From the NCBI GenBank assembly GCA_040289885.1, contig PSLZ01000002.1, forward strand, positions 70,377-134,376: a stretch of 64,000 nt of DNA, in the 5' to 3' direction. Shown piece after piece: positions 1 through 64,000 of the stretch. Source of the DNA: Armatimonadota bacterium. GTDB taxonomy: Bacteria; Armatimonadota; HRBIN16. Made by a program: the position numbers and the translations under genes. The notes under the pieces were generated by a model, which searched no databases, was not told where the DNA came from, and worked only from the letters and a program-made list of their open reading frames with translations. The first letter of the stretch is position 1. Each line of letters begins with the position of its first letter.

Positions 1-803
1 AAGCGCACCGGTTCCTTTCCGTTGGCAAAGGCGCGTATCTGCAGGCTGGCGCGGCTCTGCTCGGCTTGCAAGCGTTTTGCACTTCGCTCACGCAGTTCCT
101 TACGCTTCCGCTCGTACTCCTCCTCGATGGCTTTTACCCGGGCACGGATGCGCTCCGCCGTTTCCTCTTCTATCTGCACCAGCCTGCGCTCGAGCGCCGC
201 GGAGAGGGTTTGCTGGTCTGCCTCTGCCTGTTTCAGGCGTGCGCTCAGAGCGTCACGCTGGTCCGGTCGGATGCGCAGGAGACGCTGGATGACACGCCTT
301 TTGATCTCGGCTGTCGCCTGCTGGGGTTGATATTGTCGCAGAGCTTCCTCCACCGCTTGCCCCGCCTGACGGATAAGCTCTTGTCGCGCCGTTTCCATTT
401 GCACCCTCTGCTCCGCGTCAATCTGCGCCAGTTCTTCCTGCAAGAGGCGTGCTTCCATCTGCTGGAGGCGCGCGTTTAACGCCTGTTGTTGCTGTCCGGT
501 TGCCTCTAGGACACGCTGGCGCCGACGCTCGGATTCAACCGTCTGAATCGGCTGAATGGTCAACGCGGGTAGTAACAGCGTCGGTGGTACCCCCTTCGCT
601 TCCACCGGGATAGCCGGCTGGGGGAAATGGATGGGCGTTTGCGCTTCCCACAACGGATGGTATACCAGCAGGGCCCGCCATTGCACGTAAACCACCCTCT
701 GCTGTGGCGTTCGTGCGCAACCGCCCAGATAGCCCCCAGCCACCAGCACTACCAGTAGCGGGAATGCGACCTTCTTACTTCTTGTTAAGCCGCTTGATGA
801 CAT
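1..803 (-). CDS. Coiled-coil putative lipoprotein (partial, runs off the left edge; not in the ORF track)
   Basis: Manual translation from ATG at 803 (overlapping the skp 3' end): MSSSGLTRSKKVAFPLLVVLVAGGYLGGC-ARTPQQRV..., open to position 1. Basic N-terminus, hydrophobic stretch, lipobox-like LGGC, then Q/E/R-rich helical sequence. Confidence 0.7.
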   Translation of the reverse strand, partial: MSSSGLTRSKKVAFPLLVVLVAGGYLGGCARTPQQRVVYVQWRALLVYHPLWEAQTPIHFPQPAIPVEAKGVPPTLLLPALTIQPIQTVESERRRQRVLEATGQQQQALNARLQQMEARLLQEELAQIDAEQRVQMETARQELIRQAGQAVEEALRQYQPQQATAEIKRRVIQRLLRIRPDQRDALSARLKQAEADQQTLSAALERRLVQIEEETAERIRARVKAIEEEYERKRKELRERSAKRLQAEQSRASLQIRAFANGKEPVR

Positions 804-1407
804 CGTTGGTGATGTCGTTGGAGGCAAAGAGTACCTGGGTGCTGTCGAAGACCACCGCCAACCCCTTTTCCTGAGCGATCGCAGCCACCGCTTTGCGGAT
901 CTCCTGTAGCATCTGATTGATCATCTCATCCCGGCGCGCGCTGAGTTGGCGTTCAAACTGATCCTGTTGCTGTGCCAGTGCCTCCTTGTTTCGGTTCTCA
1001 ATCGCGGTCAGTTGATTGATGCGCTGGACTTCCTGCTCGGAAGGGGGGTTCTTCTGGCGCAGCTGCGACAGCTCCTGATTGAGCTGCTGGGACTTCTGCT
1101 CGATCTGCTGCATTCTCTGTTTTTGCTGTTCCGTCGGGTTGGACAGGCTCGCCAGGTTTTGGTATTCGGCAATTTCCGATTCATCGAGCAGCAGATTGTT
1201 CGCCCGCCACTGCAGTTTGGCGCGCATCTGGTCGCTCATCTGTTGAAGCTGGCTTTCCAGCACCTTGCGCTGTTCGTACTCGTCGACGACACGCTTCAGG
1301 TCTACCATGCCGAATCCCCCACCTGCGCCACGCGCCTGTGCCCAGGCGCCTGCGGTTAGGCTGAGGATGCCCGCTATCGCGAGAAGCAGGCTCACAGCTT
1401 GTCTCAT
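775..1407 (-). CDS. skp: OmpH/Skp family periplasmic chaperone
   Basis: Signal peptide, FGMVDLKRVV start, long coiled coil, C-terminal AVAAIAQEKGLAVVFD...DITNDVIKRLN; directly downstream of bamA. Confidence 0.9.
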   Translation of the reverse strand: MRQAVSLLLAIAGILSLTAGAWAQARGAGGGFGMVDLKRVVDEYEQRKVLESQLQQMSDQMRAKLQWRANNLLLDESEIAEYQNLASLSNPTEQQKQRMQQIEQKSQQLNQELSQLRQKNPPSEQEVQRINQLTAIENRNKEALAQQQDQFERQLSARRDEMINQMLQEIRKAVAAIAQEKGLAVVFDSTQVLFASNDITNDVIKRLNKK

Positions 1408-1443
1408 GGGATACTCCTCCTCGTTGTTGTCGGTGATGATACC

Positions 1444-3255
1444 TCAAAATACATTGCCGATGCTGAAATGGGTGCGTGCCCCTTCACTGCCGAAACCATA
1501 ATCCAGGCGCAGGGGACCGATAGGGGTGCGCACGCGAATGCCGATCCCCACCCCCACCTGCGGTTTGAAGCTCGAATGCTGGGTGAAATTGTTGATCGTG
1601 CCGTAGCGCCCACCCCAGGCGTCGCCCACATCCACAAACAGCACTCCCACCAGGTTCTGCGCCAGCGGTGCCCGATACTCTATGCTGAACAGCGCCACGT
1701 TCTCGCCCCAGAATCGGTCCTCGGCATAACCGCGCAGGCTTTCGGCACCACCGAGGAAGAACTGCTCGAAGAAGGGTAGCTTGCCAAACGCCCGCCCACC
1801 GTACAGTCGGAAGGCAAACACGTGCCGCTTATCCGCCAGAGCGCGCCGCCGCCCCTGCGGGGAAAAGTAGCGCCGAAGGTCTATCGAAACCTTGTTGAAG
1901 GTCGCCTTGCCCACAAAGCCTCCCGCAATGGCAGTACCGACGTCTTTCAGGTCCGCCAGAGCGGTCTCGAAGCTGACAGAGTCGAACCCCCCCGAAGCCG
2001 GGTCGAAATCCACGTCACGTGTGTTGTGCGTCAAGCGCAGGGATAACGCGCTGACCGTGCCGTCCTGCTTGATGAAAATCTCTGTAGGCAAGACGGCGGG
2101 GTTGTTGGTACGCACCGTTTCCGAACGCAGGCTCACGTAGGTGCGGACGGTCTCTGACAGCGGACGGCTGAGGGTCACGATCCCGCCGCGGCGACGCTCA
2201 TCGTAGCGGTTCTCATCGCCGATGGTGCCCGGGTTGGACATGAACAGCCCTCCGCTGAACCGGTAGAGCGTTTTGTCAAACAGGTTCACAGAGAGCGAGG
2301 TGTTGCGCCTGTCTAGCCAAGGCTCGGTGAAGTTGACCTCATAATTATTGGTGTTGGCGGGTCCGCCGCGCTCCAGACGCACCCCTAACGTCTGCCCTAG
2401 CCCGCGAAAGTTGGTTTCGAACATCTCTACAAAGCCCACCAGCTGCTGGCGGTTATTATACGAGGCACCGATGGAGAACAGTCCGGTGCGCCGCTCTACC
2501 ACGTTGATGGTGATAATCACTTTGCTTAAATCCGAGCCAATCTCGGCTTTGTAGCTGATGTCTTCGAACAGCTCGGTGTTATACACTCTCTGCAGGTCCT
2601 TCTGGATCTGCTCGAGGTTATACAACGCCCCTGGGCGCACATAGCGCATCTCACGAAGTACCACGCGCTCGCGGGTCTTACGCAGTCCGCTGACCTGCAC
2701 CGCCTCGATGGTCACCTCTTTGAGAGGCAGATTGAGAACGGTGGGGTCATTGCGGTCAAGCCCTACCGTTTCGGGATCGACGTTCACCAGATAGCCTTTC
2801 TGCATGTAGAGACGGGTGATGGCTTCGATATCCGCAGCGAGGTCATTGTGATTGAGCAGTTTACCCGGTTGGGTGCGCATAAGCTTCTGTATCTCCTCTG
2901 TGGGGAAGACCGTGTTGCCCGTAATGCGCACCTGACTGAGGCGTGGATATTCCTGCACTTCGTAGATGATTCGGACGCCCTGTGGGGTGGTTTCCGTGCG
3001 CGGGATCACATCGCTGAAAAAGCCCATATCGCGCAGTGCTGCACGGTCTCTGCTAAGCAAAGTCTGGTCGAAGTCCATGCCGGGCTTTGCCGAGATCTTC
3101 GCCAGAATGGCTTCTTGGGGCACGTTGACGTTGCCTCGGATGACCACTTCGACAATGCGTTGGGCATGGGCGTTGACAGCAATCGCCCACAACGCGATGA
3201 CAAATGCTATGCGTACTGCTCTCATGGTTGAACCGGTTGTTCCCTCCTTCATCAC
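1444..3255 (-). CDS. bamA: Outer membrane protein assembly factor BamA/Omp85 (about 3 POTRA domains plus beta-barrel)
   Basis: POTRA repeats (V/I-x-I-x-GN), FFLGGAESLRGY motif, C-terminal GIRVRTPIGPLRLDYG...HFSIGNVF ending in Phe. Start may be a later ATG (MRAVRIA). Confidence 0.93.
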   Translation of the reverse strand: MMKEGTTGSTMRAVRIAFVIALWAIAVNAHAQRIVEVVIRGNVNVPQEAILAKISAKPGMDFDQTLLSRDRAALRDMGFFSDVIPRTETTPQGVRIIYEVQEYPRLSQVRITGNTVFPTEEIQKLMRTQPGKLLNHNDLAADIEAITRLYMQKGYLVNVDPETVGLDRNDPTVLNLPLKEVTIEAVQVSGLRKTRERVVLREMRYVRPGALYNLEQIQKDLQRVYNTELFEDISYKAEIGSDLSKVIITINVVERRTGLFSIGASYNNRQQLVGFVEMFETNFRGLGQTLGVRLERGGPANTNNYEVNFTEPWLDRRNTSLSVNLFDKTLYRFSGGLFMSNPGTIGDENRYDERRRGGIVTLSRPLSETVRTYVSLRSETVRTNNPAVLPTEIFIKQDGTVSALSLRLTHNTRDVDFDPASGGFDSVSFETALADLKDVGTAIAGGFVGKATFNKVSIDLRRYFSPQGRRRALADKRHVFAFRLYGGRAFGKLPFFEQFFLGGAESLRGYAEDRFWGENVALFSIEYRAPLAQNLVGVLFVDVGDAWGGRYGTINNFTQHSSFKPQVGVGIGIRVRTPIGPLRLDYGFGSEGARTHFSIGNVF

Positions 3256-3261
3256 GAATAC

Positions 3262-3828
3262 CTACCCCCGATAGTATGGCTCCAGTTTTCGGCGCAGAAG
3301 CGCTCGCGCACGTGAGATGCGCGTCTTCACCGTATCCAGCGGCAAGCCGGTCACCTCCGCAATCTGTTCGTAGCTCATCCCCTCCAGGTCGCGCAGGATG
3401 GCGAAGACGCGGTAACGCGGGGGCAGTGATTGCACGGCTTGCTGCACCCTTTGCCTCAGCTCCTCTTTTTCCAGCAACTGCAGTGCCGAGGGCGAGGGGT
3501 CTGGCAACTCGGTGTACAGGCTGTCACCGTCTGCTTCCACAGGCTCGTCCAGCGAGCGGCTGAGGAACTCCTGTTCGCGCCGAAGCCGTCGCAGATACGA
3601 GCGATACTCGTTGATGGCAATCCGGTACAACCAGGTGTAGACGCTTGCCTCTCCGCGAAACCGCCCGAACGCCTCGTACGCCTTCACAAATGTATCCTGC
3701 GTTAAATCCGCTGCAAGATGCGTGTCTGTCACCATGTGACAGAACAGGTTATAAATCCGCGCGTAGTACGCATCCACAACCTCTGCAAACCGGCGACGGC
3801 GCTCCTCATTGTCCTCATAAAAAGCCAT
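3262..3828 (-). CDS. ECF RNA polymerase sigma factor (RpoE/SigW-like)
   Basis: DLTQDTFVKAY...FRGEASVYTWLYRIAIN (region 2) and LRDLEGMSYEQIAEVTGLPLDTVKTRISRAR (region 4). Confidence 0.93.
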   Translation of the reverse strand: MAFYEDNEERRRRFAEVVDAYYARIYNLFCHMVTDTHLAADLTQDTFVKAYEAFGRFRGEASVYTWLYRIAINEYRSYLRRLRREQEFLSRSLDEPVEADGDSLYTELPDPSPSALQLLEKEELRQRVQQAVQSLPPRYRVFAILRDLEGMSYEQIAEVTGLPLDTVKTRISRARALLRRKLEPYYRG

Positions 3829-3885
3829 GGCTCTCCCGCGGATACATGCTTACTGTGCGCCGCCCTCGTTGTGTAGTCTTTCACT

Positions 3886-6800
3886 CTAGAACCGAAAACT
3901 TCCTTCTACGCCCCACAGCCTCTGCTGTTTCTCGTCCACCGAGAAACTCAACTGCAGGCGGCGCAATAGCCGAGCCCATCTCGGTAACTCGTAAAGTATC
4001 TTGACGACGTATCTCTCCTGCTGAGCAGAGACCGTTCGCCAGTAACTCAGACTGAAACCGTCCCAGAGTCGTTTCACCAGAGTCACGGTGATCGGCTCAT
4101 TCCTGTCGTACTCGATTCGGAACTCGCGCAGTTGCAACGCCTCCTCGATGCCCCGCTCCAGGGGCGAAAAGAGCTGCGGCACATACGACGAGGTGAACAG
4201 GTTGACCACCTCGCGCTGAAGCACCTGCTCCATGTTGCGCCCCGCTAGGATCTCCTCCAGCGCGCCCACCCCCAGTGCCCGCGCGATTCGCTGAGTGGAT
4301 AGGTCAGGCGGGTCCGAGCGAAACTCGGTGCGTAACCCCTCCGGCGAAGTGATAGCTCCATTCGCCACCACCGTGACGCGATAACGACGTACCTCGCCAG
4401 TGGGAGAAGGGATGCTGAGGCTAGTGTTCGCCTGTACGTTCACATTCACCCGAAACGGGTTGTCGCCGGGCACCGGATAGTCTAATGTAATGAACCCACC
4501 CGGCTCCAGGCGGAACCGCGCGGTGGGGAAGTACACATAACCCCGCTCCAACCCCAACTGCCCATGAATCAAGGGCTCCTGCAACGACCCGCTGAGCACA
4601 ATCTCACCGCCCGCTTGCGTGGAGAGGCGGGGACTGTTCAGCCACATCCCCTCACCAACACGCAGAACCACGTTGTCAAAGCGCGGATTGACGGGCAGGG
4701 GGCGCGTCTCCGCTCTCTGCTCGGGGAAGCTGGCAGGCAGGACAAACACCCCTCCACTGGCAACCACCGTCCCCGCTATCTGCGGGCTTTCCGCACTGCC
4801 TGTAATCTTCAACTCGCCATCCAGAAAGGCACGTATCTGCTCCCCATACTGCCCCGACAGGTTGCGTTCGTCCAACCAGAACCGCTCCAGACGCAGGTTT
4901 GCGTCAATACGCTCCTGACCTTCCCCATCGAAGCGCACTTCGCCTGAAGCCACAATGCGTCCGCCGCGCGGCGTGTCGCCCACCGCACGCAACTCTGTCA
5001 GCCGAATCGCCTCGTTCTGGAACTGCACGGAGGTGTGCACGTCCCGAAACCCCGTTCGAAACAGCGCCATCCGCAGAGTGTCCGCGCTCAACTGCAGATC
5101 TCCTGACAGCTGCGGCGCCGAGCGAGTGCCTGCCAGCACAGCTTTCAGTGACCATTGCCCCACTGCCTCGCGAATGCCCACGGAGGGCACATATGCCAGC
5201 AGGGCACTGAGCGGCTGGGGCTGTGCCTCGACACGAATGTCCATCGGCTCGTTATCAGGTACTCCGAAGGGCTCCCAGTGGAACGGTAGCGTGCCCCAGA
5301 TGCGCACCTGCCCCTCTTTCTGCGCCAGCACGATGTCCGATATATTTAACTTTCCTTCTGAAATCTGAACTTTACCGCTCAAGACACGCTCAGCCCGCAC
5401 CGCGCCGAACTGGGGCTCTTTCAGCGCAAGAGCCAGCACCACGTCGGGCGAATCGCTCTTACCCGAAAGCTCCACCGTCGCCATCTCCAGCTTGCCTCGC
5501 AGTTCGGTTGCCCGGGGAAGCCACCTCTGGAACCATGCGAGGTCGAAGTTATACGCCTCGGCACTGAGGTTCACCACGCCCTCCGCATCGTAGGTGCCGG
5601 AAGCCAACAGCCGGTGCTCGCCGTTCGCCCACACGGCGTCCTGCAAATGCCACGTGCCTACAGAATCTCTGCGAATGCTCGCACGAAGCGTGCCCAGCAA
5701 GCGACCGTCTATCTCCAGATTTTCCAGATTCAGCAACACGACAGCATCCGGGTTTTTGCTCTCACCCGATAACCTGAACGGCACGGCCGCCGTGCCCGAA
5801 ATGCGTCCGAGTTCACGCAGTGCCTCACCCAGCTTGGGTACCCGTTGACGAAGCCATACACTGTCCATCACCCGCTCACTCAGCGCTCCTAGCGAGGCTA
5901 CCGACAGCGTGCCCTCGGCGGTGATGGTGCGCTCGGCATCGGAAAGGCGCAGAGCGGGAACGGCAAGGCTGAGGTCGGGACCAGTAGCATGGATATTCTG
6001 AGCGGTCAGATCCCCTTTTTGCCACTCTACCTGCGCATAGCCCTCGTGCAGTTGCAGGACATCCCACATGGCACTATGGACGAGCATCTCGCCACGAAAC
6101 TGCGGTTCCCGCTCGGTTCCAGATACCACGCCCCGCACCGACACCTCTCCGCTGAGGTCCTGGGGAGCATCCTCAGGCAGAAGCGAGCGTATCTGCGCCA
6201 GCGGTAGGTGCTCGCCCTCCACGCGGAACGACAGTGCCCCTGCGCTATCTCGCTCGCCCTCTGCCTTCACCGTGCCCTCGCCCAGCCTCGCGGAAAGGGC
6301 CGCTTTGACCGCGCCTTCCTCGTAGTGCACTACTCCTTGAAGGGCGGTGAGGTTCCACTCTCTGACCTGCGCAGTGGGCACATTCAGCGTCACATCGATA
6401 ACCGGGGCGCGTAGTTTGCCCCCAACGTGGAAGATCGCTCTGCCCACCGCTTCCACGGGCACAGCCTCCTCACCCTCGGAAGGCTCTCGCAGAGCTGAAA
6501 GCACCTCTTGCGCGGACACATTGTTTGCCACGCCATCCAGCCACAACTGCGCTTTCTCAGGCTCCAACGGCAGATGCAGTTCGCCCTGCCACATCACCTC
6601 CATCGGCGGACGGCGAGCAATGCTGTCTGCTACCTGCACTTTGTCAGGAGAGGCTTCCACGCGCGCCACCAGATAGTCCAGCATCCAGCGACGCCACTGC
6701 AAATCCGTTGCTTCCACTACCCCGCGAAAAACAGGCTGGCGAAAGGTGCCGGTGAGCTCTCCGCGTGCGTATACCCACGCCGATGGCACATCTCCCTCGT

Positions 6801-8436
6801 GCTGTAACCGGGGCGCGAGGCGTTCCACCCACGGCGCCAGCAGCAGCTCGTCTGCACGCACACGCAATGCCATCTGCCCGCGCTTCAGATCGACCTCACC
6901 CGATACGTAGCCCGCCCCAGTCCAATCTTCTAGCATCGCGCCGTCAATGTGTAGGGTGTCGGGGGTCCAGCGTATCCGCGCCTGTGCGTGCTCGCACCGC
7001 CAAAGCTTTCCCGCCAATCGCTCTCCATGCAGGTTCATCACTACCGATGGCTTTCGCAGGGAACCGCTCGCCAACCCTTCGCCATGCACCACTCCGCGCA
7101 CGTCCTCCGGCAGAAGCGGTCGTAGACGTGCCAGATTTACCTCTCTAGCGCTCCACCGCACACCAAACTGCCACTCCTTGCCCTGTTTCCACGCCATCCC
7201 CTGCCCCTGTAGCCTGCCGTCGGCAACCTCCAAGCGCGCGTCATGCAGAAGGAGAAAGTGCGGGTTCAGTACAACTTTTGTGCGGATATCCTGTATATCA
7301 ATCTTTTGAACCTCTGCCCGTGCCGTGCGCACCTCCCCCTGTACATGCGGTTGGGATAGCGTTCCCCGAAGGGCTAACGTAGCGTCCACCGGTGCTCTCA
7401 AGGTCACCTGCGGTGCATACCGCCGTAGCCAGGCATGCAGTTCATTCGGGGGCACTTTTTGAGCGTCTACCCTCATGTCCAGAGCAACCTGTGGTGTCCA
7501 TTGCACGGTGCCCACTGCGAAGACACGCCCCGAACCCACGTGGGCACGCGCTTGTCCCGTGGCAGTGCCTGTGTGAAACGCGGTTTCGGCGCGCAGGTTA
7601 TGGAGGGCAAGAACACCCTGCGGCGACCTCCAGCGCGCCTCCTCCGCCTCCACTACCGCCTTGCCCATATACCGGTAACGTTTTGGCGCGGTGGTGTACA
7701 CCCACACGATGCCTGTTGCCCGCGCACTGCCCACGTCCAGCGTGCGAATCTTGGTATATGCCAGCAGGTGGGATACGGGCACATCGGAAGCAGAGACGCG
7801 CAGACGCAGGTGTTCATTACCCAGCCAACCCACCACCTCCGCTTTCAACGGAGGCATCGCCTGCCCATGCGTGAAGCGAAAAGTGGTGATGCCTGCTGTG
7901 GAGCGTATCTCGCCGTTTACTTGGTGAACGGTCGCTTGCAGTACTGGGCGGGCGATATGGTCCTCGAAGTACAGCGTGCCGTTGGCGATGTGCACTGTCC
8001 AAAAGACCTCCGCCCGTGCGCGACGCTTGGGCAGAAACGGCGAGAAGTTCCACCGCCCATCGGGCAGACGCACCGCCCGCGCCACGGGATAACTGACGCG
8101 AATATCCGGTTGGCGCGAGTATACTCCGCTGACCGCTATCTCTCGCGCGGCGACGAGGGGCTTTTGAGGGGCATAGGGGTCACCCAGAAAGACGTTACGC
8201 GCAACCACCTCGCCACGCAGAAGGTCGGCGGAAACCTCGCCCACCAGAATAGGCGTATGCCATTCCCGTTGCGCCCAGGCGATGCCTGCAGCGATAGCTT
8301 CCTGCTGAAAGCGCGGAAGCACCTGCCACACATAGAGTGCGCAAACGCAGAACACCCAGAGAAGCGGTGCGATCAGCACCAGCCAGGCGATCATGCGCAC
8401 CGAGCGATGTGGGTGTGGATGCAGGCGAGCGATCAA
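3886..8436 (-). CDS. tamB: Translocation/assembly module TamB-like (AsmA-like N-terminus, DUF490-type C-terminus)
   Basis: 1516 aa, N-terminal TM helix, DGRWNF AsmA-like motif, repeated GT/S-x-x-x-P-x-x-x-G beta-taco motifs, FRSDPPDLS near the C-terminus, ends GSFRF; in the bamA cluster. Confidence 0.8.
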   Translation of the reverse strand: MIARLHPHPHRSVRMIAWLVLIAPLLWVFCVCALYVWQVLPRFQQEAIAAGIAWAQREWHTPILVGEVSADLLRGEVVARNVFLGDPYAPQKPLVAAREIAVSGVYSRQPDIRVSYPVARAVRLPDGRWNFSPFLPKRRARAEVFWTVHIANGTLYFEDHIARPVLQATVHQVNGEIRSTAGITTFRFTHGQAMPPLKAEVVGWLGNEHLRLRVSASDVPVSHLLAYTKIRTLDVGSARATGIVWVYTTAPKRYRYMGKAVVEAEEARWRSPQGVLALHNLRAETAFHTGTATGQARAHVGSGRVFAVGTVQWTPQVALDMRVDAQKVPPNELHAWLRRYAPQVTLRAPVDATLALRGTLSQPHVQGEVRTARAEVQKIDIQDIRTKVVLNPHFLLLHDARLEVADGRLQGQGMAWKQGKEWQFGVRWSAREVNLARLRPLLPEDVRGVVHGEGLASGSLRKPSVVMNLHGERLAGKLWRCEHAQARIRWTPDTLHIDGAMLEDWTGAGYVSGEVDLKRGQMALRVRADELLLAPWVERLAPRLQHEGDVPSAWVYARGELTGTFRQPVFRGVVEATDLQWRRWMLDYLVARVEASPDKVQVADSIARRPPMEVMWQGELHLPLEPEKAQLWLDGVANNVSAQEVLSALREPSEGEEAVPVEAVGRAIFHVGGKLRAPVIDVTLNVPTAQVREWNLTALQGVVHYEEGAVKAALSARLGEGTVKAEGERDSAGALSFRVEGEHLPLAQIRSLLPEDAPQDLSGEVSVRGVVSGTEREPQFRGEMLVHSAMWDVLQLHEGYAQVEWQKGDLTAQNIHATGPDLSLAVPALRLSDAERTITAEGTLSVASLGALSERVMDSVWLRQRVPKLGEALRELGRISGTAAVPFRLSGESKNPDAVVLLNLENLEIDGRLLGTLRASIRRDSVGTWHLQDAVWANGEHRLLASGTYDAEGVVNLSAEAYNFDLAWFQRWLPRATELRGKLEMATVELSGKSDSPDVVLALALKEPQFGAVRAERVLSGKVQISEGKLNISDIVLAQKEGQVRIWGTLPFHWEPFGVPDNEPMDIRVEAQPQPLSALLAYVPSVGIREAVGQWSLKAVLAGTRSAPQLSGDLQLSADTLRMALFRTGFRDVHTSVQFQNEAIRLTELRAVGDTPRGGRIVASGEVRFDGEGQERIDANLRLERFWLDERNLSGQYGEQIRAFLDGELKITGSAESPQIAGTVVASGGVFVLPASFPEQRAETRPLPVNPRFDNVVLRVGEGMWLNSPRLSTQAGGEIVLSGSLQEPLIHGQLGLERGYVYFPTARFRLEPGGFITLDYPVPGDNPFRVNVNVQANTSLSIPSPTGEVRRYRVTVVANGAITSPEGLRTEFRSDPPDLSTQRIARALGVGALEEILAGRNMEQVLQREVVNLFTSSYVPQLFSPLERGIEEALQLREFRIEYDRNEPITVTLVKRLWDGFSLSYWRTVSAQQERYVVKILYELPRWARLLRRLQLSFSVDEKQQRLWGVEGSFRF

Positions 8437-9341
8437 CGCACTGGAGCACTCCCTTGCATGGCTTCCAGCTGAGCCAGACGTTCTGCCATTACCCGACGCG
8501 AGAACGCCTCCGCGTTGTACGAACTGCGCACAAAGGGCGCAGACGCCACAAACAGGAAGCCCATCTCTTCACCGATGCGCCGATATTCGGCAAACACGCT
8601 GGGATGCACGTACTCCACCACCGGCAGATGGTTCATGGTCGGGCGCAGATACTGCCCGATGGTCAGGCAGTCGACGCCTGCATCCCGTAGGTCGCGCATG
8701 GTCTGCACGACCTCCTCCTTCGTCTCTCCCAGCCCTACCATCAGCCCCGACTTGGTGTAGATCTTCGGGTTGGTGCGCTTGACGTAGTACAGGAGGTCTA
8801 TCGACCGCCAGTATTTGGCTTGCGGGCGCACGAGATGCTGTAGACGCTCGACCGTTTCCACATTATGATTGTAGATGTCGGGTTCCGCGTCGGCGACGGT
8901 CTTGATGCACCAGCGGAGGCCCTTGAAATCCGGGGTGAGCACCTCCACGATTGCGCCCGGGATCTCATAACGCACCGCGCGGATGGTTGCCGCGAACTGT
9001 TCCGCGCCGCCGTCCTTGAGGTCATCCCGCGCGACGGAGGTGATCACCACGTGCTTCAACCCCAGATGCTTTGCCGCTAGCGCCACGCGACGGGGTTCCA
9101 GGAGGTCTACCGATTCGCCGCGCCCGGTCTTGATGGCACAGAAACCGCACGCGCGGGTGCACACATCCCCCAGGATCATAAAGGTCGCAGTACGCTTGCT
9201 CCAGCATTCGGTGAGGTTGGGACAACGCGCGCTCTCACAGACCGTGTGCAACTGCAAGCCCTTGATGAGGCTATCCACTTCCTGTATCTGCCCCGGTCGC
9301 GGGGCGCGTATGGTCAACCATTCGGGTAGTCTTCGGTTCAT
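8433..9341 (-). CDS. lipA: Lipoyl synthase
   Basis: RLPEWL, TVCESARCPNLTEC, CTRACGFC radical-SAM motif, RSSY. Start placed at ATG 9341 behind an AGGAAAGG RBS. Confidence 0.96.
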   Translation of the reverse strand: MNRRLPEWLTIRAPRPGQIQEVDSLIKGLQLHTVCESARCPNLTECWSKRTATFMILGDVCTRACGFCAIKTGRGESVDLLEPRRVALAAKHLGLKHVVITSVARDDLKDGGAEQFAATIRAVRYEIPGAIVEVLTPDFKGLRWCIKTVADAEPDIYNHNVETVERLQHLVRPQAKYWRSIDLLYYVKRTNPKIYTKSGLMVGLGETKEEVVQTMRDLRDAGVDCLTIGQYLRPTMNHLPVVEYVHPSVFAEYRRIGEEMGFLFVASAPFVRSSYNAEAFSRRVMAERLAQLEAMQGSAPVR

Positions 9342-9378
9342 GAGACCTTTCCTTCGCTGCTGAAACTCCACCAATAGC

Positions 9379-9408
9379 ATTATATCCTTCTGGAAAGGCG
9401 CATGTAAA
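9379..9408 (-). promoter_or_regulatory. Putative sigma70 promoter for lipA-tamB
   Basis: Minus strand TTTACA-N18-TATAAT. Confidence 0.45.
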
Positions 9409-9499
9409 GGTCGAAACCGCACCAAAAGCCAGCAGGGATAAGTCCTTCCACGCGGAATCAAGAGAAGCTAAGCGATATCTGCCAACAGGAGGCGTTACG

Positions 9500-10375
9500 A
9501 TGCGATTCGAAGCGTTTACAGACTCCCGGTCGTTCCGGAACCAGCCCTCTGCTCTGCGTCAGCGGATGGCGCAAGACGGCTACCTGTTTATCTCCTCGTT
9601 GCTACCCCGAGCCGAGGTCAATGCCGTCTACGATGCCATCCTGCGAATCTGCCGAGAGGAGGGCTGGGCAGACGCCGAAAACCTCGCGCTGGGTGAGCCA
9701 CGCCTTGAGGGACATGAGGGCTGGTGGGCGGTGTATGACCGCGTGCAATGCCTGGAGCAGTTTCACGCCCTGGCGCATCACCCCGATATCATCCGGGTGA
9801 TCAAAGCCATTGTGCAGGAGCCGGTGCTGGTCCACCCGCGCAACATCGCCCGCATCACCTTTCCAGCCACCGCCCACTATACCACCCCACCCCATCAGGA
9901 CTATCCGCTCATTCAGGGCACGCCGGACACGTATACGGTGTGGATACCACTGTGCGATTGCCCCATGGAGCTGGGGGGACTGGCGGTTCTGCCTGGCTCG
10001 CATCGGGTGGGGCTACTGCCGGTGCATGCCGCTAGCGGTCCGGGTGGGCTGAGTGTGGATACCTCGCGCTGGGGCGATACATGGCTGGCACAGGACATGC
10101 AGGCTGGCGATGCGCTGATCTTCCACAGTTACACCGTGCATCGCGCCCTGGTCAATGTGAGCCAGCGCAGATTGCGCGTGTCGGTCGACTACCGCTATCA
10201 GGGCGTATCCCAGCCGATTGTGGAAGATTCTCTGCGCCCGCACTACGAGCGATTGAGTTGGGAACAGGTCTACCGGGGCTGGAAGCGCAAGGACATCCAG
10301 TACTACTGGCAGAATCTTGCTTTAAATATCGTACCGCGGGACTTCGAGATAATGCGCCCGGAGGAGTACCGCTAG
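9500..10375 (+). CDS. Phytanoyl-CoA dioxygenase (PhyH)-family Fe(II)/2OG dioxygenase
   Basis: PHQD, VWIPL, GGLAVLPGSH, AGDALIFH...TVH, RVSVDYRY motifs. Confidence 0.9.
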   Translation: MRFEAFTDSRSFRNQPSALRQRMAQDGYLFISSLLPRAEVNAVYDAILRICREEGWADAENLALGEPRLEGHEGWWAVYDRVQCLEQFHALAHHPDIIRVIKAIVQEPVLVHPRNIARITFPATAHYTTPPHQDYPLIQGTPDTYTVWIPLCDCPMELGGLAVLPGSHRVGLLPVHAASGPGGLSVDTSRWGDTWLAQDMQAGDALIFHSYTVHRALVNVSQRRLRVSVDYRYQGVSQPIVEDSLRPHYERLSWEQVYRGWKRKDIQYYWQNLALNIVPRDFEIMRPEEYR

Positions 10376-10377
10376 CC

Positions 10378-11366
10378 ATGACGCGCCTGCAGTGTATCGC
10401 GTCGATCGCCTTGCTGTTCATGGCGTGTTCGCCCAAATTCAACCTCAACAGGAGGGAGTACATATGCGCGTTGTCGCCGAGAACCCCAATCCTCAACGCC
10501 TTCCGACGCTGGCGGTATGGGAAGATGAGAAGCTGGCGCCGGGCAGGAAATTGACGATGGTCGCCGCAACCTTTCCTAATGTGCCGGGCTTTACGTGCGA
10601 TGCCTGGTGTTACGAGAGCGACGTGGATTTCATCGATGCTCGTGCCCTGCCAGGTGGGAAACTGCAGTGACGCCATCGCTGGAAGAAGCATCCGCAGATA
10701 CTGCTCGTGACCGTTGTCACCCCAGAACCGGGCGCGGTAGAGTTCTCTGCCCATCTTGAGCACGCAGAACATCGGCAGAAGATGCCTGCGGAACCGCTCT
10801 TTGTGAACCTGTGCTGGCAGGTACGCCGCGCTCCGTCGTTCGCTAGCGCCCCCGAACCGTACCCCGAGTTCGTGAAGCGGTGCTTGATCTTCACGGCAAG
10901 AGGCAGAACCTTTTTGCATCAGACCACCCGGCGCAAAATCCCCGTTCGCCCTGCGGATGACCCCTACAACAACCCTCCGTGGGTACAGGCGGATGCCGCC
11001 GCATGGCTTCCGCTACCGTAGGCGTCGCCCGATTCATGGGCAGACTACAGTCCGGACCAGTATGTAACGCCGATTATCGGGGTAGTCTCGCGCGATGGGA
11101 AGTACCTCGCCGCGTTGGCCAACGACTCGGCGACCATGATGGCGCAGGCGTGGCATGATTGCCTCCATAACAACCCACCGTGGACACCTGCCGATGCCCC
11201 GGTGACCAAGTGTCGGTGGAGGCTGAAGGTGTACGCAATGGAGAACAACCCGAAAGCACTGCTGGAACGCGTACGCCGGGATTTTGCTGGCGCGCTTCGG
11301 CACGTTCCCGCCGGGTACAAGCCAGAGAGAAAGAACTATTCTCGCCGATGTACGCACCACAGGTGA
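10378..11366 (+). pseudogene. Interrupted secreted hypothetical protein (one frameshift, two in-frame stops)
   Basis: ORFs 10392-10670, 10707-11021 and 11115-11366 share one frame, separated only by TGA (10668-10670) and TAG (11019-11021). The signal-peptide-like start at ATG 10378 is in a different frame. Confidence 0.65.
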
Positions 11367-11647
11367 TATAACACCAGTGCCTGCAGGAGGGTGAACAGCA
11401 CCAGCAGAACGCCTTTCAGCACATAGAGCGAGATAAAGAAACCCGTTAGCTGGCGAATCAGCAGGATGAGCGCTAGCCCGAGCAGGATATTCGCGCCGTA
11501 GACCACCACCCAACAGCCGATGAACTCCAGTGTGCCATTGATCGCTCGCCTCAGGTCACCGCGATCGAAACGCAGGGTGCGCTTGGTGTATAGGTAACCC
11601 GCCAGAGAGGTGAACACAATCAGCAGGGGCACATATAGCTTGTCCAT
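11336..11647 (-). CDS. Small integral membrane protein (about 3 TM)
   Basis: Hydrophobic segments; starts immediately after the YdcF gene stop. Confidence 0.7.
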   Translation of the reverse strand: MDKLYVPLLIVFTSLAGYLYTKRTLRFDRGDLRRAINGTLEFIGCWVVVYGANILLGLALILLIRQLTGFFISLYVLKGVLLVLFTLLQALVLYHLWCVHRRE

Positions 11648-11648
11648 C

Positions 11649-12272
11649 TCACTCTCCAGCCCGGTAGAGCCACTGTGCTAACGCCTCGCGCACGGTGTAG
11701 ACCATCAGCGCCAGCCTGCCATCGGGTCCATCGGTGCTAAGCGGCAGGTCATCAACGGGCATCGGGAACACCTTTAGCCCCAACCGCTCGAAGCGGGAGG
11801 ACGCCCGCGGCAGGTGAAGCGAGCTGGTGACCAGAAGAATGCGCTTTGCTCCCCGCTGGCGCAATTGCGCGGTGATGTGTTCCACTTCCTCGGCGGTGGT
11901 GTCCGCCCGACCTTCCAACAGGATGGCTTTTTCTGGCACACCCAGTTGGCGGGCAAGTTCGGCACGCGCTTCCGCCTCTACCGGCGAACCCTCGTAAGAA
12001 GGTCCCGAGAAGACGATCACCGGCGCCAGTCCGCGACGATACAGCACAATCCCCTGCACCGCGCGGCGAAGCGAATCCTTGCCCAGCGTGCCGTCCCGGT
12101 GGATACCCGCCCCTAGCACCACGATGGCGTCTGCCGGTCGTACGTTAGAGGAAACCGCTAGAGACTGCGCGAGGAGGTTAGGCAGGGGCGTGTAAGCGGT
12201 CACCAGCACGCCAAGCACGCACAATAGCCCGAGCGTACGCAATATCGGATGAAACGAAAACCGCCTGCCCAT
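11649..12272 (-). CDS. YdcF/ElyC/SanA family protein (DUF218)
   Basis: N-terminal TM, DAIVVLGAG, VFSG, EA, ILLVTSSLHLPRA motifs. Confidence 0.9.
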   Translation of the reverse strand: MGRRFSFHPILRTLGLLCVLGVLVTAYTPLPNLLAQSLAVSSNVRPADAIVVLGAGIHRDGTLGKDSLRRAVQGIVLYRRGLAPVIVFSGPSYEGSPVEAEARAELARQLGVPEKAILLEGRADTTAEEVEHITAQLRQRGAKRILLVTSSLHLPRASSRFERLGLKVFPMPVDDLPLSTDGPDGRLALMVYTVREALAQWLYRAGE

Positions 12273-12322
12273 CTCACATTCTGTGTTCGCCAGTGAGCCG
12301 CTGTGTTCCTACTGCAGTTCCG

Positions 12323-13030
12323 CTAGGGTAGCCAGATGCTGCCGGTCGCGAGGTCGCCGAGCACCTCGCCGCCCACCAGCCACGCGCGTGCAGACAACCA
12401 CGCGCAGAAGAAGGCATCTACTTTGTCTTCAAAGGGCAGAAGCGCAGTGGGTGGCTCCGCCAGCCAGTCGGGCATATGCAGGCGCGGCGCCGACAACGAG
12501 GCAATCAGGGCGATGTACTCCCGCATCTGCTGACGTCGATACACTGGGCTCCTCCCCTTCTTTGCCTTATACTCCAGAATGCGAGGCAGAGCGAACAACC
12601 GCACCAGCGCGGCGTGGGGATACACCTCAAACACCACTCGGCACGCCTGCCCAACGGGTGGAGCCGTCACAATGGAAACCCCTAACTGCTCGTGAAGCAG
12701 AGAGCACAGCCGCTCGCCGCGCGGTGGGTCGCCCAAAAGGCGCCGGTTCGCCGGATAACAGGCCGCGTGCTGACGGGCGAAGCGCTGGCGCATCTGCTTT
12801 TCCACGGGACGCTCGCCTGTGGCATTAGGCACCACCAGCGGCGCATCTACCGCGATTACCAATACTTCCGCCTCGCGGAACGCGCGGAGGTAGTCGCAGA
12901 TGTCGGCATCTGTGTGCACTACGCGAGTAGGCACAGCCTCTCGCAAACGGTCTCCCAGAAGGCTCAAGACCGCCACGCCCGAGCCTCGCCTGCTACCCCA
13001 TGCCAGGTCAATCCCCGCGAAGGCTCGCAT
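12323..13030 (-). CDS. DUF429 family predicted nuclease (RNase H-like fold)
   Basis: GIDLAWG, AVDAPL, FEVYPH, LEYK, EDKVDA motifs; start at ATG 13030. Confidence 0.85.
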   Translation of the reverse strand: MRAFAGIDLAWGSRRGSGVAVLSLLGDRLREAVPTRVVHTDADICDYLRAFREAEVLVIAVDAPLVVPNATGERPVEKQMRQRFARQHAACYPANRRLLGDPPRGERLCSLLHEQLGVSIVTAPPVGQACRVVFEVYPHAALVRLFALPRILEYKAKKGRSPVYRRQQMREYIALIASLSAPRLHMPDWLAEPPTALLPFEDKVDAFFCAWLSARAWLVGGEVLGDLATGSIWLP

Positions 13031-14285
13031 CGCTCTCGTCGCCCCGGCGTTCACGAATGTAGCGAATGACCACCGTCCCAACTAGCCAGTAGCCCATCGC
13101 CAGCACCATCAGCGCGCGATAGCCCGCACCCATTGTTACCCGCGTGTTGATGGTGTAAGCAATGGGCCCTGCAATCAGCGGCGCCACCACCTGCGGAAGC
13201 GTGTCGGCAATGCCCCACACACCCATATACTTGGCAGGCTCCTGCTGTGGCAGAAGGTTACATGCCAGCGCCCAGTCCACCGCCTGAAATACCCCAAATC
13301 CCGCACCGAACACACCTACCGCAAGGTACACCACGCGCAGGTCGGTTGCAAACAAGAAGCCCATTCCCGCCACTAGGCAGATGATGCAGGAGAGCGCAAG
13401 TATCCACCGCTTGCTGTAACGGTCGCTGAGCTTACCCGCTGGGATCGTGGCGAGTATGCCTGTGATGGTGGAAAGTATCATGAAGTTGGCAATCAGATGA
13501 AACGCTTCTGCACGGTAGCCTAGCGTATCGCGCAGGTAGTAGAGCAGGCAGAAGTTGACCGTATAGATGCCCATCATGATGGCAAGCCGGCTGATGAGGA
13601 GCCACACGAAGCTGGGATAGGGCTTGAGGGGAACCCGGTAGCTGGAGGTAATGGCTTGCCATAGCGTGGGCGCGTTGCCCGTGTACGGCTCCTCGCGCAC
13701 CAGCCACACGTTCACCAGCATAAAGGCGTTGAGAAACAGGGCGAACAGCACCATTAACCAGAACAGCCCGCGCTCCGTGCCCAGAAGCAGGCTGGCGGCG
13801 AAGGGTCCACCAATGCGCCCCAGCAAAGTGCAGATGCCCATCCATGCCGAAGCGGTGCCGTGATACTGCCAGGGGATGCGGTCGGGAATCAGTGCCTGAT
13901 AGGGACCGTTGGCGACATTTAGAAAGAACTGGATCAAGATGTAGACCCCCAGCAGGGTGCACAGCGTTCGCGCCGATGGAAAGGCGAACAGCGCAAGGGT
14001 GGTCAGTAGCGTGCCCACGATCAGATAGGGGCGTCGACGCCCCATCGGGTGGCGGCTGCGGTCGCTGATTGCGCCGAACAGTATCTGTGTGGCAGAAGCC
14101 ACAAACGCGCCGATACTGGTGACTATCGCCAGCGCACGATCCTTCTCCAGATGCCCGACGATCTGCTCCACCCGGTCGGGAAGCACCAGGATCAGCACCG
14201 CTCCCCAGAAGAAGGAGAGGGCGAACCAGAACAGGCTGATGCCCAGATAGTCGCGTAAGGTAGGCTGGGAACGCGCGAGCGACAT
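13008..14285 (-). CDS. MFS transporter
   Basis: About 12 TM helices; GAISDRSRHPMGRRRPY and GKLSDRYSKR loop motifs. Confidence 0.92.
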   Translation of the reverse strand: MSLARSQPTLRDYLGISLFWFALSFFWGAVLILVLPDRVEQIVGHLEKDRALAIVTSIGAFVASATQILFGAISDRSRHPMGRRRPYLIVGTLLTTLALFAFPSARTLCTLLGVYILIQFFLNVANGPYQALIPDRIPWQYHGTASAWMGICTLLGRIGGPFAASLLLGTERGLFWLMVLFALFLNAFMLVNVWLVREEPYTGNAPTLWQAITSSYRVPLKPYPSFVWLLISRLAIMMGIYTVNFCLLYYLRDTLGYRAEAFHLIANFMILSTITGILATIPAGKLSDRYSKRWILALSCIICLVAGMGFLFATDLRVVYLAVGVFGAGFGVFQAVDWALACNLLPQQEPAKYMGVWGIADTLPQVVAPLIAGPIAYTINTRVTMGAGYRALMVLAMGYWLVGTVVIRYIRERRGDESDASLRGD

Positions 14286-14297
14286 CGGCTGTTCCTC

Positions 14298-16349
14298 CTA
14301 TTCCAGGAACTGGTATGTGGGCATATTGTAAAGGATGCCCAGAATGTTGGCAACACCCGCGACAGTAAACTCACCCAGTATCAATCCGAAGAAAAACGGC
14401 AAGGAGCGCCGATACAGCTTCAGCCCTCCATAGCGCAGGATGAGCACTTTGAGCACCCAGGCAATCATCAACGGCATCCACACCAGATTCATCTGCCAGC
14501 TGCCGCTCACGGCAAACCCCAGCGGATGGAAGGGCCACCAGGGCAGTTGGGTGCGCATCCACTGCAGGAAAAAGGAGACCACCAGCCCCACCCCCACAGC
14601 CAGCGCAGCGCTGGTGTTGGCTTCCGTTGGCATCTGTAGCCAGTTCGCCAGCTTGGTGTAGGACTCGGCACCGAAAGTTCCCCGCGATTTGCTCAACGCG
14701 CCGTAGTCGTAGTTGAGATGGAGCATTGCCCAAAAAGCGGACAGCGAACCAATCACCCCCACAAACCCCATGCCCCAGTACCACCCGCGCAGGTTGGAGC
14801 GAGTGACCTCCGCCAGCTTGAACGCCTCCAGCTGGTGCGGCATGGGATGCCCCCGATACGCCCGGTTGACCGTGTAGAGCAGAGACATCGCCGTCAGGTC
14901 GGAGTGGCTAAAGCGTTGTGTGCCAAACACCTCCGGCAGGATCGAATCGGGTCCAGTAAAGTGCAGGTCATGCACCAACGTGCCGAACTCCGCACGCATG
15001 CGGGTGATGGCTACCGCCAGCACGAAATAGATGGTGAAGAAGGCGATGCCTAAAGCCCAGTTCATGCCCAGAAGCGTGCCAAAGTAGACCAGAAACGCGC
15101 CGCCCAGCACGATGCCCAGGAGCGCCCAGCGGTAGGTAATCGGCTCGTCGGAGTCGTCCACGCTGGAATCTGCCCCCAGCGCCCGCCGAAACACCTCGCA
15201 CAGATAGCCTCGGCTTAACCACGCACTGTACAGAAAGAACATCACATACGCGCCGAAGCATTGGTTGTTGTCGTAAGGGAAACGGGGGTCGCGATCCCAC
15301 GCCATCGCCACCGCCAGCACCCGCTCCATCTTCCACACCCAGTAAAAGAACCACGACGAGAACAGAAAATCCACCGGCAACAACATGCCAAAGCCGATGA
15401 CGTAAGGATACCATGAGAGCGGCGTCCAGCCGATGGCGTTCCATGGCTTCTGAGTGACCAGCGGACCGAGATCAAAATAGCTCATACTACCCACCCCGAT
15501 ACTGAACAGGCGGGGCACCGACGGAAACCAAAGGTGTAGGTTGTTCAGCGCGTGCACCGTGCCCGCCCCTACGAACCCCACCCAGAACAGCCGATTGCGA
15601 AACAACGCAGGCACACGCCCCTCCCCCGCCCCTTCGGTTATCACCAGCGGCACAGCGATGACGGGATAGCTCAGTCGCTCTCGTTGGGTCCACTGTTTGC
15701 GCAGAATCACGTTGATGCCCAGCATCACAAACAGCGCCACGCTCAAGAATAGGCTCCACATCAGCACCGGTATCGCCCAGCCGAGCAGGTACGGCAAGCG
15801 ATAGAAGGTATCGTTGCCGCGAAAGTAGCTTTCGTACACGTTGGGGTCGGAAACCATCAGCCATTTGGGCAGGTACTGGAAGAACAGACCTTCCCACCCG
15901 TTGGACTCGTTGGCGAAGCGGAAGGGCCAAACCAGCGTGGGCGCAAGCACCTGCACCATATCGTGCCCAGCCAGACAGGAACCGATCGCCAGCATCATGT
16001 ATATCGCCATCAGTTCCGCCTGCGTTAACGCCCAGCGCGGGCGGATGCGCGCTACCACAAGGTTCAGCAGAGATAACACAAGGATGATGAAGATCACATT
16101 GAAGAAGAGCGAGATGGTGGTGGGGTGCGCCGACCAGCGGATAATCTCCATCTGCACCACCCAGTAGGCATTGAGCGGCACCAGCAGAGTACCTACCAGC
16201 AGAGAACGCCAGGTAACCGCTCGTGCCGTCCACCGTAACGCCTCGCCCCGTGCTGTGTGCTGTGTTTTCGCCTCCGCAACCGTTTGAACGCTCGCCAAAT
16301 GCCATGCACCTCCCTCGAACTTTTGCTTTTCACTGATTCGCTCTGGCAT
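14298..16349 (-). CDS. Polytopic membrane protein, DUF6785/DUF6784-like (OPT-related) putative transporter
   Basis: ILRKQWTQRERLSYPV, TRMRAEFG, WWPFHPLGF, LRYGGLKLYRRSLPFFFGLILGE motifs typical of this family; many TM helices. Confidence 0.75.
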   Translation of the reverse strand: MPERISEKQKFEGGAWHLASVQTVAEAKTQHTARGEALRWTARAVTWRSLLVGTLLVPLNAYWVVQMEIIRWSAHPTTISLFFNVIFIILVLSLLNLVVARIRPRWALTQAELMAIYMMLAIGSCLAGHDMVQVLAPTLVWPFRFANESNGWEGLFFQYLPKWLMVSDPNVYESYFRGNDTFYRLPYLLGWAIPVLMWSLFLSVALFVMLGINVILRKQWTQRERLSYPVIAVPLVITEGAGEGRVPALFRNRLFWVGFVGAGTVHALNNLHLWFPSVPRLFSIGVGSMSYFDLGPLVTQKPWNAIGWTPLSWYPYVIGFGMLLPVDFLFSSWFFYWVWKMERVLAVAMAWDRDPRFPYDNNQCFGAYVMFFLYSAWLSRGYLCEVFRRALGADSSVDDSDEPITYRWALLGIVLGGAFLVYFGTLLGMNWALGIAFFTIYFVLAVAITRMRAEFGTLVHDLHFTGPDSILPEVFGTQRFSHSDLTAMSLLYTVNRAYRGHPMPHQLEAFKLAEVTRSNLRGWYWGMGFVGVIGSLSAFWAMLHLNYDYGALSKSRGTFGAESYTKLANWLQMPTEANTSAALAVGVGLVVSFFLQWMRTQLPWWPFHPLGFAVSGSWQMNLVWMPLMIAWVLKVLILRYGGLKLYRRSLPFFFGLILGEFTVAGVANILGILYNMPTYQFLE

Positions 16350-16426
16350 CAGATGAAACCTTCAGCAGGACGTTCCCACGGACGGCGCGAAAACCCCTCT
16401 GGAGACCCAAACGGAAGGAACGAGCA

Positions 16427-18394
16427 ATGCGCATTGGCGTAGACTATTACCCCGAACACTGGGATGAGGAGCGCTGGCCGACCGATGCGCGGCTGATGCG
16501 TGAGGTAGGCATCAGCGTGGTGCGTCTGGCGGAGTTCTCGTGGTGCAAACTGGAGCCGGAGGAGAGCAAATACGATTTCAGTTGGCTGGACCGCGCGCTG
16601 GAGGTGCTGTATCGCGAAGGCATCCAGGCGATCCTAGGCACTCCCACCGCAACGCCGCCCGCCTGGCTCCACCAGCGTTACGACATCTACCCACGCGACG
16701 CCAGGCGTTACCCTCTTGGCTTTGGCACGAGACTACAACGCTGTCTGAACCATCCGGTAATGCGCCGCTACGCGCGCCTGATTACGGAGGCAATGGTCAA
16801 ACACTACGCTCAGCATCCTGCCGTCATTGGCTGGCAAACGGATAACGAGTTCGAAGCCAACCTGTGCTACTGCGACGTGTGCGCCGACCTGTTCCGCCAG
16901 TGGCTCCAGCGCAAATACCGCTCACTGGAGGCGCTGAACAAGGCATGGGGCACTATCTTCTGGAGCCAGGAGTACACGAACTGGAGCCAGGTTCCCCTGC
17001 CCTGGGTGGCACGATGCGGACAGGCGCATAACCCGTCCCTATGGCTAGACTACCGGCGGTTCGCCTCCGAATCCACCGTAAGATTCCAGAAAGAGCAGAT
17101 AGAGGTTATCCGTCGGCTGGCGCCGCATCAGTTCATCACCCACAACTTCATGGGCCTGCACGATAGCATGGACTACTTCGCGCTGGCGCAGGACCTGGAT
17201 TTCGTCTCTTGGGACAACTACCCCGGTGGCAGCTGGAAGGAGGCCGGACATGCCGACCTCGCGCACGATGTGATGCGCGGAATCAAGGGTAAAAACTTCT
17301 GGGTGATGGAGCAGCAGAGCGGTATAACGGGCTGGGACCGCATCGGGCGACGTCCTGCCCCCGGACAGATTCGTGCCTGGGCTTGGCAGGCGGTAGCACA
17401 CGGTGCGGATGCCGTCATCTTTTTCCGCTGGCGCTCCTGCCTCTATGGCACCGAGCAGTACTGGCACGGCATCTTGAACCACGACGGCATTCCCCGTCGG
17501 CGCTACCGAGAGGTGGCTCGCTTTGGTGCAGAGATGAACCGATTGAGCGCAGAACTGGACGGCACCACCCTGCGACACCAGGTGGCTGTCCTCAACTCGT
17601 ACGAGCAGAACTGGGCACTGCAGATACAGCCACAAGTGGACGGACTGAAATGGTGGGACCAGGTGCGCCACTACTATCACTCCCTGCGCCGGTTGGGCGT
17701 GGGGGTAGACGTTGTGCCCATCGAAGCCGATTTGAGCCGTTACCGTCTGGTGATCGCGCCCAGCTGGTATATTCTCACCGAAAGCGATGCGCAACGCCTC
17801 ACCCATTACGTCCGCCAGGGAGGTACCCTGGTGCTGAACCCGCGCACAGGTGTCAAAAACGAGCGTAACGTGTGCCGAACGGAACCGCTCCCTGCCCTGC
17901 TTGGCGAGATCGCCGGTGTGGAAGTGGACGACTACGACCCTCTGGGCAACGATGCGAATCGGGTGCGCCTGCACACCGGCGAAGAGTTCACTACCTCCGT
18001 CTGGGCGGATGCGCTGGCTCTGAAGGGGGCGGAACCAATAGCCGTTTACATCCATCCCATCTTTGCAGGGGAGCCAGCCATCGCCCGCCACCGCTACGGC
18101 GCGGGCACGGTGTACACCTTCGGCACGTTCGGCGAGCCTGCGCTGTATGATACCCTTCTAGAGCGAATGCTGGAGGAGACACAGGTAGAAAGACTGCAGG
18201 GGATACCGCCGGAGGTGGATGCTTGCTGGCGCGAGAAGGACGGCGCGCGCTACCTTCTGCTGGTGAACCTGAGTGGAGAGGAGCGCGCTGTGCCCGTGCC
18301 CCCGAAAGCGGCACCCCTGTTGGGAAGCGCGCCACAGGCGGGGCTGGTACACCTGCCGCCGTATGAGGTGGGCATCTACCGCGTGGAGCAATAG
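16427..18394 (+). CDS. Beta-galactosidase, GH42
   Basis: GVDYYPEHW, RLAEFSW, GTPTATPPAW, WQTDNE (acid/base), WVMEQQ (nucleophile), EQYWHG, trimerisation domain. Confidence 0.95.
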   Translation: MRIGVDYYPEHWDEERWPTDARLMREVGISVVRLAEFSWCKLEPEESKYDFSWLDRALEVLYREGIQAILGTPTATPPAWLHQRYDIYPRDARRYPLGFGTRLQRCLNHPVMRRYARLITEAMVKHYAQHPAVIGWQTDNEFEANLCYCDVCADLFRQWLQRKYRSLEALNKAWGTIFWSQEYTNWSQVPLPWVARCGQAHNPSLWLDYRRFASESTVRFQKEQIEVIRRLAPHQFITHNFMGLHDSMDYFALAQDLDFVSWDNYPGGSWKEAGHADLAHDVMRGIKGKNFWVMEQQSGITGWDRIGRRPAPGQIRAWAWQAVAHGADAVIFFRWRSCLYGTEQYWHGILNHDGIPRRRYREVARFGAEMNRLSAELDGTTLRHQVAVLNSYEQNWALQIQPQVDGLKWWDQVRHYYHSLRRLGVGVDVVPIEADLSRYRLVIAPSWYILTESDAQRLTHYVRQGGTLVLNPRTGVKNERNVCRTEPLPALLGEIAGVEVDDYDPLGNDANRVRLHTGEEFTTSVWADALALKGAEPIAVYIHPIFAGEPAIARHRYGAGTVYTFGTFGEPALYDTLLERMLEETQVERLQGIPPEVDACWREKDGARYLLLVNLSGEERAVPVPPKAAPLLGSAPQAGLVHLPPYEVGIYRVEQ

Positions 18395-18417
18395 AACAGG
18401 ACAGGACAGGAGATAAG

Positions 18418-19179
18418 ATGGGCGTCAACGTTCTAGAGGGCAAAGTGGCTCTGGTTACCGGCGCATCACGAGGTATCGGGCGGGCATGCGCGCTCGCGCT
18501 TGCCGAATGGGGCGCCCTGGTCGCCGTGCACTACCGCTCGAACGAGACGGAAGCCCAAAAGACGCTTGCCGCCTTGCCCGGCGAAGGTCACTTCCTCCTG
18601 CAGGGCGACGTGTCCGAACCCGAAGTATGCCCTCAACTGGTCGAGCAGACCGTGAAGCGCACGGGACGGCTGGACATCCTGGTCAACAACGCTGGCATCT
18701 ACGAACCGCTTCCCTTCAGCGAACCCAGCTACGCACGCTGGCAGGAGGCGTGGCAGAAGATGTTCGCCGTCAACTTCTTCAGCGCAGTCAACTTGAGTTA
18801 CCACGCGGTTGCGGTGATGCGCCGGCAGGGTAGTGGCAAGGTGATTTTCATCGCCTCGCGGGCAGGCATTCGCGGGGAAGCGAACCACAGCCACTACGCC
18901 GCCTCCAAAGGTGCGATGATCGTGCTGGCGCGGAGCATGGCGGTGGAGCTGGCGCGCGAGAACATACAGGTCTACGCTGTTGCGCCCGGCTGGGTGGCTA
19001 CCGATATGGCGGCGGAGCCGTTGAAACAACGCGGAGACAGCATCGTGGCGCAAATCCCCATAGGACGAGTTGCGGACCCGCTGGATGTGGGCAAGGCGGT
19101 ACGTTTCCTCGCCTCACCGGACGCCGATTACCTGACGGGCATCACCCTGGACGTGAACGGAGGTTCATATATCCGCTGA
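18418..19179 (+). CDS. SDR family oxidoreductase (FabG-like)
   Basis: TGASRGIG, LVNNAG, YAASK, PGWV-x-T-x-M. Confidence 0.93.
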   Translation: MGVNVLEGKVALVTGASRGIGRACALALAEWGALVAVHYRSNETEAQKTLAALPGEGHFLLQGDVSEPEVCPQLVEQTVKRTGRLDILVNNAGIYEPLPFSEPSYARWQEAWQKMFAVNFFSAVNLSYHAVAVMRRQGSGKVIFIASRAGIRGEANHSHYAASKGAMIVLARSMAVELARENIQVYAVAPGWVATDMAAEPLKQRGDSIVAQIPIGRVADPLDVGKAVRFLASPDADYLTGITLDVNGGSYIR

Positions 19180-20204
19180 TGGAGCTACAGGAGCAGATTC
19201 AGCGTTTTCGCGACATCATGCAGGCACTGCGCCAGCAGATCGGGCGCGTGATCGTGGGGCATGAGGAGGTGGTGGAAGGCACGCTGTGGTGTGCTCTGGC
19301 TGGCGGACATGCCCTGCTGGAGGGAGTGCCGGGATTGGGGAAGACCCTGCTCGTGCACACCATGGGGCAGGTGTTGTCGCTACGCTTCTCGCGCATCCAG
19401 TTCACACCCGACCTGATGCCAGCCGACATCACCGGCACCAACCTGCTGGCAGAAGACGAAAGCGGCCGCCGACGCTTCCAGTTTCAGCCGGGTCCCGTGT
19501 TCGCCAACATCATCCTGGCTGACGAGATCAATCGCGCCACGCCCAAGACGCAATCCGCCATGCTGGAGGCGATGCAGGAACATGCGGTCACGGTGGCAGG
19601 TGTGCGCTACGAACTGCCCGAACCCTTCTTTGTGCTCGCCACGCAGAACCCTATCGAGATGGAGGGCACCTACCCCCTACCCGAAGCGCAGTTAGACCGC
19701 TTCATGCTCAAATTGCTGGTGCATTCGCCTTCGGTAGAGCAGTTAAACGCTATCATCGACCGTACCACCGGCGCGGAGGTGCCCCAGCCCGAGCCCGTAG
19801 CCGACGCCGAGATGGTACTGTGGATGCAGAGGCTGGCACGGCAGGTACCGTTGGCGGAGCCGGTGCGTGATTTCGCCTCGCAGATGGTGCATTTCACGCA
19901 CCCCGATGTCGACTCCGCGCCGGAGATGGTCAAACGCTACGTGCGCTTCGGCTCCAGCCCACGCGGCGCGCAGGCGCTGGTGCAGACGGCGAAGGTACGA
20001 GCACTGAGTGAAGGGCGCTACAACGTGGCGTTCGAGGACATCGAGGCGGTCGCCTATCCGGCACTTCGCCATCGCATCCTGCTGAACTTCGAGGCGGAGG
20101 CGCAGGGCATTACCCCCGAGCAGGTGATCGACGCGGTGCGGGAACACGTACGCCAGCGCAGTGAGGTGCGCTTGCCTCTGGCTTCCGGCCCCAGAGAGGC
20201 GTAA
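19179..20204 (+). CDS. MoxR family AAA+ ATPase
   Basis: GVPGLGKT, RIQFTPDLMPAD, LADEINRATPKTQSA, ATQNPIEMEGTYPLPEAQLDRF. Confidence 0.95.
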   Translation: MELQEQIQRFRDIMQALRQQIGRVIVGHEEVVEGTLWCALAGGHALLEGVPGLGKTLLVHTMGQVLSLRFSRIQFTPDLMPADITGTNLLAEDESGRRRFQFQPGPVFANIILADEINRATPKTQSAMLEAMQEHAVTVAGVRYELPEPFFVLATQNPIEMEGTYPLPEAQLDRFMLKLLVHSPSVEQLNAIIDRTTGAEVPQPEPVADAEMVLWMQRLARQVPLAEPVRDFASQMVHFTHPDVDSAPEMVKRYVRFGSSPRGAQALVQTAKVRALSEGRYNVAFEDIEAVAYPALRHRILLNFEAEAQGITPEQVIDAVREHVRQRSEVRLPLASGPREA

Positions 20205-20241
20205 AATCGCTCCCGCCAAATACGTCCCACCGAGAGGACGG

Positions 20242-21369
20242 ATGAACACACACATGCTGAACCGCTCGTTTGCTTGGGTGACCGTTGGGACATGCCTGCT
20301 GACCGTGGCAGGCTATGCGCTATCCCAGCTGGGAGTCTCCCTCGAATCGCTGTACCTTGTGCCTCAACGGCTGACCGCCTGGTCGTTGTTGACCTCCTGC
20401 TTTGTGCACATCTCCCTGGCGCATCTGGCGGGCAACCTGCTGTGGTTGTTGATCTTCGGCAGTCTGGTTGAGCGGTCGACACCTCGCTATCAGTATCTGC
20501 TGGTGTTGATCGTTGGGGGCATCACCGCCTCGCTGGTACAGGTGGGGGTAGTTCTCCTCTCCGAACCCGAACACGTTCAATCGCCGATCCTGGGCGCATC
20601 GGGCATGGTGTCGGCGGTAATAGGGGCTTTCGCCGTGCGGTTTTTCGCGGAAGACATTCGGCTCGGCAGGCTCTCCGTGCCCGGTTTGTGGATTATCGCC
20701 CTGTGGCTAGTACCTCAGCTGGTGGGTGCTCTGCGCACGCTGGCAGAGGGTGGTGGCACAGTGGGCTACTGGGGGCATCTGGGCGGTTTTATCGCTGGTC
20801 TAGTGCTGGCGCTTCTGTTTCGGATGGCGCGCGACGGTTTCAGCCAGCTGGTAAGTACCGCGCAGGCACAGGGAGACATCCTGCAGGCACTGCGGCTTGC
20901 CGAAGGGTGGTGTCAGGCGGAACCTCGGTCATTGCAGGCGCACCTGAGCGCGGCGCGACTGGCACAACAGGTAGGCGACGACCAGTTAGCCACGCGCTAC
21001 TATCAGCAAGCGTTATCGCTCTGCGAGAGGCGTAACAGGGTAAAGAACGGGGTCAAAATCTTTCTGGAGGCACAGGCATCCCTGCCCCCCAACGTGCGCC
21101 TGCGCTGGGCATTACGGGCGGAGCAAGCGGGCTACTGGCAAGAGGCTCTTCCGGTGTTGCAACAGCTTGCCGTGGATGCGGTGGGTACGCCAGACGGGGA
21201 GAACGCCCTGCTCCAGTCGGCGCGAATCACTCTTCAGCGCGCGCACCGACCAGACAAGGCAGTGACACTCCTGCAAAGGTTCCTGAAGCAGTACCCGCAT
21301 AGCTCGCTTGTTCCCTACGCCCAGGACCTGCTCCGCCAGGCAAAAGCGATGGTGGAAGAAAAGGTGTAA
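20242..21369 (+). CDS. Rhomboid intramembrane serine protease with C-terminal TPR-like domain
   Basis: HISLAHLAGN, GASG catalytic Ser, GHLGG catalytic His; helical C-terminus ending ...FLKQYPHS. Start placed at ATG 20242. Confidence 0.88.
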   Translation: MNTHMLNRSFAWVTVGTCLLTVAGYALSQLGVSLESLYLVPQRLTAWSLLTSCFVHISLAHLAGNLLWLLIFGSLVERSTPRYQYLLVLIVGGITASLVQVGVVLLSEPEHVQSPILGASGMVSAVIGAFAVRFFAEDIRLGRLSVPGLWIIALWLVPQLVGALRTLAEGGGTVGYWGHLGGFIAGLVLALLFRMARDGFSQLVSTAQAQGDILQALRLAEGWCQAEPRSLQAHLSAARLAQQVGDDQLATRYYQQALSLCERRNRVKNGVKIFLEAQASLPPNVRLRWALRAEQAGYWQEALPVLQQLAVDAVGTPDGENALLQSARITLQRAHRPDKAVTLLQRFLKQYPHSSLVPYAQDLLRQAKAMVEEKV

Positions 21370-21373
21370 AACA

Positions 21374-21408
21374 GCGGGGTGGGACAGGTGCGCCCTGCCC
21401 CACCCTGC
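21374..21408. terminator. GC-rich hairpin between convergent genes
   Basis: GCGGGGTGGG-ACAGG...CCCTG-CCCCACCCTGC imperfect inverted repeat. Confidence 0.5.
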
Positions 21409-21419
21409 CTTGTTGGAAC

Positions 21420-22394
21420 TCAGTCCCCGATCTCTCCGAAGCTCTGGACAAGGATGCCGAAGTCAAAGAGGGTCACTTCGTTATCTCCGTCCAGGTCCGC
21501 CGAGATGAGGAAAAAGTCTTCGAACGCCGGCTCCGCCGGTGAGGAAGCCATCACCGACTTCGCGCGAACCAGATAGGGCGGTCCCATCACTACCCGTACA
21601 TCATGTTCCACATCGGGAACAAGGGGCAGGGTGAACATCCGCGTTTGGCCCGCCACCAGCTCCAGAGGCACGGTGACGGGGTGGCCGTCTATCTGCAGTT
21701 TCACTTCGGTCATGTCCACGCCGGCGTTGTTGGACACCTGTCCCACGAAGTTATAACTGCCCTGCACGCTGATGGAAAAGTTGCCAAGCGGGCTTCCTCC
21801 AAACCACCAGTTGCCCGTGCCCTGCCTCCAGACGTTATCGCTGGTGCCGATGAAATACCGCTCCATGTGCAACCTGTTGCCCCAGTCGTTCCAGAAGGCA
21901 CCTGCGCCCAGCGGGTACAGAGCCGTTATCCCCAGCCCACCCCCATCGTTGCGCAAGCCAAGCGAGTTGCCGCCATTGGCAATAAACAGCTCGGGGATGT
22001 TCGTGCCGGCGAAGACTATCTGCACCAGCAGGTCGTGTGAATACTGCCTGCCCTGCGCGTCGAGCCCGGCATCGTATACCACCCCGCCCATGTCTAGCGA
22101 CAGAAGGTATGTGCCATCAGTGGGGATAGTCTCGTTGAACGTGGCGATGACAGGGAAGCCGTTGGTCACAGGATCATCCCCAACGAAGCCGGAGAAGCAA
22201 CCGTACACGGTGATAGAGGCATCGACCGTGCTTCCTGTTTGACCGCCCGCAGTGTACAGGATCTGCAGAGTGTCCAGCCGCGCCGGTCCCAGCAGGGGAA
22301 TCTGTTCACGGAACACCTCGCCGCTGGCAGGTCCGAATACCCAATAGGAACCGTCGTAGGCGAGCTGCCCGAGGGAAGTTGCATCATACAGCAT
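21420..22394 (-). CDS. Hypothetical extracellular-type protein with C-terminal dockerin/EF-hand-like tail
   Basis: Beta-rich G/N/D-rich sequence ending ADLDGDNEVTLFDFGILVQSFGEIGD; no evident signal peptide (possibly 5'-truncated). Confidence 0.7.
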   Translation of the reverse strand: MLYDATSLGQLAYDGSYWVFGPASGEVFREQIPLLGPARLDTLQILYTAGGQTGSTVDASITVYGCFSGFVGDDPVTNGFPVIATFNETIPTDGTYLLSLDMGGVVYDAGLDAQGRQYSHDLLVQIVFAGTNIPELFIANGGNSLGLRNDGGGLGITALYPLGAGAFWNDWGNRLHMERYFIGTSDNVWRQGTGNWWFGGSPLGNFSISVQGSYNFVGQVSNNAGVDMTEVKLQIDGHPVTVPLELVAGQTRMFTLPLVPDVEHDVRVVMGPPYLVRAKSVMASSPAEPAFEDFFLISADLDGDNEVTLFDFGILVQSFGEIGD

Positions 22395-22415
22395 GAGCGT
22401 TACCTGCTGAGCGGT

Positions 22416-22445
22416 TTGCGAAAGGTGGACAGGCTCTGGTATAAT
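22416..22445 (+). promoter_or_regulatory. sigma70 promoter for rpmB
   Basis: TTGCGA-N18-TATAAT with extended -10 TGgTATAAT. Confidence 0.65.
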
Positions 22446-22477
22446 AGCGTGCGGTTACTGGTTGGAGGTTTTCGGCA

Positions 22478-22693
22478 ATGGCTCATGTGTGTGAAATCTG
22501 CGGTAAAGGCGTCCAACATGGACAAAATATCCGGCATGTGCACTCGGGCGCGTGGGCACTGCGTGCGCCTCGCACCAAGCGGGTGTGGTATCCCAATCTC
22601 CAGCCCGTGCGTGCGGTGATCAACGGTAGCGTACGCCGGATCAAGGTGTGCACGCGCTGTCTGAAAGCGGGCAAGGTGAAACGCGCTCTGTAG
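22478..22693 (+). CDS. rpmB: 50S ribosomal protein L28
   Basis: CEICGK...TKRVWYPNLQ...IKVCTRCLK; GGAGG RBS. Confidence 0.95.
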   Translation: MAHVCEICGKGVQHGQNIRHVHSGAWALRAPRTKRVWYPNLQPVRAVINGSVRRIKVCTRCLKAGKVKRAL

Positions 22694-22720
22694 CGAATGT
22701 GTTTTCGGATGTCCGGTACG

Positions 22721-22750
22721 AAGCGTCCCCGCCGGCTGGCGGGGACGCTT
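22721..22750. terminator. Perfect hairpin, probable bidirectional terminator between rpmB and hsp20
   Basis: AAGCGTCCCCGCC-ggct-GGCGGGGACGCTT, 13-bp stem. Confidence 0.7.
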
Positions 22751-22776
22751 GCATCCGGATGGAGATGAGGGGCAGG

Positions 22777-23283
22777 CTATTCAACCTGAACCTTCACCGC
22801 CTTCGCTTTCACCGACTCCACTTTGGGCAGACGCACCTCCAGCACCCCGTTGCGGAGGGTCGCCTTCACCTTGTTCGGGTTGATCTCGACCGGCAAATCG
22901 TAGCGCGCCTCGAACGTCCCGTGCCCGCCCCACGCACTGCGATAGTGCACGGTCACGTTCTCATCGCTGATGAGCGGCTTGCGTTCGCCACGAATGATCA
23001 GCGCGTCGGGCGTCGCCTCCACATGAATATCCTTCATCTCCACGCCCGGCAGAGTGGCGAACACCACCAGCTCGTCGCTCGTCTCGTAGATGTCCACCGC
23101 CGGCTCGAAGCCCATCTCACCGTCGGTGCTCCAGCGGGTCAGCGGGCTGAACGGGAACAGCCGGTCGAACCAGCGATCCATTTCGCGATGCAGTCGCTCG
23201 AACTCCGCAAACGGGTCCCAACGGCGAATGCCACCATCGGTCTCACGACGAGCGAGCGTCAGTTCACGGCGTGCCATACTCAT
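22777..23283 (-). CDS. Hsp20/alpha-crystallin small heat-shock protein
   Basis: WDPF, PAVDIYET, LPGV, IRGERK, ATLRNGVLEVRLPK; AAGGAGG RBS. Confidence 0.95.
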   Translation of the reverse strand: MSMARRELTLARRETDGGIRRWDPFAEFERLHREMDRWFDRLFPFSPLTRWSTDGEMGFEPAVDIYETSDELVVFATLPGVEMKDIHVEATPDALIIRGERKPLISDENVTVHYRSAWGGHGTFEARYDLPVEINPNKVKATLRNGVLEVRLPKVESVKAKAVKVQVE

Positions 23284-23318
23284 CACCTCCTTGACCTGTG
23301 TGTCTATCAGGCAATTGA

Positions 23319-23339
23319 TTTGAGTATCTTTTACTCAAG
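23319..23339. promoter_or_regulatory. HAIR (HspR-associated inverted repeat) operator
   Basis: TTTGAGT-N7-ACTCAAG versus consensus CTTGAGT-N7-ACTCAAG, just downstream of the hsp20 -10 box. Confidence 0.75.
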
Positions 23340-23348
23340 TCCACTTAT

Positions 23349-23376
23349 ATTATACCACAGATTTTGCAAGATGCAA
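23349..23376 (-). promoter_or_regulatory. sigma70 promoter for hsp20
   Basis: Minus strand TTGCAT-N16-TATAAT with extended TG. Confidence 0.65.
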
Positions 23377-23404
23377 GCCTCCCGCACGAAAAATTGACCC
23401 TCCC

Positions 23405-23913
23405 TTGCCTCCTATGCTAAGAGACGCTGGACATGGAGATTACGACCACCATGAATCGGTGTTGACCCAGATTCTGGAGGCATTCGGCATCGGGCGGGGC
23501 GTGCTAGGACTGGCGAGCAATCAGGCACTGCATCCTGTTCTGCGCTTTCCGGCGGTCTACGTCTGGCTCAGCGCGCTCATCAGCCTGGTGGGCACATCAC
23601 TCATCGCACGCGGCGCGTCGGGAGTGGTGGCGCGCTACCTGCAGATGGGACAGATCGCCAGCATGTCGCGCGAGAGGCTCATCGGAGCGACGGGGGTTGC
23701 CGTGTTCACCATCGACGAAACCAGCGGTGTGGCGGACGTCTACGATGCGGTGGGCACCGTGCATCGCGTCACCTGCCACACCCGCGAGGGTAGCGCCCTA
23801 TTGTTGTCGGCACGCCCATCGTGGTCACAGACTACGAGGTCGCAACGGGCAGATACCTCGTGGAGGAGAACCCGTTTGCAGATAACACTATCCATCGGGA
23901 GGTGCAGGTATGA
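23405..23913 (+). pseudogene. Degraded YqiJ/NfeD-like membrane protein
   Basis: H/D-rich linker, FGIGR, TM, LIGATGV OB-fold region; frameshift near 23795 into PIVVGTPIVVTDYEVATGRYLVEENPF...*; N-terminus missing; stop overlaps the flotillin ATG. Confidence 0.65.
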
Positions 23914-25008
23914 CGGCGTGCTGTTTGTGTTGATCGGCGCATTACTCATCTTCGCGCCAATCTATCTGGGCTGGGCGTGGACACAGACGCTGGTCTCGTC
24001 CATCGTGGGCGTGGTGGTGATGTTCTTGCCGCGCTCGCCCTGGCGATCAAGCGGTTCTATCTCAAGCCCTCGGCGAACCTTGCCTACGTGCGCACGGGCT
24101 GGGGCGGCACGCACGTGCTGATTGACGGAGGCTCGCTGGTGTTCCCCGTCGTGCACAAGGTGGTGCCGGTCTCCCTAGAGACCATGAAGCTGGAGGTAGA
24201 GCGCAAAGGACCCGACGCGCTAATCACCCGCGATAACCTGCGCGTGGACGTGAAAGCGGAGTTCTACATCAAGGTGCGCGCGATGAAGGAGGACGTGCTC
24301 AACGCGGCGCGCTCACTGGGCGAGAAGTCGGTGGACGCCCATTCGGTCTCCGCGCTGGTCTTCGAGAAGCTGGTCTCCGCCCTGCGCAGTGTGGCAGCGA
24401 CCAAGGACCTGGTGGAGATCCACGCTCAGCGCGACACCTTCGCTAGCGCAGTGCACAATCTGGTGGTGACTGACCTTCAGCAGAGCGGGTTGACGCTGGA
24501 GTCGGTTACCATCTCCCAGCTAGACCAGACCTCGCAGGAACTGCTTTCCGACAACAACATCTTCGACGCGCAGGGCAAGAAGAAGATCACCGAGATCACG
24601 CAGGCGGCGCTGGTCGAGCGCAACCGCATCGAGCGCGACGCCCAGCGCGAGATGACGCTGAAGAACGTGCAGACCCGTAAGGAGGTTCTGGAGCTCGAGC
24701 GCCAGCAGGCGGAGGCAGAGGCGGAGCAAGCCACGCAGGTTGCCAAAATCCGCGCCGAGAAACAGCGCGAGGCGCAGACCTACCAGATCGAGCAGGAGCG
24801 GCAGGTAGAAGCGGAGGTACAGGCATACGCCGAGGTCAAGCGCGCCGAGGCACAGCAGAAAGCGGCGGAGCTGAAAGCACAAGCCATCCTGCGCAAGGCA
24901 GATGCCGAAGCCCGCGCGAAGGAACTGGTCGCTCAGGGTGAGCAGGCGCTGAAGATGGTGGACGTCAACATCGCCCGCGAAAGGGTTCGGCTCACCACGT
25001 CATGCTGA
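23910..25008 (+). pseudogene. Flotillin/SPFH (YqiK-like), frameshifted at the N-terminus and truncated at the C-terminus
   Basis: AYVRTGWGG, DALITRDNLRVDVKAEFYIKV, NIFDAQG and coiled coil. The start codon, TM segment and SPFH domain lie in three different frames; the coding sequence runs into a REP-like cluster at about 24988. Confidence 0.75.
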
Positions 25009-25178
25009 GCGCCAATCCTCTTGTCATGCTGAGCGCCAGCGAAGCATCTCGTCGCCGTTGTTGTCATGCTGGACGCAGTTCTGCATCTCGGCTGAGATTC
25101 TTCGCTTCGCTCAGAATGACAAGTGAAAGGGCTCAGAAGGACAAGAGAGCGTCATGCTTCGCTTGCGGTCAGGGTGAC
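24999..25178. repeat. Cluster of GTCATGCTGAGC-type REP/REPIN-like palindromes
   Basis: TGTCATGCTGAGCGCCAGCGAAGCATCTC (25022-25050) is inverted with GAGATTCTTCGCTTCGCTCAGAATGACAA (25094-25122); partial copies at 24999, 25061, 25131 and 25155. Confidence 0.8.
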
Positions 25179-25185
25179 GAAAAAG

Positions 25186-25253
25186 TGGAGGGCGAGGCTC
25201 CGTCCGAGCCGAATACCCCCTCCCCGAACGGCTCACCAGGAGGTTCACCATCC
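25186..25253. repeat. GGAG-type REP-like inverted pair
   Basis: GGAGGGCGAGGCTCCGTCCGAGCCG...CGGCTCACCAGGAGGTTCACCATCC; the left 40 bp match 37269-37308 (inverted) at 37/40. Confidence 0.75.
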
Positions 25254-25261
25254 AGAACCGA

Positions 25262-26707
25262 CTAGTACTTCGGCACGGTAGGGTCCACCTCATCCGACCA
25301 CTGCAGGATGCCGCCCTGCAGGTTCTTTACTTTGCGAAAGCCTGCTGACTTTAGGAACGCGACGACCTGCGCACTGCGCTTACCGGAGCGACAGTACACC
25401 ACCATTTCGCGTGCCGAGTCCAGCTCGTGCATCCGCGCGGGCACGCTGTTCATGGGAATCAGCGTTGCACCCTCCAGGTGGCAGATCTGCCACTCCACCG
25501 GCTCGCGCACGTCCAGCAGGAAAATCTCTTCTCCGGCGTCCAGTTTGCGCTTGAGCTCGGCAGGCGTGATCTCTTCCACCGCCTCCTTCGGGGTTTCCTC
25601 TACCCCACGCACCCCACAGAACTCTTCATAGTCGATCAGTTCGCGGATAATAGGCTTCTCCCCGCACACAGGACAGTTCGGGTTCTTGCGCAGTTTCAAC
25701 TCGCGAAACTGCATCTTCAGCGCGTTGAACAGCAGAAGCCTGCCGATCAGGGGCTCGCCCTTGCCCAAAATGAGCTTGATGGTCTCCATCGCCTGAATCG
25801 TGCCGATGATGCCGGGTAGAACGCCTAGCACGCCCCCTTCGGCACAACTGGGCACAAGACCGGGCGGAGGCGGCTCGGGGTAGAGGCACCGGTAACAGGG
25901 CCCCTCCTTCGCCCAAAACACCGACGCCTGACCCTCGAAGCGGAAGATAGAACCGTAGACGTTGGGCTTGCCTAGCAGAACGCAGGCATCGTTCACCAGA
26001 TAGCGGGTGGCGAAGTTATCGGTGCCGTCCACAATGATGTCGTAGTCGGCGAAAATCTGCAGGGCGTTCTCGCGGGTGAGGCGCGTCTCGTAGGTGCGCA
26101 CCTCGATATGGGGGTTCATCGCCTGCAGTCGCTCCTTCGCCACCTGCAGTTTCGGTCGGCCGACATCTTCGGTGGTATAGAGTACCTGTCGCTGGAGGTT
26201 AGTCACGTCCACTACGTCGAAGTCCACCAGCCCGATGGTTCCCACGCCAGCAGCTGCCAGGTAGAGCGCAAGCGGCGCTCCCAGCCCCCCCGCGCCCACA
26301 CACAGCACCTTCGCGGTCTTCAGCTTCAGCTGTCCTTCCATCGCCACGTCGGGCAGGATGAGGTGGCGGCTGTAGCGCAGGATCTCCTCGTTGTCTAGGG
26401 TTACCGCCGGGCTCGGCGCGGTCGCCGAGGGTGTACCCCCGGCAATCGAAGGCACGATCATCAGCGTGTCACCGTCTTTGACGGGCGTATCTAGCCCCTG
26501 CAGGTAGCGCGTGTCCTCGTCCCCCAGGTAGACGTTCACGAAACTGCGCAGTCTGCCCTGCTCGTTATACAGGTGCTTGCGCAGGTCGGGATATGCTTCC
26601 ACCAGTGCCTGCAGAGCTTCTCCCACACTGCCTGCCTGCACCCGGATCTCGCTCTGGTTGCCGGCGTAGGGTTGCAGAGCGCTAGGTACCAAGATGGTTA
26701 TTGCCAT
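25262..26707 (-). CDS. moeB: Ubl sulfur carrier (CysO/MoaD-like)::MoeB/E1 adenylyltransferase::rhodanese fusion (MoeZ-like)
   Basis: N-terminal beta-grasp domain ending IVPSIAGG (G90-G91), linker, RYSRHL, VGAGGLG, NLQRQ, CYRC, CPVC, rhodanese YCRSGKRS. Confidence 0.92.
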   Translation of the reverse strand: MAITILVPSALQPYAGNQSEIRVQAGSVGEALQALVEAYPDLRKHLYNEQGRLRSFVNVYLGDEDTRYLQGLDTPVKDGDTLMIVPSIAGGTPSATAPSPAVTLDNEEILRYSRHLILPDVAMEGQLKLKTAKVLCVGAGGLGAPLALYLAAAGVGTIGLVDFDVVDVTNLQRQVLYTTEDVGRPKLQVAKERLQAMNPHIEVRTYETRLTRENALQIFADYDIIVDGTDNFATRYLVNDACVLLGKPNVYGSIFRFEGQASVFWAKEGPCYRCLYPEPPPPGLVPSCAEGGVLGVLPGIIGTIQAMETIKLILGKGEPLIGRLLLFNALKMQFRELKLRKNPNCPVCGEKPIIRELIDYEEFCGVRGVEETPKEAVEEITPAELKRKLDAGEEIFLLDVREPVEWQICHLEGATLIPMNSVPARMHELDSAREMVVYCRSGKRSAQVVAFLKSAGFRKVKNLQGGILQWSDEVDPTVPKY

Positions 26708-26719
26708 ATGATGTTCACC

Positions 26720-27148
26720 TCACATGCCTCGAATCTGCATCTGTTCACGTTCAAAGTCACTGCGGTCGTCCAGTAGTCGCCAGCAGTGCATCTCCGCGGG
26801 CTTGCCTTTCTGCACGGAGAGAATCAGGTACGAGTACCATGGCAGGGCGTTTTCGCGGTCGGTGTCGCTGGGACGGGCGGGATGGTCGGGGTGCGAATGG
26901 TAGAACCCCAGCACTTTTAGCCCCTTCTCGCGCGCCGTTCGTTCCAGCGCCATCATCTGCTGGGGCGTGATCAGAAAGCGTCGCTCGCGGTTTTGTTCCT
27001 GCTCGTTCGGCAGGGGCAGGACCTCTTCCACCCAGCGCACATCGTCCCCTATCATCTGCCCTAAAAACGCCCCACAGCACTCGTGTGGATACTCCTGTTT
27101 GGCGTGCAGACGGATCGCCTGCACCTGTTGCGGCGATAGCGACAGCAT
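26720..27148 (-). CDS. JAB/MPN+ (M67, Mec-like) metallopeptidase
   Basis: YPHECCG and HSHPDHPARPSDTD JAMM motif; TGATG coupling to the upstream gene. Confidence 0.92.
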   Translation of the reverse strand: MLSLSPQQVQAIRLHAKQEYPHECCGAFLGQMIGDDVRWVEEVLPLPNEQEQNRERRFLITPQQMMALERTAREKGLKVLGFYHSHPDHPARPSDTDRENALPWYSYLILSVQKGKPAEMHCWRLLDDRSDFEREQMQIRGM

Positions 27149-28101
27149 CACCCTTCCTCCTCCCATAAGGGGTCGGTGATGTAGCGACTGCCCCCATCAG
27201 GAGCCAGCGCCACCACCACCCCGCTGGATAGATGCTCCGCCACCTGCAAGGCACACCAGATCGCCCCCGCCGCCGAGATGCCCACAAACAGCCCCTCCTC
27301 GCGTGCCAGCAGACGCGCCATCGCGTTCGCGGATTCGGTGCTGACCTCCATCTGCTCGTCGGGCACGGTGGGGTCGTAGATGCCAGGCACCAACGCCGTC
27401 CTCAGGTGCTTCAAGCCTTCCAGTCCGTGAAACGGTCCGTCAGGCTGAACGGCTATCAGGCGCACGTTCGGGTTATACTCCTTCAACCGCCTACCCGTGC
27501 CCATCAGCGTGCCGGTCGTGCCCATGCCCGCCACGAAATGGGTGACCTGCCCTTGGGTCTGCTCCCAGATTTCCACGCCAGTGCCGTGGTAGTGTGCCTG
27601 CCAGTTTGCAGGGTTGTTGTACTGGTCGGGGTAGAAGTAGCGCTCTGGCTCCGCCTCCACAATCTGCTGAACGCGACGGATGGCGCCGTCGGTCTGCTCG
27701 CGCGGGTCGGTCAGAATCAGCTCAGCACCGAAGGCGCGCAACATGCGCTTGCGCTCGGGGTTGGCGTTGGCAGGCAGGCAGAGCTGCACCCGGTATCCTC
27801 GCGCGGCACCGATCATGGCGTAGGCGATACCCGTGTTGCCCGAAGTGGCGTCAATGATGATCTTATCGGGTGTCAGCCGTCCATCCTGCTCTGCCACGCG
27901 AATCATGTTCCACGCCGGACGGTCTTTGACCGAGCCGCCCGGGTTGAACCACTCGGCTTTCACACATACCTGTACGCTCGGTGGCAGACTACGTGTCACC
28001 CGGCGCAGGCGAATGAGTGGCGTGTTGCCAATCAGGCTTTCGATATCGGCTCCCTGCCGGAGTGCCCCGGTAGGCTCCGCGGTGTGTGCGCACGCGCTCA
28101 T
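27148..28101 (-). CDS. cysM: PLP-dependent cysteine synthase (CysM-like)
   Basis: IGNTPL, NPGGSVKDR, TSGNTG, QYNNPAN, GMGTTGT. Confidence 0.9.
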   Translation of the reverse strand: MSACAHTAEPTGALRQGADIESLIGNTPLIRLRRVTRSLPPSVQVCVKAEWFNPGGSVKDRPAWNMIRVAEQDGRLTPDKIIIDATSGNTGIAYAMIGAARGYRVQLCLPANANPERKRMLRAFGAELILTDPREQTDGAIRRVQQIVEAEPERYFYPDQYNNPANWQAHYHGTGVEIWEQTQGQVTHFVAGMGTTGTLMGTGRRLKEYNPNVRLIAVQPDGPFHGLEGLKHLRTALVPGIYDPTVPDEQMEVSTESANAMARLLAREEGLFVGISAAGAIWCALQVAEHLSSGVVVALAPDGGSRYITDPLWEEEG

Positions 28102-28212
28102 GTTCTCTTCCTTTAGCAGGGCTAACCCTGATAAGGAGTATACCCTTAGTCAACAATTGAATGCAAGGGGGAGGCTGTTTCAAGTTACAAGCGAGAGCAG
28201 AGCGCAGTGGTT

Positions 28213-29644
28213 TCAGCGCATCCTCTGACGCAGGGCTTGCAGAGTGGTTTGCATCCGTGCTCGGGTACCTCTATCCGTCTCCACCTCCAGCCGCTGTTCC
28301 AGCACCGGGATGGCGGACGCCGTGCCTGCCGTGCGCAACGCCTCTGCAGCTCTGTAGCGTACCACTGCGTCCGGATGGTTACTCAGCAGTGCTAGCAGTA
28401 AATGCTCGGCACGAGGGTCTGCAAGTTTCCCTAGCGCACAGATGGCGCTTACCTGCAGGAGGAAATCGGTGCTCTGGGCGGCGGTCAACAGCTCTGGTAG
28501 CGCGGAGGGGTCCCCAATTTGTCCAAGGGCCGAAGCAATACGTTCGCCAAGCTGGCTGTTTCCTGTCAGGAGCGACTCCCGGAGCATATCGCGAAGCGGT
28601 TCGACCGCCTCTTTAGCCTTGAGCTCTCCCAGTATCCACGCCACGTTTCGCTGGCAACTCAGGGGGCCCTTGCCCCGGGGATGCTTGAGCGCATCAGCCA
28701 GGTAAGGGACACTGACTTGCCCCATCGCTTTCAAAACTCTGTGCGCTTCGACGAGAAGATCGTCTCCTCCCAATGCCCCCAGCATCGTCTCTATAGTCTG
28801 CGCCAGATCCATCCCCTGCGTGCGCATCTGCCAGTACGCCCACACGGGGTCGACTTCACCCGGGCGCAGTGGCGATGGCGAGCCATGCTGAAAGACAAGA
28901 CTGCCTGCAAAATCAGACGCGGCATTGCCGATGATCCGCATCGTGCTTCTGTCCCCAATCTGTGCCAGCGCGCGAATCAGAGGGAAACCCAAAAGCGCCG
29001 TCCCCCACAGACCTTCTTGGCTCTTCGCCACCAGCATCGGAGCTGGCTTCGGCTACCTTCAACCGTCCTAATGCCCAGGCACCCTGCAAAACGCGCTGTT
29101 TTCCCTCCGCTGTAGCTTGCCCACGGTCACTGATGGCACCCGAATAGGTCTTGTCCCCATTGCGTACCTAATCCAGCATCGCGGAGATATAGACCTCTCT
29201 TCCCTGGGTTCGCAACTGAATGCGTTCGATGGTCAACTTTGCCATCGCTACGTCGTAATGGGTCATGGCGTCGTCCTGCGCCATTCGCCGGGCAATAAAG
29301 TCCTCGACGGATGGAATGACATCAGGTCCTGCCACGTCTCCCAGCAAATACAGCACGTACAGCCTGCGGCTCAACTGATCCTTTTCGGACTGCGTCGTGC
29401 TTCCAACGAGGAACGACTTCTTCTTGCGCTCGCTCATGAACGCCACGTGTTCTTGCAGGTAGCGCAAGAGGTCTGCAGGGTTCTTCTGGGCGGTGCGATA
29501 CATCGTTATCCACTCGGCTGGCACATCGGGTAGTAAAATCGCTGGCTGTCGCAGAGGGTCTTTCGCTGGCGGCAGGTCGGCAAAACCCAACGGTGCCAGT
29601 ATCAGCACGGGCACGAAAACGGACAACAGGGTATAACGTTTCAT
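28213..29644 (-). pseudogene. Secreted HEAT/PBS-lyase-repeat protein interrupted by TAG and a frameshift
   Basis: Signal-peptide ORF ends MLD-TAG (29168-29170) and continues in frame as VRNGDK...GAWALGRLKVAEA. A 1-nt shift near 29044 joins it to the HEAT-repeat ORF (ALGQIGD, ALGKLAD, VRYRAAEAL). Confidence 0.72.
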
Positions 29645-29929
29645 GGCATTTGACCTCCTCGTTTAGTAATCCTGACGTCCTGTAACCGACACAATGCTGT
29701 AAGGGGGAGAGAAAGATAGATTTGCAATACATCTGGATGAACCTCCCTTCTGTCGTCTGCGTGGTCTGCACGCTTAATCACAGTATATACAGTATCCGAC
29801 AAAAAACATTAAGGTGTTTGAGGAGGGCGGCGCGAAAAAAGTATGCCAAAACTCTGCATTGCTCCCAGCATGATTCTCATCCCGCGGGGGCGTATAGTAG
29901 CATGGCATTCTCAGAACCGGAGGGCATGG

Positions 29930-30925
29930 ATGATTTGCGTCATCGGTGGCGCAGGATACATCGGCTCACACTGCGTCAAAAGGCTGTTGGAGAAGGGCTA
30001 CGCGGTGGTCACATTGGATAACCTGGAGGCGGGACACCGCGAGGCGGTTCCGGGCGGCGAGTTCGTGCAGGGCGACTATACGCACCGGCAGACGCTGGAT
30101 GAATTGTTTCGCACCTACCCGGTAGAGTGCGTGATGCACTTCGCCGCCTACGCCTCGGTGGCGGAAAGCATGACCGACCCCGCCAAGTTCTATCGGCTGA
30201 ACGTGGTGGGCGGCTATACTCTGTTGGAGGCGATGCGTGCGCACAACGTTCCCTATCTCATCTTTTCCTCCAGCGCCGCCACCTACGGCGAGCCTCGACA
30301 GATACCCATTCCTGAAGAGCACCCGCAGGTACCCACCAACGCCTATGGCGAGACCAAACGCGCCTTCGAGCAGATGCTTCGCTGGTACGACCTTGCCTTC
30401 GGCATACGCTCCATCAGCCTGCGCTACTTCAACGCCGCGGGCGCAGACCCCGATGGACAGCTCGGTGAAGACCACCGCCCTGAAACGCACCTGATCCCGC
30501 TGGTTCTGCTGACCGCGCTGGGCAAGCGACCGGCCATCAAGATATTCGGCACCGACTACGACACACCCGATGGAACCTGCATCCGCGACTATATTCACGT
30601 GACCGACCTAGCGGACGCACACATCTTGGCTTACGAGTCGCTCAAGCGCGGCGCACCCACCACCGCCTACAATCTGGGCAACGGGCTGGGCTATTCGGTA
30701 CGCGAGGTGATCCGCACCGCCGAGCAGGTGGTCGGGCATCCTATCCCGCAGGAGGAAGCCCCTCGCCGCCCGGGCGACCCTGCGCGGCTGGTCGCCAGCG
30801 CACAGCGGGCACAACAGGAGCTGGGCTGGAAACCGCAATACACCGACCTGCGCACCATCATCGAGACCGCTTGGCGCTGGCACAGTAGCCACCCGGATGG
30901 CTATAGCAATGGGGAACAGAGATAG
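29930..30925 (+). CDS. galE: UDP-glucose 4-epimerase
   Basis: GGAGYIGSH, HFAA, SSSAATYG, YGETK, LRYFNAAGA, RDYIHV, RRPGDP. Confidence 0.96.
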   Translation: MICVIGGAGYIGSHCVKRLLEKGYAVVTLDNLEAGHREAVPGGEFVQGDYTHRQTLDELFRTYPVECVMHFAAYASVAESMTDPAKFYRLNVVGGYTLLEAMRAHNVPYLIFSSSAATYGEPRQIPIPEEHPQVPTNAYGETKRAFEQMLRWYDLAFGIRSISLRYFNAAGADPDGQLGEDHRPETHLIPLVLLTALGKRPAIKIFGTDYDTPDGTCIRDYIHVTDLADAHILAYESLKRGAPTTAYNLGNGLGYSVREVIRTAEQVVGHPIPQEEAPRRPGDPARLVASAQRAQQELGWKPQYTDLRTIIETAWRWHSSHPDGYSNGEQR

Positions 30926-30974
30926 CGGAAGGGGACGTGGCAGGACGCCACCTCCACGCATTTCCAGCAGGTGT

Positions 30975-31226
30975 TTACCGACCAGCAGGAACGCTTCCGC
31001 TTTGTAGAGAGCGCATGCGCTGGTTGCGTCGCGCCAGGGCGTCGATCAAAACCCTTTTCTCCTGTTCCGTCACCTGAATCTGCTCACGCCCAGAAGGGAG
31101 TGGAGCCGTCACTGCGCCCGCCCGCGAACATGAGGTCCACAACCACGCTCCGCCGATAAGGGCTATCGCGGCGACCACGATAATCAGGATCGCCAACGGT
31201 AGGGGTACCTCGCTCTTGGCTTTCAT
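30975..31226 (-). CDS. Small single-TM hypothetical protein
   Basis: AGGAGG RBS, MKAKSEVP then a hydrophobic helix; directly downstream of the prepilin-like gene. Confidence 0.65.
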   Translation of the reverse strand: MKAKSEVPLPLAILIIVVAAIALIGGAWLWTSCSRAGAVTAPLPSGREQIQVTEQEKRVLIDALARRNQRMRSLQSGSVPAGR

Positions 31227-31237
31227 CGCGCCCCTCC

Positions 31238-32017
31238 TTAATAGATGCGGCACTCGCTGAAATCAGACGCTGTTCGGGGACACAACCGCCGGATGTAGTG
31301 ATTGATGCTGTAATCAAAGTAGTACTTGACGTGCCCGTCCGCAAACGCCAAATTCAGCCCAGCAGGGTGTGTCTGTGCGTCGGGGTCCCATCCGACATCT
31401 ACGTCCCACTCACTGCTTTCTCCAGAGTGCGCCCCCATCCAGTCTTCCCACCAGGTAACCTGTATGGCGGGAGCAGATAGCGATGCGAGCGGATAACCCG
31501 CCAGCGTGGAATCCTTGACAACCTGTGGAGCATCGCCCCAGGTGCCATCGCCATTGCACCACCAGCTCAACCAGTCTTTGTAACAATAGTTGTGCGGTGC
31601 GCCGGGTTCCTTGGCGCGAATGGTGGGGCACTGGAAGATACCCTCATTCTTGCTGTAAGGCAGAAGAACGGTGAGAATGTGTACCCGTGGAGTCTGAAAT
31701 CCGCACCACTGTACCCCGTAGGAGCTAGCATCCCAGGGCACGCCGAGGTAGTGAGCGGGCTGTCCAGGCGAGCCCCAATCGGTAGCCGCCCACCAGTTGT
31801 TCGCGACATCGGGGAAGGTCTCATCGTAGTCCTGGATGTACATCAGCAAGGAGAGGTTAATCTGTTTCATGTTGGAGGTGCAGGTAGCCAGTCGTGCTTT
31901 TTCACGCGCCTGTGCGAACACGGGGAACAGAATGGCTGCTAGTATAGCGATAATCGCGATAACAACTAGCAGCTCAATCAGCGTGAAGCCGTCACGGAGC
32001 CGATTGGTCTTGCGCAT
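31238..32017 (-). CDS. Prepilin-type N-terminal cleavage/methylation protein with H-X9-DG motif (DUF1559-like)
   Basis: [33 protein letters not shown], Cx[27 protein letters not shown]. Confidence 0.93.
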
Positions 32018-32058
32018 TTGGCGAATGCCTCCTTCCTAAGTGGGTAATTGTTGATATA

Positions 32059-32088
32059 ATTATAACAAAAGAATGGGAAAAAAGTCAA
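32059..32088 (-). promoter_or_regulatory. sigma70 promoter for the prepilin-like gene, overlapped by an AT-rich imperfect palindrome
   Basis: Minus strand TTGACT-N18-TATAAT with extended TG; TTGTTATAATTATATCAACAA overlaps the -10 box. Confidence 0.6.
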
Positions 32089-32162
32089 GCCGAGCACGTG
32101 CTTCTCAAGCAACCACAGGAACTTTGAAAGTGCGAATAGAATATAAGCAAGGAGGGATGAAG

Positions 32163-33092
32163 ATGAACATGAAGCTGGGTTTCGTGAGCGCGATATTACC
32201 AGACCTGTCCCTGCAGGAGGTTATGCAGTTTGCTGCCGATGAGGGCTTTGACTGTGTGGAGTTGATGTGCTGGCCCGTTGGCAAAGCCGAACGACGCTAC
32301 GCCGGAGTCACCCATATCGACGTCGCCACGCTGGACGCAGCGAAGGCTGACCAAATCCGCGCGCTCTGCGAGCACACCGGCGTCACCATCAGCGGGCTGG
32401 GCTACTATCCCAACGTGCTCTCGCCTAACCCCGAGGAGGCAAACGTCTGTCTACAACATCTGAAGAAGGTGATCTCTGCTTCGGCGAAGCTGGGCATCGG
32501 TCTGGTGAATACCTTCATCGGGCGCGACTGGACACGCTCGGTCGAGGACAACTGGGCGCGCTTCCTGGAGGTCTGGAAACCGCTGATTGCCTACGCGGAA
32601 GAGCAGGGCGTGCGCATCGGCATCGAGAACTGCCCCATGCTCTTCACCCGCGACGAGTGGCCCGGCGGCAAGAACCTTGCTACCTCACCCGCCATCTGGC
32701 GCAAAATGTTTGCCGACATCCCTAGCGACCGCTTCGGGCTGAACTTCGACCCCTCGCACTTCGTGTGGCAACAGATGGACTACCTGAAGCCCCTGCGCGA
32801 GTTCAGCCACAAGCTGTTCCACATCCACGCCAAAGACGCCCGGGTGGATAGGCATCGGCTGGACGAAGTAGGCATTTTAGCTACCCCCCTGGAGTATCAC
32901 ACACCCAAACTGCCGGGACTGGGCGACGTAGACTGGGCAAAGTTCTTTTCGGTGCTTAGCGACGTGGGCTATCAGGGAGCCGTGTGCATCGAGGTGGAAG
33001 ACCGCGCCTACGAGAAGACGCTGGAGAGTCGCAAAGGGGCACTGCGCCAGTCCGCGCGATACCTACGGCAGTTCATGGAGGACGGAAGATGA
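32163..33092 (+). CDS. Sugar phosphate isomerase/epimerase (xylose-isomerase-like TIM barrel)
   Basis: [36 protein letters not shown]. Confidence 0.9.
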
Positions 33093-33790
33093 GCGTCGAT
33101 TACACCTACGAACAGATCGCCAAAATGATCGACCACTCCCTGCTCAACCCGGTCTTGACGGACGAGGAGTTGGAGCGGGGCTGTCGCATCGCGCGGGAGT
33201 ACCGCGTCGCCAGCGTGTGCATCAAGCCCTACTACCTGAAGCGATGCGCAGAGATGCTGCAGGGAAGCGGTGTGTTACCTAGCACCACCATCGGCTTTCC
33301 ACACGGAGGGCACACCATCGCCATCAAGGTTGCTGAGGCTCTGCAGGCGCTGAACGACGGCGGTGTGGAGCTGGACATGGTGGTGAACATCGGCAAGGCG
33401 CTCAGCGGCGACTGGGAATACGTGCGCAACGACATCTGGATGGTGGTGGAGGTTACCCATGCGCATGGCGGCATCGTCAAGGTCATCTTCGAGAACTGCT
33501 ATCTGCAGGACGCGCACAAAATTCGCCTGTGCGAAATCTGCGCGGAGGTCGGGGCGGATTTTGTGAAGACCTCCACCGGCTTCGGTTCCGGCGGTGCGAC
33601 CCTTGAGGACTTGAAACTGCTTCGTCAGCACTCACTGCCCCACGTGCAGGTCAAGGCGGCAGGCGGTATACGCATGTTAGACGCTTTGCTGGAGGTGCGC
33701 GCCATCGGGGTCACCCGCGTCGGAGCCACCCGCACGGTAGAGATTCTAGAAGAGTGCAAGCGGCGGCTGGGGATGGCATCTACCGGGTAG
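33089..33790 (+). CDS. deoC: Deoxyribose-phosphate aldolase
   Basis: [41 protein letters not shown]. Confidence 0.93.
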
Positions 33791-33969
33791 CATCTGCCAC
33801 CCGTTGTGCCAGAGACTGTTTGCACGGTTCGTTCAGTACCCGTGCTTGCATATTTGCCAGCCACCGGGACAGCACGGTAAAGGGTGCGGTTGTGTCAGTG
33901 AGGGTGAAGCTGGCGCTGTGCATGGCTTGTGCTTTTGTCGAAATTGTCAGAGAAAGGAACAGCGCAGGA

Positions 33970-34017
33970 ACACAAGATGTTGTGGCGCTTCAGGGCGCAG
34001 GGTACTATATATAGGGC
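33970..34017. promoter_or_regulatory. Tandem NrdR-box-like palindromes (orphan)
   Basis: ACACAAGATGTTGTGG (33970-33985) and GTACTATATATAGGGC (34002-34017), 32 bp apart; consensus acaCwAtATaTwGtg. Confidence 0.5.
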
Positions 34018-34091
34018 TGGAGCGGGGGACGGGAATCGAACCCGCACCACCAGCTTGGAAGGCTGGGGCTCTGCCATTGAGCTACCCCCGC
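34018..34091 (-). tRNA. tRNA-Gly (TCC)
   Basis: GCGGGGG acceptor stem, anticodon loop CTTCCAA, GGTTCGATT T-loop, encoded CCA. Confidence 0.97.
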
Positions 34092-34097
34092 TCGCGC

Positions 34098-34174
34098 TGG
34101 TCGGGGTGACTGGGCTCGAACCAGCGACCTCTTGGTCCCAAACCAAGCGCTCTACCAACCTGAGCTACACCCCG
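34098..34174 (-). tRNA. tRNA-Pro (TGG)
   Basis: CGGGGTG acceptor stem, anticodon loop TTTGGGA, GGTTCGAG T-loop, encoded CCA. Confidence 0.97.
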
Positions 34175-34188
34175 ACCTCGCGCTAATT

Positions 34189-34217
34189 ATTATAGTCCAA
34201 AACCGCACCAGCGTCAA
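34189..34217 (-). promoter_or_regulatory. Strong sigma70 promoter for the tRNA operon
   Basis: Minus strand TTGACG-N17-TATAAT just upstream of tRNA-Pro. Confidence 0.85.
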
Positions 34218-37195
34218 GGGCCCGTAGAGGGCACCACAAATACCCACCGCCCCGACAACTCGGGTAGGATGTCTATCACTACCTTGCCCTCTTCGCGGCG
34301 GAAAGGCACTTCGCGCCCCTCGCTACCAGGCGTTGCACCCTCCAGATACAGCCGAAACGCGCGCGGAAAGAGCCTCTCGGAGAGCATCAACCGCGCCGCA
34401 CCGTGTACCTGCAGTTCCATCACCGCGCCGCCGGACACGCGCCGCTCGGGGGCTATCGGCGCCCATACTACCAGCGCAATCGGGTGCTCCCCTATCCGCT
34501 CGGCGAACCGGTGACACCTGCCGTCGATCTCTATCTCGGTGATGCCCGACCCACAAAAGGCGACCAGCTCCCCGCGTTCGTCCACGCGAAAGCTCACCGT
34601 GCCCCGGGCATCGCAGGTGACGCGATGTCCGTTGACGCACAAACCGTTGACCCGCACGCGGTCAGAAGGCAGTTTTAACTGTTTCAGCACTTGCTCGTCT
34701 CGCTGTCGGTTACGGGCGAAGCCGCCATCCCAGCTCTCCACGATCTCGCGCGTGTGTGGAGCGATGGAGACCGCGCCGTTCGGGAAACGCGTGACGAGAT
34801 AATCCCCCGTACGCGACAGGTGCTCGGTGTTGTCGTTGACGTCGGGGAACCTGCCGGTCGGCGGATAGGCTCCCAGTGCACTCAGCACCTCATACCAGTT
34901 GCGCACATCATATCCCAGACTGCGAGACTGGTCGTCGCGCGGGCGATAGCCCAGAAAAACGGCAAGCCCTCCATTTGCACCGCGCCGGACAGTGCCCACC
35001 ACCTGCTCGCCAACCTGCGCTACGACCTCCGTTTCTGCCTCCGGCACAACGGGGTAGATATGGTCTACCAGCAAGTCGGTCAGGATCATTTGGGGTGTGA
35101 CGCCTTGCAAGCTCCCGGTGAAGGTGACCATCCGCCCGGGCGCAGGGACCCCCTCCATCTGTCGCGGTGTGTAGCGCACGCCGAAAATCTCCTGCCACAA
35201 CGCGAGCGCAGGCTCCCCCTCCGCGGTCAGCACCGGCGGCGGACCGGACCAGATGACCCGCCCACCCTGCTCCACCATCCGCTTCATCAGCTCCAGCGTC
35301 TGGCGCGAAGGAAACGGCTCGAACAACGCCACTAGCGTGGTGAAACGGTAGTCGCCAATGCGGACGGCTCCGTCTTCCAGCTTGCCCTGCTCCAGCAGTT
35401 TCCACTGGGTGATCAGGTTGGCGTAGCCGTATTGCGTCATCCAGCTACCGAAACGCTCCTCCACCGCCACCAGGTCCAGCGGATAGAGCAGAAGCACCTC
35501 CACTGCCCGGTGCTTCATCCCCTGCACGCGCCCATGGTAGCCTCCCGCGGTGCCGAAGGCGCACTGAAGCCACCCATGTCGCTCGGAGATTTCGTGCGGA
35601 GAACCCCAGTGAGCGGCGTAGGAGTACGGTACTTCATTCAGAATGCCCGTGGAGCACCCCAACGCCAGCCCGTAGTAGTTCCGGTCCAGCCAGCCACCTT
35701 CCGAGTGGTCGTTGCCATTGCCCGTCAGAAAGTCGCCCCAGCGGAAATAGTCATAGCACGCCGACGCCGCTTGATGCACCGTGACCGACCAGACGAAGTT
35801 GGGGGTGTACTCGTACTTATGGCGGTTCATGTTGTCCTGCCCCACGTTCCAATAGTCCACAGTAGGGCTCTCCGCCCAGGTGGCGTGAGCGCGTGCCCCC
35901 AGCTTGTGCCCCATGCGCTCCTCGGCGTAACGCTTCGCCGCAGTGAACAGCTCCACCACCCCATCCTGCAGAAGCCGATAGTAGCGCGCGCGGAAGAGGG
36001 CGGTCTCGCGAATGGCGGATGGCGTGGCACCAAATACATGCAGAACCGGCTGGCGAGCGGTCAGGTCGCTGGCGAAATCCTCCTGAGCGTACACAAAATA
36101 GAGCAGATACTTGGCAAAATCCCGATACTGCTCGCCGTACAGCTGGGCGTAGCGACGGGCGAGGCTGTCGGTTAAATAACGCATGGCAAACTCGCCGTGC
36201 TCATGGTGGTTGAAGTACGCCCAGTCCTGCTGGATGTGCATCTCGTCTGAGTAAAGGGCGTTGAGCTTCACTCCTGCGTTGGCGTATTTGTCTATCAGCT
36301 TCTTCAGGAAAGGCAGGGCTTTGTCGCCGAAGTAGTCCATCTCGGGTGAGCGATACATCTGAAGCACCAGCACGCGGTTCAGGTCACCGACGTCTGTTCT
36401 GCCTGCACCGTAGACGCGGATACGCTCCGCGGTGAAGTCGCCTGCCCGCGCCTGCACTCCGGGGAAGACCTCCATCTTCGCCACCTCGCTGATCTCCACG
36501 ATGCTGTCGGGGGGTACCACCCGGTAGGGCGTGCCGCCAATCGCCTGCTCGCGGAAGGCAAACACCCGCACGCCCGCATCCTCCAGTTCCACGACGCCTT
36601 TGTTGTTCGCCCAGCGTTTGTGTCGCCACAGCCCCACGCTGAACGCTCCCGTCTGCGGGTCACGAAGCCCCTTGCGGTACTGAAGCCACATGCCGGTCTC
36701 ACCCGTTTTGGCGCGGTAGCCGGGTCCGATCTCCAACGGCGACAGCAGGTTCAATTCCAGCCCCAGTCCGTAGATCTGCGCGAACTTGGCGATGGGCGCA
36801 ATGCGCTGGATGTACGCATCGGTATCGGGGGTGTAACGGCGCGGACCCGCCTGCCCGGGGCGATACTGGCTAAAGAAGTGGTCAAAGGCGATGATCAGCG
36901 TGCGGTGTCCTGCCTTCTGGGCGTTTTCGCAAACCTCGCGCAAGCTCTGCTCGCGTGGCTCAAAGGTGAGGGAGAGATTCAGTTTGCGGTCGGGATCGAC
37001 GAGCATCTCCAGCTCTTTATCGCTGACTAGGATGATGGCTGACTTGCCGATCTCAAAACCGTATGCGCCAGGGTAGCTGACCAGCTCGGCGCGATAGACG
37101 TTTTCGGGGACACCTGCAAACATATGCGCCTCCTGAAGCGATGTCATTCCCACGAGGAGACTGGCGATGATGTGCGCCAGACAAAAACAGAACAT
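34214..37195 (-). CDS. Large uncharacterised protein (about 990 aa), possible glycoside-hydrolase-like
   Basis: Long ORF with normal codon usage; aromatic-rich core with YSDEMH; a later region resembles class-I GATase-like trimerisation domains (MVEQGGRVIWSG); GGGAGG RBS. Confidence 0.75.
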   Translation of the reverse strand: MFCFCLAHIIASLLVGMTSLQEAHMFAGVPENVYRAELVSYPGAYGFEIGKSAIILVSDKELEMLVDPDRKLNLSLTFEPREQSLREVCENAQKAGHRTLIIAFDHFFSQYRPGQAGPRRYTPDTDAYIQRIAPIAKFAQIYGLGLELNLLSPLEIGPGYRAKTGETGMWLQYRKGLRDPQTGAFSVGLWRHKRWANNKGVVELEDAGVRVFAFREQAIGGTPYRVVPPDSIVEISEVAKMEVFPGVQARAGDFTAERIRVYGAGRTDVGDLNRVLVLQMYRSPEMDYFGDKALPFLKKLIDKYANAGVKLNALYSDEMHIQQDWAYFNHHEHGEFAMRYLTDSLARRYAQLYGEQYRDFAKYLLYFVYAQEDFASDLTARQPVLHVFGATPSAIRETALFRARYYRLLQDGVVELFTAAKRYAEERMGHKLGARAHATWAESPTVDYWNVGQDNMNRHKYEYTPNFVWSVTVHQAASACYDYFRWGDFLTGNGNDHSEGGWLDRNYYGLALGCSTGILNEVPYSYAAHWGSPHEISERHGWLQCAFGTAGGYHGRVQGMKHRAVEVLLLYPLDLVAVEERFGSWMTQYGYANLITQWKLLEQGKLEDGAVRIGDYRFTTLVALFEPFPSRQTLELMKRMVEQGGRVIWSGPPPVLTAEGEPALALWQEIFGVRYTPRQMEGVPAPGRMVTFTGSLQGVTPQMILTDLLVDHIYPVVPEAETEVVAQVGEQVVGTVRRGANGGLAVFLGYRPRDDQSRSLGYDVRNWYEVLSALGAYPPTGRFPDVNDNTEHLSRTGDYLVTRFPNGAVSIAPHTREIVESWDGGFARNRQRDEQVLKQLKLPSDRVRVNGLCVNGHRVTCDARGTVSFRVDERGELVAFCGSGITEIEIDGRCHRFAERIGEHPIALVVWAPIAPERRVSGGAVMELQVHGAARLMLSERLFPRAFRLYLEGATPGSEGREVPFRREEGKVVIDILPELSGRWVFVVPSTGP

Positions 37196-37242
37196 TGAAC
37201 ATTCCACCTCCCTGTTATCGTTTGCTTCCGAGTTCTGAGTTA

Positions 37243-37308
37243 CCCCCACCCCAACCCTCTCCGCGGGCGGGGAGGGAGTATTCGGCTCGGACAGAGCCTT
37301 GCCCTCCA
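37243..37308. repeat. Composite REP-like element (CCCCCACCCCAACCCTC...GGGAGGGAG plus GGAG-type arm)
   Basis: CCCTCTCCGCGGGCGGGGAGGG hairpin fused to CGGCTCGGACAGAGCCTTGCCCTCC; inverted near-copy of 25186-25225. Confidence 0.7.
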
Positions 37309-37334
37309 GACTGAAAAAACGGTGATGCCTAACC

Positions 37335-37730
37335 TTATCGCATCGGCTTCACGTTCACTTGCGGAAGCACCTCACGCAGGTGCTTTGCCCAGATTTCGCC
37401 CAGCTTCAGCGGTGTGGTTTTGTGCAGGTTCGCATGCGCCTTATCCACCGTGACCAGCAGGTGATCTTTCACATATATCGCCGCCTCACCCCCTGCAAAG
37501 GGCTTTACCACTATATCTGAGGGCTGGATATTGGGGTCTTGCAGAATGGTTCGCAGTCGCACGGTGATGGCGTCCGCTCGCTGTTGGGGGGTCATCCCGC
37601 CCGCGCTGAAGCGAATGCGCAGGATGAACTCGCCGCCAATGGTCACCTCACCTACTGGCTCCTGCTGGGCGGGAGCCATACACAACCAGCCAAACAGCAA
37701 GCCCAAAGCCACTACGACAGTTCTCTTCAT
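37335..37730 (-). CDS. Small secreted hypothetical protein
   Basis: Signal peptide MKRTVVVALGLLFGWLCMAPA, AAGGAGG RBS; TPQQRAD...LVTVD...A..W pattern. Confidence 0.8.
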   Translation of the reverse strand: MKRTVVVALGLLFGWLCMAPAQQEPVGEVTIGGEFILRIRFSAGGMTPQQRADAITVRLRTILQDPNIQPSDIVVKPFAGGEAAIYVKDHLLVTVDKAHANLHKTTPLKLGEIWAKHLREVLPQVNVKPMR

Positions 37731-37754
37731 CTGCTGCCTCCTTGTGTTGGTATA

Positions 37755-38528
37755 TTACACCATGCCCATCGCATGGTAGCCGCTGTCGACATAGATAACT
37801 TCGCCCGTTACTCCCCGTGCCAGGTCGCTCAGCAGGAAGAGCGCGGTATCGGCAACCTCCTCCGCTTCGGTGTTCCGGCGCAGAGGGGCTACCTCGCGCA
37901 CACGCTGGAGCATGGTGGTAAACCCCGCGATAGCCCGTGCTGCGAATGTGTTGATAGGTCCCGCCGAAACCGCATTCACTCGGATGCCCTGCGGACCCAA
38001 GTCGGACGCCAGGTAGCGCACGCTCGCCTCCAACGCAGCTTTGGCAACGCCCATCACGTTGTAGTTGGGCACAACGCGCTCACTGCCGATGTAGGTGAGC
38101 GTCACCACACTGCTTCCTGCGCCCATCAGCGGCTCCAGCGCCTTGCACAGCGCGACCAGCGAGAAGACGCTGACATCCATCGCGAGGTGGAACCCATCGC
38201 GTGAGGTGTCCACATATCGCCCGAACAGCTCCTCCTTTTTGGCAAACGCCACGCTGTGCACCAGGAGGTCTACCCTGTCCCACTGCGCCTGAAGCGACTG
38301 TACCAGCGACTCGATCTGCCCATCATCCGATACGTCACAGGGTAGAACCAGCGTTCCAGGTATCGTTTCCGCCAGCGGGCGTACGTTCTTCTCCAGCCTC
38401 TCGTTTTGATATGTTAACGCCAGGTTCGCTCCCTCTTGCGCCAGCCGCCGCGCAATCGCCCAGGCGATACTGCGCTCACTGGCAACGCCCAGCACCACAG
38501 TGTTTTTACCCTGCACCAGACCAGGCAT
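37755..38528 (-). CDS. fabI: Enoyl-ACP reductase
   Basis: GVASERSIAWAIA, HSVAFA, YNVMGVAKAALE, SAGPI, VDSG. Confidence 0.96.
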   Translation of the reverse strand: MPGLVQGKNTVVLGVASERSIAWAIARRLAQEGANLALTYQNERLEKNVRPLAETIPGTLVLPCDVSDDGQIESLVQSLQAQWDRVDLLVHSVAFAKKEELFGRYVDTSRDGFHLAMDVSVFSLVALCKALEPLMGAGSSVVTLTYIGSERVVPNYNVMGVAKAALEASVRYLASDLGPQGIRVNAVSAGPINTFAARAIAGFTTMLQRVREVAPLRRNTEAEEVADTALFLLSDLARGVTGEVIYVDSGYHAMGMV

Positions 38529-38598
38529 CTTTCACCTCCCGCAGATAGACGTGCCAGAGTTTTCGGCGCAGAGGAAGCAAGTTCCTGCTATGGGGAAA

Positions 38599-38964
38599 CT
38601 ATGCTGCGCGGTCCTCGAGGTGACCGGAAGAGGGGTTGGCATGATAGCGGTTTAGCGCATTGCGCGAGTGAGTCAATTCCGCCATCTCCGCCCGAAGCGC
38701 GCTCTTACGCTGTTCAACCATCTGCTGGAGGCGCAGGTTCGCCTGCAGGACCTCCTGCACAAAAACCAGTACTTCAGGGGGCAGGTGAGAAGGAGGAACT
38801 TGCCACAGATCTTGCAACAGCTCCTCCTGTTCCTGCTGAAGCTGTGAAAGGGCATCCCAGCGGTTATCGCGGATGGCTTCCTCTTGCAGGGTGCAAAGCA
38901 GGCGAATACGCTTACCCTGCTTCAACAGCCATTTCTGCCAGGCGCCATCGGCATCAGATTGCAT
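38599..38964 (-). CDS. FliT-like flagellar chaperone
   Basis: Small helical protein (AIRDNRWDALSQL) overlapping the fliS 3' end; call rests on synteny. Confidence 0.6.
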   Translation of the reverse strand: MQSDADGAWQKWLLKQGKRIRLLCTLQEEAIRDNRWDALSQLQQEQEELLQDLWQVPPSHLPPEVLVFVQEVLQANLRLQQMVEQRKSALRAEMAELTHSRNALNRYHANPSSGHLEDRAA

Positions 38965-39382
38965 GGAGCGCCTCCGTGTTCGCATCAGCCGCCGGTGCTG
39001 AGGATACGCGCACAGTGGACTCCGCCTGCGCCCACGCCTCTCGCAAGCCCTCCAACATTTCGCGCACCTTCTGCACCTTGCCCACGTCATCCTGTAGGTT
39101 CGCCAGTACCAACTGCTCGGTCATAAACTGGTACAACGCCATCAGGTTGACCGCTATCTCGCCGCCCTCTTCCAGGTTCAAAGAGCTGGTCAACTCGGCG
39201 AGGATACGCTGAGCACGCACCAGATAGTCGTTTTGCTTCTCACGGTCTCCCCTCTGCATAGCAGACTGACCTTGCCTGAGAAAACGAATCGCCCCATCGT
39301 ACAGCATCACAATCAGCCGCACCGGCGAAGCGGTGTCTACCTGTGTACGCTGATACACATCATACGGGCTTGTCAACGCCAT
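38954..39382 (-). CDS. fliS: Flagellin chaperone FliS
   Basis: YQRTQVDTASPVRLIVMLYDGAIRFL, GGEIAVNLMALY, LREAW. Confidence 0.95.
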   Translation of the reverse strand: MALTSPYDVYQRTQVDTASPVRLIVMLYDGAIRFLRQGQSAMQRGDREKQNDYLVRAQRILAELTSSLNLEEGGEIAVNLMALYQFMTEQLVLANLQDDVGKVQKVREMLEGLREAWAQAESTVRVSSAPAADANTEALHAI

Positions 39383-39399
39383 ATCCGCTCTATCCTCTC

Positions 39400-41676
39400 C
39401 TATCCACCCAGGTTGCTGAGGAGATTGCCCCGCCCCAACACGGCAGTCAATCGCATCGCATCATTGCGCATCTTGTTCAAAGCCGTCTCCATGCGCGTGA
39501 ACTGCGCGCGCAGGTCCTCCGCCTTCCTCTGCATGGCTTCGTCAAAGGCTGAGATGCGCTGTTTGATGTCGTCAATCTGCTGTTGGATGTTTTTGGTCTC
39601 ATCCGTCAGCGCGCCGTTGATCGAGTCGGTAAACCGCTGGATTAACTGGAACACTCTGTCGGCAATGCCTCGGGTCACTGTCACCGTGCCGATAATGCCT
39701 GGGGTGGTAGCGGTTACCCGCAGTTGTAACCCATCGGTGGTAGCGTTACCCGAGTTGCCGGTCAGAAACTGCCCGTCTCCCGTGGCAGGCTCTCCGTTGA
39801 TCGTGCCCGCGACGTCCTGCCCCTGCACACTGATCGGCGTGGTGCCGATACCGCTGTTGTTGTTGGCGGCATTCTGGTCACTGACTACCGTGAACGCTGA
39901 CTTGGAACCGTACAGTTTAGACGTCAGCACCAAATGCCCGCTGGCGTCTTTGGATGCCACCAGATAGCGCGACAGAGTGGCATCGGCGTTGATCTGGGCA
40001 ATGGTGTCATCGATGGTGTTGCCTGCGTTGAGGGTAATGCTGTACGCAGTGTTGCTGAACAGCGCGCCGTTGAAAGTCAGGCGTTCCGCCGTGGTGCTGG
40101 CTTGCGTTTGCGCGACCGTCGCCGTCGCCTGCGCCTGTGTGGCTACCTGCGTGATTTGCACCGTCAGCGGCGTGCCGGTGGCTTTGGTCTTGTTGGTGGC
40201 GATCACGTACGTCAGGCGGGGATCGCTGGTCGCCCCCGTCACCCGGAACAGCTTCTCCACGTCTTCCAGCCGGTTGTTCAGCGCGTCCGTCAGTTTCGCT
40301 TCGTTGAGCACCAGCTTGCCCGAACCCGTTGGGTCCAGGCTGATCCCCACCTGCGCCAGCATACTCATCTCGGAAGGAAGCCCGGCTACTACGTCGGAAA
40401 CTGTGCTCATCAGGTCGGACATCAGCGCGTTGACCGTCGCGTTGCCGAACAGCGGTCCCGTCTCGTAGGTCTCGGTGTCGAAGTAGTCGTACTTTTTGAT
40501 GAGGTCAATGGTATCGTTGTATGCTTTCACGAACCCCTTGATGGCGTCCTTGATGCCCGCCGTATCGCGTGACACGGTAATGGTGGTCCTCTTGGGGTTG
40601 GTAGCGTCGGCGTCCATGAGTGTGATGGTGACGCCTTGAATGAGGTTTGTCAGCACGTTGGTACTGCTGGTCAGGCTCATGTTGTCGATCTTAAACTGCG
40701 CATCTTTCGCCTGCACCAGCTCGTTGCCGTAGCCTGCCTTTAGGATGCCCAGCGTTTCCAGAATGTGCTGGTCGTCGGTAAAGGTAGGGGTGCTTGCGCC
40801 CGTGATTTGCAAACGATAGCGCGTGGTGCCGTTATCGTTGACCGACACCACCGAAGCGGTCACACCTGCCCCGGCGTTGTTGATCTTGCTGGCGAGGGAG
40901 TTCAACGAGTCGGTGGCAAGGTCGATGGCGATATTCACCCCGTTGATTTGTATCGTGCCCGACGGTGCGCCGCTCAGAGCCATCAACGTGCCGATGGCGG
41001 TGCTGGTATCGGCGAATCTGTCGGACTGTGCCCCGTTGGTAATGGGGTTCTTGAGGCTAGTGGAGGTAGTAACCAGCCCCAGCGCTTGCAGGACGCTATC
41101 TCCACCCAAATCGTTCAGACTGATGGCGTTTACGACACCCGAGTTCTGTGCGGTCAATACCAGATAGTGCTCACTACCGCTGACACTGAGCACTGATGCG
41201 GTAACGCCTGCCTTGGCGTTGTTGATACGTGCCGCGATGTCACGCAGGTTATCGCTGGCAACGACCGTTACCTGCTTGCCGTTGACCACAAACGAGCCAC
41301 TCAGCCCGAGCGCGTTATCTGCAGAGGTTTGTGCGGAAGTGCCGATTTTGTGGTTGGTAGCGAGCTGTGAGGCCTCCAGCAGATACGTGCCGGGCGAGGC
41401 GTCGGAAGTGGCGGCGACCTGTGCAACGCTCTCGGCACTGCTGGCGGCCGTGGCGGACTTGAAAGCGGTCTGCACCGTTACCTGCGAGATGGCGGACTGA
41501 AAACCCATCAACTGCGCCTGCAGTGCTTGAAGACTGCTCAGCCGCTGGGTGAGCTGCGCCTGATGGTTGGACCAGATGGTCTTGCGTCTGCTTTCCACCT
41601 GAATGATTTGCCGGATGAGAGCCTCGGTATCCATGCCGGATATCAGCCCGGAAAAGTTAATACCGCTTGTCGCCAC
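39400..41676 (-). CDS. fliD: Flagellar filament cap protein FliD (long variant)
   Basis: SGLISGMDTEALI N-terminus, flagellin-hook IN repeats, FVKAYN, C-terminal LRAQFTRMETAL. Confidence 0.93.
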   Translation of the reverse strand: MATSGINFSGLISGMDTEALIRQIIQVESRRKTIWSNHQAQLTQRLSSLQALQAQLMGFQSAISQVTVQTAFKSATAASSAESVAQVAATSDASPGTYLLEASQLATNHKIGTSAQTSADNALGLSGSFVVNGKQVTVVASDNLRDIAARINNAKAGVTASVLSVSGSEHYLVLTAQNSGVVNAISLNDLGGDSVLQALGLVTTSTSLKNPITNGAQSDRFADTSTAIGTLMALSGAPSGTIQINGVNIAIDLATDSLNSLASKINNAGAGVTASVVSVNDNGTTRYRLQITGASTPTFTDDQHILETLGILKAGYGNELVQAKDAQFKIDNMSLTSSTNVLTNLIQGVTITLMDADATNPKRTTITVSRDTAGIKDAIKGFVKAYNDTIDLIKKYDYFDTETYETGPLFGNATVNALMSDLMSTVSDVVAGLPSEMSMLAQVGISLDPTGSGKLVLNEAKLTDALNNRLEDVEKLFRVTGATSDPRLTYVIATNKTKATGTPLTVQITQVATQAQATATVAQTQASTTAERLTFNGALFSNTAYSITLNAGNTIDDTIAQINADATLSRYLVASKDASGHLVLTSKLYGSKSAFTVVSDQNAANNNSGIGTTPISVQGQDVAGTINGEPATGDGQFLTGNSGNATTDGLQLRVTATTPGIIGTVTVTRGIADRVFQLIQRFTDSINGALTDETKNIQQQIDDIKQRISAFDEAMQRKAEDLRAQFTRMETALNKMRNDAMRLTAVLGRGNLLSNLGG

Positions 41677-41701
41677 GACACTAGCACCTGCCTTTCGGTT
41701 A

Positions 41702-42127
41702 TCACGCCGCTTGCTTGTGCTCTATTTCGTTGGCGAGAGCCTGCAGGCGCGACCGCAACTGGGCGATACGCTCCTCTATTTCCCGCCGGTACGCCTCTTC
41801 GCGCCGCGCTCGCTCTTCCAGCTGGGCACAGTAATAGGGCACACGCTGATTGATGCGCTCCACGAACTCGTAAGCGAACTGCACCACCCGGCGCAGGTCA
41901 TCGCCTTCCGAGACGATACAGCGCAAACGGTCGCCCACCACGTCCAGCTGCAGTTTGCGCGCCGCGATGATGGCTTTCCACTCCTCCGAGAACGCCAGCG
42001 TCCACGCCTCATTAGGCGTCTCGGACAACTGCATATCAAAGGCATAGGCGGTTGCAAACGATGGGTCTTTCTGCACGCTGTCTACATCTATCCGCGTAAT
42101 CGCAATGCGTTGAGCCGGATACGCCAT
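41702..42127 (-). CDS. Hypothetical protein upstream of fliD
   Basis: GAGGAGG RBS; alpha/beta N-terminal part plus C-terminal coiled coil; no recognisable FlaG motif. Confidence 0.75.
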   Translation of the reverse strand: MAYPAQRIAITRIDVDSVQKDPSFATAYAFDMQLSETPNEAWTLAFSEEWKAIIAARKLQLDVVGDRLRCIVSEGDDLRRVVQFAYEFVERINQRVPYYCAQLEERARREEAYRREIEERIAQLRSRLQALANEIEHKQAA

Positions 42128-42150
42128 GCCACCAACCTCCTCACCGCTTA

Positions 42151-42178
42151 TTATCGGCAGGAAAGCGCGAGCACTGCA
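42151..42178 (-). promoter_or_regulatory. Putative sigma28 (FliA/SigD) promoter
   Basis: Perfect GCCGATAA -10 element on the minus strand (42151-42158); -35 match is weak (TGCAG). Confidence 0.55.
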
Positions 42179-42219
42179 TCTAACTTTGCCCGTACAACTA
42201 CGGGAAAGGGGACATCACC

Positions 42220-44262
42220 GTGACCGCGCACCGTTACTACTTCGCCGCACAATACGACTGGAACGCCAAGCGCGGCTTCTATCTGAGCTTCGAGAACGAG
42301 ACCACCGAGCCGGTTTGCCAGCTACACACGCTCCGCATCGCGCTGGGTGTAGCGGACGGCAATGCGTGGCGATTCATCGTGGGCAACCCCAAATGGGAAT
42401 GGAATAAAACCTACCACCTCGTCGCCGAAATCACTGACAGCCAGACCGCACTCTGGCTGAACGACAACCCGCTCGGCGAGAGCAAAGGGGGTTTTAAGGC
42501 GCATCTCGGAAGCCTGGAGGTGGGCACGATACCCTCCTGGGCGAACGGTCAAACCAGCTACTACACCGCCGAATGCAGAGTCTCCATTCGCACCGGACGG
42601 GGCAAACGCCGACATCTGCTGGCGCCCTCCTCTTCTTCTATCCCCGATGCCGTGCGTCTATTCAATCCGGAGACGTTCTGGGCTACCCCCGTGGTGCGCT
42701 CATCCTTCACACCGGAACTGCCCGTAATCATCGAAGCGGTCTTTCGTCTCGCTCCTCTGCCCGATTGGAAGCGATTCCAGCCCTACATCGACCGCTTCGG
42801 GCAATGTCGCTACGTTCAGACGCCGGACAAGGTACACTCGGATGTCGACCTTCAACGGAGCCTTGAAGAGGAGAAGCGCATTTTGACACAGTGGGGCACT
42901 CCCTTAGTGATCGACCGCTTCGGCGGTTACCGCAAGGCAGGCTGGCGGGAGCAGGGCACGGGTTTTTACCGCGTGGTGCGCAAGGATGGTTACTGGTGGC
43001 TAATTACCCCCGAGGGGTATCCCTGTTTCTATATCGGCGTGTGCTCCGTGCCCGCTCTCAACTGGGAAATGACGCCCGTTTCCGAGCGCGAGGGCATCTT
43101 CGAATGGCTCCCCCCTAAAGAGGGCGAGACCGCCGAAGTGTGGCGTAAAGACGTCTGGGGTGAACGCGCTGGCACCGAATACGTCTGTCTGCACGCAGTT
43201 AACCTGATGCGTCGGTTTGGCGAAAACTGGAAACAGAAAAGTATAGAACTTGCAAGACAAAGGTTGAACAGATGTGGATTTTCGGGCGTAGGCAAGTGGG
43301 GTCAGATCGCCGACTCGCCCTACGCGCCGGTACTTGGACACTGGGAGGTTCCCAACCTCGTGCGTCATCCCGACATCTTTGACCCCGTTATCCAGGCGCA
43401 ATTTCGCGAGCACCTGCGTCGACAGATCGAGCCTCTGCGCAACAGCCCGTGGGTGTTGGGATGGTCGCTAGGCAACGAGTTTGATGAAATCATCACGCGC
43501 GATGAGGTCACCCAGATACTGCGCCTGTCAGGAGCACCAGCGGGCAAACGCGCTTTGATAGACTATGCACTGAAAAACCTGTACAAAAACGAGATAAACG
43601 CCCTTGCGCAGGCGTGGAAGACGGATGCACCCGACCTCAGTAGGCTCTATACCGCCTCTCTAACCCCGCCCGATACCGACCTCGAAGCCCTACGCCGCTT
43701 CTACGCGGACCGTTATTATGGCTGGATCTATCGCACGGTGAAGGAGATAGACCCTCACCATCTTTACTTCGGGTTCTGGATCGTGCCCGGCTGGTGGGAG
43801 AATGAAGAAGACTGGAGGCTCAGTGCACGACATTGCGACGTGCTTGGTTACGACCGCTACGCTCCCGACTTCGCCGACGACTGGATGAAACGCCTGATGG
43901 CTGGCATCGACAAGCCCATTCTGTGCGGCGAGTTCTCGTTCCCAGCATGGTACGATGGGGCACGCGCCTACGGTAGATACCCCGTGTGGACGAAGGACGA
44001 AGCGGAATCGGGCGAGATGTACCGCCGGTGGGTTGCCGATGCGGCGCGCCATCCTGCCTGCGTCGGCGTAATGTGGTTCCAGTATCGTGATCAGCCGCTG
44101 ACCGGGCGCGGACCAGGTAGAGGCAATACATTGGTCATCGGTGAGCATTTTGCCTTCGGACTGGTAGACTATTGCGACCGCCCGAAGTGGGAACTGCTCA
44201 AGCGCATGAGGCAGGCGAACCTGTCTGCACCTATCTGGCGTCTGCAGGCGATGCGTCGGTGA
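42220..44262 (+). CDS. GH50/agarase-like clan GH-A glycoside hydrolase with N-terminal beta-sandwich
   Basis: IDRFGQ, DRFGG, TGFYRV..DGYWWLITPEG, WSLGNE (acid/base), ILCGEFSF (nucleophile), WFQYRDQPLTGR, FGLVD. Confidence 0.8.
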   Translation: MTAHRYYFAAQYDWNAKRGFYLSFENETTEPVCQLHTLRIALGVADGNAWRFIVGNPKWEWNKTYHLVAEITDSQTALWLNDNPLGESKGGFKAHLGSLEVGTIPSWANGQTSYYTAECRVSIRTGRGKRRHLLAPSSSSIPDAVRLFNPETFWATPVVRSSFTPELPVIIEAVFRLAPLPDWKRFQPYIDRFGQCRYVQTPDKVHSDVDLQRSLEEEKRILTQWGTPLVIDRFGGYRKAGWREQGTGFYRVVRKDGYWWLITPEGYPCFYIGVCSVPALNWEMTPVSEREGIFEWLPPKEGETAEVWRKDVWGERAGTEYVCLHAVNLMRRFGENWKQKSIELARQRLNRCGFSGVGKWGQIADSPYAPVLGHWEVPNLVRHPDIFDPVIQAQFREHLRRQIEPLRNSPWVLGWSLGNEFDEIITRDEVTQILRLSGAPAGKRALIDYALKNLYKNEINALAQAWKTDAPDLSRLYTASLTPPDTDLEALRRFYADRYYGWIYRTVKEIDPHHLYFGFWIVPGWWENEEDWRLSARHCDVLGYDRYAPDFADDWMKRLMAGIDKPILCGEFSFPAWYDGARAYGRYPVWTKDEAESGEMYRRWVADAARHPACVGVMWFQYRDQPLTGRGPGRGNTLVIGEHFAFGLVDYCDRPKWELLKRMRQANLSAPIWRLQAMRR

Positions 44263-44352
44263 CCCCAACAGCAGGCTTCATCAGCGCGGCAGGGGATGCC
44301 CCTGTGAGCACGCTCACCAGCGCACACATCGGAACGAGCAGGTGTCCTCGCC

Positions 44353-45564
44353 TCATGTCAGCACTGTCACCTCGTAACCGTTCGAGCGTAGCAACCGCTC
44401 TATCTGCGCGATGTGCTCGGCGTCGCGTACCTCCACCAACAGTTCTACCCCCGTCCACCCATGCGGCACCGAGGGATGGATCCGATTGTGGTTCACCGTC
44501 ATGATGTTACCCTGTGCCTGTGCTATCAGGCTCAGTAGACCCGCAAGGCCACCCGGGCGGTCGGGCACAGCGGTAAAGAAATGGTAATAGCGGTTCGCCT
44601 GAAGCATCTCACGCTCAATCAGATCGGAAAGGGTTTTGGCGTCGATGTTGCCACCGGAGACCACGATCACCGTGGTGCCCCGCAGGCGAACCTTCCCACT
44701 CTGCACAGCAGCCACCCCCGCCGCGCCCGCGCCCTCCGCCACAATCTTTTTACGCTCCAGCAACCATAGCACCGCCCGCGCGATACTGCGGTCATCCACC
44801 GTTACCATCTCATCGGCGTAGCGGCGGATATATTCGAAGGTCCGCTCTGAGGGCGATTTGACGGCGATGCCGTCGGCAAGCGTGTAACGCACCGAGGGGT
44901 TCTCTACCAACTTGCCTTCACGCCACGATCTGACCGCTGTATCCGCACCCTCCGACTGCACGCCGATCAGAGAGACTTTGGGATGGCGCGCTTTGACCGC
45001 CGAGGCGATGCCGGCAAACAGTCCCCCTCCCCCAACGGGCACGATCATCTGCTCCACCTCAGGCATGTCGTCCAGGACCTCCAGCCCGCAGGTAGCCTGC
45101 CCACAGATGATGTCATCGTGGTCGTAGGCAGGCACGTAGGTTGCGCCTGTCTCGCGCGCGAAGCGCTGGGCAGATTCCACTGCCTCAGCGAATCCCTCGC
45201 CTTCCAGAATCACCCGTGCGCCGTAGGTTTTGGCGGCCTGCATCTTGGCGATGGAACCGAACACAGGCATGAAGATGGTTGCCGGCACACCGAACATCTT
45301 CGCCGCCAGCGCGACACCCTGCGCATGGTTGCCCGCCGAACCGGTCACTACCCCCCGCGCGCGAACTTCTTCCGGCAGGCGACGCAAGAACTCATATGCC
45401 CCCCGAATCTTGAACGAACCGGTGCGTTGAAAGCTCTCTACCTTCAGCCACACCCGCACCCCTTTCTGATCGCTCAACATCCGGGCGGGAAACAGAGGCG
45501 TATGCTGAACAATCCCCTGCGCCGCCTGCCGGGCTTCCTCAATTCGGTCTAACGGGATAACCAC
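44353..45564 (-). CDS. ilvA: Threonine ammonia-lyase with C-terminal ACT domain
   Basis: QRTGSFKIRGA, SAGNHAQG, VGGGGL, ADGIAV, SGGNID, DRPGGL. Confidence 0.93.
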   Translation of the reverse strand: MVIPLDRIEEARQAAQGIVQHTPLFPARMLSDQKGVRVWLKVESFQRTGSFKIRGAYEFLRRLPEEVRARGVVTGSAGNHAQGVALAAKMFGVPATIFMPVFGSIAKMQAAKTYGARVILEGEGFAEAVESAQRFARETGATYVPAYDHDDIICGQATCGLEVLDDMPEVEQMIVPVGGGGLFAGIASAVKARHPKVSLIGVQSEGADTAVRSWREGKLVENPSVRYTLADGIAVKSPSERTFEYIRRYADEMVTVDDRSIARAVLWLLERKKIVAEGAGAAGVAAVQSGKVRLRGTTVIVVSGGNIDAKTLSDLIEREMLQANRYYHFFTAVPDRPGGLAGLLSLIAQAQGNIMTVNHNRIHPSVPHGWTGVELLVEVRDAEHIAQIERLLRSNGYEVTVLT

Positions 45565-45567
45565 GCG

Positions 45568-46554
45568 CTACTGGTGCTCCTTGAGCAGTTCCTGCACTTC
45601 CGGCGTTTCCAGATTCTCTTTCGTGACCACTGTCACGCCGGTATCCACCCGCTTGGGGATGCTGGCGCGGTCGCCTTTGATGGCTCGCACCGCTAGTTTC
45701 ACCCCCTCGTAGCCCATCTTGAAGGGGTTCTGCACGATCAACGCCTGAATGGTGCCGCGCTTCAGCGCTTCGATCTCGGGCTGTGCCGCATCAAACCCGA
45801 CCAGCTTGATCTTGCCCGCCAGCTTGCGCTGTTCTAGCATCGTCGCTGCGCCAACCGCACCCGGCTCGTTCGCCGCGAAGATGCCCACCAGGTCGGGGTT
45901 GGCGGTAAGCATATCTTCCGTGACCTGCATGGCGCGTTCTACCTGGCTCTGCGAATACAGCACCGGTCCCAGCGTTACACCCGGGCATTTCTTGATGCCC
46001 TCCCGAAAGCCCTGTTCGCGCTGTTCCGAGGAGGCAGCTCCCTTGATGAAGGGGATCATTCCCACCTTCCCCTTGCCCCCCACCAGCTGGCACAGCACCT
46101 CCGCCGCCTTTGCCGCCGCCGCGACGTTATCCGTTGCCACAAAGCTCAGGGGCAGGTCGGAGTTAACCCCCGAATCGATAGTGATGACCGGAATGCCCGC
46201 GTCCATCGCCCGTTGCACCACAGGCACCATCCCGTCGGCATCGCACGCCGCCATCACAATCGCGTCCACCTTCTGGTTGATGAAGTCCTCCAGAATGCGC
46301 TGTTGTCCTTCCACGTCGGTCTCCTCGGCGGGACCTTTCCACAGTATCTGCACGCCCTCTTCCTTTCCCGCCTGTTCCGCACCCGCTTTCACCGTTAGCC
46401 AGAACGAGTGCGCCGTGCCTTTGGGAACCACCGCGATACGTATCTGAGTGGTGGGTTGCGTGGTGGTGCTAGATGGCGACTGCCGTTTCGCACAAGCGGC
46501 AAACAGCAAGCCCATCCCCACCAGCACACCGAACGGGAATAGCAATCGCCTCAT
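45568..46554 (-). CDS. Sugar ABC transporter substrate-binding lipoprotein (RbsB-like)
   Basis: Lipobox FAAC, VPKGTAHSFW, VATDN, R..GF, VGFD, IVQNPFKMGY; GGAGGT RBS. Confidence 0.92.
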   Translation of the reverse strand: MRRLLFPFGVLVGMGLLFAACAKRQSPSSTTTQPTTQIRIAVVPKGTAHSFWLTVKAGAEQAGKEEGVQILWKGPAEETDVEGQQRILEDFINQKVDAIVMAACDADGMVPVVQRAMDAGIPVITIDSGVNSDLPLSFVATDNVAAAAKAAEVLCQLVGGKGKVGMIPFIKGAASSEQREQGFREGIKKCPGVTLGPVLYSQSQVERAMQVTEDMLTANPDLVGIFAANEPGAVGAATMLEQRKLAGKIKLVGFDAAQPEIEALKRGTIQALIVQNPFKMGYEGVKLAVRAIKGDRASIPKRVDTGVTVVTKENLETPEVQELLKEHQ

Positions 46555-46742
46555 ACCAACCTCCGTTGCCTCTGTTGAGTGAACATCTCTCATTTCGAGG
46601 GGCGAACCGACTCTCTCCTGCTTACGAGGCGATACGCATCTCGACAGCGGTCGCACAGGCTCGTCTGCACATCCGTGCCGACAGAAACGCGCGCCTCTTG
46701 ATACAGACATATGCTTACTAATGGGTGCCACAGACCACCCGG

Positions 46743-47591
46743 CTAAGGCGCAAGGTTTAGCGACCTCTGGACACGAGGTGGAAGACCACTCTCCTGTCGC
46801 AAAACCCACACCACATCCCCGCGCCGTAGGTTGAAGGCTCGCGCCGCGCTCCCTTTGTTCACCGCAACCTCCAGCCGACCGCTACTGCCAAACAACGCCA
46901 ACGGCTGTCCGTCAGGAACATCGCCGTATGTCCGGCAGACCGGCAGGAATACCCCCGCTTTTGCCAGGCGGACCACCGGCTCCCGCACCTCCCACCGAAT
47001 GCGCCACTTCTCGTAATCGGCATATGTCAGGTTGGTGATGGCGTTGCCGAAGCGATCCAGATGCACGACGGTAGCGCGGATGCCCTGCCAATCCACCCGC
47101 ACGCGAGGCAGGCGCAGGCGGTTCAAGTGGGTCACCGGTGTGCCCAACTCTTCCAGACCCACCCCATTGGCAAGGTGTGCCGCAACGGGCGCGAAAATAT
47201 CCCTGCCGTGGAAGGTCGCGCTTTTCTCAGGCAGATGGTACTTCGAATTGTCCAACTGTACCGCCATGATCGCTCTGTATCGCTGTAATACCAGGGTGAA
47301 GATGCCGTTATCGGGACCTACGAACACCGCTCGGTCGGTTTGGATGGCGAGGGGTTTTCTCTGCGTGCCCACTCCCGGGTCCACCACCGCTACATGCACT
47401 GTCCTCGGTGGGAAGTAGTCCACCGAGACGTCCAGCAGAAACGCCCCTGTCATCACATCCTGTGGAGGCACCTCGTGTGTGAGGTCAATCACTACTGCTT
47501 GCGGACAAATAGAGGCGATAACCCCTTTCATCACTCCCACGTAGGTATCTTGCGTGCCGAAATCGGTTAGCAGGGTGATAACGCTGTTCAT
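46743..47591 (-). CDS. SAM hydrolase / SAM-dependent halogenase family (DUF62)
   Basis: ITLLTDFG..D, VVDPGVGT.R, GPDNG, TFHGRDIFAP, DRFGN, LEVAVN. Confidence 0.92.
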   Translation of the reverse strand: MNSVITLLTDFGTQDTYVGVMKGVIASICPQAVVIDLTHEVPPQDVMTGAFLLDVSVDYFPPRTVHVAVVDPGVGTQRKPLAIQTDRAVFVGPDNGIFTLVLQRYRAIMAVQLDNSKYHLPEKSATFHGRDIFAPVAAHLANGVGLEELGTPVTHLNRLRLPRVRVDWQGIRATVVHLDRFGNAITNLTYADYEKWRIRWEVREPVVRLAKAGVFLPVCRTYGDVPDGQPLALFGSSGRLEVAVNKGSAARAFNLRRGDVVWVLRQESGLPPRVQRSLNLAP

Positions 47592-47780
47592 AGTTACCAT
47601 GATAACAAAAACGCGTGCTCGGCGTCTATTATTTTGGATAAGGTAAGGAGGACTTGCGGAGGGATGTTGCCCGCCAGGTAGAACATCGTCGGCGCGCGCA
47701 CCTGCTGTCTCTCCGCAGTGTGGGTTGGCACTAGGGGGGAGCCTACGGTGCTCGCACCGAATAGATAAGGGAGCGACGCA

Positions 47781-48380
47781 ATGGATGCGCAAGTTTGGGA
47801 GTGGCGCGTGACAGCTGGAGAGCACCCCGGGCAAGACAGCGAACAGCAGCTCATAGAGCGTTGCCGCGCGGGCGACATGGAGGCTTTCGGCGTCCTGTGG
47901 CAGGAACACCGCTCCGCCGTGTTCCGTAGTATCCTGGGTATCGTAGGCAACCCCCAGGACGCCGAAGACCTGACGCAGGATGCCTTTTTGCGTGCCTATC
48001 GGGCACTGGGTAGCTTTCGCGGAGAGGCTCAACTGCGCACTTGGCTCATCCGTATCGGCGTGCACCTGGCGATTGACCACGTGAAGCGCAAAAAGGCGCA
48101 CCCCGAGGTGTCCCTCGATTGGGACGTCGGCGGGGCACATGCAGACATTGACCCACATACCGCAGCCGAGCGTAACGAACTGCGCGAAACAGTGCGCAAA
48201 GCGATAGATGCTCTGCCCGCGCATCATCGGGCGGTGATTGTGCTTCGCGACATCGAAGGGATGGACTACTCGGAGATGGCACAAGCGCTGGGATGCAGTG
48301 TCGGCAGTGTGAAACTGCGGCTGTTCCGGGCGCGCCGCCTGCTTAAACAGCGGCTGGAAGTGCTTTTGGAGGGATTGTGA
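47781..48380 (+). CDS. ECF RNA polymerase sigma factor
   Basis: DAEDLTQDAFLRAY...FRGEAQLRTWLIRI; LRDIEGMDYSEMAQALGCSVGSVKLRLFRAR. Confidence 0.93.
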   Translation: MDAQVWEWRVTAGEHPGQDSEQQLIERCRAGDMEAFGVLWQEHRSAVFRSILGIVGNPQDAEDLTQDAFLRAYRALGSFRGEAQLRTWLIRIGVHLAIDHVKRKKAHPEVSLDWDVGGAHADIDPHTAAERNELRETVRKAIDALPAHHRAVIVLRDIEGMDYSEMAQALGCSVGSVKLRLFRARRLLKQRLEVLLEGL

Positions 48381-49123
48381 TGAAGCGGCTACTGTGTCGA
48401 TTGGCGGGATACTACCTCGCGCTGTGCGAGGACGACATAGGGAACGGCTTGCCCGGCTGGGTAAGGCGACACCTGCACGTGTGCGCGCACTGTCAGGCGG
48501 AACTGCAGGCGTACCAGCGCACCAGCCAGACCATGCGCCAGTATGCAAGCCGCTTGCCCGACGCACCACCAACCGGATGGCGTCCACTGCAGGTGCGCGA
48601 GCACGCCAGGCGGAGCGCGTTTCCCCTACAGGTTGCGCTGGCACCCGCTCTGCTGGTGCTGCTGGCGCTAGTGGGAGGATGGGCGCTATGGCACAGCATC
48701 TCTCCACGCGCAGGCGATGTCCACGCGCCGCCCCAGATGGCGCAGGGGGTTCCTCAGCCGAAGTCGCCTTCCGCCCTGCTGGATAAAAAGCCGCAGTTCA
48801 CGTCGCCCGATAACGATAACCGCACCAAACCGGTGCCCGTCAGGCGCATCGTCCCACCCGCGACGCCCAAACCCAATCGCTCACCTCAGTACACGCCCCC
48901 GCCTGCTGGGCGACGCCCGCCAAAGCGCGTCTTGGTCGCTGTTCAACCAGCGCCATCAGCTGCCGCTCCTGCAGGCGAGCAGGCGACTGAAGAGCCGTCG
49001 CTGGAACCGCCGGTGCCCGTTCAGCCGGTGGTGGTGGAAGCGCACCCGGTGGCATCCGCTCCTATCCCGGAAGGCTACGTGATGGAGTCTGCCCGTCCTG
49101 CGACGACCGGCGCCATCGAGTAG
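48377..49123 (+). CDS. Zinc-binding (ZAS/zf-HC2) transmembrane anti-sigma factor
   Basis: HLHVCAHC (HxxxCxxC), a single TM helix, Pro-rich periplasmic tail; overlaps the sigma stop. Confidence 0.88.
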   Translation: MMKRLLCRLAGYYLALCEDDIGNGLPGWVRRHLHVCAHCQAELQAYQRTSQTMRQYASRLPDAPPTGWRPLQVREHARRSAFPLQVALAPALLVLLALVGGWALWHSISPRAGDVHAPPQMAQGVPQPKSPSALLDKKPQFTSPDNDNRTKPVPVRRIVPPATPKPNRSPQYTPPPAGRRPPKRVLVAVQPAPSAAAPAGEQATEEPSLEPPVPVQPVVVEAHPVASAPIPEGYVMESARPATTGAIE

Positions 49124-49136
49124 GAGGCGAACGCCT

Positions 49137-50267
49137 ATGCGTATCCTCATCACCCTCTGGTGTATCGTAGGGTTAGCCCTGTCGGCAAACGCGCAAGGAA
49201 CGCTGGAGTCGCTGGAGCGTGAGATCACCGCGTTGGCGCGAAAGGTTCAGGCTGGAGTGGTCTCCGTAGAAGGGGGCGCACTGGTCGTCCCCAACGCACC
49301 GCCGACCGTTCGCGCGGTACCACCACAGAGCGAAGCCGCCCGTCGCTGGCTGGAAGCCATGCGTTTGCTGAACTTGCCCAGCCCCGTGTCCCGCAAGGGA
49401 AGCGGTTTCATCATTGACCGCGACGGGTGGGTATTGACCAGCGCCGACATCGTGCGCGGGGCGGAAACCTGCACCGTACGGCTCGCCGATGGACAGCGGC
49501 TGAAAGCCCGCGTCGTCAGTATCGACGAGGTGACCAACCTCGCCCTAGTGAAATGCTCCGCTCCCACGCCTCAGCCGCTACCGCTGGGCGATTCCGACAA
49601 GGTGGACGTCGGCAATTTGGTGCTGTGCGTGGGCACTCTCGGCGGCTACGAACGCTCGGTGACGCTGGGGCTGGTATCTGGCAAGGAGCGCACGGGGGTG
49701 CTGGGACAGCGGCAGTTTCTATCCAATCTGCTGCAGGTCAGCGGGTCGGTAGGCGCAGGGGGTAGCGGTGCTCCGGTGGTCAACACACGGGGCGAAGTGG
49801 TGGGTATTATCATTGCCACCATCGCGCCGGGCATCGCGCTCCAGCCGCCGAGTGGAGAGGCAAGCACCTCCCCGCCCAGTTTGGGCACGTCGTTGGAGAT
49901 GTCGCTGTTCGGCTCGGCAGGAGGAGCGCTGGCGGTTCCCATTAACGACGTGCGAGCAGTGCTGGACGACATGCGTGCGGGCAAACTACGCCGTGCGTTT
50001 CTTGGCATCATGCCTGCTGACCGCGACGGCGGCGAAGGTGCCGAGGTGGTGCGGGTTGTGCCCAACAGTCCTGCCGCCCGTGCAGGCATCCGGCTAGGCG
50101 ATGTAATCGTCGCCATCAATCGGCTACCGGTGCGCCGCGCGAGTGACGTGAGCCTCATCCTGCGACGCATGAAGCCTGGTCAACGAGCGGAGATAGAAGT
50201 TCTGCGCGCAACCAACCGCCTCCGGCTCACCGTGCAGGTCGGAGAGCGAGGTTCCAGCGAACCATGA
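49137..50267 (+). CDS. HtrA/DegP-like trypsin plus PDZ protein, apparently catalytically inactive
   Basis: Signal peptide, GSGFII, LGDSD, PDZ (AFLGI, SPAARAGI..GDVI); triad positions read TSAD (His to Asp), TNLA (Asp to Asn), GGSGAP. Confidence 0.85.
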   Translation: MRILITLWCIVGLALSANAQGTLESLEREITALARKVQAGVVSVEGGALVVPNAPPTVRAVPPQSEAARRWLEAMRLLNLPSPVSRKGSGFIIDRDGWVLTSADIVRGAETCTVRLADGQRLKARVVSIDEVTNLALVKCSAPTPQPLPLGDSDKVDVGNLVLCVGTLGGYERSVTLGLVSGKERTGVLGQRQFLSNLLQVSGSVGAGGSGAPVVNTRGEVVGIIIATIAPGIALQPPSGEASTSPPSLGTSLEMSLFGSAGGALAVPINDVRAVLDDMRAGKLRRAFLGIMPADRDGGEGAEVVRVVPNSPAARAGIRLGDVIVAINRLPVRRASDVSLILRRMKPGQRAEIEVLRATNRLRLTVQVGERGSSEP

Positions 50268-50731
50268 CCTATCGAGTGCAAACCATCGGTTTCATCGAAG
50301 AGACGATCGCGCCTTCGTTTACCCTGCCATCGGCTCACGACGGCAAGCCGGTATCCCTCTACTCCTTCCGCCAGCGTCAGCCGGTTGCTCTGCTGTTTGT
50401 GCCGTGGTCGGCGCATGGGCCTCTTGTCCTCGCACAGGTCGAAGCCCTACTACCCGGGTTCCTCGACGCCGGCGCCGCCGTCCTGTTGGTTACCCGCGAA
50501 CCGATAACGGACGCTCCCGCGGTGCCTCTGGTGCTGGTAGACCGTGACGGACAGGTGTTTCGGCGATATGAATGCCACTCTCAGAGCGATCTCTGTTTGT
50601 TCGGGCTGGACCGCTACGGAGCGGTAATCCATCAGGCCGCCTGTCGCGTGGAGCAGTTGGGAGCCAGCCTGCGTGCCCTGCTGGACGCCATCGAGTTCTC
50701 CGAGCGTCAGTGCCCCGAGTGAGGGGTATAA
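50264..50731 (+). CDS. Thioredoxin-fold (AhpC/TSA-like) protein with C-terminal CxxU motif; probable selenoprotein
   Basis: APSFTLPS..DGKPVSL..F, LVDRDG, LDRYG Prx-like motifs; ends CAG TGC CCC GAG TGA GGG GTA TAA = QCPE-U-GV-stop. Ends at 50722 if the UGA is a true stop. Confidence 0.75.
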
Positions 50732-50764
50732 CCACCGCGCCGGTCGGCGTGGAGGAAACACCCC
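50723..50764 (+). promoter_or_regulatory. Bacterial SECIS-like hairpin
   Basis: Lower stem GGGGU/ACCCC directly after the UGA; upper stem CCGCGCC/GGCGUGG with a GGUC apical loop starting 19 nt after the UGA. Confidence 0.65.
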
Positions 50765-50780
50765 TTGCACTCGTCGGGGG

Positions 50781-50957
50781 TTATTTCCCCGCCGCGGCGA
50801 GCATCACGCCATAGAAGTCGACAACCACCACCGGCTCGTCGCCTACCACCTAGGCATCATGCCCGGCGGGGATCAGCGAGACATCGCCCGGGCGACACTC
50901 CAGCTCCGTGCCGTCATCCATCTGTACTTTCAGAACGCCCGACACGTGGCGATATAC
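50781..50957 (-). pseudogene. 3' remnant of a cupin-domain gene
   Basis: HVSGVLKVQMDDGTELECRPGDVSLIPAGHDA*VVGDEPVVVVDF: TAG where this cupin family has GHDAWVVG; 5' part missing. Confidence 0.7.
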
Positions 50958-51078
50958 CGCAAGCACATTAAAAATACTGGCGGATTTTGCCGAAACCATC
51001 TCAAAAACCGGCGATAGGGATCTTTCGTGCACCTGGCGAATACATAGTGTGACCAAAATCTTCTATCAGGAGTGAGAG

Positions 51079-52047
51079 ATGCGGACCGTCACTTTACCGA
51101 ACACCCGCCTGCACGTTTCGGCGTTATGTCTGGGCACCGGAGAGCTAGGGGCGTGGCTTACGGGCAGGGATTCCGAACGCCTTTTGGAGGAGTTCCTGAA
51201 ACTCGGAGGCAACTTCGTGGATACCGCCCACTGCTACGCCTTCTGGCTACCGGCTGGGGCTGGCTGTAGCGAGCGCGAGCTGGGCAGAGTCGTCCGCACG
51301 CTCGGTGTCCGCGACCAACTGGTCATCGCCACCAAGGGTGGACATCCTTCGGGTGGGGCGGCTTATCCGCGCCCAGACCGCTACATGGAGCCAGAACTGG
51401 TAACACGTGACCTGATGGAGAGCCTGGAAAGGCTGGAAATGGAGACGGTTGACCTCTATTACCTGCATCGGGATGACCCTCGTGTACCCATCGATGAGAT
51501 AATCGACGCTCTGAACGGGCATATTCGGGCGGGATGGGTTCGCGCCATCGGTGCCAGCAACTGGAGCACCGCGCGTATCGAGCAGGCGAACCGCTACGCT
51601 AGCGAGCACGGCTTGCGCGGATTCGTCATCTCGCAGGTGCAATGGAGCCTCGCCATCCCGAACTGGCAGGTGACCGCCGACCCCACCACGCGCTACGTCA
51701 CCGAAGAAGATGCCGACTGGTACGCCCGACACGCCATCCCCATCTGCGCCTACACTGCAACCGCGCTGGGTTACTTCGCTGGCAGTGCCAAAGGGGAACA
51801 ATCGTTTCACAACCCGGTAAACGCTCAAAGGCGTGAACGTGCTATCCATCTGGCACAGCAACTAGGGGTTACTGCAACGCAGGTTGCGCTGGCGTGGCTA
51901 CTGCATCAGAAGCCAGTCACCATCCCTATCTTTGGTACCACCAACCTGGAACATCTGCGGGAATGCATGCGCTCCGCCGAGATCGCCCTCACCCCTGAAC
52001 AGGTGCAGTGGCTGGCACACGGAGATCGGTCGTACGCGAGCAGTTAG
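51079..52047 (+). CDS. Aldo/keto reductase
   Basis: LCLGT, DTAHCY, IATKGG, DLYYLHRDD, IGASNW, QVALAWL. Confidence 0.93.
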   Translation: MRTVTLPNTRLHVSALCLGTGELGAWLTGRDSERLLEEFLKLGGNFVDTAHCYAFWLPAGAGCSERELGRVVRTLGVRDQLVIATKGGHPSGGAAYPRPDRYMEPELVTRDLMESLERLEMETVDLYYLHRDDPRVPIDEIIDALNGHIRAGWVRAIGASNWSTARIEQANRYASEHGLRGFVISQVQWSLAIPNWQVTADPTTRYVTEEDADWYARHAIPICAYTATALGYFAGSAKGEQSFHNPVNAQRRERAIHLAQQLGVTATQVALAWLLHQKPVTIPIFGTTNLEHLRECMRSAEIALTPEQVQWLAHGDRSYASS

Positions 52048-52158
52048 CACAGCGTTGGAACTCAGCACCAGCCGCACCCTTGAAAGGACAAGCGCACACC
52101 ATAACAGAACTGACAAGGTGGTGGTGTTTGCCCCAATTTCACCTGAGGAGGGTTCCGG

Positions 52159-53109
52159 ATGAACTTCAAACGTCTCGGCAGAACCGGTCTGTGGGTATCG
52201 GAACTGTGTATGGGCTGTATGACCTTCGGCGGGGAAGCGGATGAAGCCACCTCCATCGCCATGGTGGAGCGATGCCTGGAGGCAGGCATCAACTTCTTCG
52301 ACACCGCTAACGTCTACACCGGCGGGCGTTCGGAAGAGATTTTGGGCAAAGCGTTGAAACCGCACCGCGACCAGGTGGTGCTTGCCACCAAGGTGCGCGC
52401 TCGTGTGGCGGAAGGTGCCAACGGCGAAGGGCTATCGCGCTACCACATCATGCGGGAGGTAGAAAACAGCCTGCGCCGGCTGAAGACGGATGTCATCGAC
52501 CTCTACCAAGTGCACTCGTGGGACGAGAACACCCCGCTGGACGAGACGCTGAGCACGCTGAACGACCTGGTGCGCCAGGGCAAAGTGCGTTATATCGGCT
52601 GTTCCAACTTCGCCGCCTGGCAGTTGTGTAAGGCGCTGTGGCTCAGCGACAAGCACGATTGGGCACGCTTCGACAGCATCCAGCCCCGTTACAACCTGAT
52701 CGACCGCGTAATCGAACTGGAGCTCCTGCCGCTGTGCACTGCGGAAGGGGTGGGCGTGATGGTCTACAGCCCGCTTGCGGGAGGCATCCTCACCGGCAAG
52801 TATCGTCCGGGTGAGCCACCCCCGCCTGGCACCCGCGCCGCTGAGAACAAATGGTTCGCCGAGCGACGCGCCCAGCCGCATAACATCGAACGGGCACAAC
52901 GCATCGTGGAGGTCATGAAACGCTTCGACCGCCCCGTGGTGCAAACGGCGATCGCCTGGACCATTAGCAACCCTGCGGTGACGTGTGCCATCATCGGGGC
53001 GCGCAACATGGACCAGCTTAACCTGATGCTGAACAACTGGTGCGGCCCCCTGCCCGCGGAGGAGAAGGCGATACTGGACGAGGCAAGTGCACTGCCACCG
53101 CTTCACTAG
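52159..53109 (+). CDS. Aldo/keto reductase
   Basis: [48 protein letters not shown]. Confidence 0.94.
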
Positions 53110-53918
53110 GAGAGCTCGTTTGCCCGTTCAATCGCGGCAGCGACCGCTTCGATGAGCGCAGAACGCACCCCAGCGCGTTCCATCACTACCAGCGCGGCGA
53201 TGGTGGTGCCTGCAGGGGTGGTGACCATGTCCTTCAACTGCGCTGGATGCATGCCCGTCTCCAGCACCATTTTCGCCGCACCCAGCAGGGTCTGCGCCGC
53301 CAGGAAGGTGGCGATGTCGCGCGGTAGTCCTGCTCGTACTCCCCCATCCGACAGCGCTTCGATCATCAGATAAGCGTAGGCGGGACCGCTGCCGCTGATG
53401 GCGGTTACCGCGTTCAGCAGGTGTTCCTCCACCTCCACCGCCTCGCCAAACGAGGTAAATATCTCGTGCGCGGCGGCGGCATGCTCTTCGGTGGCGTAGC
53501 GCCCTCGCGAGTAAGCAGCTGCTCCTGCGCCCACAATCGCGCAGGTGTTGGGCATGGCGCGAATCACCGGTGTGCCGGGAGGCAGTAGGTCCTCAATACG
53601 GGCGATGGGAACCCCTGCGGCAATGGAGATGACCAGTTTCTCGGGCGTGATCACCTCCGCGATCTGCTCGACCACGTCGTGAATCAGATACGGCTTCACA
53701 CACAGCATCACGATGTCCGCCTGACGCGCCGCCTCTACATTCGACCCCGCCGAGCGGATGCCCAGCGCCTTCACCAGCGCCTCCACCTTCTCGTGATGCA
53801 CGTCGGTTGCGACGATCTGTGTCGGCTCCACTGCCCCCGCCTTCAGCAGACCGCGACATGTCGCCGAACCCATCGCGCCCGTGCCGATAACGGCTATGGT
53901 TTTCCCCTGCAAGCTCAC
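53106..53918 (-). CDS. proC: Pyrroline-5-carboxylate reductase
   Basis: IGTGAMG, VKP, SIAAG, RAMPN, SGSGPAY, VTTPAGTT. Confidence 0.96.
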   Translation of the reverse strand: MSLQGKTIAVIGTGAMGSATCRGLLKAGAVEPTQIVATDVHHEKVEALVKALGIRSAGSNVEAARQADIVMLCVKPYLIHDVVEQIAEVITPEKLVISIAAGVPIARIEDLLPPGTPVIRAMPNTCAIVGAGAAAYSRGRYATEEHAAAAHEIFTSFGEAVEVEEHLLNAVTAISGSGPAYAYLMIEALSDGGVRAGLPRDIATFLAAQTLLGAAKMVLETGMHPAQLKDMVTTPAGTTIAALVVMERAGVRSALIEAVAAAIERANELS

Positions 53919-54340
53919 CGTTCGCGCTCACTCCAAGACCCGTTGTGGAAGTCCTCGACGTTGGTCGTCTCTACCTGCACGTTGGCGGGGGCGAACAGGA
54001 ACACCTGCTCATGCACGCGCTCCACCGTGCCCTCCAGCGCATACACTACGCCCCCTAGAAAGTCCACCACCCGCTCGCGCAAGCGAGCATCCGCATACTG
54101 AAAGTTCACCAACTGCTGATGTCCCGCTTTCAGACCGTCCGCGGCACGCCGGGCATCTTCCATCGTTCGCGCATACACCACGTTCACCCGCTGAGCCGCC
54201 CGGGCGTGCAGGCGGATGACCGTTGCTCCGTCCTCCTCCTCGTCCTCACCTGTCCCGAACAGCCGCTCGCGCAGTCGCGCCCACCACGAGCGACCCTCTT
54301 CTTGCTCAAGCGGTTCCTGCACCCTCTCACCCTCCTTCAC
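53915..54340 (-). CDS. sepF: Cell division protein SepF
   Basis: RVVDFLGGVVYALEG...FLFAP.NV; between yggS and proC. Confidence 0.9.
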   Translation of the reverse strand: MKEGERVQEPLEQEEGRSWWARLRERLFGTGEDEEEDGATVIRLHARAAQRVNVVYARTMEDARRAADGLKAGHQQLVNFQYADARLRERVVDFLGGVVYALEGTVERVHEQVFLFAPANVQVETTNVEDFHNGSWSERER

Positions 54341-55014
54341 AGGCGCGGTCCGAAAATCGCCGTGCCGATTCGTACCATCGTCGCGCCCTCTTCGATAGCC
54401 ACCTCAAAATCCTGCGTCATGCCCATCGACAAGTGCCCCCGATGGTCGGCAGGCAGTTGGTCAAACAGTCGACGCAGTTCGGCAAAGTATGGACGCGCCT
54501 CTTCCGCCCGCTCTACGATCGGCGCCATACCCATGAAACCTTCCAACCGCACATTCGGCAGCCGCGCTATCTGCTCCGCCAGCAACAACGCGGATTCGGG
54601 GGCCACCCCATATTTCTGCGGCTCACGGGCGATGTTCACCTCAATCAACACACGCTGTCGCTTTCCCACTGCCTGCGCTCGTCGGTTAATCTCCTGAGCC
54701 AGCTCCAGGTCGTCAACGGTGTGTATCCACTCGAAAAGAGGGACGACTCCTCGCACTTTGTTCTTCTGCAGGTGTCCAATGAAATGCCACTGCACCGGAG
54801 CCTGAACGGCAGGGATTTTCGCACGCGCTTCTTGATAGTAGTTCTCTCCAAAATGGCGGATTCCTGCCGAGATCGCCTGCTCGATGCGCGCCACGTCCAC
54901 GCTTTTCGAGACGGCAATGAGAATGACCTCTTCCGGTTTGCGCCCAACGCGGGCACACGCCTGTGCGGTCCGCTCACGCACTTCCGCTACGTTGCGCGCG
55001 ATATCCACCGTCAT
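54337..55014 (-). CDS. yggS: PLP homeostasis protein (YggS/PLPBP)
   Basis: IAVSK, FGENYYQE, WHFIGHLQKNK, LSMGM..D, EGATMVRIGTAIFG. Confidence 0.96.
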   Translation of the reverse strand: MTVDIARNVAEVRERTAQACARVGRKPEEVILIAVSKSVDVARIEQAISAGIRHFGENYYQEARAKIPAVQAPVQWHFIGHLQKNKVRGVVPLFEWIHTVDDLELAQEINRRAQAVGKRQRVLIEVNIAREPQKYGVAPESALLLAEQIARLPNVRLEGFMGMAPIVERAEEARPYFAELRRLFDQLPADHRGHLSMGMTQDFEVAIEEGATMVRIGTAIFGPRL

Positions 55015-55017
55015 GGC

Positions 55018-55728
55018 TCAGGAGCCGTTATCGCCGTTTTCTTCGGGAGTCCAGGTGCCGCTATGGCTGGCAGCGAGCTGCCTCAGCACACCCGTCTCCA
55101 CAAACACCACCCGTTCGGCAACGTTGACCGCATGGTCCGCACACCGCTCCAGATAGTAGATGACCAGAAGCATCAGTGTACAGGCTTCCAGATTGGTGGG
55201 GCTGATCTGCATCGCGGAGATGATGGCTCGCCGCATCCGCCGGTAGAGCTTGTCTACCTCGTTGTCCATCTCGCACACGTCATACGCCATCTCCAGGTCG
55301 TGCTGGGTGAACGAATCGAGGCTTCCCCGAATCATCGCACAGACCTTCTCCTTCATCAGGGGCACGTCCACCAGCGTGATCACGTTCGGGTAGTCTTTGA
55401 GATGCACCGCTGCTTTGGCGATGTCCACCGAGTGATCCCCGATGCGTTCGAGGTCAGTGATGGTCTTGAGCACGGTGCCGATCAGGCGCAGGTCGCGCGC
55501 CATCGGTTGCTGAAGAGCCAGCAAGCGCAGACAATGCATCTCGATGTTGACGTCCATCTCATCGACGTCGTCATCCCGACGCACGATCTCTTTGGCAAGC
55601 TCCTCGTCGCGATTGCACAGTGACTGCACGGCGTGATCCAGCATCTGCTCTACGTAACTGCCCATAGCCAGCAGTTCGTTCTGCAGAAGCTGCAGCTCTT
55701 CATCGAAAGCATGGCGCACGACAGACAT
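55018..55728 (-). CDS. phoU: Phosphate signalling protein PhoU
   Basis: QQPMARDLR, DLERIGDH, LERCADHAVN; start at ATG 55728 with AGGAGA RBS. Confidence 0.95.
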   Translation of the reverse strand: MSVVRHAFDEELQLLQNELLAMGSYVEQMLDHAVQSLCNRDEELAKEIVRRDDDVDEMDVNIEMHCLRLLALQQPMARDLRLIGTVLKTITDLERIGDHSVDIAKAAVHLKDYPNVITLVDVPLMKEKVCAMIRGSLDSFTQHDLEMAYDVCEMDNEVDKLYRRMRRAIISAMQISPTNLEACTLMLLVIYYLERCADHAVNVAERVVFVETGVLRQLAASHSGTWTPEENGDNGS

Positions 55729-55840
55729 TGCAGACAGGATTCTCCTTCCTGACCCTCTGGGTTTAGTATCATTATACATTATTATTATTCCATCCAGGTA
55801 CAGGAGCTCCCAAAGTTGCACAATCTACCCCACAAGTGGT

Positions 55841-56713
55841 TTACCCGAAACGCCCGCGGATGTAGTCTTCCGTCTCGCGCCGGTCGGGATTGGTAAATAT
55901 CTTGGCGGTCCCCCCAAACTCGTACAGCTCGCCCTTATAGAAAAAGCCCGTGAACTGACTGACTCGCGCTGCCTGCTGCATGTTGTGCGTCACGATGACG
56001 ATCGTATAACGGCTTTTCAGCTCCTGCATTAACTCCTCGATGCGGAAGGTGGCGGTCGGGTCTAGTGCGGAAGCTGGCTCGTCCATCAGCAATACCTCAG
56101 GTTCCACCGCCAGCACGCGCGCGATGCACAGACGCTGTTGTTGTCCGCCCGACAACGCCAGTGCGGACTGCCTCAGCTTATCCTTCACCTCGTCCCACAA
56201 AGCTGCCTGCCGCAAACTGCGCTCTACAATCTCATTGAGCACCGTGCGACGCCGAATGCCGTGGATGCGCGGTCCATACGCGACGTTATCGTAGATGGAC
56301 ATCGGAAACGGGTTTGGGCGTTGAAACACCATCCCCACCCGACGCCGTAAAGCCACCACATCGGTACGGGCAGAGTTGATCTCTTCACCGTCCAACGTCA
56401 CCGAGCCTTCCACACGCACCCCTTCAATCAAATCGTTCATGCGGTTCAGACAGCGCAGGAAGGTGGACTTGCCACAGCCCGAGGGACCGATGAGCGCAGT
56501 GATGCGGTTGGGCAGGATGTCCAGGTTCACATCCTTAATCGCGTGGAAACTGCCGTAGTAGACATTAAGATTGCGCGTGCTGATTTTCGGCTGGGTGGGA
56601 GTAGTCACCTCCTCCCGCCGCGGGAATACCACGGTCGCCATGGATGCATCCTCCTGCATCGACACTTCAGGTTGGACAGCCAGACCGGAAAAACCTTCCT
56701 CCATGTGCTTCAC
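55841..56713 (-). CDS. pstB: Phosphate ABC transporter ATPase
   Basis: [35 protein letters not shown]. Confidence 0.97.
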
Positions 56714-57567
56714 CTCAACGCACGGAACCGTTCACGGGTGGACACGCGCGCAACAACGTTTAACACCAGCACCACAAGAATCAGCACCAGCGCCGCCGCC
56801 CATGCCTGCTGATGCCAGCTTTCGTAAGGGGACTTGGCGTATTCGTAAATCTGCGTGGGCAGGTTAGCCATGGGGCGGTCTAGATACAGATTCCAGAAGC
56901 GATTACCCAGCGCAGTGAACAGCAAGGGCGCTGCCTCGCCGAACACGCGCGCCAGCGCCAGCATCACCCCCGTGACGATGCCACCTCGCGCCGCCGGCAG
57001 AACCACGCTCCACATCGTGCGGGCGTAGGTCGCCCCTAAACCCAGCGAGGCTTCGCGCAGAGCGTTAGGTACGGCGCGCACCATCTCCTCGGTGGTGCGC
57101 GTGATCATCGGTATCATGATGAACGCCAGCGCGACCCCTCCCGCCAGCGCGGAAAAGGAACGCATCGGCACCACCAGCAGTGCCCACACCGAGACCCCGA
57201 TGACGATGCTGGGCACGCCGTTGAGCACATCCGCCACGAAACGCACTAGGTTCGCATATCGGCTCTGCCCAAACTCCGCCAGATACATCCCCGCCCCAAC
57301 GCCTATCGGCAATGATAGTATCAGCGCCAGTCCAACCATGTAGAAACTGCCCACGATGGCGTTCGCCATCCCTCCGCCTGGCTCCCCCGGAGGTTTGGGC
57401 AAAGAGGTGAGAAACTCCAGGTTCACGGAGCGGATGCCGTTGGCGATCAGATAGGCGAGGATAATGAACACCGGCGCCATCACCGCCACGGCGCAAATGC
57501 CCGTGAGCGTTAAGGTGCTCAGGTTCCAAAACCGGCGCCACCGTTCATAGATGCCTAGCATACGCAT
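56710..57567 (-). CDS. pstA: Phosphate ABC transporter permease
   Basis: [29 protein letters not shown]. Confidence 0.95.
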
Positions 57568-58541
57568 CAGCGCCGCACCTCCCCTCGCGTGACCTGCCAT
57601 ACCAGCAGGCGCGCCAGCGCATTGATGAACAGGGTGATGACGAACAACAGCAGACCCAGTTCCGTTAGCGCGGATAGGTACAGCGGCGAGGTCGCCTCGG
57701 TGAACTCGTTGGCGATAACGCTCGCCATCGTGTAGCCGGGCTGAAGCAGAGAAAAGGTGATCTCGGGGCGGTTGCCGATGACCATGGTCACCGCCATCGT
57801 CTCACCTACCGCACGTCCGTAGCCCAGAATAATCGCGCCCAGAATGCCCACGCGCGCATAGCGCAGAACGACCCATCGAACGGTCTCCCACTGTGTCGCG
57901 CCAAGCCCGTAAGAAGCCTCCCGCTGTGCCTGCGGCACTGCCAGAATGACCTCCCGCGACACAGCGGTGATATAGGGAATAATCATCACCGCCAGAACGA
58001 GGATCGCCGCCATCATGCTGACACCAACCGGGGGACCTTCGAACAGGGGAGTATGCCCGAAGCGTTGAGCCAGCGGAACCTGAACGTGCTCACGAAGCCA
58101 GGGCACCATCACAAATACACCCCACAAACCGTACACCACCGACGGGATCGCCGCCAGTAGTTCCACCGCAAACGAGACCGGCTGTCTCAGCCAGCGTGGG
58201 GCAACCTCTGCGGTAAAGATGGCTGTGCCCAGACTGAGCGGCACGGCAATGAGCAACGCGGCAATGGATGTTACTAGCGTTCCCCAGATAAAGGGCAGGG
58301 CACCGAACTGCTCACGCACCGGGTCCCAGTCGCGCGATACCCAGAACCGCCACCCAAACTTGCGGATGCTTAGCGCCGAGGATTGCCACAATTCATGGGC
58401 AAAGAACAACAGCAAAACGATGAGCACCGAAGCACATATCATAGCTACCGCCCGAAACAGGCGGTCCGACCAGAACGTTCCCGCTCTTTGGCGTAGCTGT
58501 GCCTTCGGTGCGGCAGGTTCTGCTGTTGTTGCTTTGCCCAT
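57567..58541 (-). CDS. pstC: Phosphate ABC transporter permease
   Basis: WDP, ELLAAIPSVVYGLWG, GRAVGETMAV, IANEF. Confidence 0.96.
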   Translation of the reverse strand: MGKATTAEPAAPKAQLRQRAGTFWSDRLFRAVAMICASVLIVLLLFFAHELWQSSALSIRKFGWRFWVSRDWDPVREQFGALPFIWGTLVTSIAALLIAVPLSLGTAIFTAEVAPRWLRQPVSFAVELLAAIPSVVYGLWGVFVMVPWLREHVQVPLAQRFGHTPLFEGPPVGVSMMAAILVLAVMIIPYITAVSREVILAVPQAQREASYGLGATQWETVRWVVLRYARVGILGAIILGYGRAVGETMAVTMVIGNRPEITFSLLQPGYTMASVIANEFTEATSPLYLSALTELGLLLFVITLFINALARLLVWQVTRGEVRR

Positions 58542-58546
58542 CCCGC

Positions 58547-59602
58547 TTAAGGCACCTCAGCAAGCTTCTGGAGGGACATCTGCACCACTTTATCAGCGAG
58601 CGGCACATAGTCCAGTTCCGTTGCCATCTTCTGCCCGTCCTTCAGTATCCATTCGAAGAACTTCTTAATCTCCGCCGACTTGGCGAGGTCTTTGGGCTGT
58701 TTGTCCACCAGCACGTACACAAAGCCCGTGATCGGGTAGCTGTTCTTCCCCCGCATATTCACGGCGCTACTGCGAATATCCTGCTTGAGGCGCTTCAGAG
58801 CCGCGCGGGTCGCCGCTTCGCCAGTGTCCCGCCCCGGTAGCACGAACTTGCCCGAAGGGTTCTGCATCGCCGCGAAAGTCAGGTTGTTCTGCCGGGCATA
58901 GCTGAGCTCCACATACCCGATCGCACCCGGCAACTGTTTGACTTGGCCCGTCACCCCTTCGTTGCCCTTGCCACCGACGCCAACAGGCCAGCTCACCGAC
59001 TTGCCTCGCCCTACCTTGCTCTCCCATTCGGGGCTAACAGTAGAAAGGTAGTCGGTGAAAATATAGGTCGTGCCGCTCCCATCCGAGCGATGCACCACGA
59101 TGATGTCCATGGACAGAAGGTTGACACCCGGATTCAGGCTCGCAATGCGCGGGTCGTTCCACTTCTTGATCTTGCCCAGAAAGATGTCCGCCAACACCGA
59201 GGGGGTCAGTTTCAGATTTCCGGTGACGCCAGGCAGATTGTACACCACCGCCACCGTGCCCGCTACCACCGGGAACTGCACAAACGGGCGGGTGAACCTC
59301 TTCTCCTCCTCCTCGGAAACCGCGACGTCCGTCGCTCCGAAGTCAATGGTACCCTCCTTAAACTGCTGAATGCCGCCACCGCTACCGATGCTCTGATAGT
59401 TGACCTGCACCCCGGTCAACTTCTCGTACTCCGCGGACCACCTCGACATGATGGGATAGACAAACGTGGAACCTGCACCTGTAATCTGAACCTTCCCTGC
59501 TCCACCACCTGTCGTGGCCTGCGTTCGCTTCGGCGCCCAGGCACTGATGGCGAGTGCGCCCACTACCATCAGCACTCCCGCCAGAATAAACTGACGACTC
59601 AT
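58547..59602 (-). CDS. pstS: Phosphate-binding protein
   Basis: GAGSTF, YQSIGSGGG, DFGATD, RSDGSGTT, GGKGNEGV; GGAGG RBS. Confidence 0.96.
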   Translation of the reverse strand: MSRQFILAGVLMVVGALAISAWAPKRTQATTGGGAGKVQITGAGSTFVYPIMSRWSAEYEKLTGVQVNYQSIGSGGGIQQFKEGTIDFGATDVAVSEEEEKRFTRPFVQFPVVAGTVAVVYNLPGVTGNLKLTPSVLADIFLGKIKKWNDPRIASLNPGVNLLSMDIIVVHRSDGSGTTYIFTDYLSTVSPEWESKVGRGKSVSWPVGVGGKGNEGVTGQVKQLPGAIGYVELSYARQNNLTFAAMQNPSGKFVLPGRDTGEAATRAALKRLKQDIRSSAVNMRGKNSYPITGFVYVLVDKQPKDLAKSAEIKKFFEWILKDGQKMATELDYVPLADKVVQMSLQKLAEVP

Positions 59603-59633
59603 GACCGACCTCCGTGTAAAGATTTTCAAGTGA

Positions 59634-59665
59634 ATTATAACGCGCGATTGTTAAGGGCGTTTTAA
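59634..59665 (-). promoter_or_regulatory. pstS promoter with Pho-box-like direct repeat
   Basis: Minus strand TTAAAA-N5-TTAACA-N9-TATAAT (11-bp periodic repeat in place of a -35). Confidence 0.55.
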
Positions 59666-60652
59666 ACGCCGATACTCCCAGACCAGACCGACATGGAGAT
59701 GGAAATCGGGAGCGATCCGCGCCAGCCAACCGAATTGGTTCTCGGTGACAGACAGTTCGGCACGCAGTCCGGGACGTATCTCCCGCGCAACGCCCACCGT
59801 CAGCGAGCGACGCGCACCGTCCGCATAAGGCGCTCCAACCACCACAGGCGTGCGGTTATCGTCCACCTGCACCACCAGCGACGTGCGGGCATCGGGCATA
59901 TACTCCACAGCCACGACCCATTGCACCATATCCCGCGCGCTCAGATTCGCCGGCTTGCCCACCCACACCTGGCTGAGGTTCAGGTGCCAGACGAGATTCT
60001 TACTGCTCTGATAACTGAGCGCTATCCCCAGCCCGGCGTCCACCGCTCCACTGCCAAACTGCTGGGAGGGGCTACCTGTTGGCAGTTTCAGCATAGCGCG
60101 TGCTAACCAGAAACTGCGCCCAGACCTCCCCAGCAAGCGGCGTGCCTCAACGGTCGCATCGCCCACACCCAGCGCAGGTTCGTCCAACGAGACGAGCGTT
60201 TGCCCATCATGTACGATGCGCTCGTGTCCCTGATAGTTGCGATGGGTGGCCCTACCCCCGCCCCAGAAACCAAACAACCGATGCCAAACGTTGATCGCCT
60301 CATCCAGAAAACCGCCGTCGCGCGCCAGCACGGGCAGAGACACCGCGACCTCCCAGCCGCCTCCTACACCAACGGCGTATCCTATCGTCACGCGCTGAAC
60401 CTCGAAGTCTTGCTCGAAGAGGCTCCCATCCGCCCTGTCGAACAACAGATGGTTGACCACATCCATCTCAACGCTGACGCGCACCTGACGAGGGGGAAGC
60501 AAGCAAGCCGATACCGGAGGAGCCTGCAGGAAAAGCATGTTGAGCGGTTCGGCGTTGCGCACAGGCAGAGGTGTTCGCCAATCGTTTGGCTCGCACTGCC
60601 CTCGCGCCGCGAACAGTATCACCCACACAAGCATCAACGCGAGACGTTTCAT
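59651..60652 (-). CDS. DUF3187-like outer-membrane beta-barrel protein
   Basis: Signal peptide, PLPVRN, GGFLD..I..WH..FG, GVGD, KLPTG, GSGAVD, amphipathic beta strands. Confidence 0.75.
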   Translation of the reverse strand: MKRLALMLVWVILFAARGQCEPNDWRTPLPVRNAEPLNMLFLQAPPVSACLLPPRQVRVSVEMDVVNHLLFDRADGSLFEQDFEVQRVTIGYAVGVGGGWEVAVSLPVLARDGGFLDEAINVWHRLFGFWGGGRATHRNYQGHERIVHDGQTLVSLDEPALGVGDATVEARRLLGRSGRSFWLARAMLKLPTGSPSQQFGSGAVDAGLGIALSYQSSKNLVWHLNLSQVWVGKPANLSARDMVQWVVAVEYMPDARTSLVVQVDDNRTPVVVGAPYADGARRSLTVGVAREIRPGLRAELSVTENQFGWLARIAPDFHLHVGLVWEYRRLKRP

Positions 60653-60703
60653 CTCTCACGTTGAGTTTCGCTCCCCGCACAGGAGTTCCTGCATAGATGT
60701 AGA

Positions 60704-60732
60704 TTGCCCTGCGCGAATATAAATGGTATACT
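60704..60732 (+). promoter_or_regulatory. sigma70 promoter for the GlcG-like gene (overlaps an opposite-strand TTGACA-N16-TACCAT)
   Basis: TTGCCC-N17-TATACT with extended TG. Confidence 0.6.
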
Positions 60733-60783
60733 GAGCACACCGACTGTCAATGGACATTCTTTCTTCAACGGAGGCATGAGCAT

Positions 60784-61245
60784 ATGGCGCTGGTGCAAAG
60801 GAACCGGATTAAACTGACATTAGAAGGCGCAAAGCTGATCATCCAGGCGTGCGAAGCCAAATCACGCGAGCTGGGACAGGATATGGACATCGCCGTGGTC
60901 GACGACGGAGGCAACCTCATCGCTTTCTCCCGCATGGATAACGCCCGCATCACCAGCATTGACATCGCCATCAACAAGGCGTTTACCGCGGCCGGTACCC
61001 GACGCGGCACGCATGAGTACGCCACCATCGCCTCCCCGCAGGGCGGCGCAGCATTTGGCATCCATGTCAGCAACCAAGGGCGATTCATGATTTTTGGTGG
61101 CGGACTGCCCATTATCGTCAACGGTCAGCTCATCGGTGCCGTAGGAGTCAGCTCCGGAACGATTGAACAGGACCGGATCGTTGCGCAAGCGGGCGTCGAT
61201 GCCTTCCTCGATGCGCTGGCGGAGGAAGAGGAGTCGATTCGCTGA
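60784..61245 (+). CDS. GlcG/HbpS family heme-binding protein
   Basis: IAVVDDGG, RMD.A, AINKAFTA, FGGGLPI, IGAVGVS, D..VA.AG. Confidence 0.92.
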   Translation: MALVQRNRIKLTLEGAKLIIQACEAKSRELGQDMDIAVVDDGGNLIAFSRMDNARITSIDIAINKAFTAAGTRRGTHEYATIASPQGGAAFGIHVSNQGRFMIFGGGLPIIVNGQLIGAVGVSSGTIEQDRIVAQAGVDAFLDALAEEEESIR

Positions 61246-61361
61246 AACAGTGCTCCCTCGATTTTTCGCGCCGAATCGGGTATCCTATCTAGCAAGTGGA
61301 AATTGCAGCCGACGCAGGCACAGACTGACGCCACAAACTGCCGACGAAAGCGGGGTAGAAA

Positions 61362-62360
61362 ATGCTTCTCCGAGACCGGTTCGGGAGAGTAATAGAGTAC
61401 CTACGGCTCTCGGTCACAGAGCGGTGCAACATGAGCTGTGTCTACTGTGTTGCGCCCGATGCCCGCTCCTATGAACCGCGCCAGCACCTGCTCACCTTCG
61501 AGGAGATCACCGATGTGGTGCGCGCGCTGGCACGACACGGACTGCGCCGGGTGCGCATCACCGGAGGCGAGCCGCTGGTACGCCCACAGGTCGCCGAACT
61601 GGTTGCCATGCTGGCACAGATTCCGGGCATCACCGACATCTCCCTCAGCACCAACGGCATTCTGCTACCCCGCTATGCCAGCGCCCTCAAGCGCAACGGG
61701 CTGAAGCGCGTGAATATCTCCCTGGACACCCTCCAACCCCACAAGTTCCGCAGGATTTCGCCCGCCGGACGATGGGAAGAGGTGTGGGAAGGCATCCAGA
61801 CCGCGCTCGCGGTAGGACTGATACCTGTGAAGATGAACTGCGTGCTGATGAAAGGCGTCAACGACGATGAGATACTAGACTTCGCCAGGCTTACCCTGCA
61901 CCAACCTCTACATGTGCGCTTCATCGAACTGATGCCTATCGGCAATATAGGGTTCTATCGGCAAGGGCACCTGTTTCCCATCGGCGAGGCGAAGGCGCGG
62001 TGTGCGCAGTTGGGTGAGCTGATACCGGTGACCCAGGGAGAGGCGGTCGGCGCAGGGCCTGCCGACGTCTTCCGCTTGCCCAATGCACAGGGCACGCTTG
62101 GCTTTATCGGCGCGTGCACCGCCAACTTCTGCCACCGCTGTAACCGGATGCGGCTCAGTTCCGACGGTCTGCTCTATCCCTGCCTCGGGCACGGGATACA
62201 CGTGGACCTGAAGCCTGCGCTGGCACTACCGCCCGACCAGCGCGAAGAGGCGATTATGGAGCGCGTAGAGCAAGCCCTGCTCTGCAAACCCGAAGGACAC
62301 CAGTTCATCACCGTTACACCACATGCCACCTTCCGCACGATGCGGGCAATCGGGGGATGA
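61362..62360 (+). CDS. moaA: GTP 3',8-cyclase
   Basis: YLRLSVTERCNMSCVYC, TGGEPL, RFIELMP, FCHRCNR.R, C-terminal IGG. Confidence 0.96.
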   Translation: MLLRDRFGRVIEYLRLSVTERCNMSCVYCVAPDARSYEPRQHLLTFEEITDVVRALARHGLRRVRITGGEPLVRPQVAELVAMLAQIPGITDISLSTNGILLPRYASALKRNGLKRVNISLDTLQPHKFRRISPAGRWEEVWEGIQTALAVGLIPVKMNCVLMKGVNDDEILDFARLTLHQPLHVRFIELMPIGNIGFYRQGHLFPIGEAKARCAQLGELIPVTQGEAVGAGPADVFRLPNAQGTLGFIGACTANFCHRCNRMRLSSDGLLYPCLGHGIHVDLKPALALPPDQREEAIMERVEQALLCKPEGHQFITVTPHATFRTMRAIGG

Positions 62361-62364
62361 GCGG

Positions 62365-63339
62365 ATGCGTGACGTGCGCATGATCGACGTAGGCGACAAA
62401 GCAGAAACACGACGTGAAGCGGAAGCAGAGGCTGTCCTGTGCGGTGACCCACTCGTCCTGCGCGCGCTGTGGGAGGGCAAACTGCCCAAAGGTGAAGCGG
62501 TGCCTTCCGCTCAAGTCGCCGGGGTGCTCGCCGCCAAGCGCACACCGGACCTCCTGCCGATGTGCCATCCTATCCGCCTGGACAGCGTTGAAGTACACCT
62601 GAATCTGGAAAACGACCGGATCGTCATCCGGGCATACGCGCGCACCCATGACCGCACCGGGGTGGAGATGGAAGCCCTGACAGCCGCCAGTGTGACTGCC
62701 CTGACCCTCTACGACTGGGCAAAGGCACACGATCCGACGATGGAGTTCTCTGTGCGCCTGATTCGCAAGTCGGGCGGTAAGTCAGGGGTTTGGGAACGGG
62801 AACCCCGCGCCGAGACACTGGAACCGCCCCCACTGCAAACTGTTCGCTCCGCCGTGTTGACCATCAGCGACCGTGCCAGTCAGAGGATTTACAGCGACGA
62901 GAGCGGCACACTCATTCAGCGCTGGCTGAAAGAACAGGGCGCCGAAGTGGTCTCGTATGCGCTAGTGCCCGACGACCCAGAGCAAATTCGTACGGAACTG
63001 GTGCGCCTCGCGGACATCCTCCAGCCCGACCTGATTCTCACCACGGGCGGCACGGGCCCCTCCCCGCGCGACGTCACCCCAGAAGCCACCCGGGCGGTAG
63101 TGGAGCGCGAAGTGGACAGCATCACCGACTGGCTCCGCCTGCAAACGGGACGGTTGACCCCTCTCGCCTACCTATCACGAGCCACCGCAGGCGTGCGCGG
63201 ACGAACGCTGGTGATCAATTTGCCCGGTAGCCCGCGCGCTGTGCAGGAGCACCTCATCGCTCTGCTTCCGCTCCTGCCTCACGCCATACGGATGGTTCAA
63301 GGTGGAGGACATTCGCACGAGGGGGCAGGCAATGGCTGA
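62365..63339 (+). CDS. moaCB: Bifunctional MoaC / MoaB-MogA molybdopterin biosynthesis protein
   Basis: MIDV..K, LLPMCHP, TGVEMEAL, KSGGKSG; then TISDR, TTGGTG.SPRD.TPEA, NLPGSP. Confidence 0.93.
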   Translation: MRDVRMIDVGDKAETRREAEAEAVLCGDPLVLRALWEGKLPKGEAVPSAQVAGVLAAKRTPDLLPMCHPIRLDSVEVHLNLENDRIVIRAYARTHDRTGVEMEALTAASVTALTLYDWAKAHDPTMEFSVRLIRKSGGKSGVWEREPRAETLEPPPLQTVRSAVLTISDRASQRIYSDESGTLIQRWLKEQGAEVVSYALVPDDPEQIRTELVRLADILQPDLILTTGGTGPSPRDVTPEATRAVVEREVDSITDWLRLQTGRLTPLAYLSRATAGVRGRTLVINLPGSPRAVQEHLIALLPLLPHAIRMVQGGGHSHEGAGNG

Positions 63340-64000
63340 ATCCTCTCTTCTGCTCGTCGGTTTCTTCGTGGTCGCTCTGCTCTACGCCTCGGTCGGGCAC
63401 GGGGGCGCAACCGGATACCTGGCTCTACTGACCCTGCTGGCAGGCTCGCTCTCGTCGCAAGAAGCCTCCACAACCGCCTTAGTGCTGAACACGGTCGTAT
63501 CGGGGCTGGCGCTTGCGCAGTTCGCAAGCGCGGGCTACTTTCCCACCCGGCTGGCGGTTTCCTTTCTCGTGACCTCTATCCCGTGCGCGTTCCTCGGTGG
63601 GTTGATGAAGGTGCCTTTGTGGCTGTTCCAACTATTACTGCTTATCGGCTTGGCGATGGCAGCCTTGCGCCTGCTGTTACTACACTCTGGCGTGACAGGT
63701 GACGGCACGGGCAAAGGCGAGGGCGTTCATCCGCCCCCCCTAAGGGTATCGATGAGCGTGGGAGCGATCGTTGGGCTGATTTCGGGCATTGTAGGCATCG
63801 GAGGGGGTGTCTTTCTCAGTCCTTTGCTGATCCTTCTGCGCTGGGCGACACCACGCCATACGGCGGGCGTAGCTGCATCGTTCGTTTTGCTCAACTCGCT
63901 GGCGGGACTGCTGGCGCGCGCATTGTCAGGCAAACTGATCGTAGGTGCGCTCTGGCTACCAATGGCGGTTGCAATAGCAGGCGGATTGGTCGGCTCGTAT
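63332..64000 (+). CDS. Sulfite exporter TauE/SafE family (partial, runs off the right edge; not in the ORF track)
   Basis: ATG 63332: ...ALLYASVGHGGATGYLA...SGIVGIGGGVFLSPLL...NSLAG. Confidence 0.88.
   Translation, partial: MAESSLLLVGFFVVALLYASVGHGGATGYLALLTLLAGSLSSQEASTTALVLNTVVSGLALAQFASAGYFPTRLAVSFLVTSIPCAFLGGLMKVPLWLFQLLLLIGLAMAALRLLLLHSGVTGDGTGKGEGVHPPPLRVSMSVGAIVGLISGIVGIGGGVFLSPLLILLRWATPRHTAGVAASFVLLNSLAGLLARALSGKLIVGALWLPMAVAIAGGLVGSY

Follow-up and report, generated by a model that had tools for sequence, protein, structure and literature searches.

An HtrA-like pseudoprotease kept beside an ECF sigma factor and its predicted anti-sigma factor in Armatimonadota, with a predicted selenoprotein added in one genus

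Periplasmic guards of anti-sigma factors are known from a few unrelated folds. In the RpoE-RseA-RseB system of E. coli and the AlgU-MucA-MucB(-MucD) system of Pseudomonas, as outlined in PMC8103513, an ECF sigma factor is accompanied by a single-pass anti-sigma factor and a periplasmic third protein, an arrangement resembled by the Armatimonadota locus described here. The likeness extends to a candidate outer-membrane biogenesis regulon and to the presence of an RseP-type protease, but the third gene codes for a pseudoprotease of the HtrA fold instead of RseB/MucB (no Pfam or NCBIfam match to that family among the four window proteins) and the anti-sigma factor carries a zinc-type motif. The mycobacterial sigE-rseA-htrA locus has the same order of sigma factor, Cys/His anti-sigma factor and HtrA; in the account of PMC10027907 its HtrA is a serine protease and its RseA a cytoplasmic protein controlled by redox, PknB and ClpC1P2, whereas the HtrA studied here lacks the catalytic His and Asp and the anti-sigma factor has a membrane helix and a long tail. 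A literature search on Armatimonadota sigma factors and the envelope found no paper, and the main text of the Casas-Pastor 2021 ECF classification (PMC7826278) mentions neither Armatimonad* nor trypsin.

The window, i.e. the whole analysed stretch of 64,000 nucleotides, contains four co-oriented ORFs at 47781..50764 on the forward strand, confirmed by an ORF check; they overlap or lie 13 bp apart, with coordinates matching those of an earlier note on this DNA that had proposed a four-gene envelope/redox stress module. The ECF sigma factor (47781..48380, 199 aa; Pfam Sigma70_r2 and r4_2, NCBIfam) is followed by the predicted anti-sigma factor (48377..49123, start at 48377 or 48380), which overlaps the sigma stop, and, 13 bp past the anti-sigma stop, by the HtrA-like gene (49137..50267; Pfam Trypsin_2 and PDZ). 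The fourth gene, coding for a predicted selenoprotein of 155 aa, lies at 50264..50731 and overlaps the HtrA stop by ATGA. No Rfam match was found over 47560-50900. An ECF sigma factor, a transmembrane anti-sigma factor with the zinc motif and an HtrA-PDZ protein occur together in 18/18 genomes of the family and in all 33 additional loci that could be assessed, which belong to five other families of Armatimonadota. The latter come from the 40 top-scoring loci that were fetched, 35 of which (30 genomes, 5 families) harbor an HtrA without the catalytic His; an ECF sigma gene lies upstream in 33 of these 35, the remaining two being cut by contig ends, and the five fetched loci with an intact H-D-S HtrA have no such sigma gene beside it. 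These loci overturned an initial impression of a pseudoprotease restricted to one family. The conserved unit is made of three genes, not four: the gene order that had been proposed holds across six families for the trio, but for the selenoprotein in one genus only. Related sigma operons have an STN-domain protein in the third-gene slot, and some of the pseudoproteases end in a FecR_C/STN-like domain (weak match, E 5e-4).

The HtrA-like protein has a signal-peptide-like N-terminus, a trypsin domain and one PDZ domain with an intact carboxylate-binding loop (RAFLGI), and a Foldseek search with its model returned Deg1, DegP, DegS and MucD. It thus has the trypsin-like and PDZ parts of the HtrA/DegP (S1C) family, but not the His-Asp-Ser triad: alignment to solved HtrAs and paralogs places D104, N134 and S210 at the triad positions, whereas the four paralogous HtrAs of the same genome read H-D-S. 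The description of a degenerate or dead HtrA is thus correct for His and Asp but not for Ser210, which is retained. Among 53 HtrA-like proteins of such loci, none keeps the catalytic His. Since 45/53 still have the Ser and 47/53 have an acidic residue where His would be, we only infer that the protease is inactive. The triad counts were taken from separate family and other-family alignments and not from that of a quick tree, in which one branch (SH-aLRT 100) splits dead from active proteins, nine dead rows being under half filled after trimming and one active database protein (P0131) being truncated and mislabelled. The gene is under purifying selection (dN/dS 0.12-0.27 in the 10 pairwise comparisons among five genes), and family-specific invariants surround the cleft, for example Gly203 in 36/36 sequences versus Ala in 6/6 active enzymes. 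Protein searches with the dead HtrA retrieved Armatimonadota-type members and, after these, common HtrAs; the clusters returned by the Atlas were generic HtrA ones. The family is mis-annotated, its members being named in databases, for example, ‘serine protease Do’ or ‘MucD’.

The anti-sigma factor has an N-terminal Cx24HxxxCxxC motif whose C6, H31, C35 and C38 are invariant in 18/18 orthologs, and the zinc-type motif is found in 33/34 assessable loci elsewhere. The zinc-site call, already made in the earlier note, stands because of these invariant residues beside an ECF gene; it is not carried by Pfam zf-HC2, which does not match the window protein and is weak in only 2/18 orthologs. Membership in the zinc-site anti-sigma class thus follows from motif and neighbor, zinc binding and sigma inhibition being predicted. 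The protein has one hydrophobic helix at about residues 84-103, followed by a Pro-rich tail in which a YVM-type motif is conserved close to the C-terminus. Outside the family, 33/33 anti-sigma factors end in W, Y, F, L or M, and 27 in W, Y or F, whereas such ends occur in 15% and 7%, respectively, of the 2015 ORFs counted in the genome; these hydrophobic ends resemble PDZ ligands. In the family of the window, 15/18 end in Glu, as does the genus of the window, and the PDZ-ligand feature is therefore missing exactly there. A pattern [YF][VILA][MIVL] within the last 35 residues, defined after seeing the data and counted over related, non-independent sequences, is present in 35/51 anti-sigma factors versus 8/150 control windows.

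Sigma region 4 reads SVKLRLFRAR, with Leu where most other ECF factors of the genome have Ser. The protein is 88-92% identical within the genus and 44-50% identical to those of sister genera, and scores 138 bits against the RpoE equivalog TIGR02939, below its cut-off of 236. A predicted autoregulatory promoter, GATAAC-N16-CGTCTA, lies at 47601..47628 on the forward strand, and the motif GRTAAC-N16-CGTCTR recurs 87-249 nt upstream of the sigma start in 18/18 family genomes. Outside the family, TAAC-N16/17-CGTC precedes the sigma gene in 16 of 31 assessable loci, where shuffles expect 0.3, and is missing at the other 15. A sigma-70 promoter scan found none on the forward strand, and the conserved leader upstream of the sigma gene folds no better than shuffles (z = -1.0). 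A weight-matrix scan with the spacer fixed at 16 nt returned little besides the sigma factor’s own site; allowing 17 nt, the spacer of most target sites, revealed a candidate regulon. The motif lies before LptC/LptA-like genes in 10/13 genomes of the genus (absent in 5/5 sister-genus genomes) and before LolA-like, BamB-like propeller, serpin lipoprotein, pilM and ruvB genes in the genome itself and 3/3 relatives. The assignment to this sigma factor is uncertain, as these sites might also be recognised by other ECFs: one paralogous ECF has its own CGTAAC-N17-CGTCTTA site (4/4 genomes), and two more have AAC-type sites. The 17-nt spacer of most targets, against 16 nt at the sigma factor’s own site, and the lack of the LptC/A site in the sister genera add to this uncertainty. 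By function, the candidate targets suggest the envelope and not thiol redox, none of the 12 annotated ones being a thiol-redox gene. The genome also encodes RseP and two Omp85 proteins, both ending in Phe.

The fourth ORF ends with CPE-TGA-GV-TAA, the UGA being at 50720-50722, and would give a C-terminal CPEU-GV. The orthologs have TGA at this position in nine of ten cases and TGC in one, and 20 distant homologs have Cys in 17 and TGA in 3. The genome harbors selA, selB, selD (with an in-frame TGA itself) and tRNA-Sec (selC). A SECIS-type hairpin, located mostly after the stop codon (50721..50766, forward strand), has its apical stem-loop at 50735-50752 with a GGUC loop, 19 nt from the UGA. 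Its fold is better than all 200 shuffles (z = -4.2), its stem is paired in 69/70 cells over 10 Sec alleles, including one pair with a compensatory change, and it is absent from the TGC allele. It fits the SECIS consensus given in section 5 of PMC13188914 (G in the loop, 16-37 nt past the UGA), and Table 1 of that article has no recognisable entry with a C-terminal CPEU position. Support for a selenoprotein with C-terminal CPEU is good, selenium incorporation being predicted. None of 26 members of the family reached a cut-off-level score with an NCBIfam model, and 20/22 database copies are cut at the UGA. As in AhpC-TSA peroxiredoxin-like selenoproteins, the fold is of the AhpC/BCP type according to a fold search, but the PxxxTxxC/U peroxidatic motif was not found (no Cys is conserved where the first helix begins) and CxxU follows the last helix at the very C-terminus. 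The CxxU selenoprotein announced earlier is supported by the Sec machinery, Cys homologs and hairpin, with CxxU at neither the thioredoxin nor the peroxidatic position, where Cys is not conserved. SaoC, as presented in bioRxiv 2022.07.06.499078, is alike in its Sec near the C-terminus and a SECIS proposed to run past the stop. The CPEU protein enlarges the catalogue of selenoproteins at little cost, and the hairpin-less Cys allele provides a natural control for a SECIS working from the 3' untranslated region. The gene adjoins the module in 10/12 other genomes of the genus, and is likely co-transcribed with it there, judging from the ATGA overlap in 11/11 genomes having the gene. It is a genus-level addition and would be no more than one of the operon’s outputs.

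From the three-gene order, triad loss, purifying selection, promoter-like motif and tail features, which are shown, we consider it somewhat better than an even bet that the HtrA-PDZ protein without His and Asp is a non-catalytic periplasmic partner which, bound to the anti-sigma tail, gates the proteolysis of this tail when the envelope is stressed. The anti-sigma factor would hold the sigma factor at the membrane, while its disordered tail would dock on the pseudoprotease, with the hydrophobic C-terminal residue in the PDZ pocket and the dead substrate cleft taking up the YVM-type strand. Envelope peptides exposed by stress would displace the tail, and an active protease (four intact HtrAs and RseP are encoded) would then cut it. 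Once free, the sigma factor would drive transcription of its own operon and, probably, of genes for outer-membrane and surface biogenesis. A more specific version, held only tentatively, is a phylum-wide inverted-DegS switch, in which the dead HtrA holds the anti-sigma factor’s own OMP-like hydrophobic end and unfolded envelope proteins compete for the PDZ pocket and cleft, turning the sigma factor on; next to it would lie a selenoprotein family new to the catalogues, with an AhpC fold, CPEU at the C-terminus and a SECIS past the stop codon. If true, the switch would be the first case of an HtrA pseudoprotease sensing for a sigma pathway. The complex prediction for pseudoprotease residues 20-376 and anti-sigma tail 170-247 scored 0.10 against a mark of 0.32 and weighs neither way.

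HtrAs have chaperone activity, and the pseudoprotease might instead be an effector of the sigma response, a chaperone-only HtrA without contact to the anti-sigma factor. A second operon of like layout in the same genome (sigma factor, zf-HC2 anti-sigma factor, active HtrA) is in line with such a role, as are HtrA/MucD genes in other sigma operons, for example rseA-htrA in the description of PMC10027907. We regard it as rather unlikely, as it leaves unexplained the uniformly hydrophobic anti-sigma ends outside the family, the shared tail motif, and the link of all assessable dead HtrAs to a sigma factor. Still less probable in our view is that the protein is not inert, i.e. that a non-canonical Asp/Glu-Asn-Ser center cuts the anti-sigma factor or that the protein activates an intact HtrA as MamO does MamE, a precedent described in PMC4794232. 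Asp/Glu-Asn-Ser is present at the triad in 41/53 proteins with Gly-x-Ser-Gly kept, and the genome has its four intact HtrAs, but 8/53 have Pro or Thr instead of Ser and 6/53 have Ser, Gly or Asn at the His site, with unchanged gene order. Moreover, trypsin-fold catalysis drops by orders of magnitude without His and Asp.

The earlier note had also suggested that the Sec protein reduces or resets the zinc-thiolate HxxxCxxC site in a joint envelope/redox switch. The ATGA coupling, the cytoplasm-facing position of both Sec protein and zinc site, and the redox regulation of Mycobacterium RseA reported in PMC10027907 would fit such a four-part module, at least in this genus. The gene is nevertheless absent from the intact locus of one 98%-complete genome of the genus, from the locus in 5/5 genomes of two sister genera and from 40/40 fetched other-family loci, its homologs lie in unrelated contexts (1/20 near an ECF gene, on the opposite strand) and the candidate regulon lacks thiol-redox genes. 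Being beside the module in one genus only, it leaves the proposed reset unsupported, and we judge the four-part reading very improbable; such missing synteny in relatives is an outcome that the earlier note had itself named as refuting its proposal. The suggestion of a periplasmic sensor or adaptor fares better, being indirectly favored by the six-family synteny, the purifying selection and the PDZ-ligand-like ends, and applies more widely than had been guessed.

Among the homologs of the pseudoprotease, MucD has the intact His that is lost here, and MucD is an active protease. A bacterial HtrA-type pseudoprotease kept for non-catalytic roles has its parallel in MamO and the inactive MamE duplicates, which, as described in PMC4794232, belong to a magnetosome context with metal binding and MamE activation, unlike the sigma/anti-sigma setting of this locus; the MamO model matches the window protein weakly (39 bits versus a cut-off of 800). 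The retention of an HtrA without catalysis beside the same sigma factor in six or more families would be a case of a stress protease converted to a receptor, and would provide a first testable envelope-stress signalling model for Armatimonadota. A comparable partnership is reported in PMC11637429 for Pseudomonas FoxA, whose STN-type signalling domain binds the C-terminal part of the anti-sigma factor FoxR and shields it from proteolysis; there the partner is a domain of a TonB-dependent receptor and the anti-sigma factor is of the FecR type, but STN/FecR_C-like domains also occupy the third-gene slot of operons related to the present one. The best reading of the Armatimonadota pseudoprotease is likely RseB-like, as a non-catalytic partner, with predicted binding, that would gate an envelope-stress sigma factor.

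The four coupled, co-oriented ORFs described in the earlier note are all present on the forward strand of the window: an ECF sigma factor (47781-48380), an anti-sigma (48377-49123), an HtrA-like pseudoprotease (49137-50267) and a redoxin-like predicted selenoprotein with a C-terminal CPE-UGA (50264-50731). The genome is 99.9% complete, and the names that close homologs bear in databases point to Armatimonadota. The first three genes lie side by side in all 18 genomes of the family (13 of the window's genus, five of two sister genera). Outside the family, an ECF sigma lies upstream of 33 of 35 dead (His-less) HtrA loci, the other two ending at contig edges, and of none of the five intact H-D-S loci fetched; the upstream gene has a C...HxxxCxxC motif and a hydrophobic helix in 33 of 34 assessable loci. 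The redoxin adjoins the module in 10 of the 12 other genomes of the genus; in one exception the contig stops early, and in the other (98% complete) the module is directly followed by the next gene. It is beside the module in none of the five sister-genus genomes and none of the 40 loci fetched outside the family; the conserved unit is the sigma/anti-sigma/HtrA trio, not the trio plus redoxin. Several f7 and f26 genomes, two other Armatimonadota families, hold two such modules (L373-L407), one with mostly E-N-S HtrAs, Tyr-ending anti-sigmas and the promoter, the other with D-N-S HtrAs, Trp-ending anti-sigmas and the promoter motif mostly absent.

Aligned with HtrAs of solved structure and with the genome's four remaining HtrAs, the HtrA-like protein has Asp104 at the His site and Asn134 at the Asp site and keeps Ser210; the protease called dead in the earlier note has thus lost two triad residues but not the third. 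The structure model predicts an HtrA fold, the N-terminus resembles a signal peptide, and the PDZ loop is intact. All 18 family orthologs lack the His (D-N-S in 13, Pro at the Ser site in three, Thr in two). A phylum search gave more His-less HtrA-like proteins adjoining sigma genes, and a wider HtrA profile was run on 351 genomes, where nothing in several large families reached its threshold. The 40 loci fetched for their high scores outside the family (35 out of the wider-profile ranking, five out of the earlier phylum search) comprise 35 His-less (30 genomes, five families) and five H-D-S proteins. The His is kept in none of the resulting 53 pseudoproteases (18 plus 35); Asp or Glu replaces it in 47, and Asn occupies the Asp site in 41. 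Dead HtrAs thus range over at least 48 genomes and six families, a minimum because the sample was drawn by rank. A quick tree splits dead from active rows (SH-aLRT 100), nine dead rows being under half filled after trimming and one active protein (P0131) truncated and mislabelled. Elsewhere in the genome, the HtrA of a second ECF sigma/zf-HC2 anti-sigma/HtrA operon (G000:C28:11752-14464) keeps all three triad residues, bears two PDZ domains and may serve the system as site-1 protease or effector. A trypsin-like ORF adjoining an intact HtrA (G000:C67:25649-26632) looks degenerate by eye around its own His site.

GRTAAC-N16-CGTCTR precedes the sigma gene throughout the family (18 of 18 genomes), with upstream surroundings that differ. 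TAAC-N16/17-CGTC is found before 16 of 31 assessable sigmas of other families (0.3 expected), 3 of 27 other ECF genes and none of 20 sigmas of the Ser type in region 4, these rows being related; in those three other ECFs the region-4 position that is Leu in the window's sigma is likewise hydrophobic. The window's genome has AAC-N17-CGTCTAA at 12 noncoding positions and one coding position, and versions with other spacers at most twice. The site before an LptC/LptA-like gene is exact in 10 of 13 genus genomes and 0 of 5 sister-genus genomes, and sites precede LolA-like, BamB-like PQQ propeller, serpin lipoprotein, pilM and ruvB genes in the window's genome and the 3/3 relatives checked. Attribution of these candidate sites to the window's sigma is uncertain: a paralogous ECF is preceded by CGTAAC-N17-CGTCTTA in 4/4 genomes, and two more ECF loci, the second sigma/zf-HC2/active HtrA operon and one further ECF, bear AAC-type sites. 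The LptC/LptA-like gene (G000:C11:16949-18277), nearly leaderless with its start 11 nt past the -10 element, encodes a 443-aa membrane-anchored protein matching LptC and LptA/LptD_N, present in 18/18 family genomes. About 70 nt of the sigma leader (47700-47780, forward strand) are nearly invariant in the 13 genus genomes, exceeding flanking DNA; Rfam gave no match to this leader and its folding is no better than shuffles, and a regulatory leader or second promoter is possible. In 13/13 genus genomes, but not in the sister genera, the gene divergent to the sigma gene encodes a SAM hydroxide adenosyltransferase (46743-47600, reverse strand); the start region of this gene and the -35 element of the ECF promoter overlap.

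The genome encodes selA, selB, selD and tRNA-Sec. Nine of ten orthologs of the redoxin gene read CPE-TGA-G[VI]-stop with a shared hairpin behind it; the hairpin is missing from the one ortholog that has TGC, its genome retaining selB. In the apical stem, 69 of 70 cells are paired, one pair being compensatory and two of the wobble kind; shuffles equal this pairing in 15 of 500 cases and slid controls fall short, relatedness limiting the weight of the test. The loop begins with GG 19 nt past the UGA, fitting the consensus of PMC13188914, and a SECIS past the stop codon has a precedent in SaoC (bioRxiv 2022.07.06.499078). The modelled fold is BCP/peroxiredoxin-like, the peroxidatic motif is absent, and no NCBIfam model names the family. 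The AhpC-type selenoproteins in Table 1 of PMC13188914 have motifs other than CPEU; a literature search for CPEU, CPEUG or CPECG with selenoprotein gave no match, and the BSepDB family table (PMC13326102) may bear on the point. Outside the genus, 28 of 388 sampled genomes encode full-length homologs, with Cys in 17 of the 20 inspected and TGA in three, all from one other family (L046, L128, L135); that second Sec-type lineage ends CPE-U-G-x-x-V-E-W-A-stop, its predicted hairpin inside the coding tail. The homologs have varied gene neighbours, judged from a scan of 40 of 68 flanking ORFs, and no thiol-redox gene is among the 12 annotated candidate targets (of 18 intergenic matches). A four-part redox module including the selenoprotein, as coupling within the genus might suggest, is most improbable.

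On balance we favour, with moderate confidence, a non-catalytic partner: the pseudoprotease would bind the anti-sigma tail without catalysis, and anti-sigma proteolysis would be gated by it. Ten pairwise comparisons among five pseudoprotease genes give dN/dS of 0.12-0.27, a sign of purifying selection, and the pseudoprotease family has invariant residues of its own around the cleft. The tail is long, Pro-rich and little conserved except close to the C-terminus. Outside the family, every one of the 33 anti-sigmas ends in W/Y/F/L/M, and 27 of them in W/Y/F, against backgrounds of 15% and 7% (2015 ORFs of the window's genome); [YF][VILA][MIVL], a motif defined only after inspecting tails, lies within the last 35 residues of 35/51 anti-sigmas versus 8/150 windows elsewhere in tails. 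DegS-type proteins recognise C-terminal residues through their PDZ domains (PMC8103513), and both Omp85 proteins of the genome end in Phe. Within the window's family, 15 of 18 anti-sigmas end in Glu, which counts against a PDZ-ligand reading. An STN-domain protein is the third gene product of related sigma operons, among them a paralogous one in the window's genome, and some pseudoproteases have a C-terminal FecR_C/STN-like domain (weak match); by analogy with PMC11637429, this would fit a third position serving as a slot for an anti-sigma partner. That paralogous ECF/zinc-motif anti-sigma/secreted STN and zinc-ribbon trio (G000:C12, L276:1362-3593, reverse strand) has counterparts in other families (L339, L341).

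A chaperone-only effector, acting apart from the anti-sigma, is unlikely beside this tail pattern. Ser is retained in 45 of the 53 pseudoproteases and the full D/E-N-S combination in 41; a non-canonical or activating role is nonetheless distinctly unlikely. A literature search that took in PMC4794232, PMC10027907 and PMC7826278 gave no description of a sigma/anti-sigma/dead HtrA/selenoprotein combination, and ECF-group supplements, outside that search, could already note a trypsin-PDZ neighbour. The non-catalytic partner proposed here may work like RseB, yet it is not an RseB; it shares the fold of HtrA proteases but not their catalytic triad.

Follow-up and report, generated by a model that had tools for sequence, protein, structure and literature searches.

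A peroxiredoxin-like protein from an Armatimonadota genus with a predicted selenocysteine in a C-terminal CPE-U-G-V tail

Gene organization of the locus

The window analysed here is a stretch of 64,000 nucleotides from an Armatimonadota bacterium, and the features described below lie on its forward strand unless stated otherwise. An apparent operon begins with the gene of an ECF-type sigma factor (47781-48380), recognized by the Pfam models Sigma70_r2 (63.6 bits), Sigma70_r4_2 (59.2 bits) and Sigma70_ECF (32.5 bits). Its stop codon overlaps the start of the next gene (48377-49123), whose product matches no Pfam or NCBIfam family. This product is designated a putative membrane anti-sigma factor because its gene follows that of the ECF sigma factor and because its translation shows HLHVCAHC, an H-x3-C-x2-C motif, near the N-terminus, as well as a single hydrophobic segment. 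The following gene (49137-50267) encodes an HtrA/DegP-like serine protease with a PDZ domain (Pfam Trypsin_2, 95.4 bits; PDZ_2, 51.9 bits); it also matches the NCBIfam model degP_htrA_DO with 187.3 bits, below the cut-off of that model. The stop codon of this HtrA gene overlaps, in an ATGA, the start of the gene that is the subject of this work.

Under translation table 11, this last gene is an ORF of 152 amino acids (50264-50722). Its 3' end reads CAG TGC CCC GAG TGA GGG GTA TAA, exactly as announced by an earlier sequence-only reading of this DNA. When the TGA at 50720-50722 is translated as selenocysteine (Sec, U), the C-terminus becomes QCPEUGV, and the full predicted selenoprotein gene (50264-50731) comprises 155 codons (M1 to C150-P-E-U153-G-V) followed by TAA, an extent based on the sequence and on homologs aligned across the TGA. 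The CPE-U motif (50711-50722) is made of Cys150 (TGC), Pro, Glu and the Sec153 codon; the Gly-Val tail and the true stop codon TAA (50729-50731) occupy 50723-50731. Further downstream, a small second hairpin (50776-50790, no strand assigned) contains the stop codon of a convergent cupin-like ORF and is probably not part of the selenocysteine insertion sequence (SECIS) described below.

Within the genus, an HtrA gene was found directly upstream in all nine other loci examined (9/9). The gene of this genus would be translationally coupled to an exported HtrA, behind the pair formed by the ECF sigma factor and the putative anti-sigma factor, and for this reason the selenoprotein probably belongs to a stress regulon. 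HtrA begins with a segment that resembles a signal by eye and the selenoprotein has none, so that the two proteins, judged from their sequences, probably reside in different compartments. Binding of the hydrophobic ...U-G-V-COOH terminus by the PDZ domain of HtrA was considered as well, and the probable separation of the compartments speaks against it.

Outside the genus, the neighborhood was surveyed at 22 distant loci encoding a Cys form of the protein, by way of the closest ORF called to the left and to the right of each locus, if there was one; this amounted to 41 of the 79 flanking ORFs. No recurrent partner gene appeared among these 41 scanned neighbors; those found around the distant loci include LexA, SDR, G6PD, DHDPS, permeases and, once, DsbA. 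Gene context was therefore rejected as a functional clue valid for the whole family, the neighbors not being conserved outside the genus.

The UGA codon and its frame among homologs

The homologs found in the genus align to query residues 1-155 and thus cross the TGA. Over this span, exactly one in-frame TGA is present in 10 of the 11 matches, always at the Sec position, the source genome included; the eleventh genome (G002) has no in-frame TGA and carries a TGC there instead, its protein ending in CPECGV. The alignment of homologs proposed in the earlier reading gave the anticipated result, namely a Cys at the UGA position and conserved residues after it: the database homologs P0020 and P0022 end in CPECGI and CPECGV, the more distant homologs share an invariant CPECG plus a short tail, and an alignment of 17 sequences (A3) shows C150, P151, E152, C/U153 and G154 to be invariant. 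Neither TAA nor TAG was ever encountered at the UGA position among the homologs compared.

These data have to be weighed against the simplest competing explanation, in which the UGA is an ordinary stop codon, the protein ends at ...QCPE, and the downstream hairpin, located between convergent genes, has been conserved as a terminator or for the stability of the mRNA. Gene callers using table 11 and the NCBI records indeed finish at CPE, the hairpin is contained in a 49-nt gap between convergent ORFs, and a weak terminator-like site exists at 50762-50780. The codon usage across the genus argues otherwise. The first presumed stop is TGA in 10/10 Sec-form genomes, whereas the terminal stop, kept in frame in 10/10, varies among all three codons (TAA in five, TGA in three and TAG in two). 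The two codons between them are GGG or GGA followed by GTA, GTG or ATA, so that the Gly and Val/Ile positions change only synonymously or conservatively. Moreover, the UGA is aligned to an invariant Cys. A pattern scan of metagenome DNA retained 54 loci, 26 of them recognized by the family profile, and led to a similar observation: the frame past the TGA reads U-G-[VIAT]-x-[ED]-W..., like the tails of the Cys forms, in 26/26 of the family loci, a count that overstates independence, as do those from the genus, since the metagenome loci, like the genus genomes, are akin. A G follows the TGA in only one of the 28 chance loci from the same scan.

The predicted SECIS element

The sequence-only reading had described a two-stem hairpin with a GGUC apical loop located 19 nt downstream of the UGA. 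In the source genome the loop, the spacing and both stems are confirmed: the two-stem minimum free energy (MFE) fold (50716-50773) has a predicted stability of -41.7 kcal/mol (z = -4.84), and none of 200 shuffled sequences was as stable. The lower stem, which encloses the UGA, is however specific to this genome; the relatives share only the upper stem-loop and their folds differ outside this core. The end of the feature as proposed earlier (50264-50764) cuts through the genome-specific lower stem, which is immaterial.

What is conserved is therefore the upper stem of 7 bp, capped by a GGU[CU] loop; this element is placed at 50735-50752 on the basis of fold and conservation. It consists of a 5' arm (50735-50741, CCGCGCC), a loop (50742-50745, GGUC) that begins 19 nt past the UGA, and a 3' arm (50746-50752, GGCGUGG); no bulged U was identified in this stem. 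Conservation of the hairpin, on which the earlier reading had staked its claim, was found in all the Sec forms of the genus: the stem-loop is nearly invariant in 10/10, and conservation collapses beyond it. Two of its pairs switch to G-U wobbles in these forms. Covariation is thin: a single pair has changed in a compensatory way, from CG to UA, and this in two related sequences. The hairpin is absent from the congeneric Cys form (G002). When hairpins were counted more broadly, requiring at least 6 bp and a G in the first two loop positions, a SECIS-type hairpin followed 32 of the 36 distinct Sec forms versus 3 of the 28 distinct Cys forms.

The constraints given for bacterial SECIS elements in section 5 and the legend of Fig. 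2 of PMC13188914 are a loop of 3-9 nt, an upper stem of 4-16 bp, a G in the first two loop positions, a distance of 16-37 nt from the UGA and an MFE of at most -7.5 kcal/mol. The corresponding values here, a 4-nt GGUC loop, a 7-bp stem, a 19-nt spacing and -13.3 kcal/mol for the core fold, all fall within these limits. A search of Rfam over 50600-50900 returned no match at E <= 1; to our knowledge, Rfam holds no bacterial SECIS model. Only two codons (Gly and Val) and the TAA follow the UGA, so that the SECIS core begins after the stop codon and belongs entirely to the 3' untranslated region.

The hairpin thus tracks the UGA, and no U-tract follows its conserved stem. Together with the codon comparisons, both observations run counter to a terminator or stability element behind an ordinary stop, an explanation that is considered very improbable. 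Given its position between convergent genes, the hairpin could nonetheless contribute, in addition, to the termination or stability of the transcript.

Selenocysteine machinery and proposed decoding of the UGA

No sel genes are present in the window, as the earlier reading had remarked, and they were located on other contigs of the same assembly. The search recommended at that time recovered the complete set in the source genome: selB (425.9 bits), selA (582.6 bits) and selD (373 bits), all above their curated cut-offs, and a tRNA-Sec (72.8 bits, also above the curated cut-off) to which ARAGORN assigns the anticodon TCA, that is tRNA-Sec(UCA). The selD gene of this genome itself contains an in-frame TGA, and the Sec-UGA of selD is found in 13/13 genomes of the genus. 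Selenocysteine decoding is in use throughout this Armatimonadota-like genus.

The source genome was also scanned for comparable arrangements, defined as a TGA closing an ORF of 40 codons or more and, 12-33 nt beyond it, a stem of 6 bp or longer capped by a GGU[CU] tetraloop. Among the 12 matches, only the gene at 50264 resembles a selenoprotein. This genome-wide scan produced no second credible selenoprotein gene with the GGUY-tetraloop arrangement, and the remainder of the selenoproteome did not emerge from it; the selD SECIS of the genus, which lies 33 nt downstream, has another shape, its stem counting 9 bp and its loop reading GUG or GUU.

The proposal that the UGA encodes Sec is therefore in agreement with four lines of evidence, the Cys/Sec pairing, the conserved frame, the hairpin and the Sec machinery. 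The earlier reading had named a genome devoid of this machinery, homologs with no Cys or with TAA/TAG at the UGA position, and an unconserved hairpin as three findings that would count against it, and none of them was observed. Judged from these sequence comparisons, the UGA at 50720-50722 is almost certainly decoded as Sec. In the mechanism proposed, SelB and tRNA-Sec would decode it after recruitment by the 7-bp hairpin with its GGUC loop.

A variant of this scheme would make the UGA a leaky, selenium-dependent switch. When selenium is scarce, the gene would mostly yield a form of 152 residues, without Sec and with a single Cys in its tail, and the two products would differ in activity. At bacterial UGA codons, insertion of Sec is in competition with termination, and the truncated product, shorter by just three residues, would keep the whole fold. 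Strict conservation of the tail as well as of the SECIS points to the Sec form as the product under selection, and such a switch is regarded as improbable in comparison with simple decoding of the UGA as Sec.

Fold and loss of the canonical active site

The window protein reaches 24.8 bits with the Pfam model AhpC-TSA (PF00578), just below the 26-bit cut-off, which is passed by the distant relatives L029, L030, L031 and L033 (35-68 bits). Its AlphaFold2 model has a pLDDT of 87.7, and the best Foldseek matches of this model are peroxiredoxins, headed by Bcp1 (3drn, TM 0.78, E 2.8e-8). Despite the marginal Pfam score, the peroxiredoxin-like (Prx-like) character put forward from the sequence is thus supported by the structural model, in which the predicted fold is that of a BCP/PrxQ-like peroxiredoxin that has lost its peroxidatic Cys.

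In peroxiredoxins, the peroxidatic Cys belongs to a PxxxTxxC motif at the start of helix 2. No such Cys is present at this position in the window protein, and the segment where relatives have a CxxC reads FVPWSAHGPLV, as expected from the absence of an N-terminal CxxC noted earlier. Since this active-site segment contains no Cys, the window protein should not be classed as a functional peroxiredoxin. The same situation is widespread in the family: among 144 representatives of at most 260 residues, the active-site CxxC is present in 55 and fully missing in 72, and nearly all of them have the C-terminal motif. Alignment and model together indicate that the sole invariant Cys motif of the family is the C-terminal CPE[C/U]G, carried on a low-confidence tail after the last helix (mean pLDDT of 50 for residues 151-155).

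Taking all these data into account, the segment 50264-50731 very probably encodes a genuine, SECIS-decoded selenoprotein of 155 residues that belongs to a CPE[C/U]G Prx-like family. It adds to the thioredoxin-fold (Trx-fold) selenoproteins a member with its Sec on a C-terminal arm, away from the canonical active site. Small and well folded, it also provides a model for the study of CxxU arms.

The family and its annotation

That standard annotation shortens the protein, as had been suspected, is apparent both from the table-11 ORF and from the databases. In 39 of the 150 best database representatives the sequence stops right at ...CPE, as it does in the NCBI records of four close homologs, which bear the names 'peroxiredoxin family protein', 'redoxin domain-containing protein' or 'hypothetical protein'. 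Proteins of this family are thus ended at least three residues early and lose a residue that is probably catalytic; a family profile in which the Sec position is marked would correct many records at once.

Existing profiles do not describe the family. For the window protein (P0001), NCBIfam release 20.0 contains no family at E <= 0.1, and with 12 relatives the only matches were far below the cut-offs (for example SelL_rel_redox, at most 35.9 bits versus 120; PrxU, at most 22.1 versus 270). None of the known profiles of the Sec-Prx type, PrxU (NF040737), Prx-SUH (NF045827), WAxxUGC (NF041054) and the SelL-related NF040769, reached its cut-off. The ESM Atlas clusters retrieved with a Cys-form relative (P0024) are only generic ones, annotated as AhpC/TSA, redoxin, thioredoxin or hypothetical. 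This widespread family is therefore missing from the selenoprotein lists and models checked, namely NCBIfam 20.0, Table 2 of PMC2398784 and most of Table 1 of PMC13188914. It was found neither in the full-text literature on Armatimonadota selenoproteins nor in the top-listed matches for CPE-motif Prx-like selenoproteins, and the main text of the deep-Sep paper (PMC12013277) does not contain the family terms.

A broader evolutionary picture can be drawn, in which our confidence is evenly balanced. These proteins would form a large and undescribed family spread over several phyla, in which the catalytic centre left its canonical place on a Prx scaffold for a mobile C-terminal CPE[U/C]G(VPEWP) arm, with a SECIS straddling or following the stop codon and dozens of clusters truncated at ...CPE. 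In the present genus, the arm would have been trimmed to U-G-V within an ECF-sigma/HtrA stress operon.

Proposed function

The function regarded, by analogy and on balance, as the most likely is that of a mobile CxxU redox arm. Cys150 and Sec153 would constitute a reversible selenenylsulfide centre on the C-terminal arm, and the Prx-like body would serve as a scaffold or docking domain. Such an arm would act like the GCUG arm of thioredoxin reductase (TrxR) or the C-terminal resolving Cys of 2-Cys peroxiredoxins.

Its main rival is metal binding. Sec would still be inserted, but as a soft-metal ligand, and the CPE[U/C]G tail would form a metal knuckle of the CPxCG type, either on its own within a dimer or in combination with the active-site CxxC where a family member has kept one. 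CPxCG is the usual metal-binding knuckle of zinc ribbons and rubredoxins, and the top-listed literature titles containing CPECG are zinc-finger papers. In the 55/144 representatives that combine the active-site CxxC with the C-terminal motif, four Cys would be available; the 72/144 that have no active-site Cys, and the window protein with them, offer only two invariant ligands. The scaffold is moreover a thiol-oxidoreductase fold. Repeated exchange of Cys and Sec at a single residue of a CxxC typically marks redox motifs, CxxU and UxxC among them, and it is this pattern that the family displays. We know of no precedent for Sec as a Zn ligand. The part of PMC13188914 consulted bears on both sides, as the motifs in its Table 1 concur with the redox-type pattern and as Sec in the UXX-star, SaoB and SaoC families is suggested there to be a possible metal ligand. 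A metal knuckle is accordingly considered unlikely, although it deserves more weight than the other alternatives. We infer redox chemistry in preference to metal binding, and substrate and regulation are approached here on the same footing.

Comparison with known selenoprotein systems

The closest counterparts are the Sec-peroxiredoxins and the Prx-like thiol:disulfide oxidoreductases (PF00578), for which the motifs TxxU, UxxC, UGC and UxxS are listed in Table 2 of PMC2398784 and in the portion of Table 1 of PMC13188914 consulted. They share with the present family a Trx/Prx fold, decoding that depends on a bacterial SECIS, and Cys homologs that outnumber the Sec forms. Their Sec, however, occupies the canonical N-terminal active site, whereas this site has neither Cys nor Sec in the window protein, whose Sec lies three residues from the C-terminus. 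Prx-SUH (NF045827), listed in the same portion of Table 1 of PMC13188914 as a selenoprotein of the peroxiredoxin type whose motif is CxxU, resembles it further; it is set apart by its profile, which gave no match at E <= 0.1 with P0001 or at E <= 0.01 with the 12 relatives. The UXX-star and KCU-star families (NF041114, NF041211 and NF033934; same source) have in common with it a Sec within three residues of the stop, a layout deduced from their names, which implies a SECIS at or beyond the end of the ORF. They differ in their folds and motifs, no profile match was obtained (in particular, neither UXX-star profile, NF041114 or NF041211, matched the window protein), and the resemblance to U-G-V-stop is one of layout only.

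With respect to the SECIS itself, the reference is the element of the E. coli fdhF type. In both cases a stem-loop directly 3' of the UGA exposes G and U in a small apical loop, unlike in position, as the element described here lies entirely outside the coding sequence. The loop of the fdhF SECIS has the sequence GGUC.

Mammalian TrxR ends in a C-terminal Gly-Cys-Sec-Gly arm. It differs from the window protein by its flavoprotein scaffold, by an adjacent CU pair instead of a CxxU and by its eukaryotic SECIS, so that the analogy concerns the mechanism only. The two nevertheless share a Sec near the C-terminus, a nearby Cys, a flexible tail and a SECIS that works untranslated. Mammalian TrxR has reportedly been expressed in E. 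coli with a SECIS placed past the stop codon; the present family provides natural examples of a bacterial SECIS working at or past a stop codon.

Reading frame and Sec/Cys pairing

The 3' end of the gene reads CAG TGC CCC GAG TGA GGG GTA TAA on the forward strand, as accurately described by the sequence-only reading of 50264-50764. The table-11 ORF (50264-50722, + strand) encodes 152 aa and stops at the in-frame TGA (50720-50722, +). When this codon is read as selenocysteine (Sec), the product extends to the TAA stop (50729-50731, +) and reaches 155 aa, with the C-terminus QCPEUGV. This is a genuine selenoprotein gene, cut short by standard annotation. The truncation is borne out by database proteins: eight of ten fetched homologs also end in CPE. 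Four of these eight, from Armatimonadota/Chthonomonadetes MAGs, are named 'peroxiredoxin family protein', 'redoxin domain-containing protein' or 'hypothetical protein' by NCBI. The assignment of the UGA to Sec is supported by the Sec-decoding machinery, the Sec/Cys pairing among homologs, the frame beyond the UGA and the SECIS element.

The 155-aa reading was searched against 61 genomes (its own and 60 relatives), with stops read through, and 18 of them were matched at E <= 1e-3, including ten of the 12 other genomes of the genus. Ten of the 11 genus matches, its own included, contain exactly one in-frame TGA, cover the query to residue 155 and translate as CPE-stop-G[VI]-stop; the eleventh, from the congeneric genome G002, has no in-frame stop and reads CPECGV-stop. 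Cys thus stands at the UGA position in G002, as it does in the two fetched database homologs of full coverage, which end in CPECGI and CPECGV. In the ten Sec forms, the TGA is invariant and is followed by a Gly codon (GGG in five, GGA in five), a Val or Ile codon (GTA in five, GTG in four, ATA in one) and a terminal stop that varies (TAA in five, TGA in three, TAG in two). Changes between the TGA and the terminal stop are limited to synonymous or conservative ones, and this combination is expected if translation continues through the TGA. No ortholog was found by protein and profile searches in G006 (98% complete) or G010 (77% complete), the two remaining genomes of the genus.

The frame was also examined in metagenome contigs, scanned with a DNA pattern for I-E-x-Q-C-P-E followed by TGA, with no downstream requirement. 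Among the 54 loci obtained, 26 were recognised by the profile built from the 17-sequence protein alignment of the family, and the other 28, with short unrelated upstream frames, served as chance controls. A Gly directly after the TGA, followed by [VIAT]-x-[ED]-W, was present in all 26 family loci, where this frame matches the tails of Cys forms (CPECGVPEWP), versus a Gly in one of the 28 chance loci.

Sec-decoding machinery

The genome that contains the window (79 contigs, 99.9% complete) encodes selB (425.9 bits), selA (582.6 bits), selD (373 bits, with one in-frame TGA of its own) and tRNA-Sec (72.8 bits), all above curated cut-offs; the same tRNA was typed by ARAGORN as tRNA-SeC with anticodon TCA. 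The sequence-only reading had placed the sel genes outside the window, and selA, selB, selC and selD were indeed all found on other contigs. This organism can decode UGA as Sec.

The Sec-UGA of selD is present in all 13 genomes of the genus (L007, L134-L145) in the context RCAG-U-ASKLGP. Downstream of this UGA, the loci share a conserved hairpin with a stem of about 9 bp, CUG[GA]CGCAG-GU[GU]-CUGCG[UC]CAG, whose loop is some 33 nt away; another small hairpin comes before it. The shape of this selD SECIS is unlike that of the Prx-like gene. The Sec-containing selD is retained in G002, G006 and G010, so other selenoproteins must exist in the genus.

SECIS element

At minimum free energy, 50715-50790 folds into a long, interrupted hairpin of -41.7 kcal/mol (z-score -4.84; none of 200 shuffled sequences was as stable). 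Its core consists of the 5' arm CCGCGCC (50735-50741, +), the loop GGUC (50742-50745, +) and the 3' arm GGCGUGG (50746-50752, +), which by itself reaches -13.3 kcal/mol. The loop starts 19 nt past the UGA, which confirms the GGUC apical loop initially reported at this distance. No U-tract follows the core in the window sequence. Since only Gly, Val and TAA come after the UGA, the element (50735-50752) begins 3 nt past the stop and falls entirely within the 3' UTR.

When the ten Sec forms of the genus are aligned, this region forms a near-invariant block, AC[CU]GCG[CU]CGGU[CU]GGCG[CU][GA]G, after which conservation drops sharply. The RNAalifold consensus is a stem of 7 bp capped by a 4-nt loop. 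One of its pairs changes from CG to UA on both sides (two sequences), two pairs become G-U wobbles and a single cell is broken. Conservation at the sequence level leaves little covariation. PMC13188914 (section 5, Fig. 2 legend) gives as bacterial SECIS constraints a loop of 3-9 nt, a stem of 4-16 bp, a G in the first two loop positions, a spacing of 16-37 nt and an MFE <= -7.5 kcal/mol, and the core falls within every one of these. The Cys form of G002 has an unrelated hairpin at this position.

A fixed hairpin criterion (stem of at least 6 bp, G in the first two loop positions, loop 12-29 nt after the codon) selected 32 of 36 distinct Sec forms versus 3 of 28 distinct Cys forms, counts that are descriptive rather than a statistical test since the sequences are mutually related. 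The metagenome hairpins vary in sequence, as in CCGGUGUA-GGU-UACACCGG at +23 or GUGGCCC-GGU-GGGCCAU at +18, while sharing one common shape, and many straddle the stop codon. The conserved hairpin is a SECIS element.

Genomic neighbourhood

Four genes run in the same direction here, with ends that overlap or come close to abutting. The selenoprotein gene is the fourth, and its ATG overlaps the stop of the upstream gene (ATGA). It is preceded by an ECF sigma factor gene (47781-48380, +; Pfam), a gene (48377-49123, +) whose 248-aa product has an H-x3-C-x2-C motif and a single hydrophobic segment and matches no family, so that its anti-sigma role can only be presumed, and a gene (49137-50267, +) for a PDZ-domain protease of the HtrA type (Pfam, with an NCBIfam match below cut-off). 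The HtrA gene lies directly upstream at all nine other genus loci examined, Cys form included, and we infer a link to a stress operon in this genus. No recurring partner was found among the neighbours of 22 distant Cys-form loci, which makes this link genus-specific.

On the minus strand, a small ORF judged by eye to be cupin-like (50781-51056) converges on the selenoprotein gene and ends at 50781-50783, within a second small hairpin. It contains an in-frame TAG (50850-50852) and reads IPAGHDA-stop-VVGDEPVVVVDFYGVMLAAAGK-stop; this TAG could be a nonsense mutation or an assembly error, or the ORF could be a pseudogene. Further downstream are two aldo/keto reductase-type ORFs, at 51079-52047 (+; Pfam Aldo_ket_red, 189.2 bits) and 52159-53109 (+; judged by eye from its translation).

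Extent of the family

A word-indexed protein search gave 22 matches with 57-93% identity, 20 of them of 150-153 aa (97-98% coverage) and two of 154-155 aa (100% coverage). Distant homologs within the phylum (22-30% identity) have [IL][QE]CPECG[VI] followed by 4-7 more residues. The invariant columns of the 17-sequence alignment are M1, F19, L21, D93, D116, G119 and C150-P151-E152-C/U153-G154.

When 1.84 billion cluster representatives were searched with a profile, 6796 matched at E <= 1e-3, 624 of them at E <= 1e-10; the weaker of the 6796 will be generic peroxiredoxins. Among the best 150 of the 6796, 64 have CPxCG near the C-terminus, 31 another CxxC there, seven end no more than two residues after a Cys (in four of them CPEC plus two residues, as in CPECGV), 39 end exactly at CPE and nine lack such a motif. 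Judging from sequence, the end of these 39 is apparently the truncation that gene callers make at TGA. Cys forms from elsewhere, P0091, P0119, P0037 and P0092, end in CPECGV, CPECGI, CPECGT and CPECSI, so the minimal two-residue tail is not unique to the genus. Atlas look-alikes of a natural Cys form, P0024, belong to unnamed or generic AhpC/TSA, redoxin and thioredoxin clusters, most commonly from Armatimonadota, Myxococcota, Deinococcota, Gemmatimonadota and Nitrospinota.

In a phylum sample of 401 genomes, 37 matches of at least 92 bits reached the profile end, 24 without TGA and 13 with one; the latter comprise the ten of the genus and three from another family-level lineage. One of these three, L079 (G332:C1:2248130-2248546), is a Sec form with a longer tail, reads INLECPE-stop-GGPVEWA-stop and has an intact NCPGC active site. 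The hairpin closest to its UGA, GCCCA-GUCGAG-UGGGC, begins only about 10 nt downstream, short of the usual spacing of 16-37 nt. The matches of G367 and G377 also have one TGA each.

Fold and possible function

The Prx-like fold first proposed from the sequence is borne out by an AlphaFold2 model built on the family alignment (pLDDT 87.7, pTM 0.83), whose best Foldseek matches in the PDB are peroxiredoxins and ResA/TlpA-type oxidoreductases, led by Sulfolobus Bcp1 (3drn; TM 0.78, E 2.8e-8). The model is disordered over residues 1-12, its last helix covers 129-148, and mean pLDDT is 50 in the final block, 151-155. Pfam AhpC-TSA gives 24.8 bits, just below its 26-bit cut-off, which is passed by four distant relatives (35-68 bits). 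At the position of the peroxidatic Cys of peroxiredoxins, or of the CxxC of ResA-type proteins, the window protein has FVPWSAHGPLV, with no Cys, in agreement with the lack of an N-terminal CxxC noticed earlier. Across 144 representatives of at most 260 aa, this site contains CxxC in 55, one Cys in 17 and none in 72, in similar proportions in truncated (Sec) and Cys forms. The canonical site is therefore dispensable in the family, and the window protein should not be classed as a functional peroxiredoxin. The constant feature of the family is the C-terminal CPE[C/U]G.

A redox role is more likely than not for this tail. Cys150 and Sec153 would form a reversible selenenylsulfide on a flexible C-terminal arm, with the Prx-like body as a putative scaffold or docking surface; where a member retains the active-site CxxC, electrons could pass between that site and the arm in either direction. 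Such an arm would resemble that of thioredoxin reductase (GCUG), and also the resolving Cys that 2-Cys peroxiredoxins carry at the C-terminus. Zinc ribbons and rubredoxins, too, have CPxCG as their classic knuckle, and zinc-finger papers dominate among the top-listed literature matches to CPECG, so the tail may bind metal instead; we consider this main alternative rather unlikely.

Comparison with known selenoproteins

In NCBIfam release 20.0, the window protein has no match at E <= 0.1, and the only matches of 12 relatives, to SelL-related and generic Prx and ResA models, score far under the cut-offs. A literature search found no report of this family, which may be listed in sources beyond those searched. 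The CPE[U/C]G Prx-like family is widespread and is absent from NCBIfam release 20.0 and from the portions of the selenoprotein tables checked. In Table 2 of the GOS survey (PMC2398784) and the available part of Table 1 of the 2026 review PMC13188914, the Sec-containing Prx and Prx-like families listed have their Sec at the N-terminal active site (TxxU, UxxC, UGC, UxxS), and one further family, Prx-SUH (NF045827), has CxxU, whereas the Sec of the window protein is on a C-terminal arm. UXX-star and KCU-star are listed as well in the available part of PMC13188914; their names imply a stop-adjacent Sec, so the combination of a Sec near the C-terminus and a SECIS past the end of the ORF has precedents in principle. 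The gene adds to the known class of Trx-fold selenoproteins with a CxxU motif and a bacterial SECIS, with two less common traits: a Sec on the C-terminal arm rather than at the canonical site, and a SECIS located at or beyond the stop codon.
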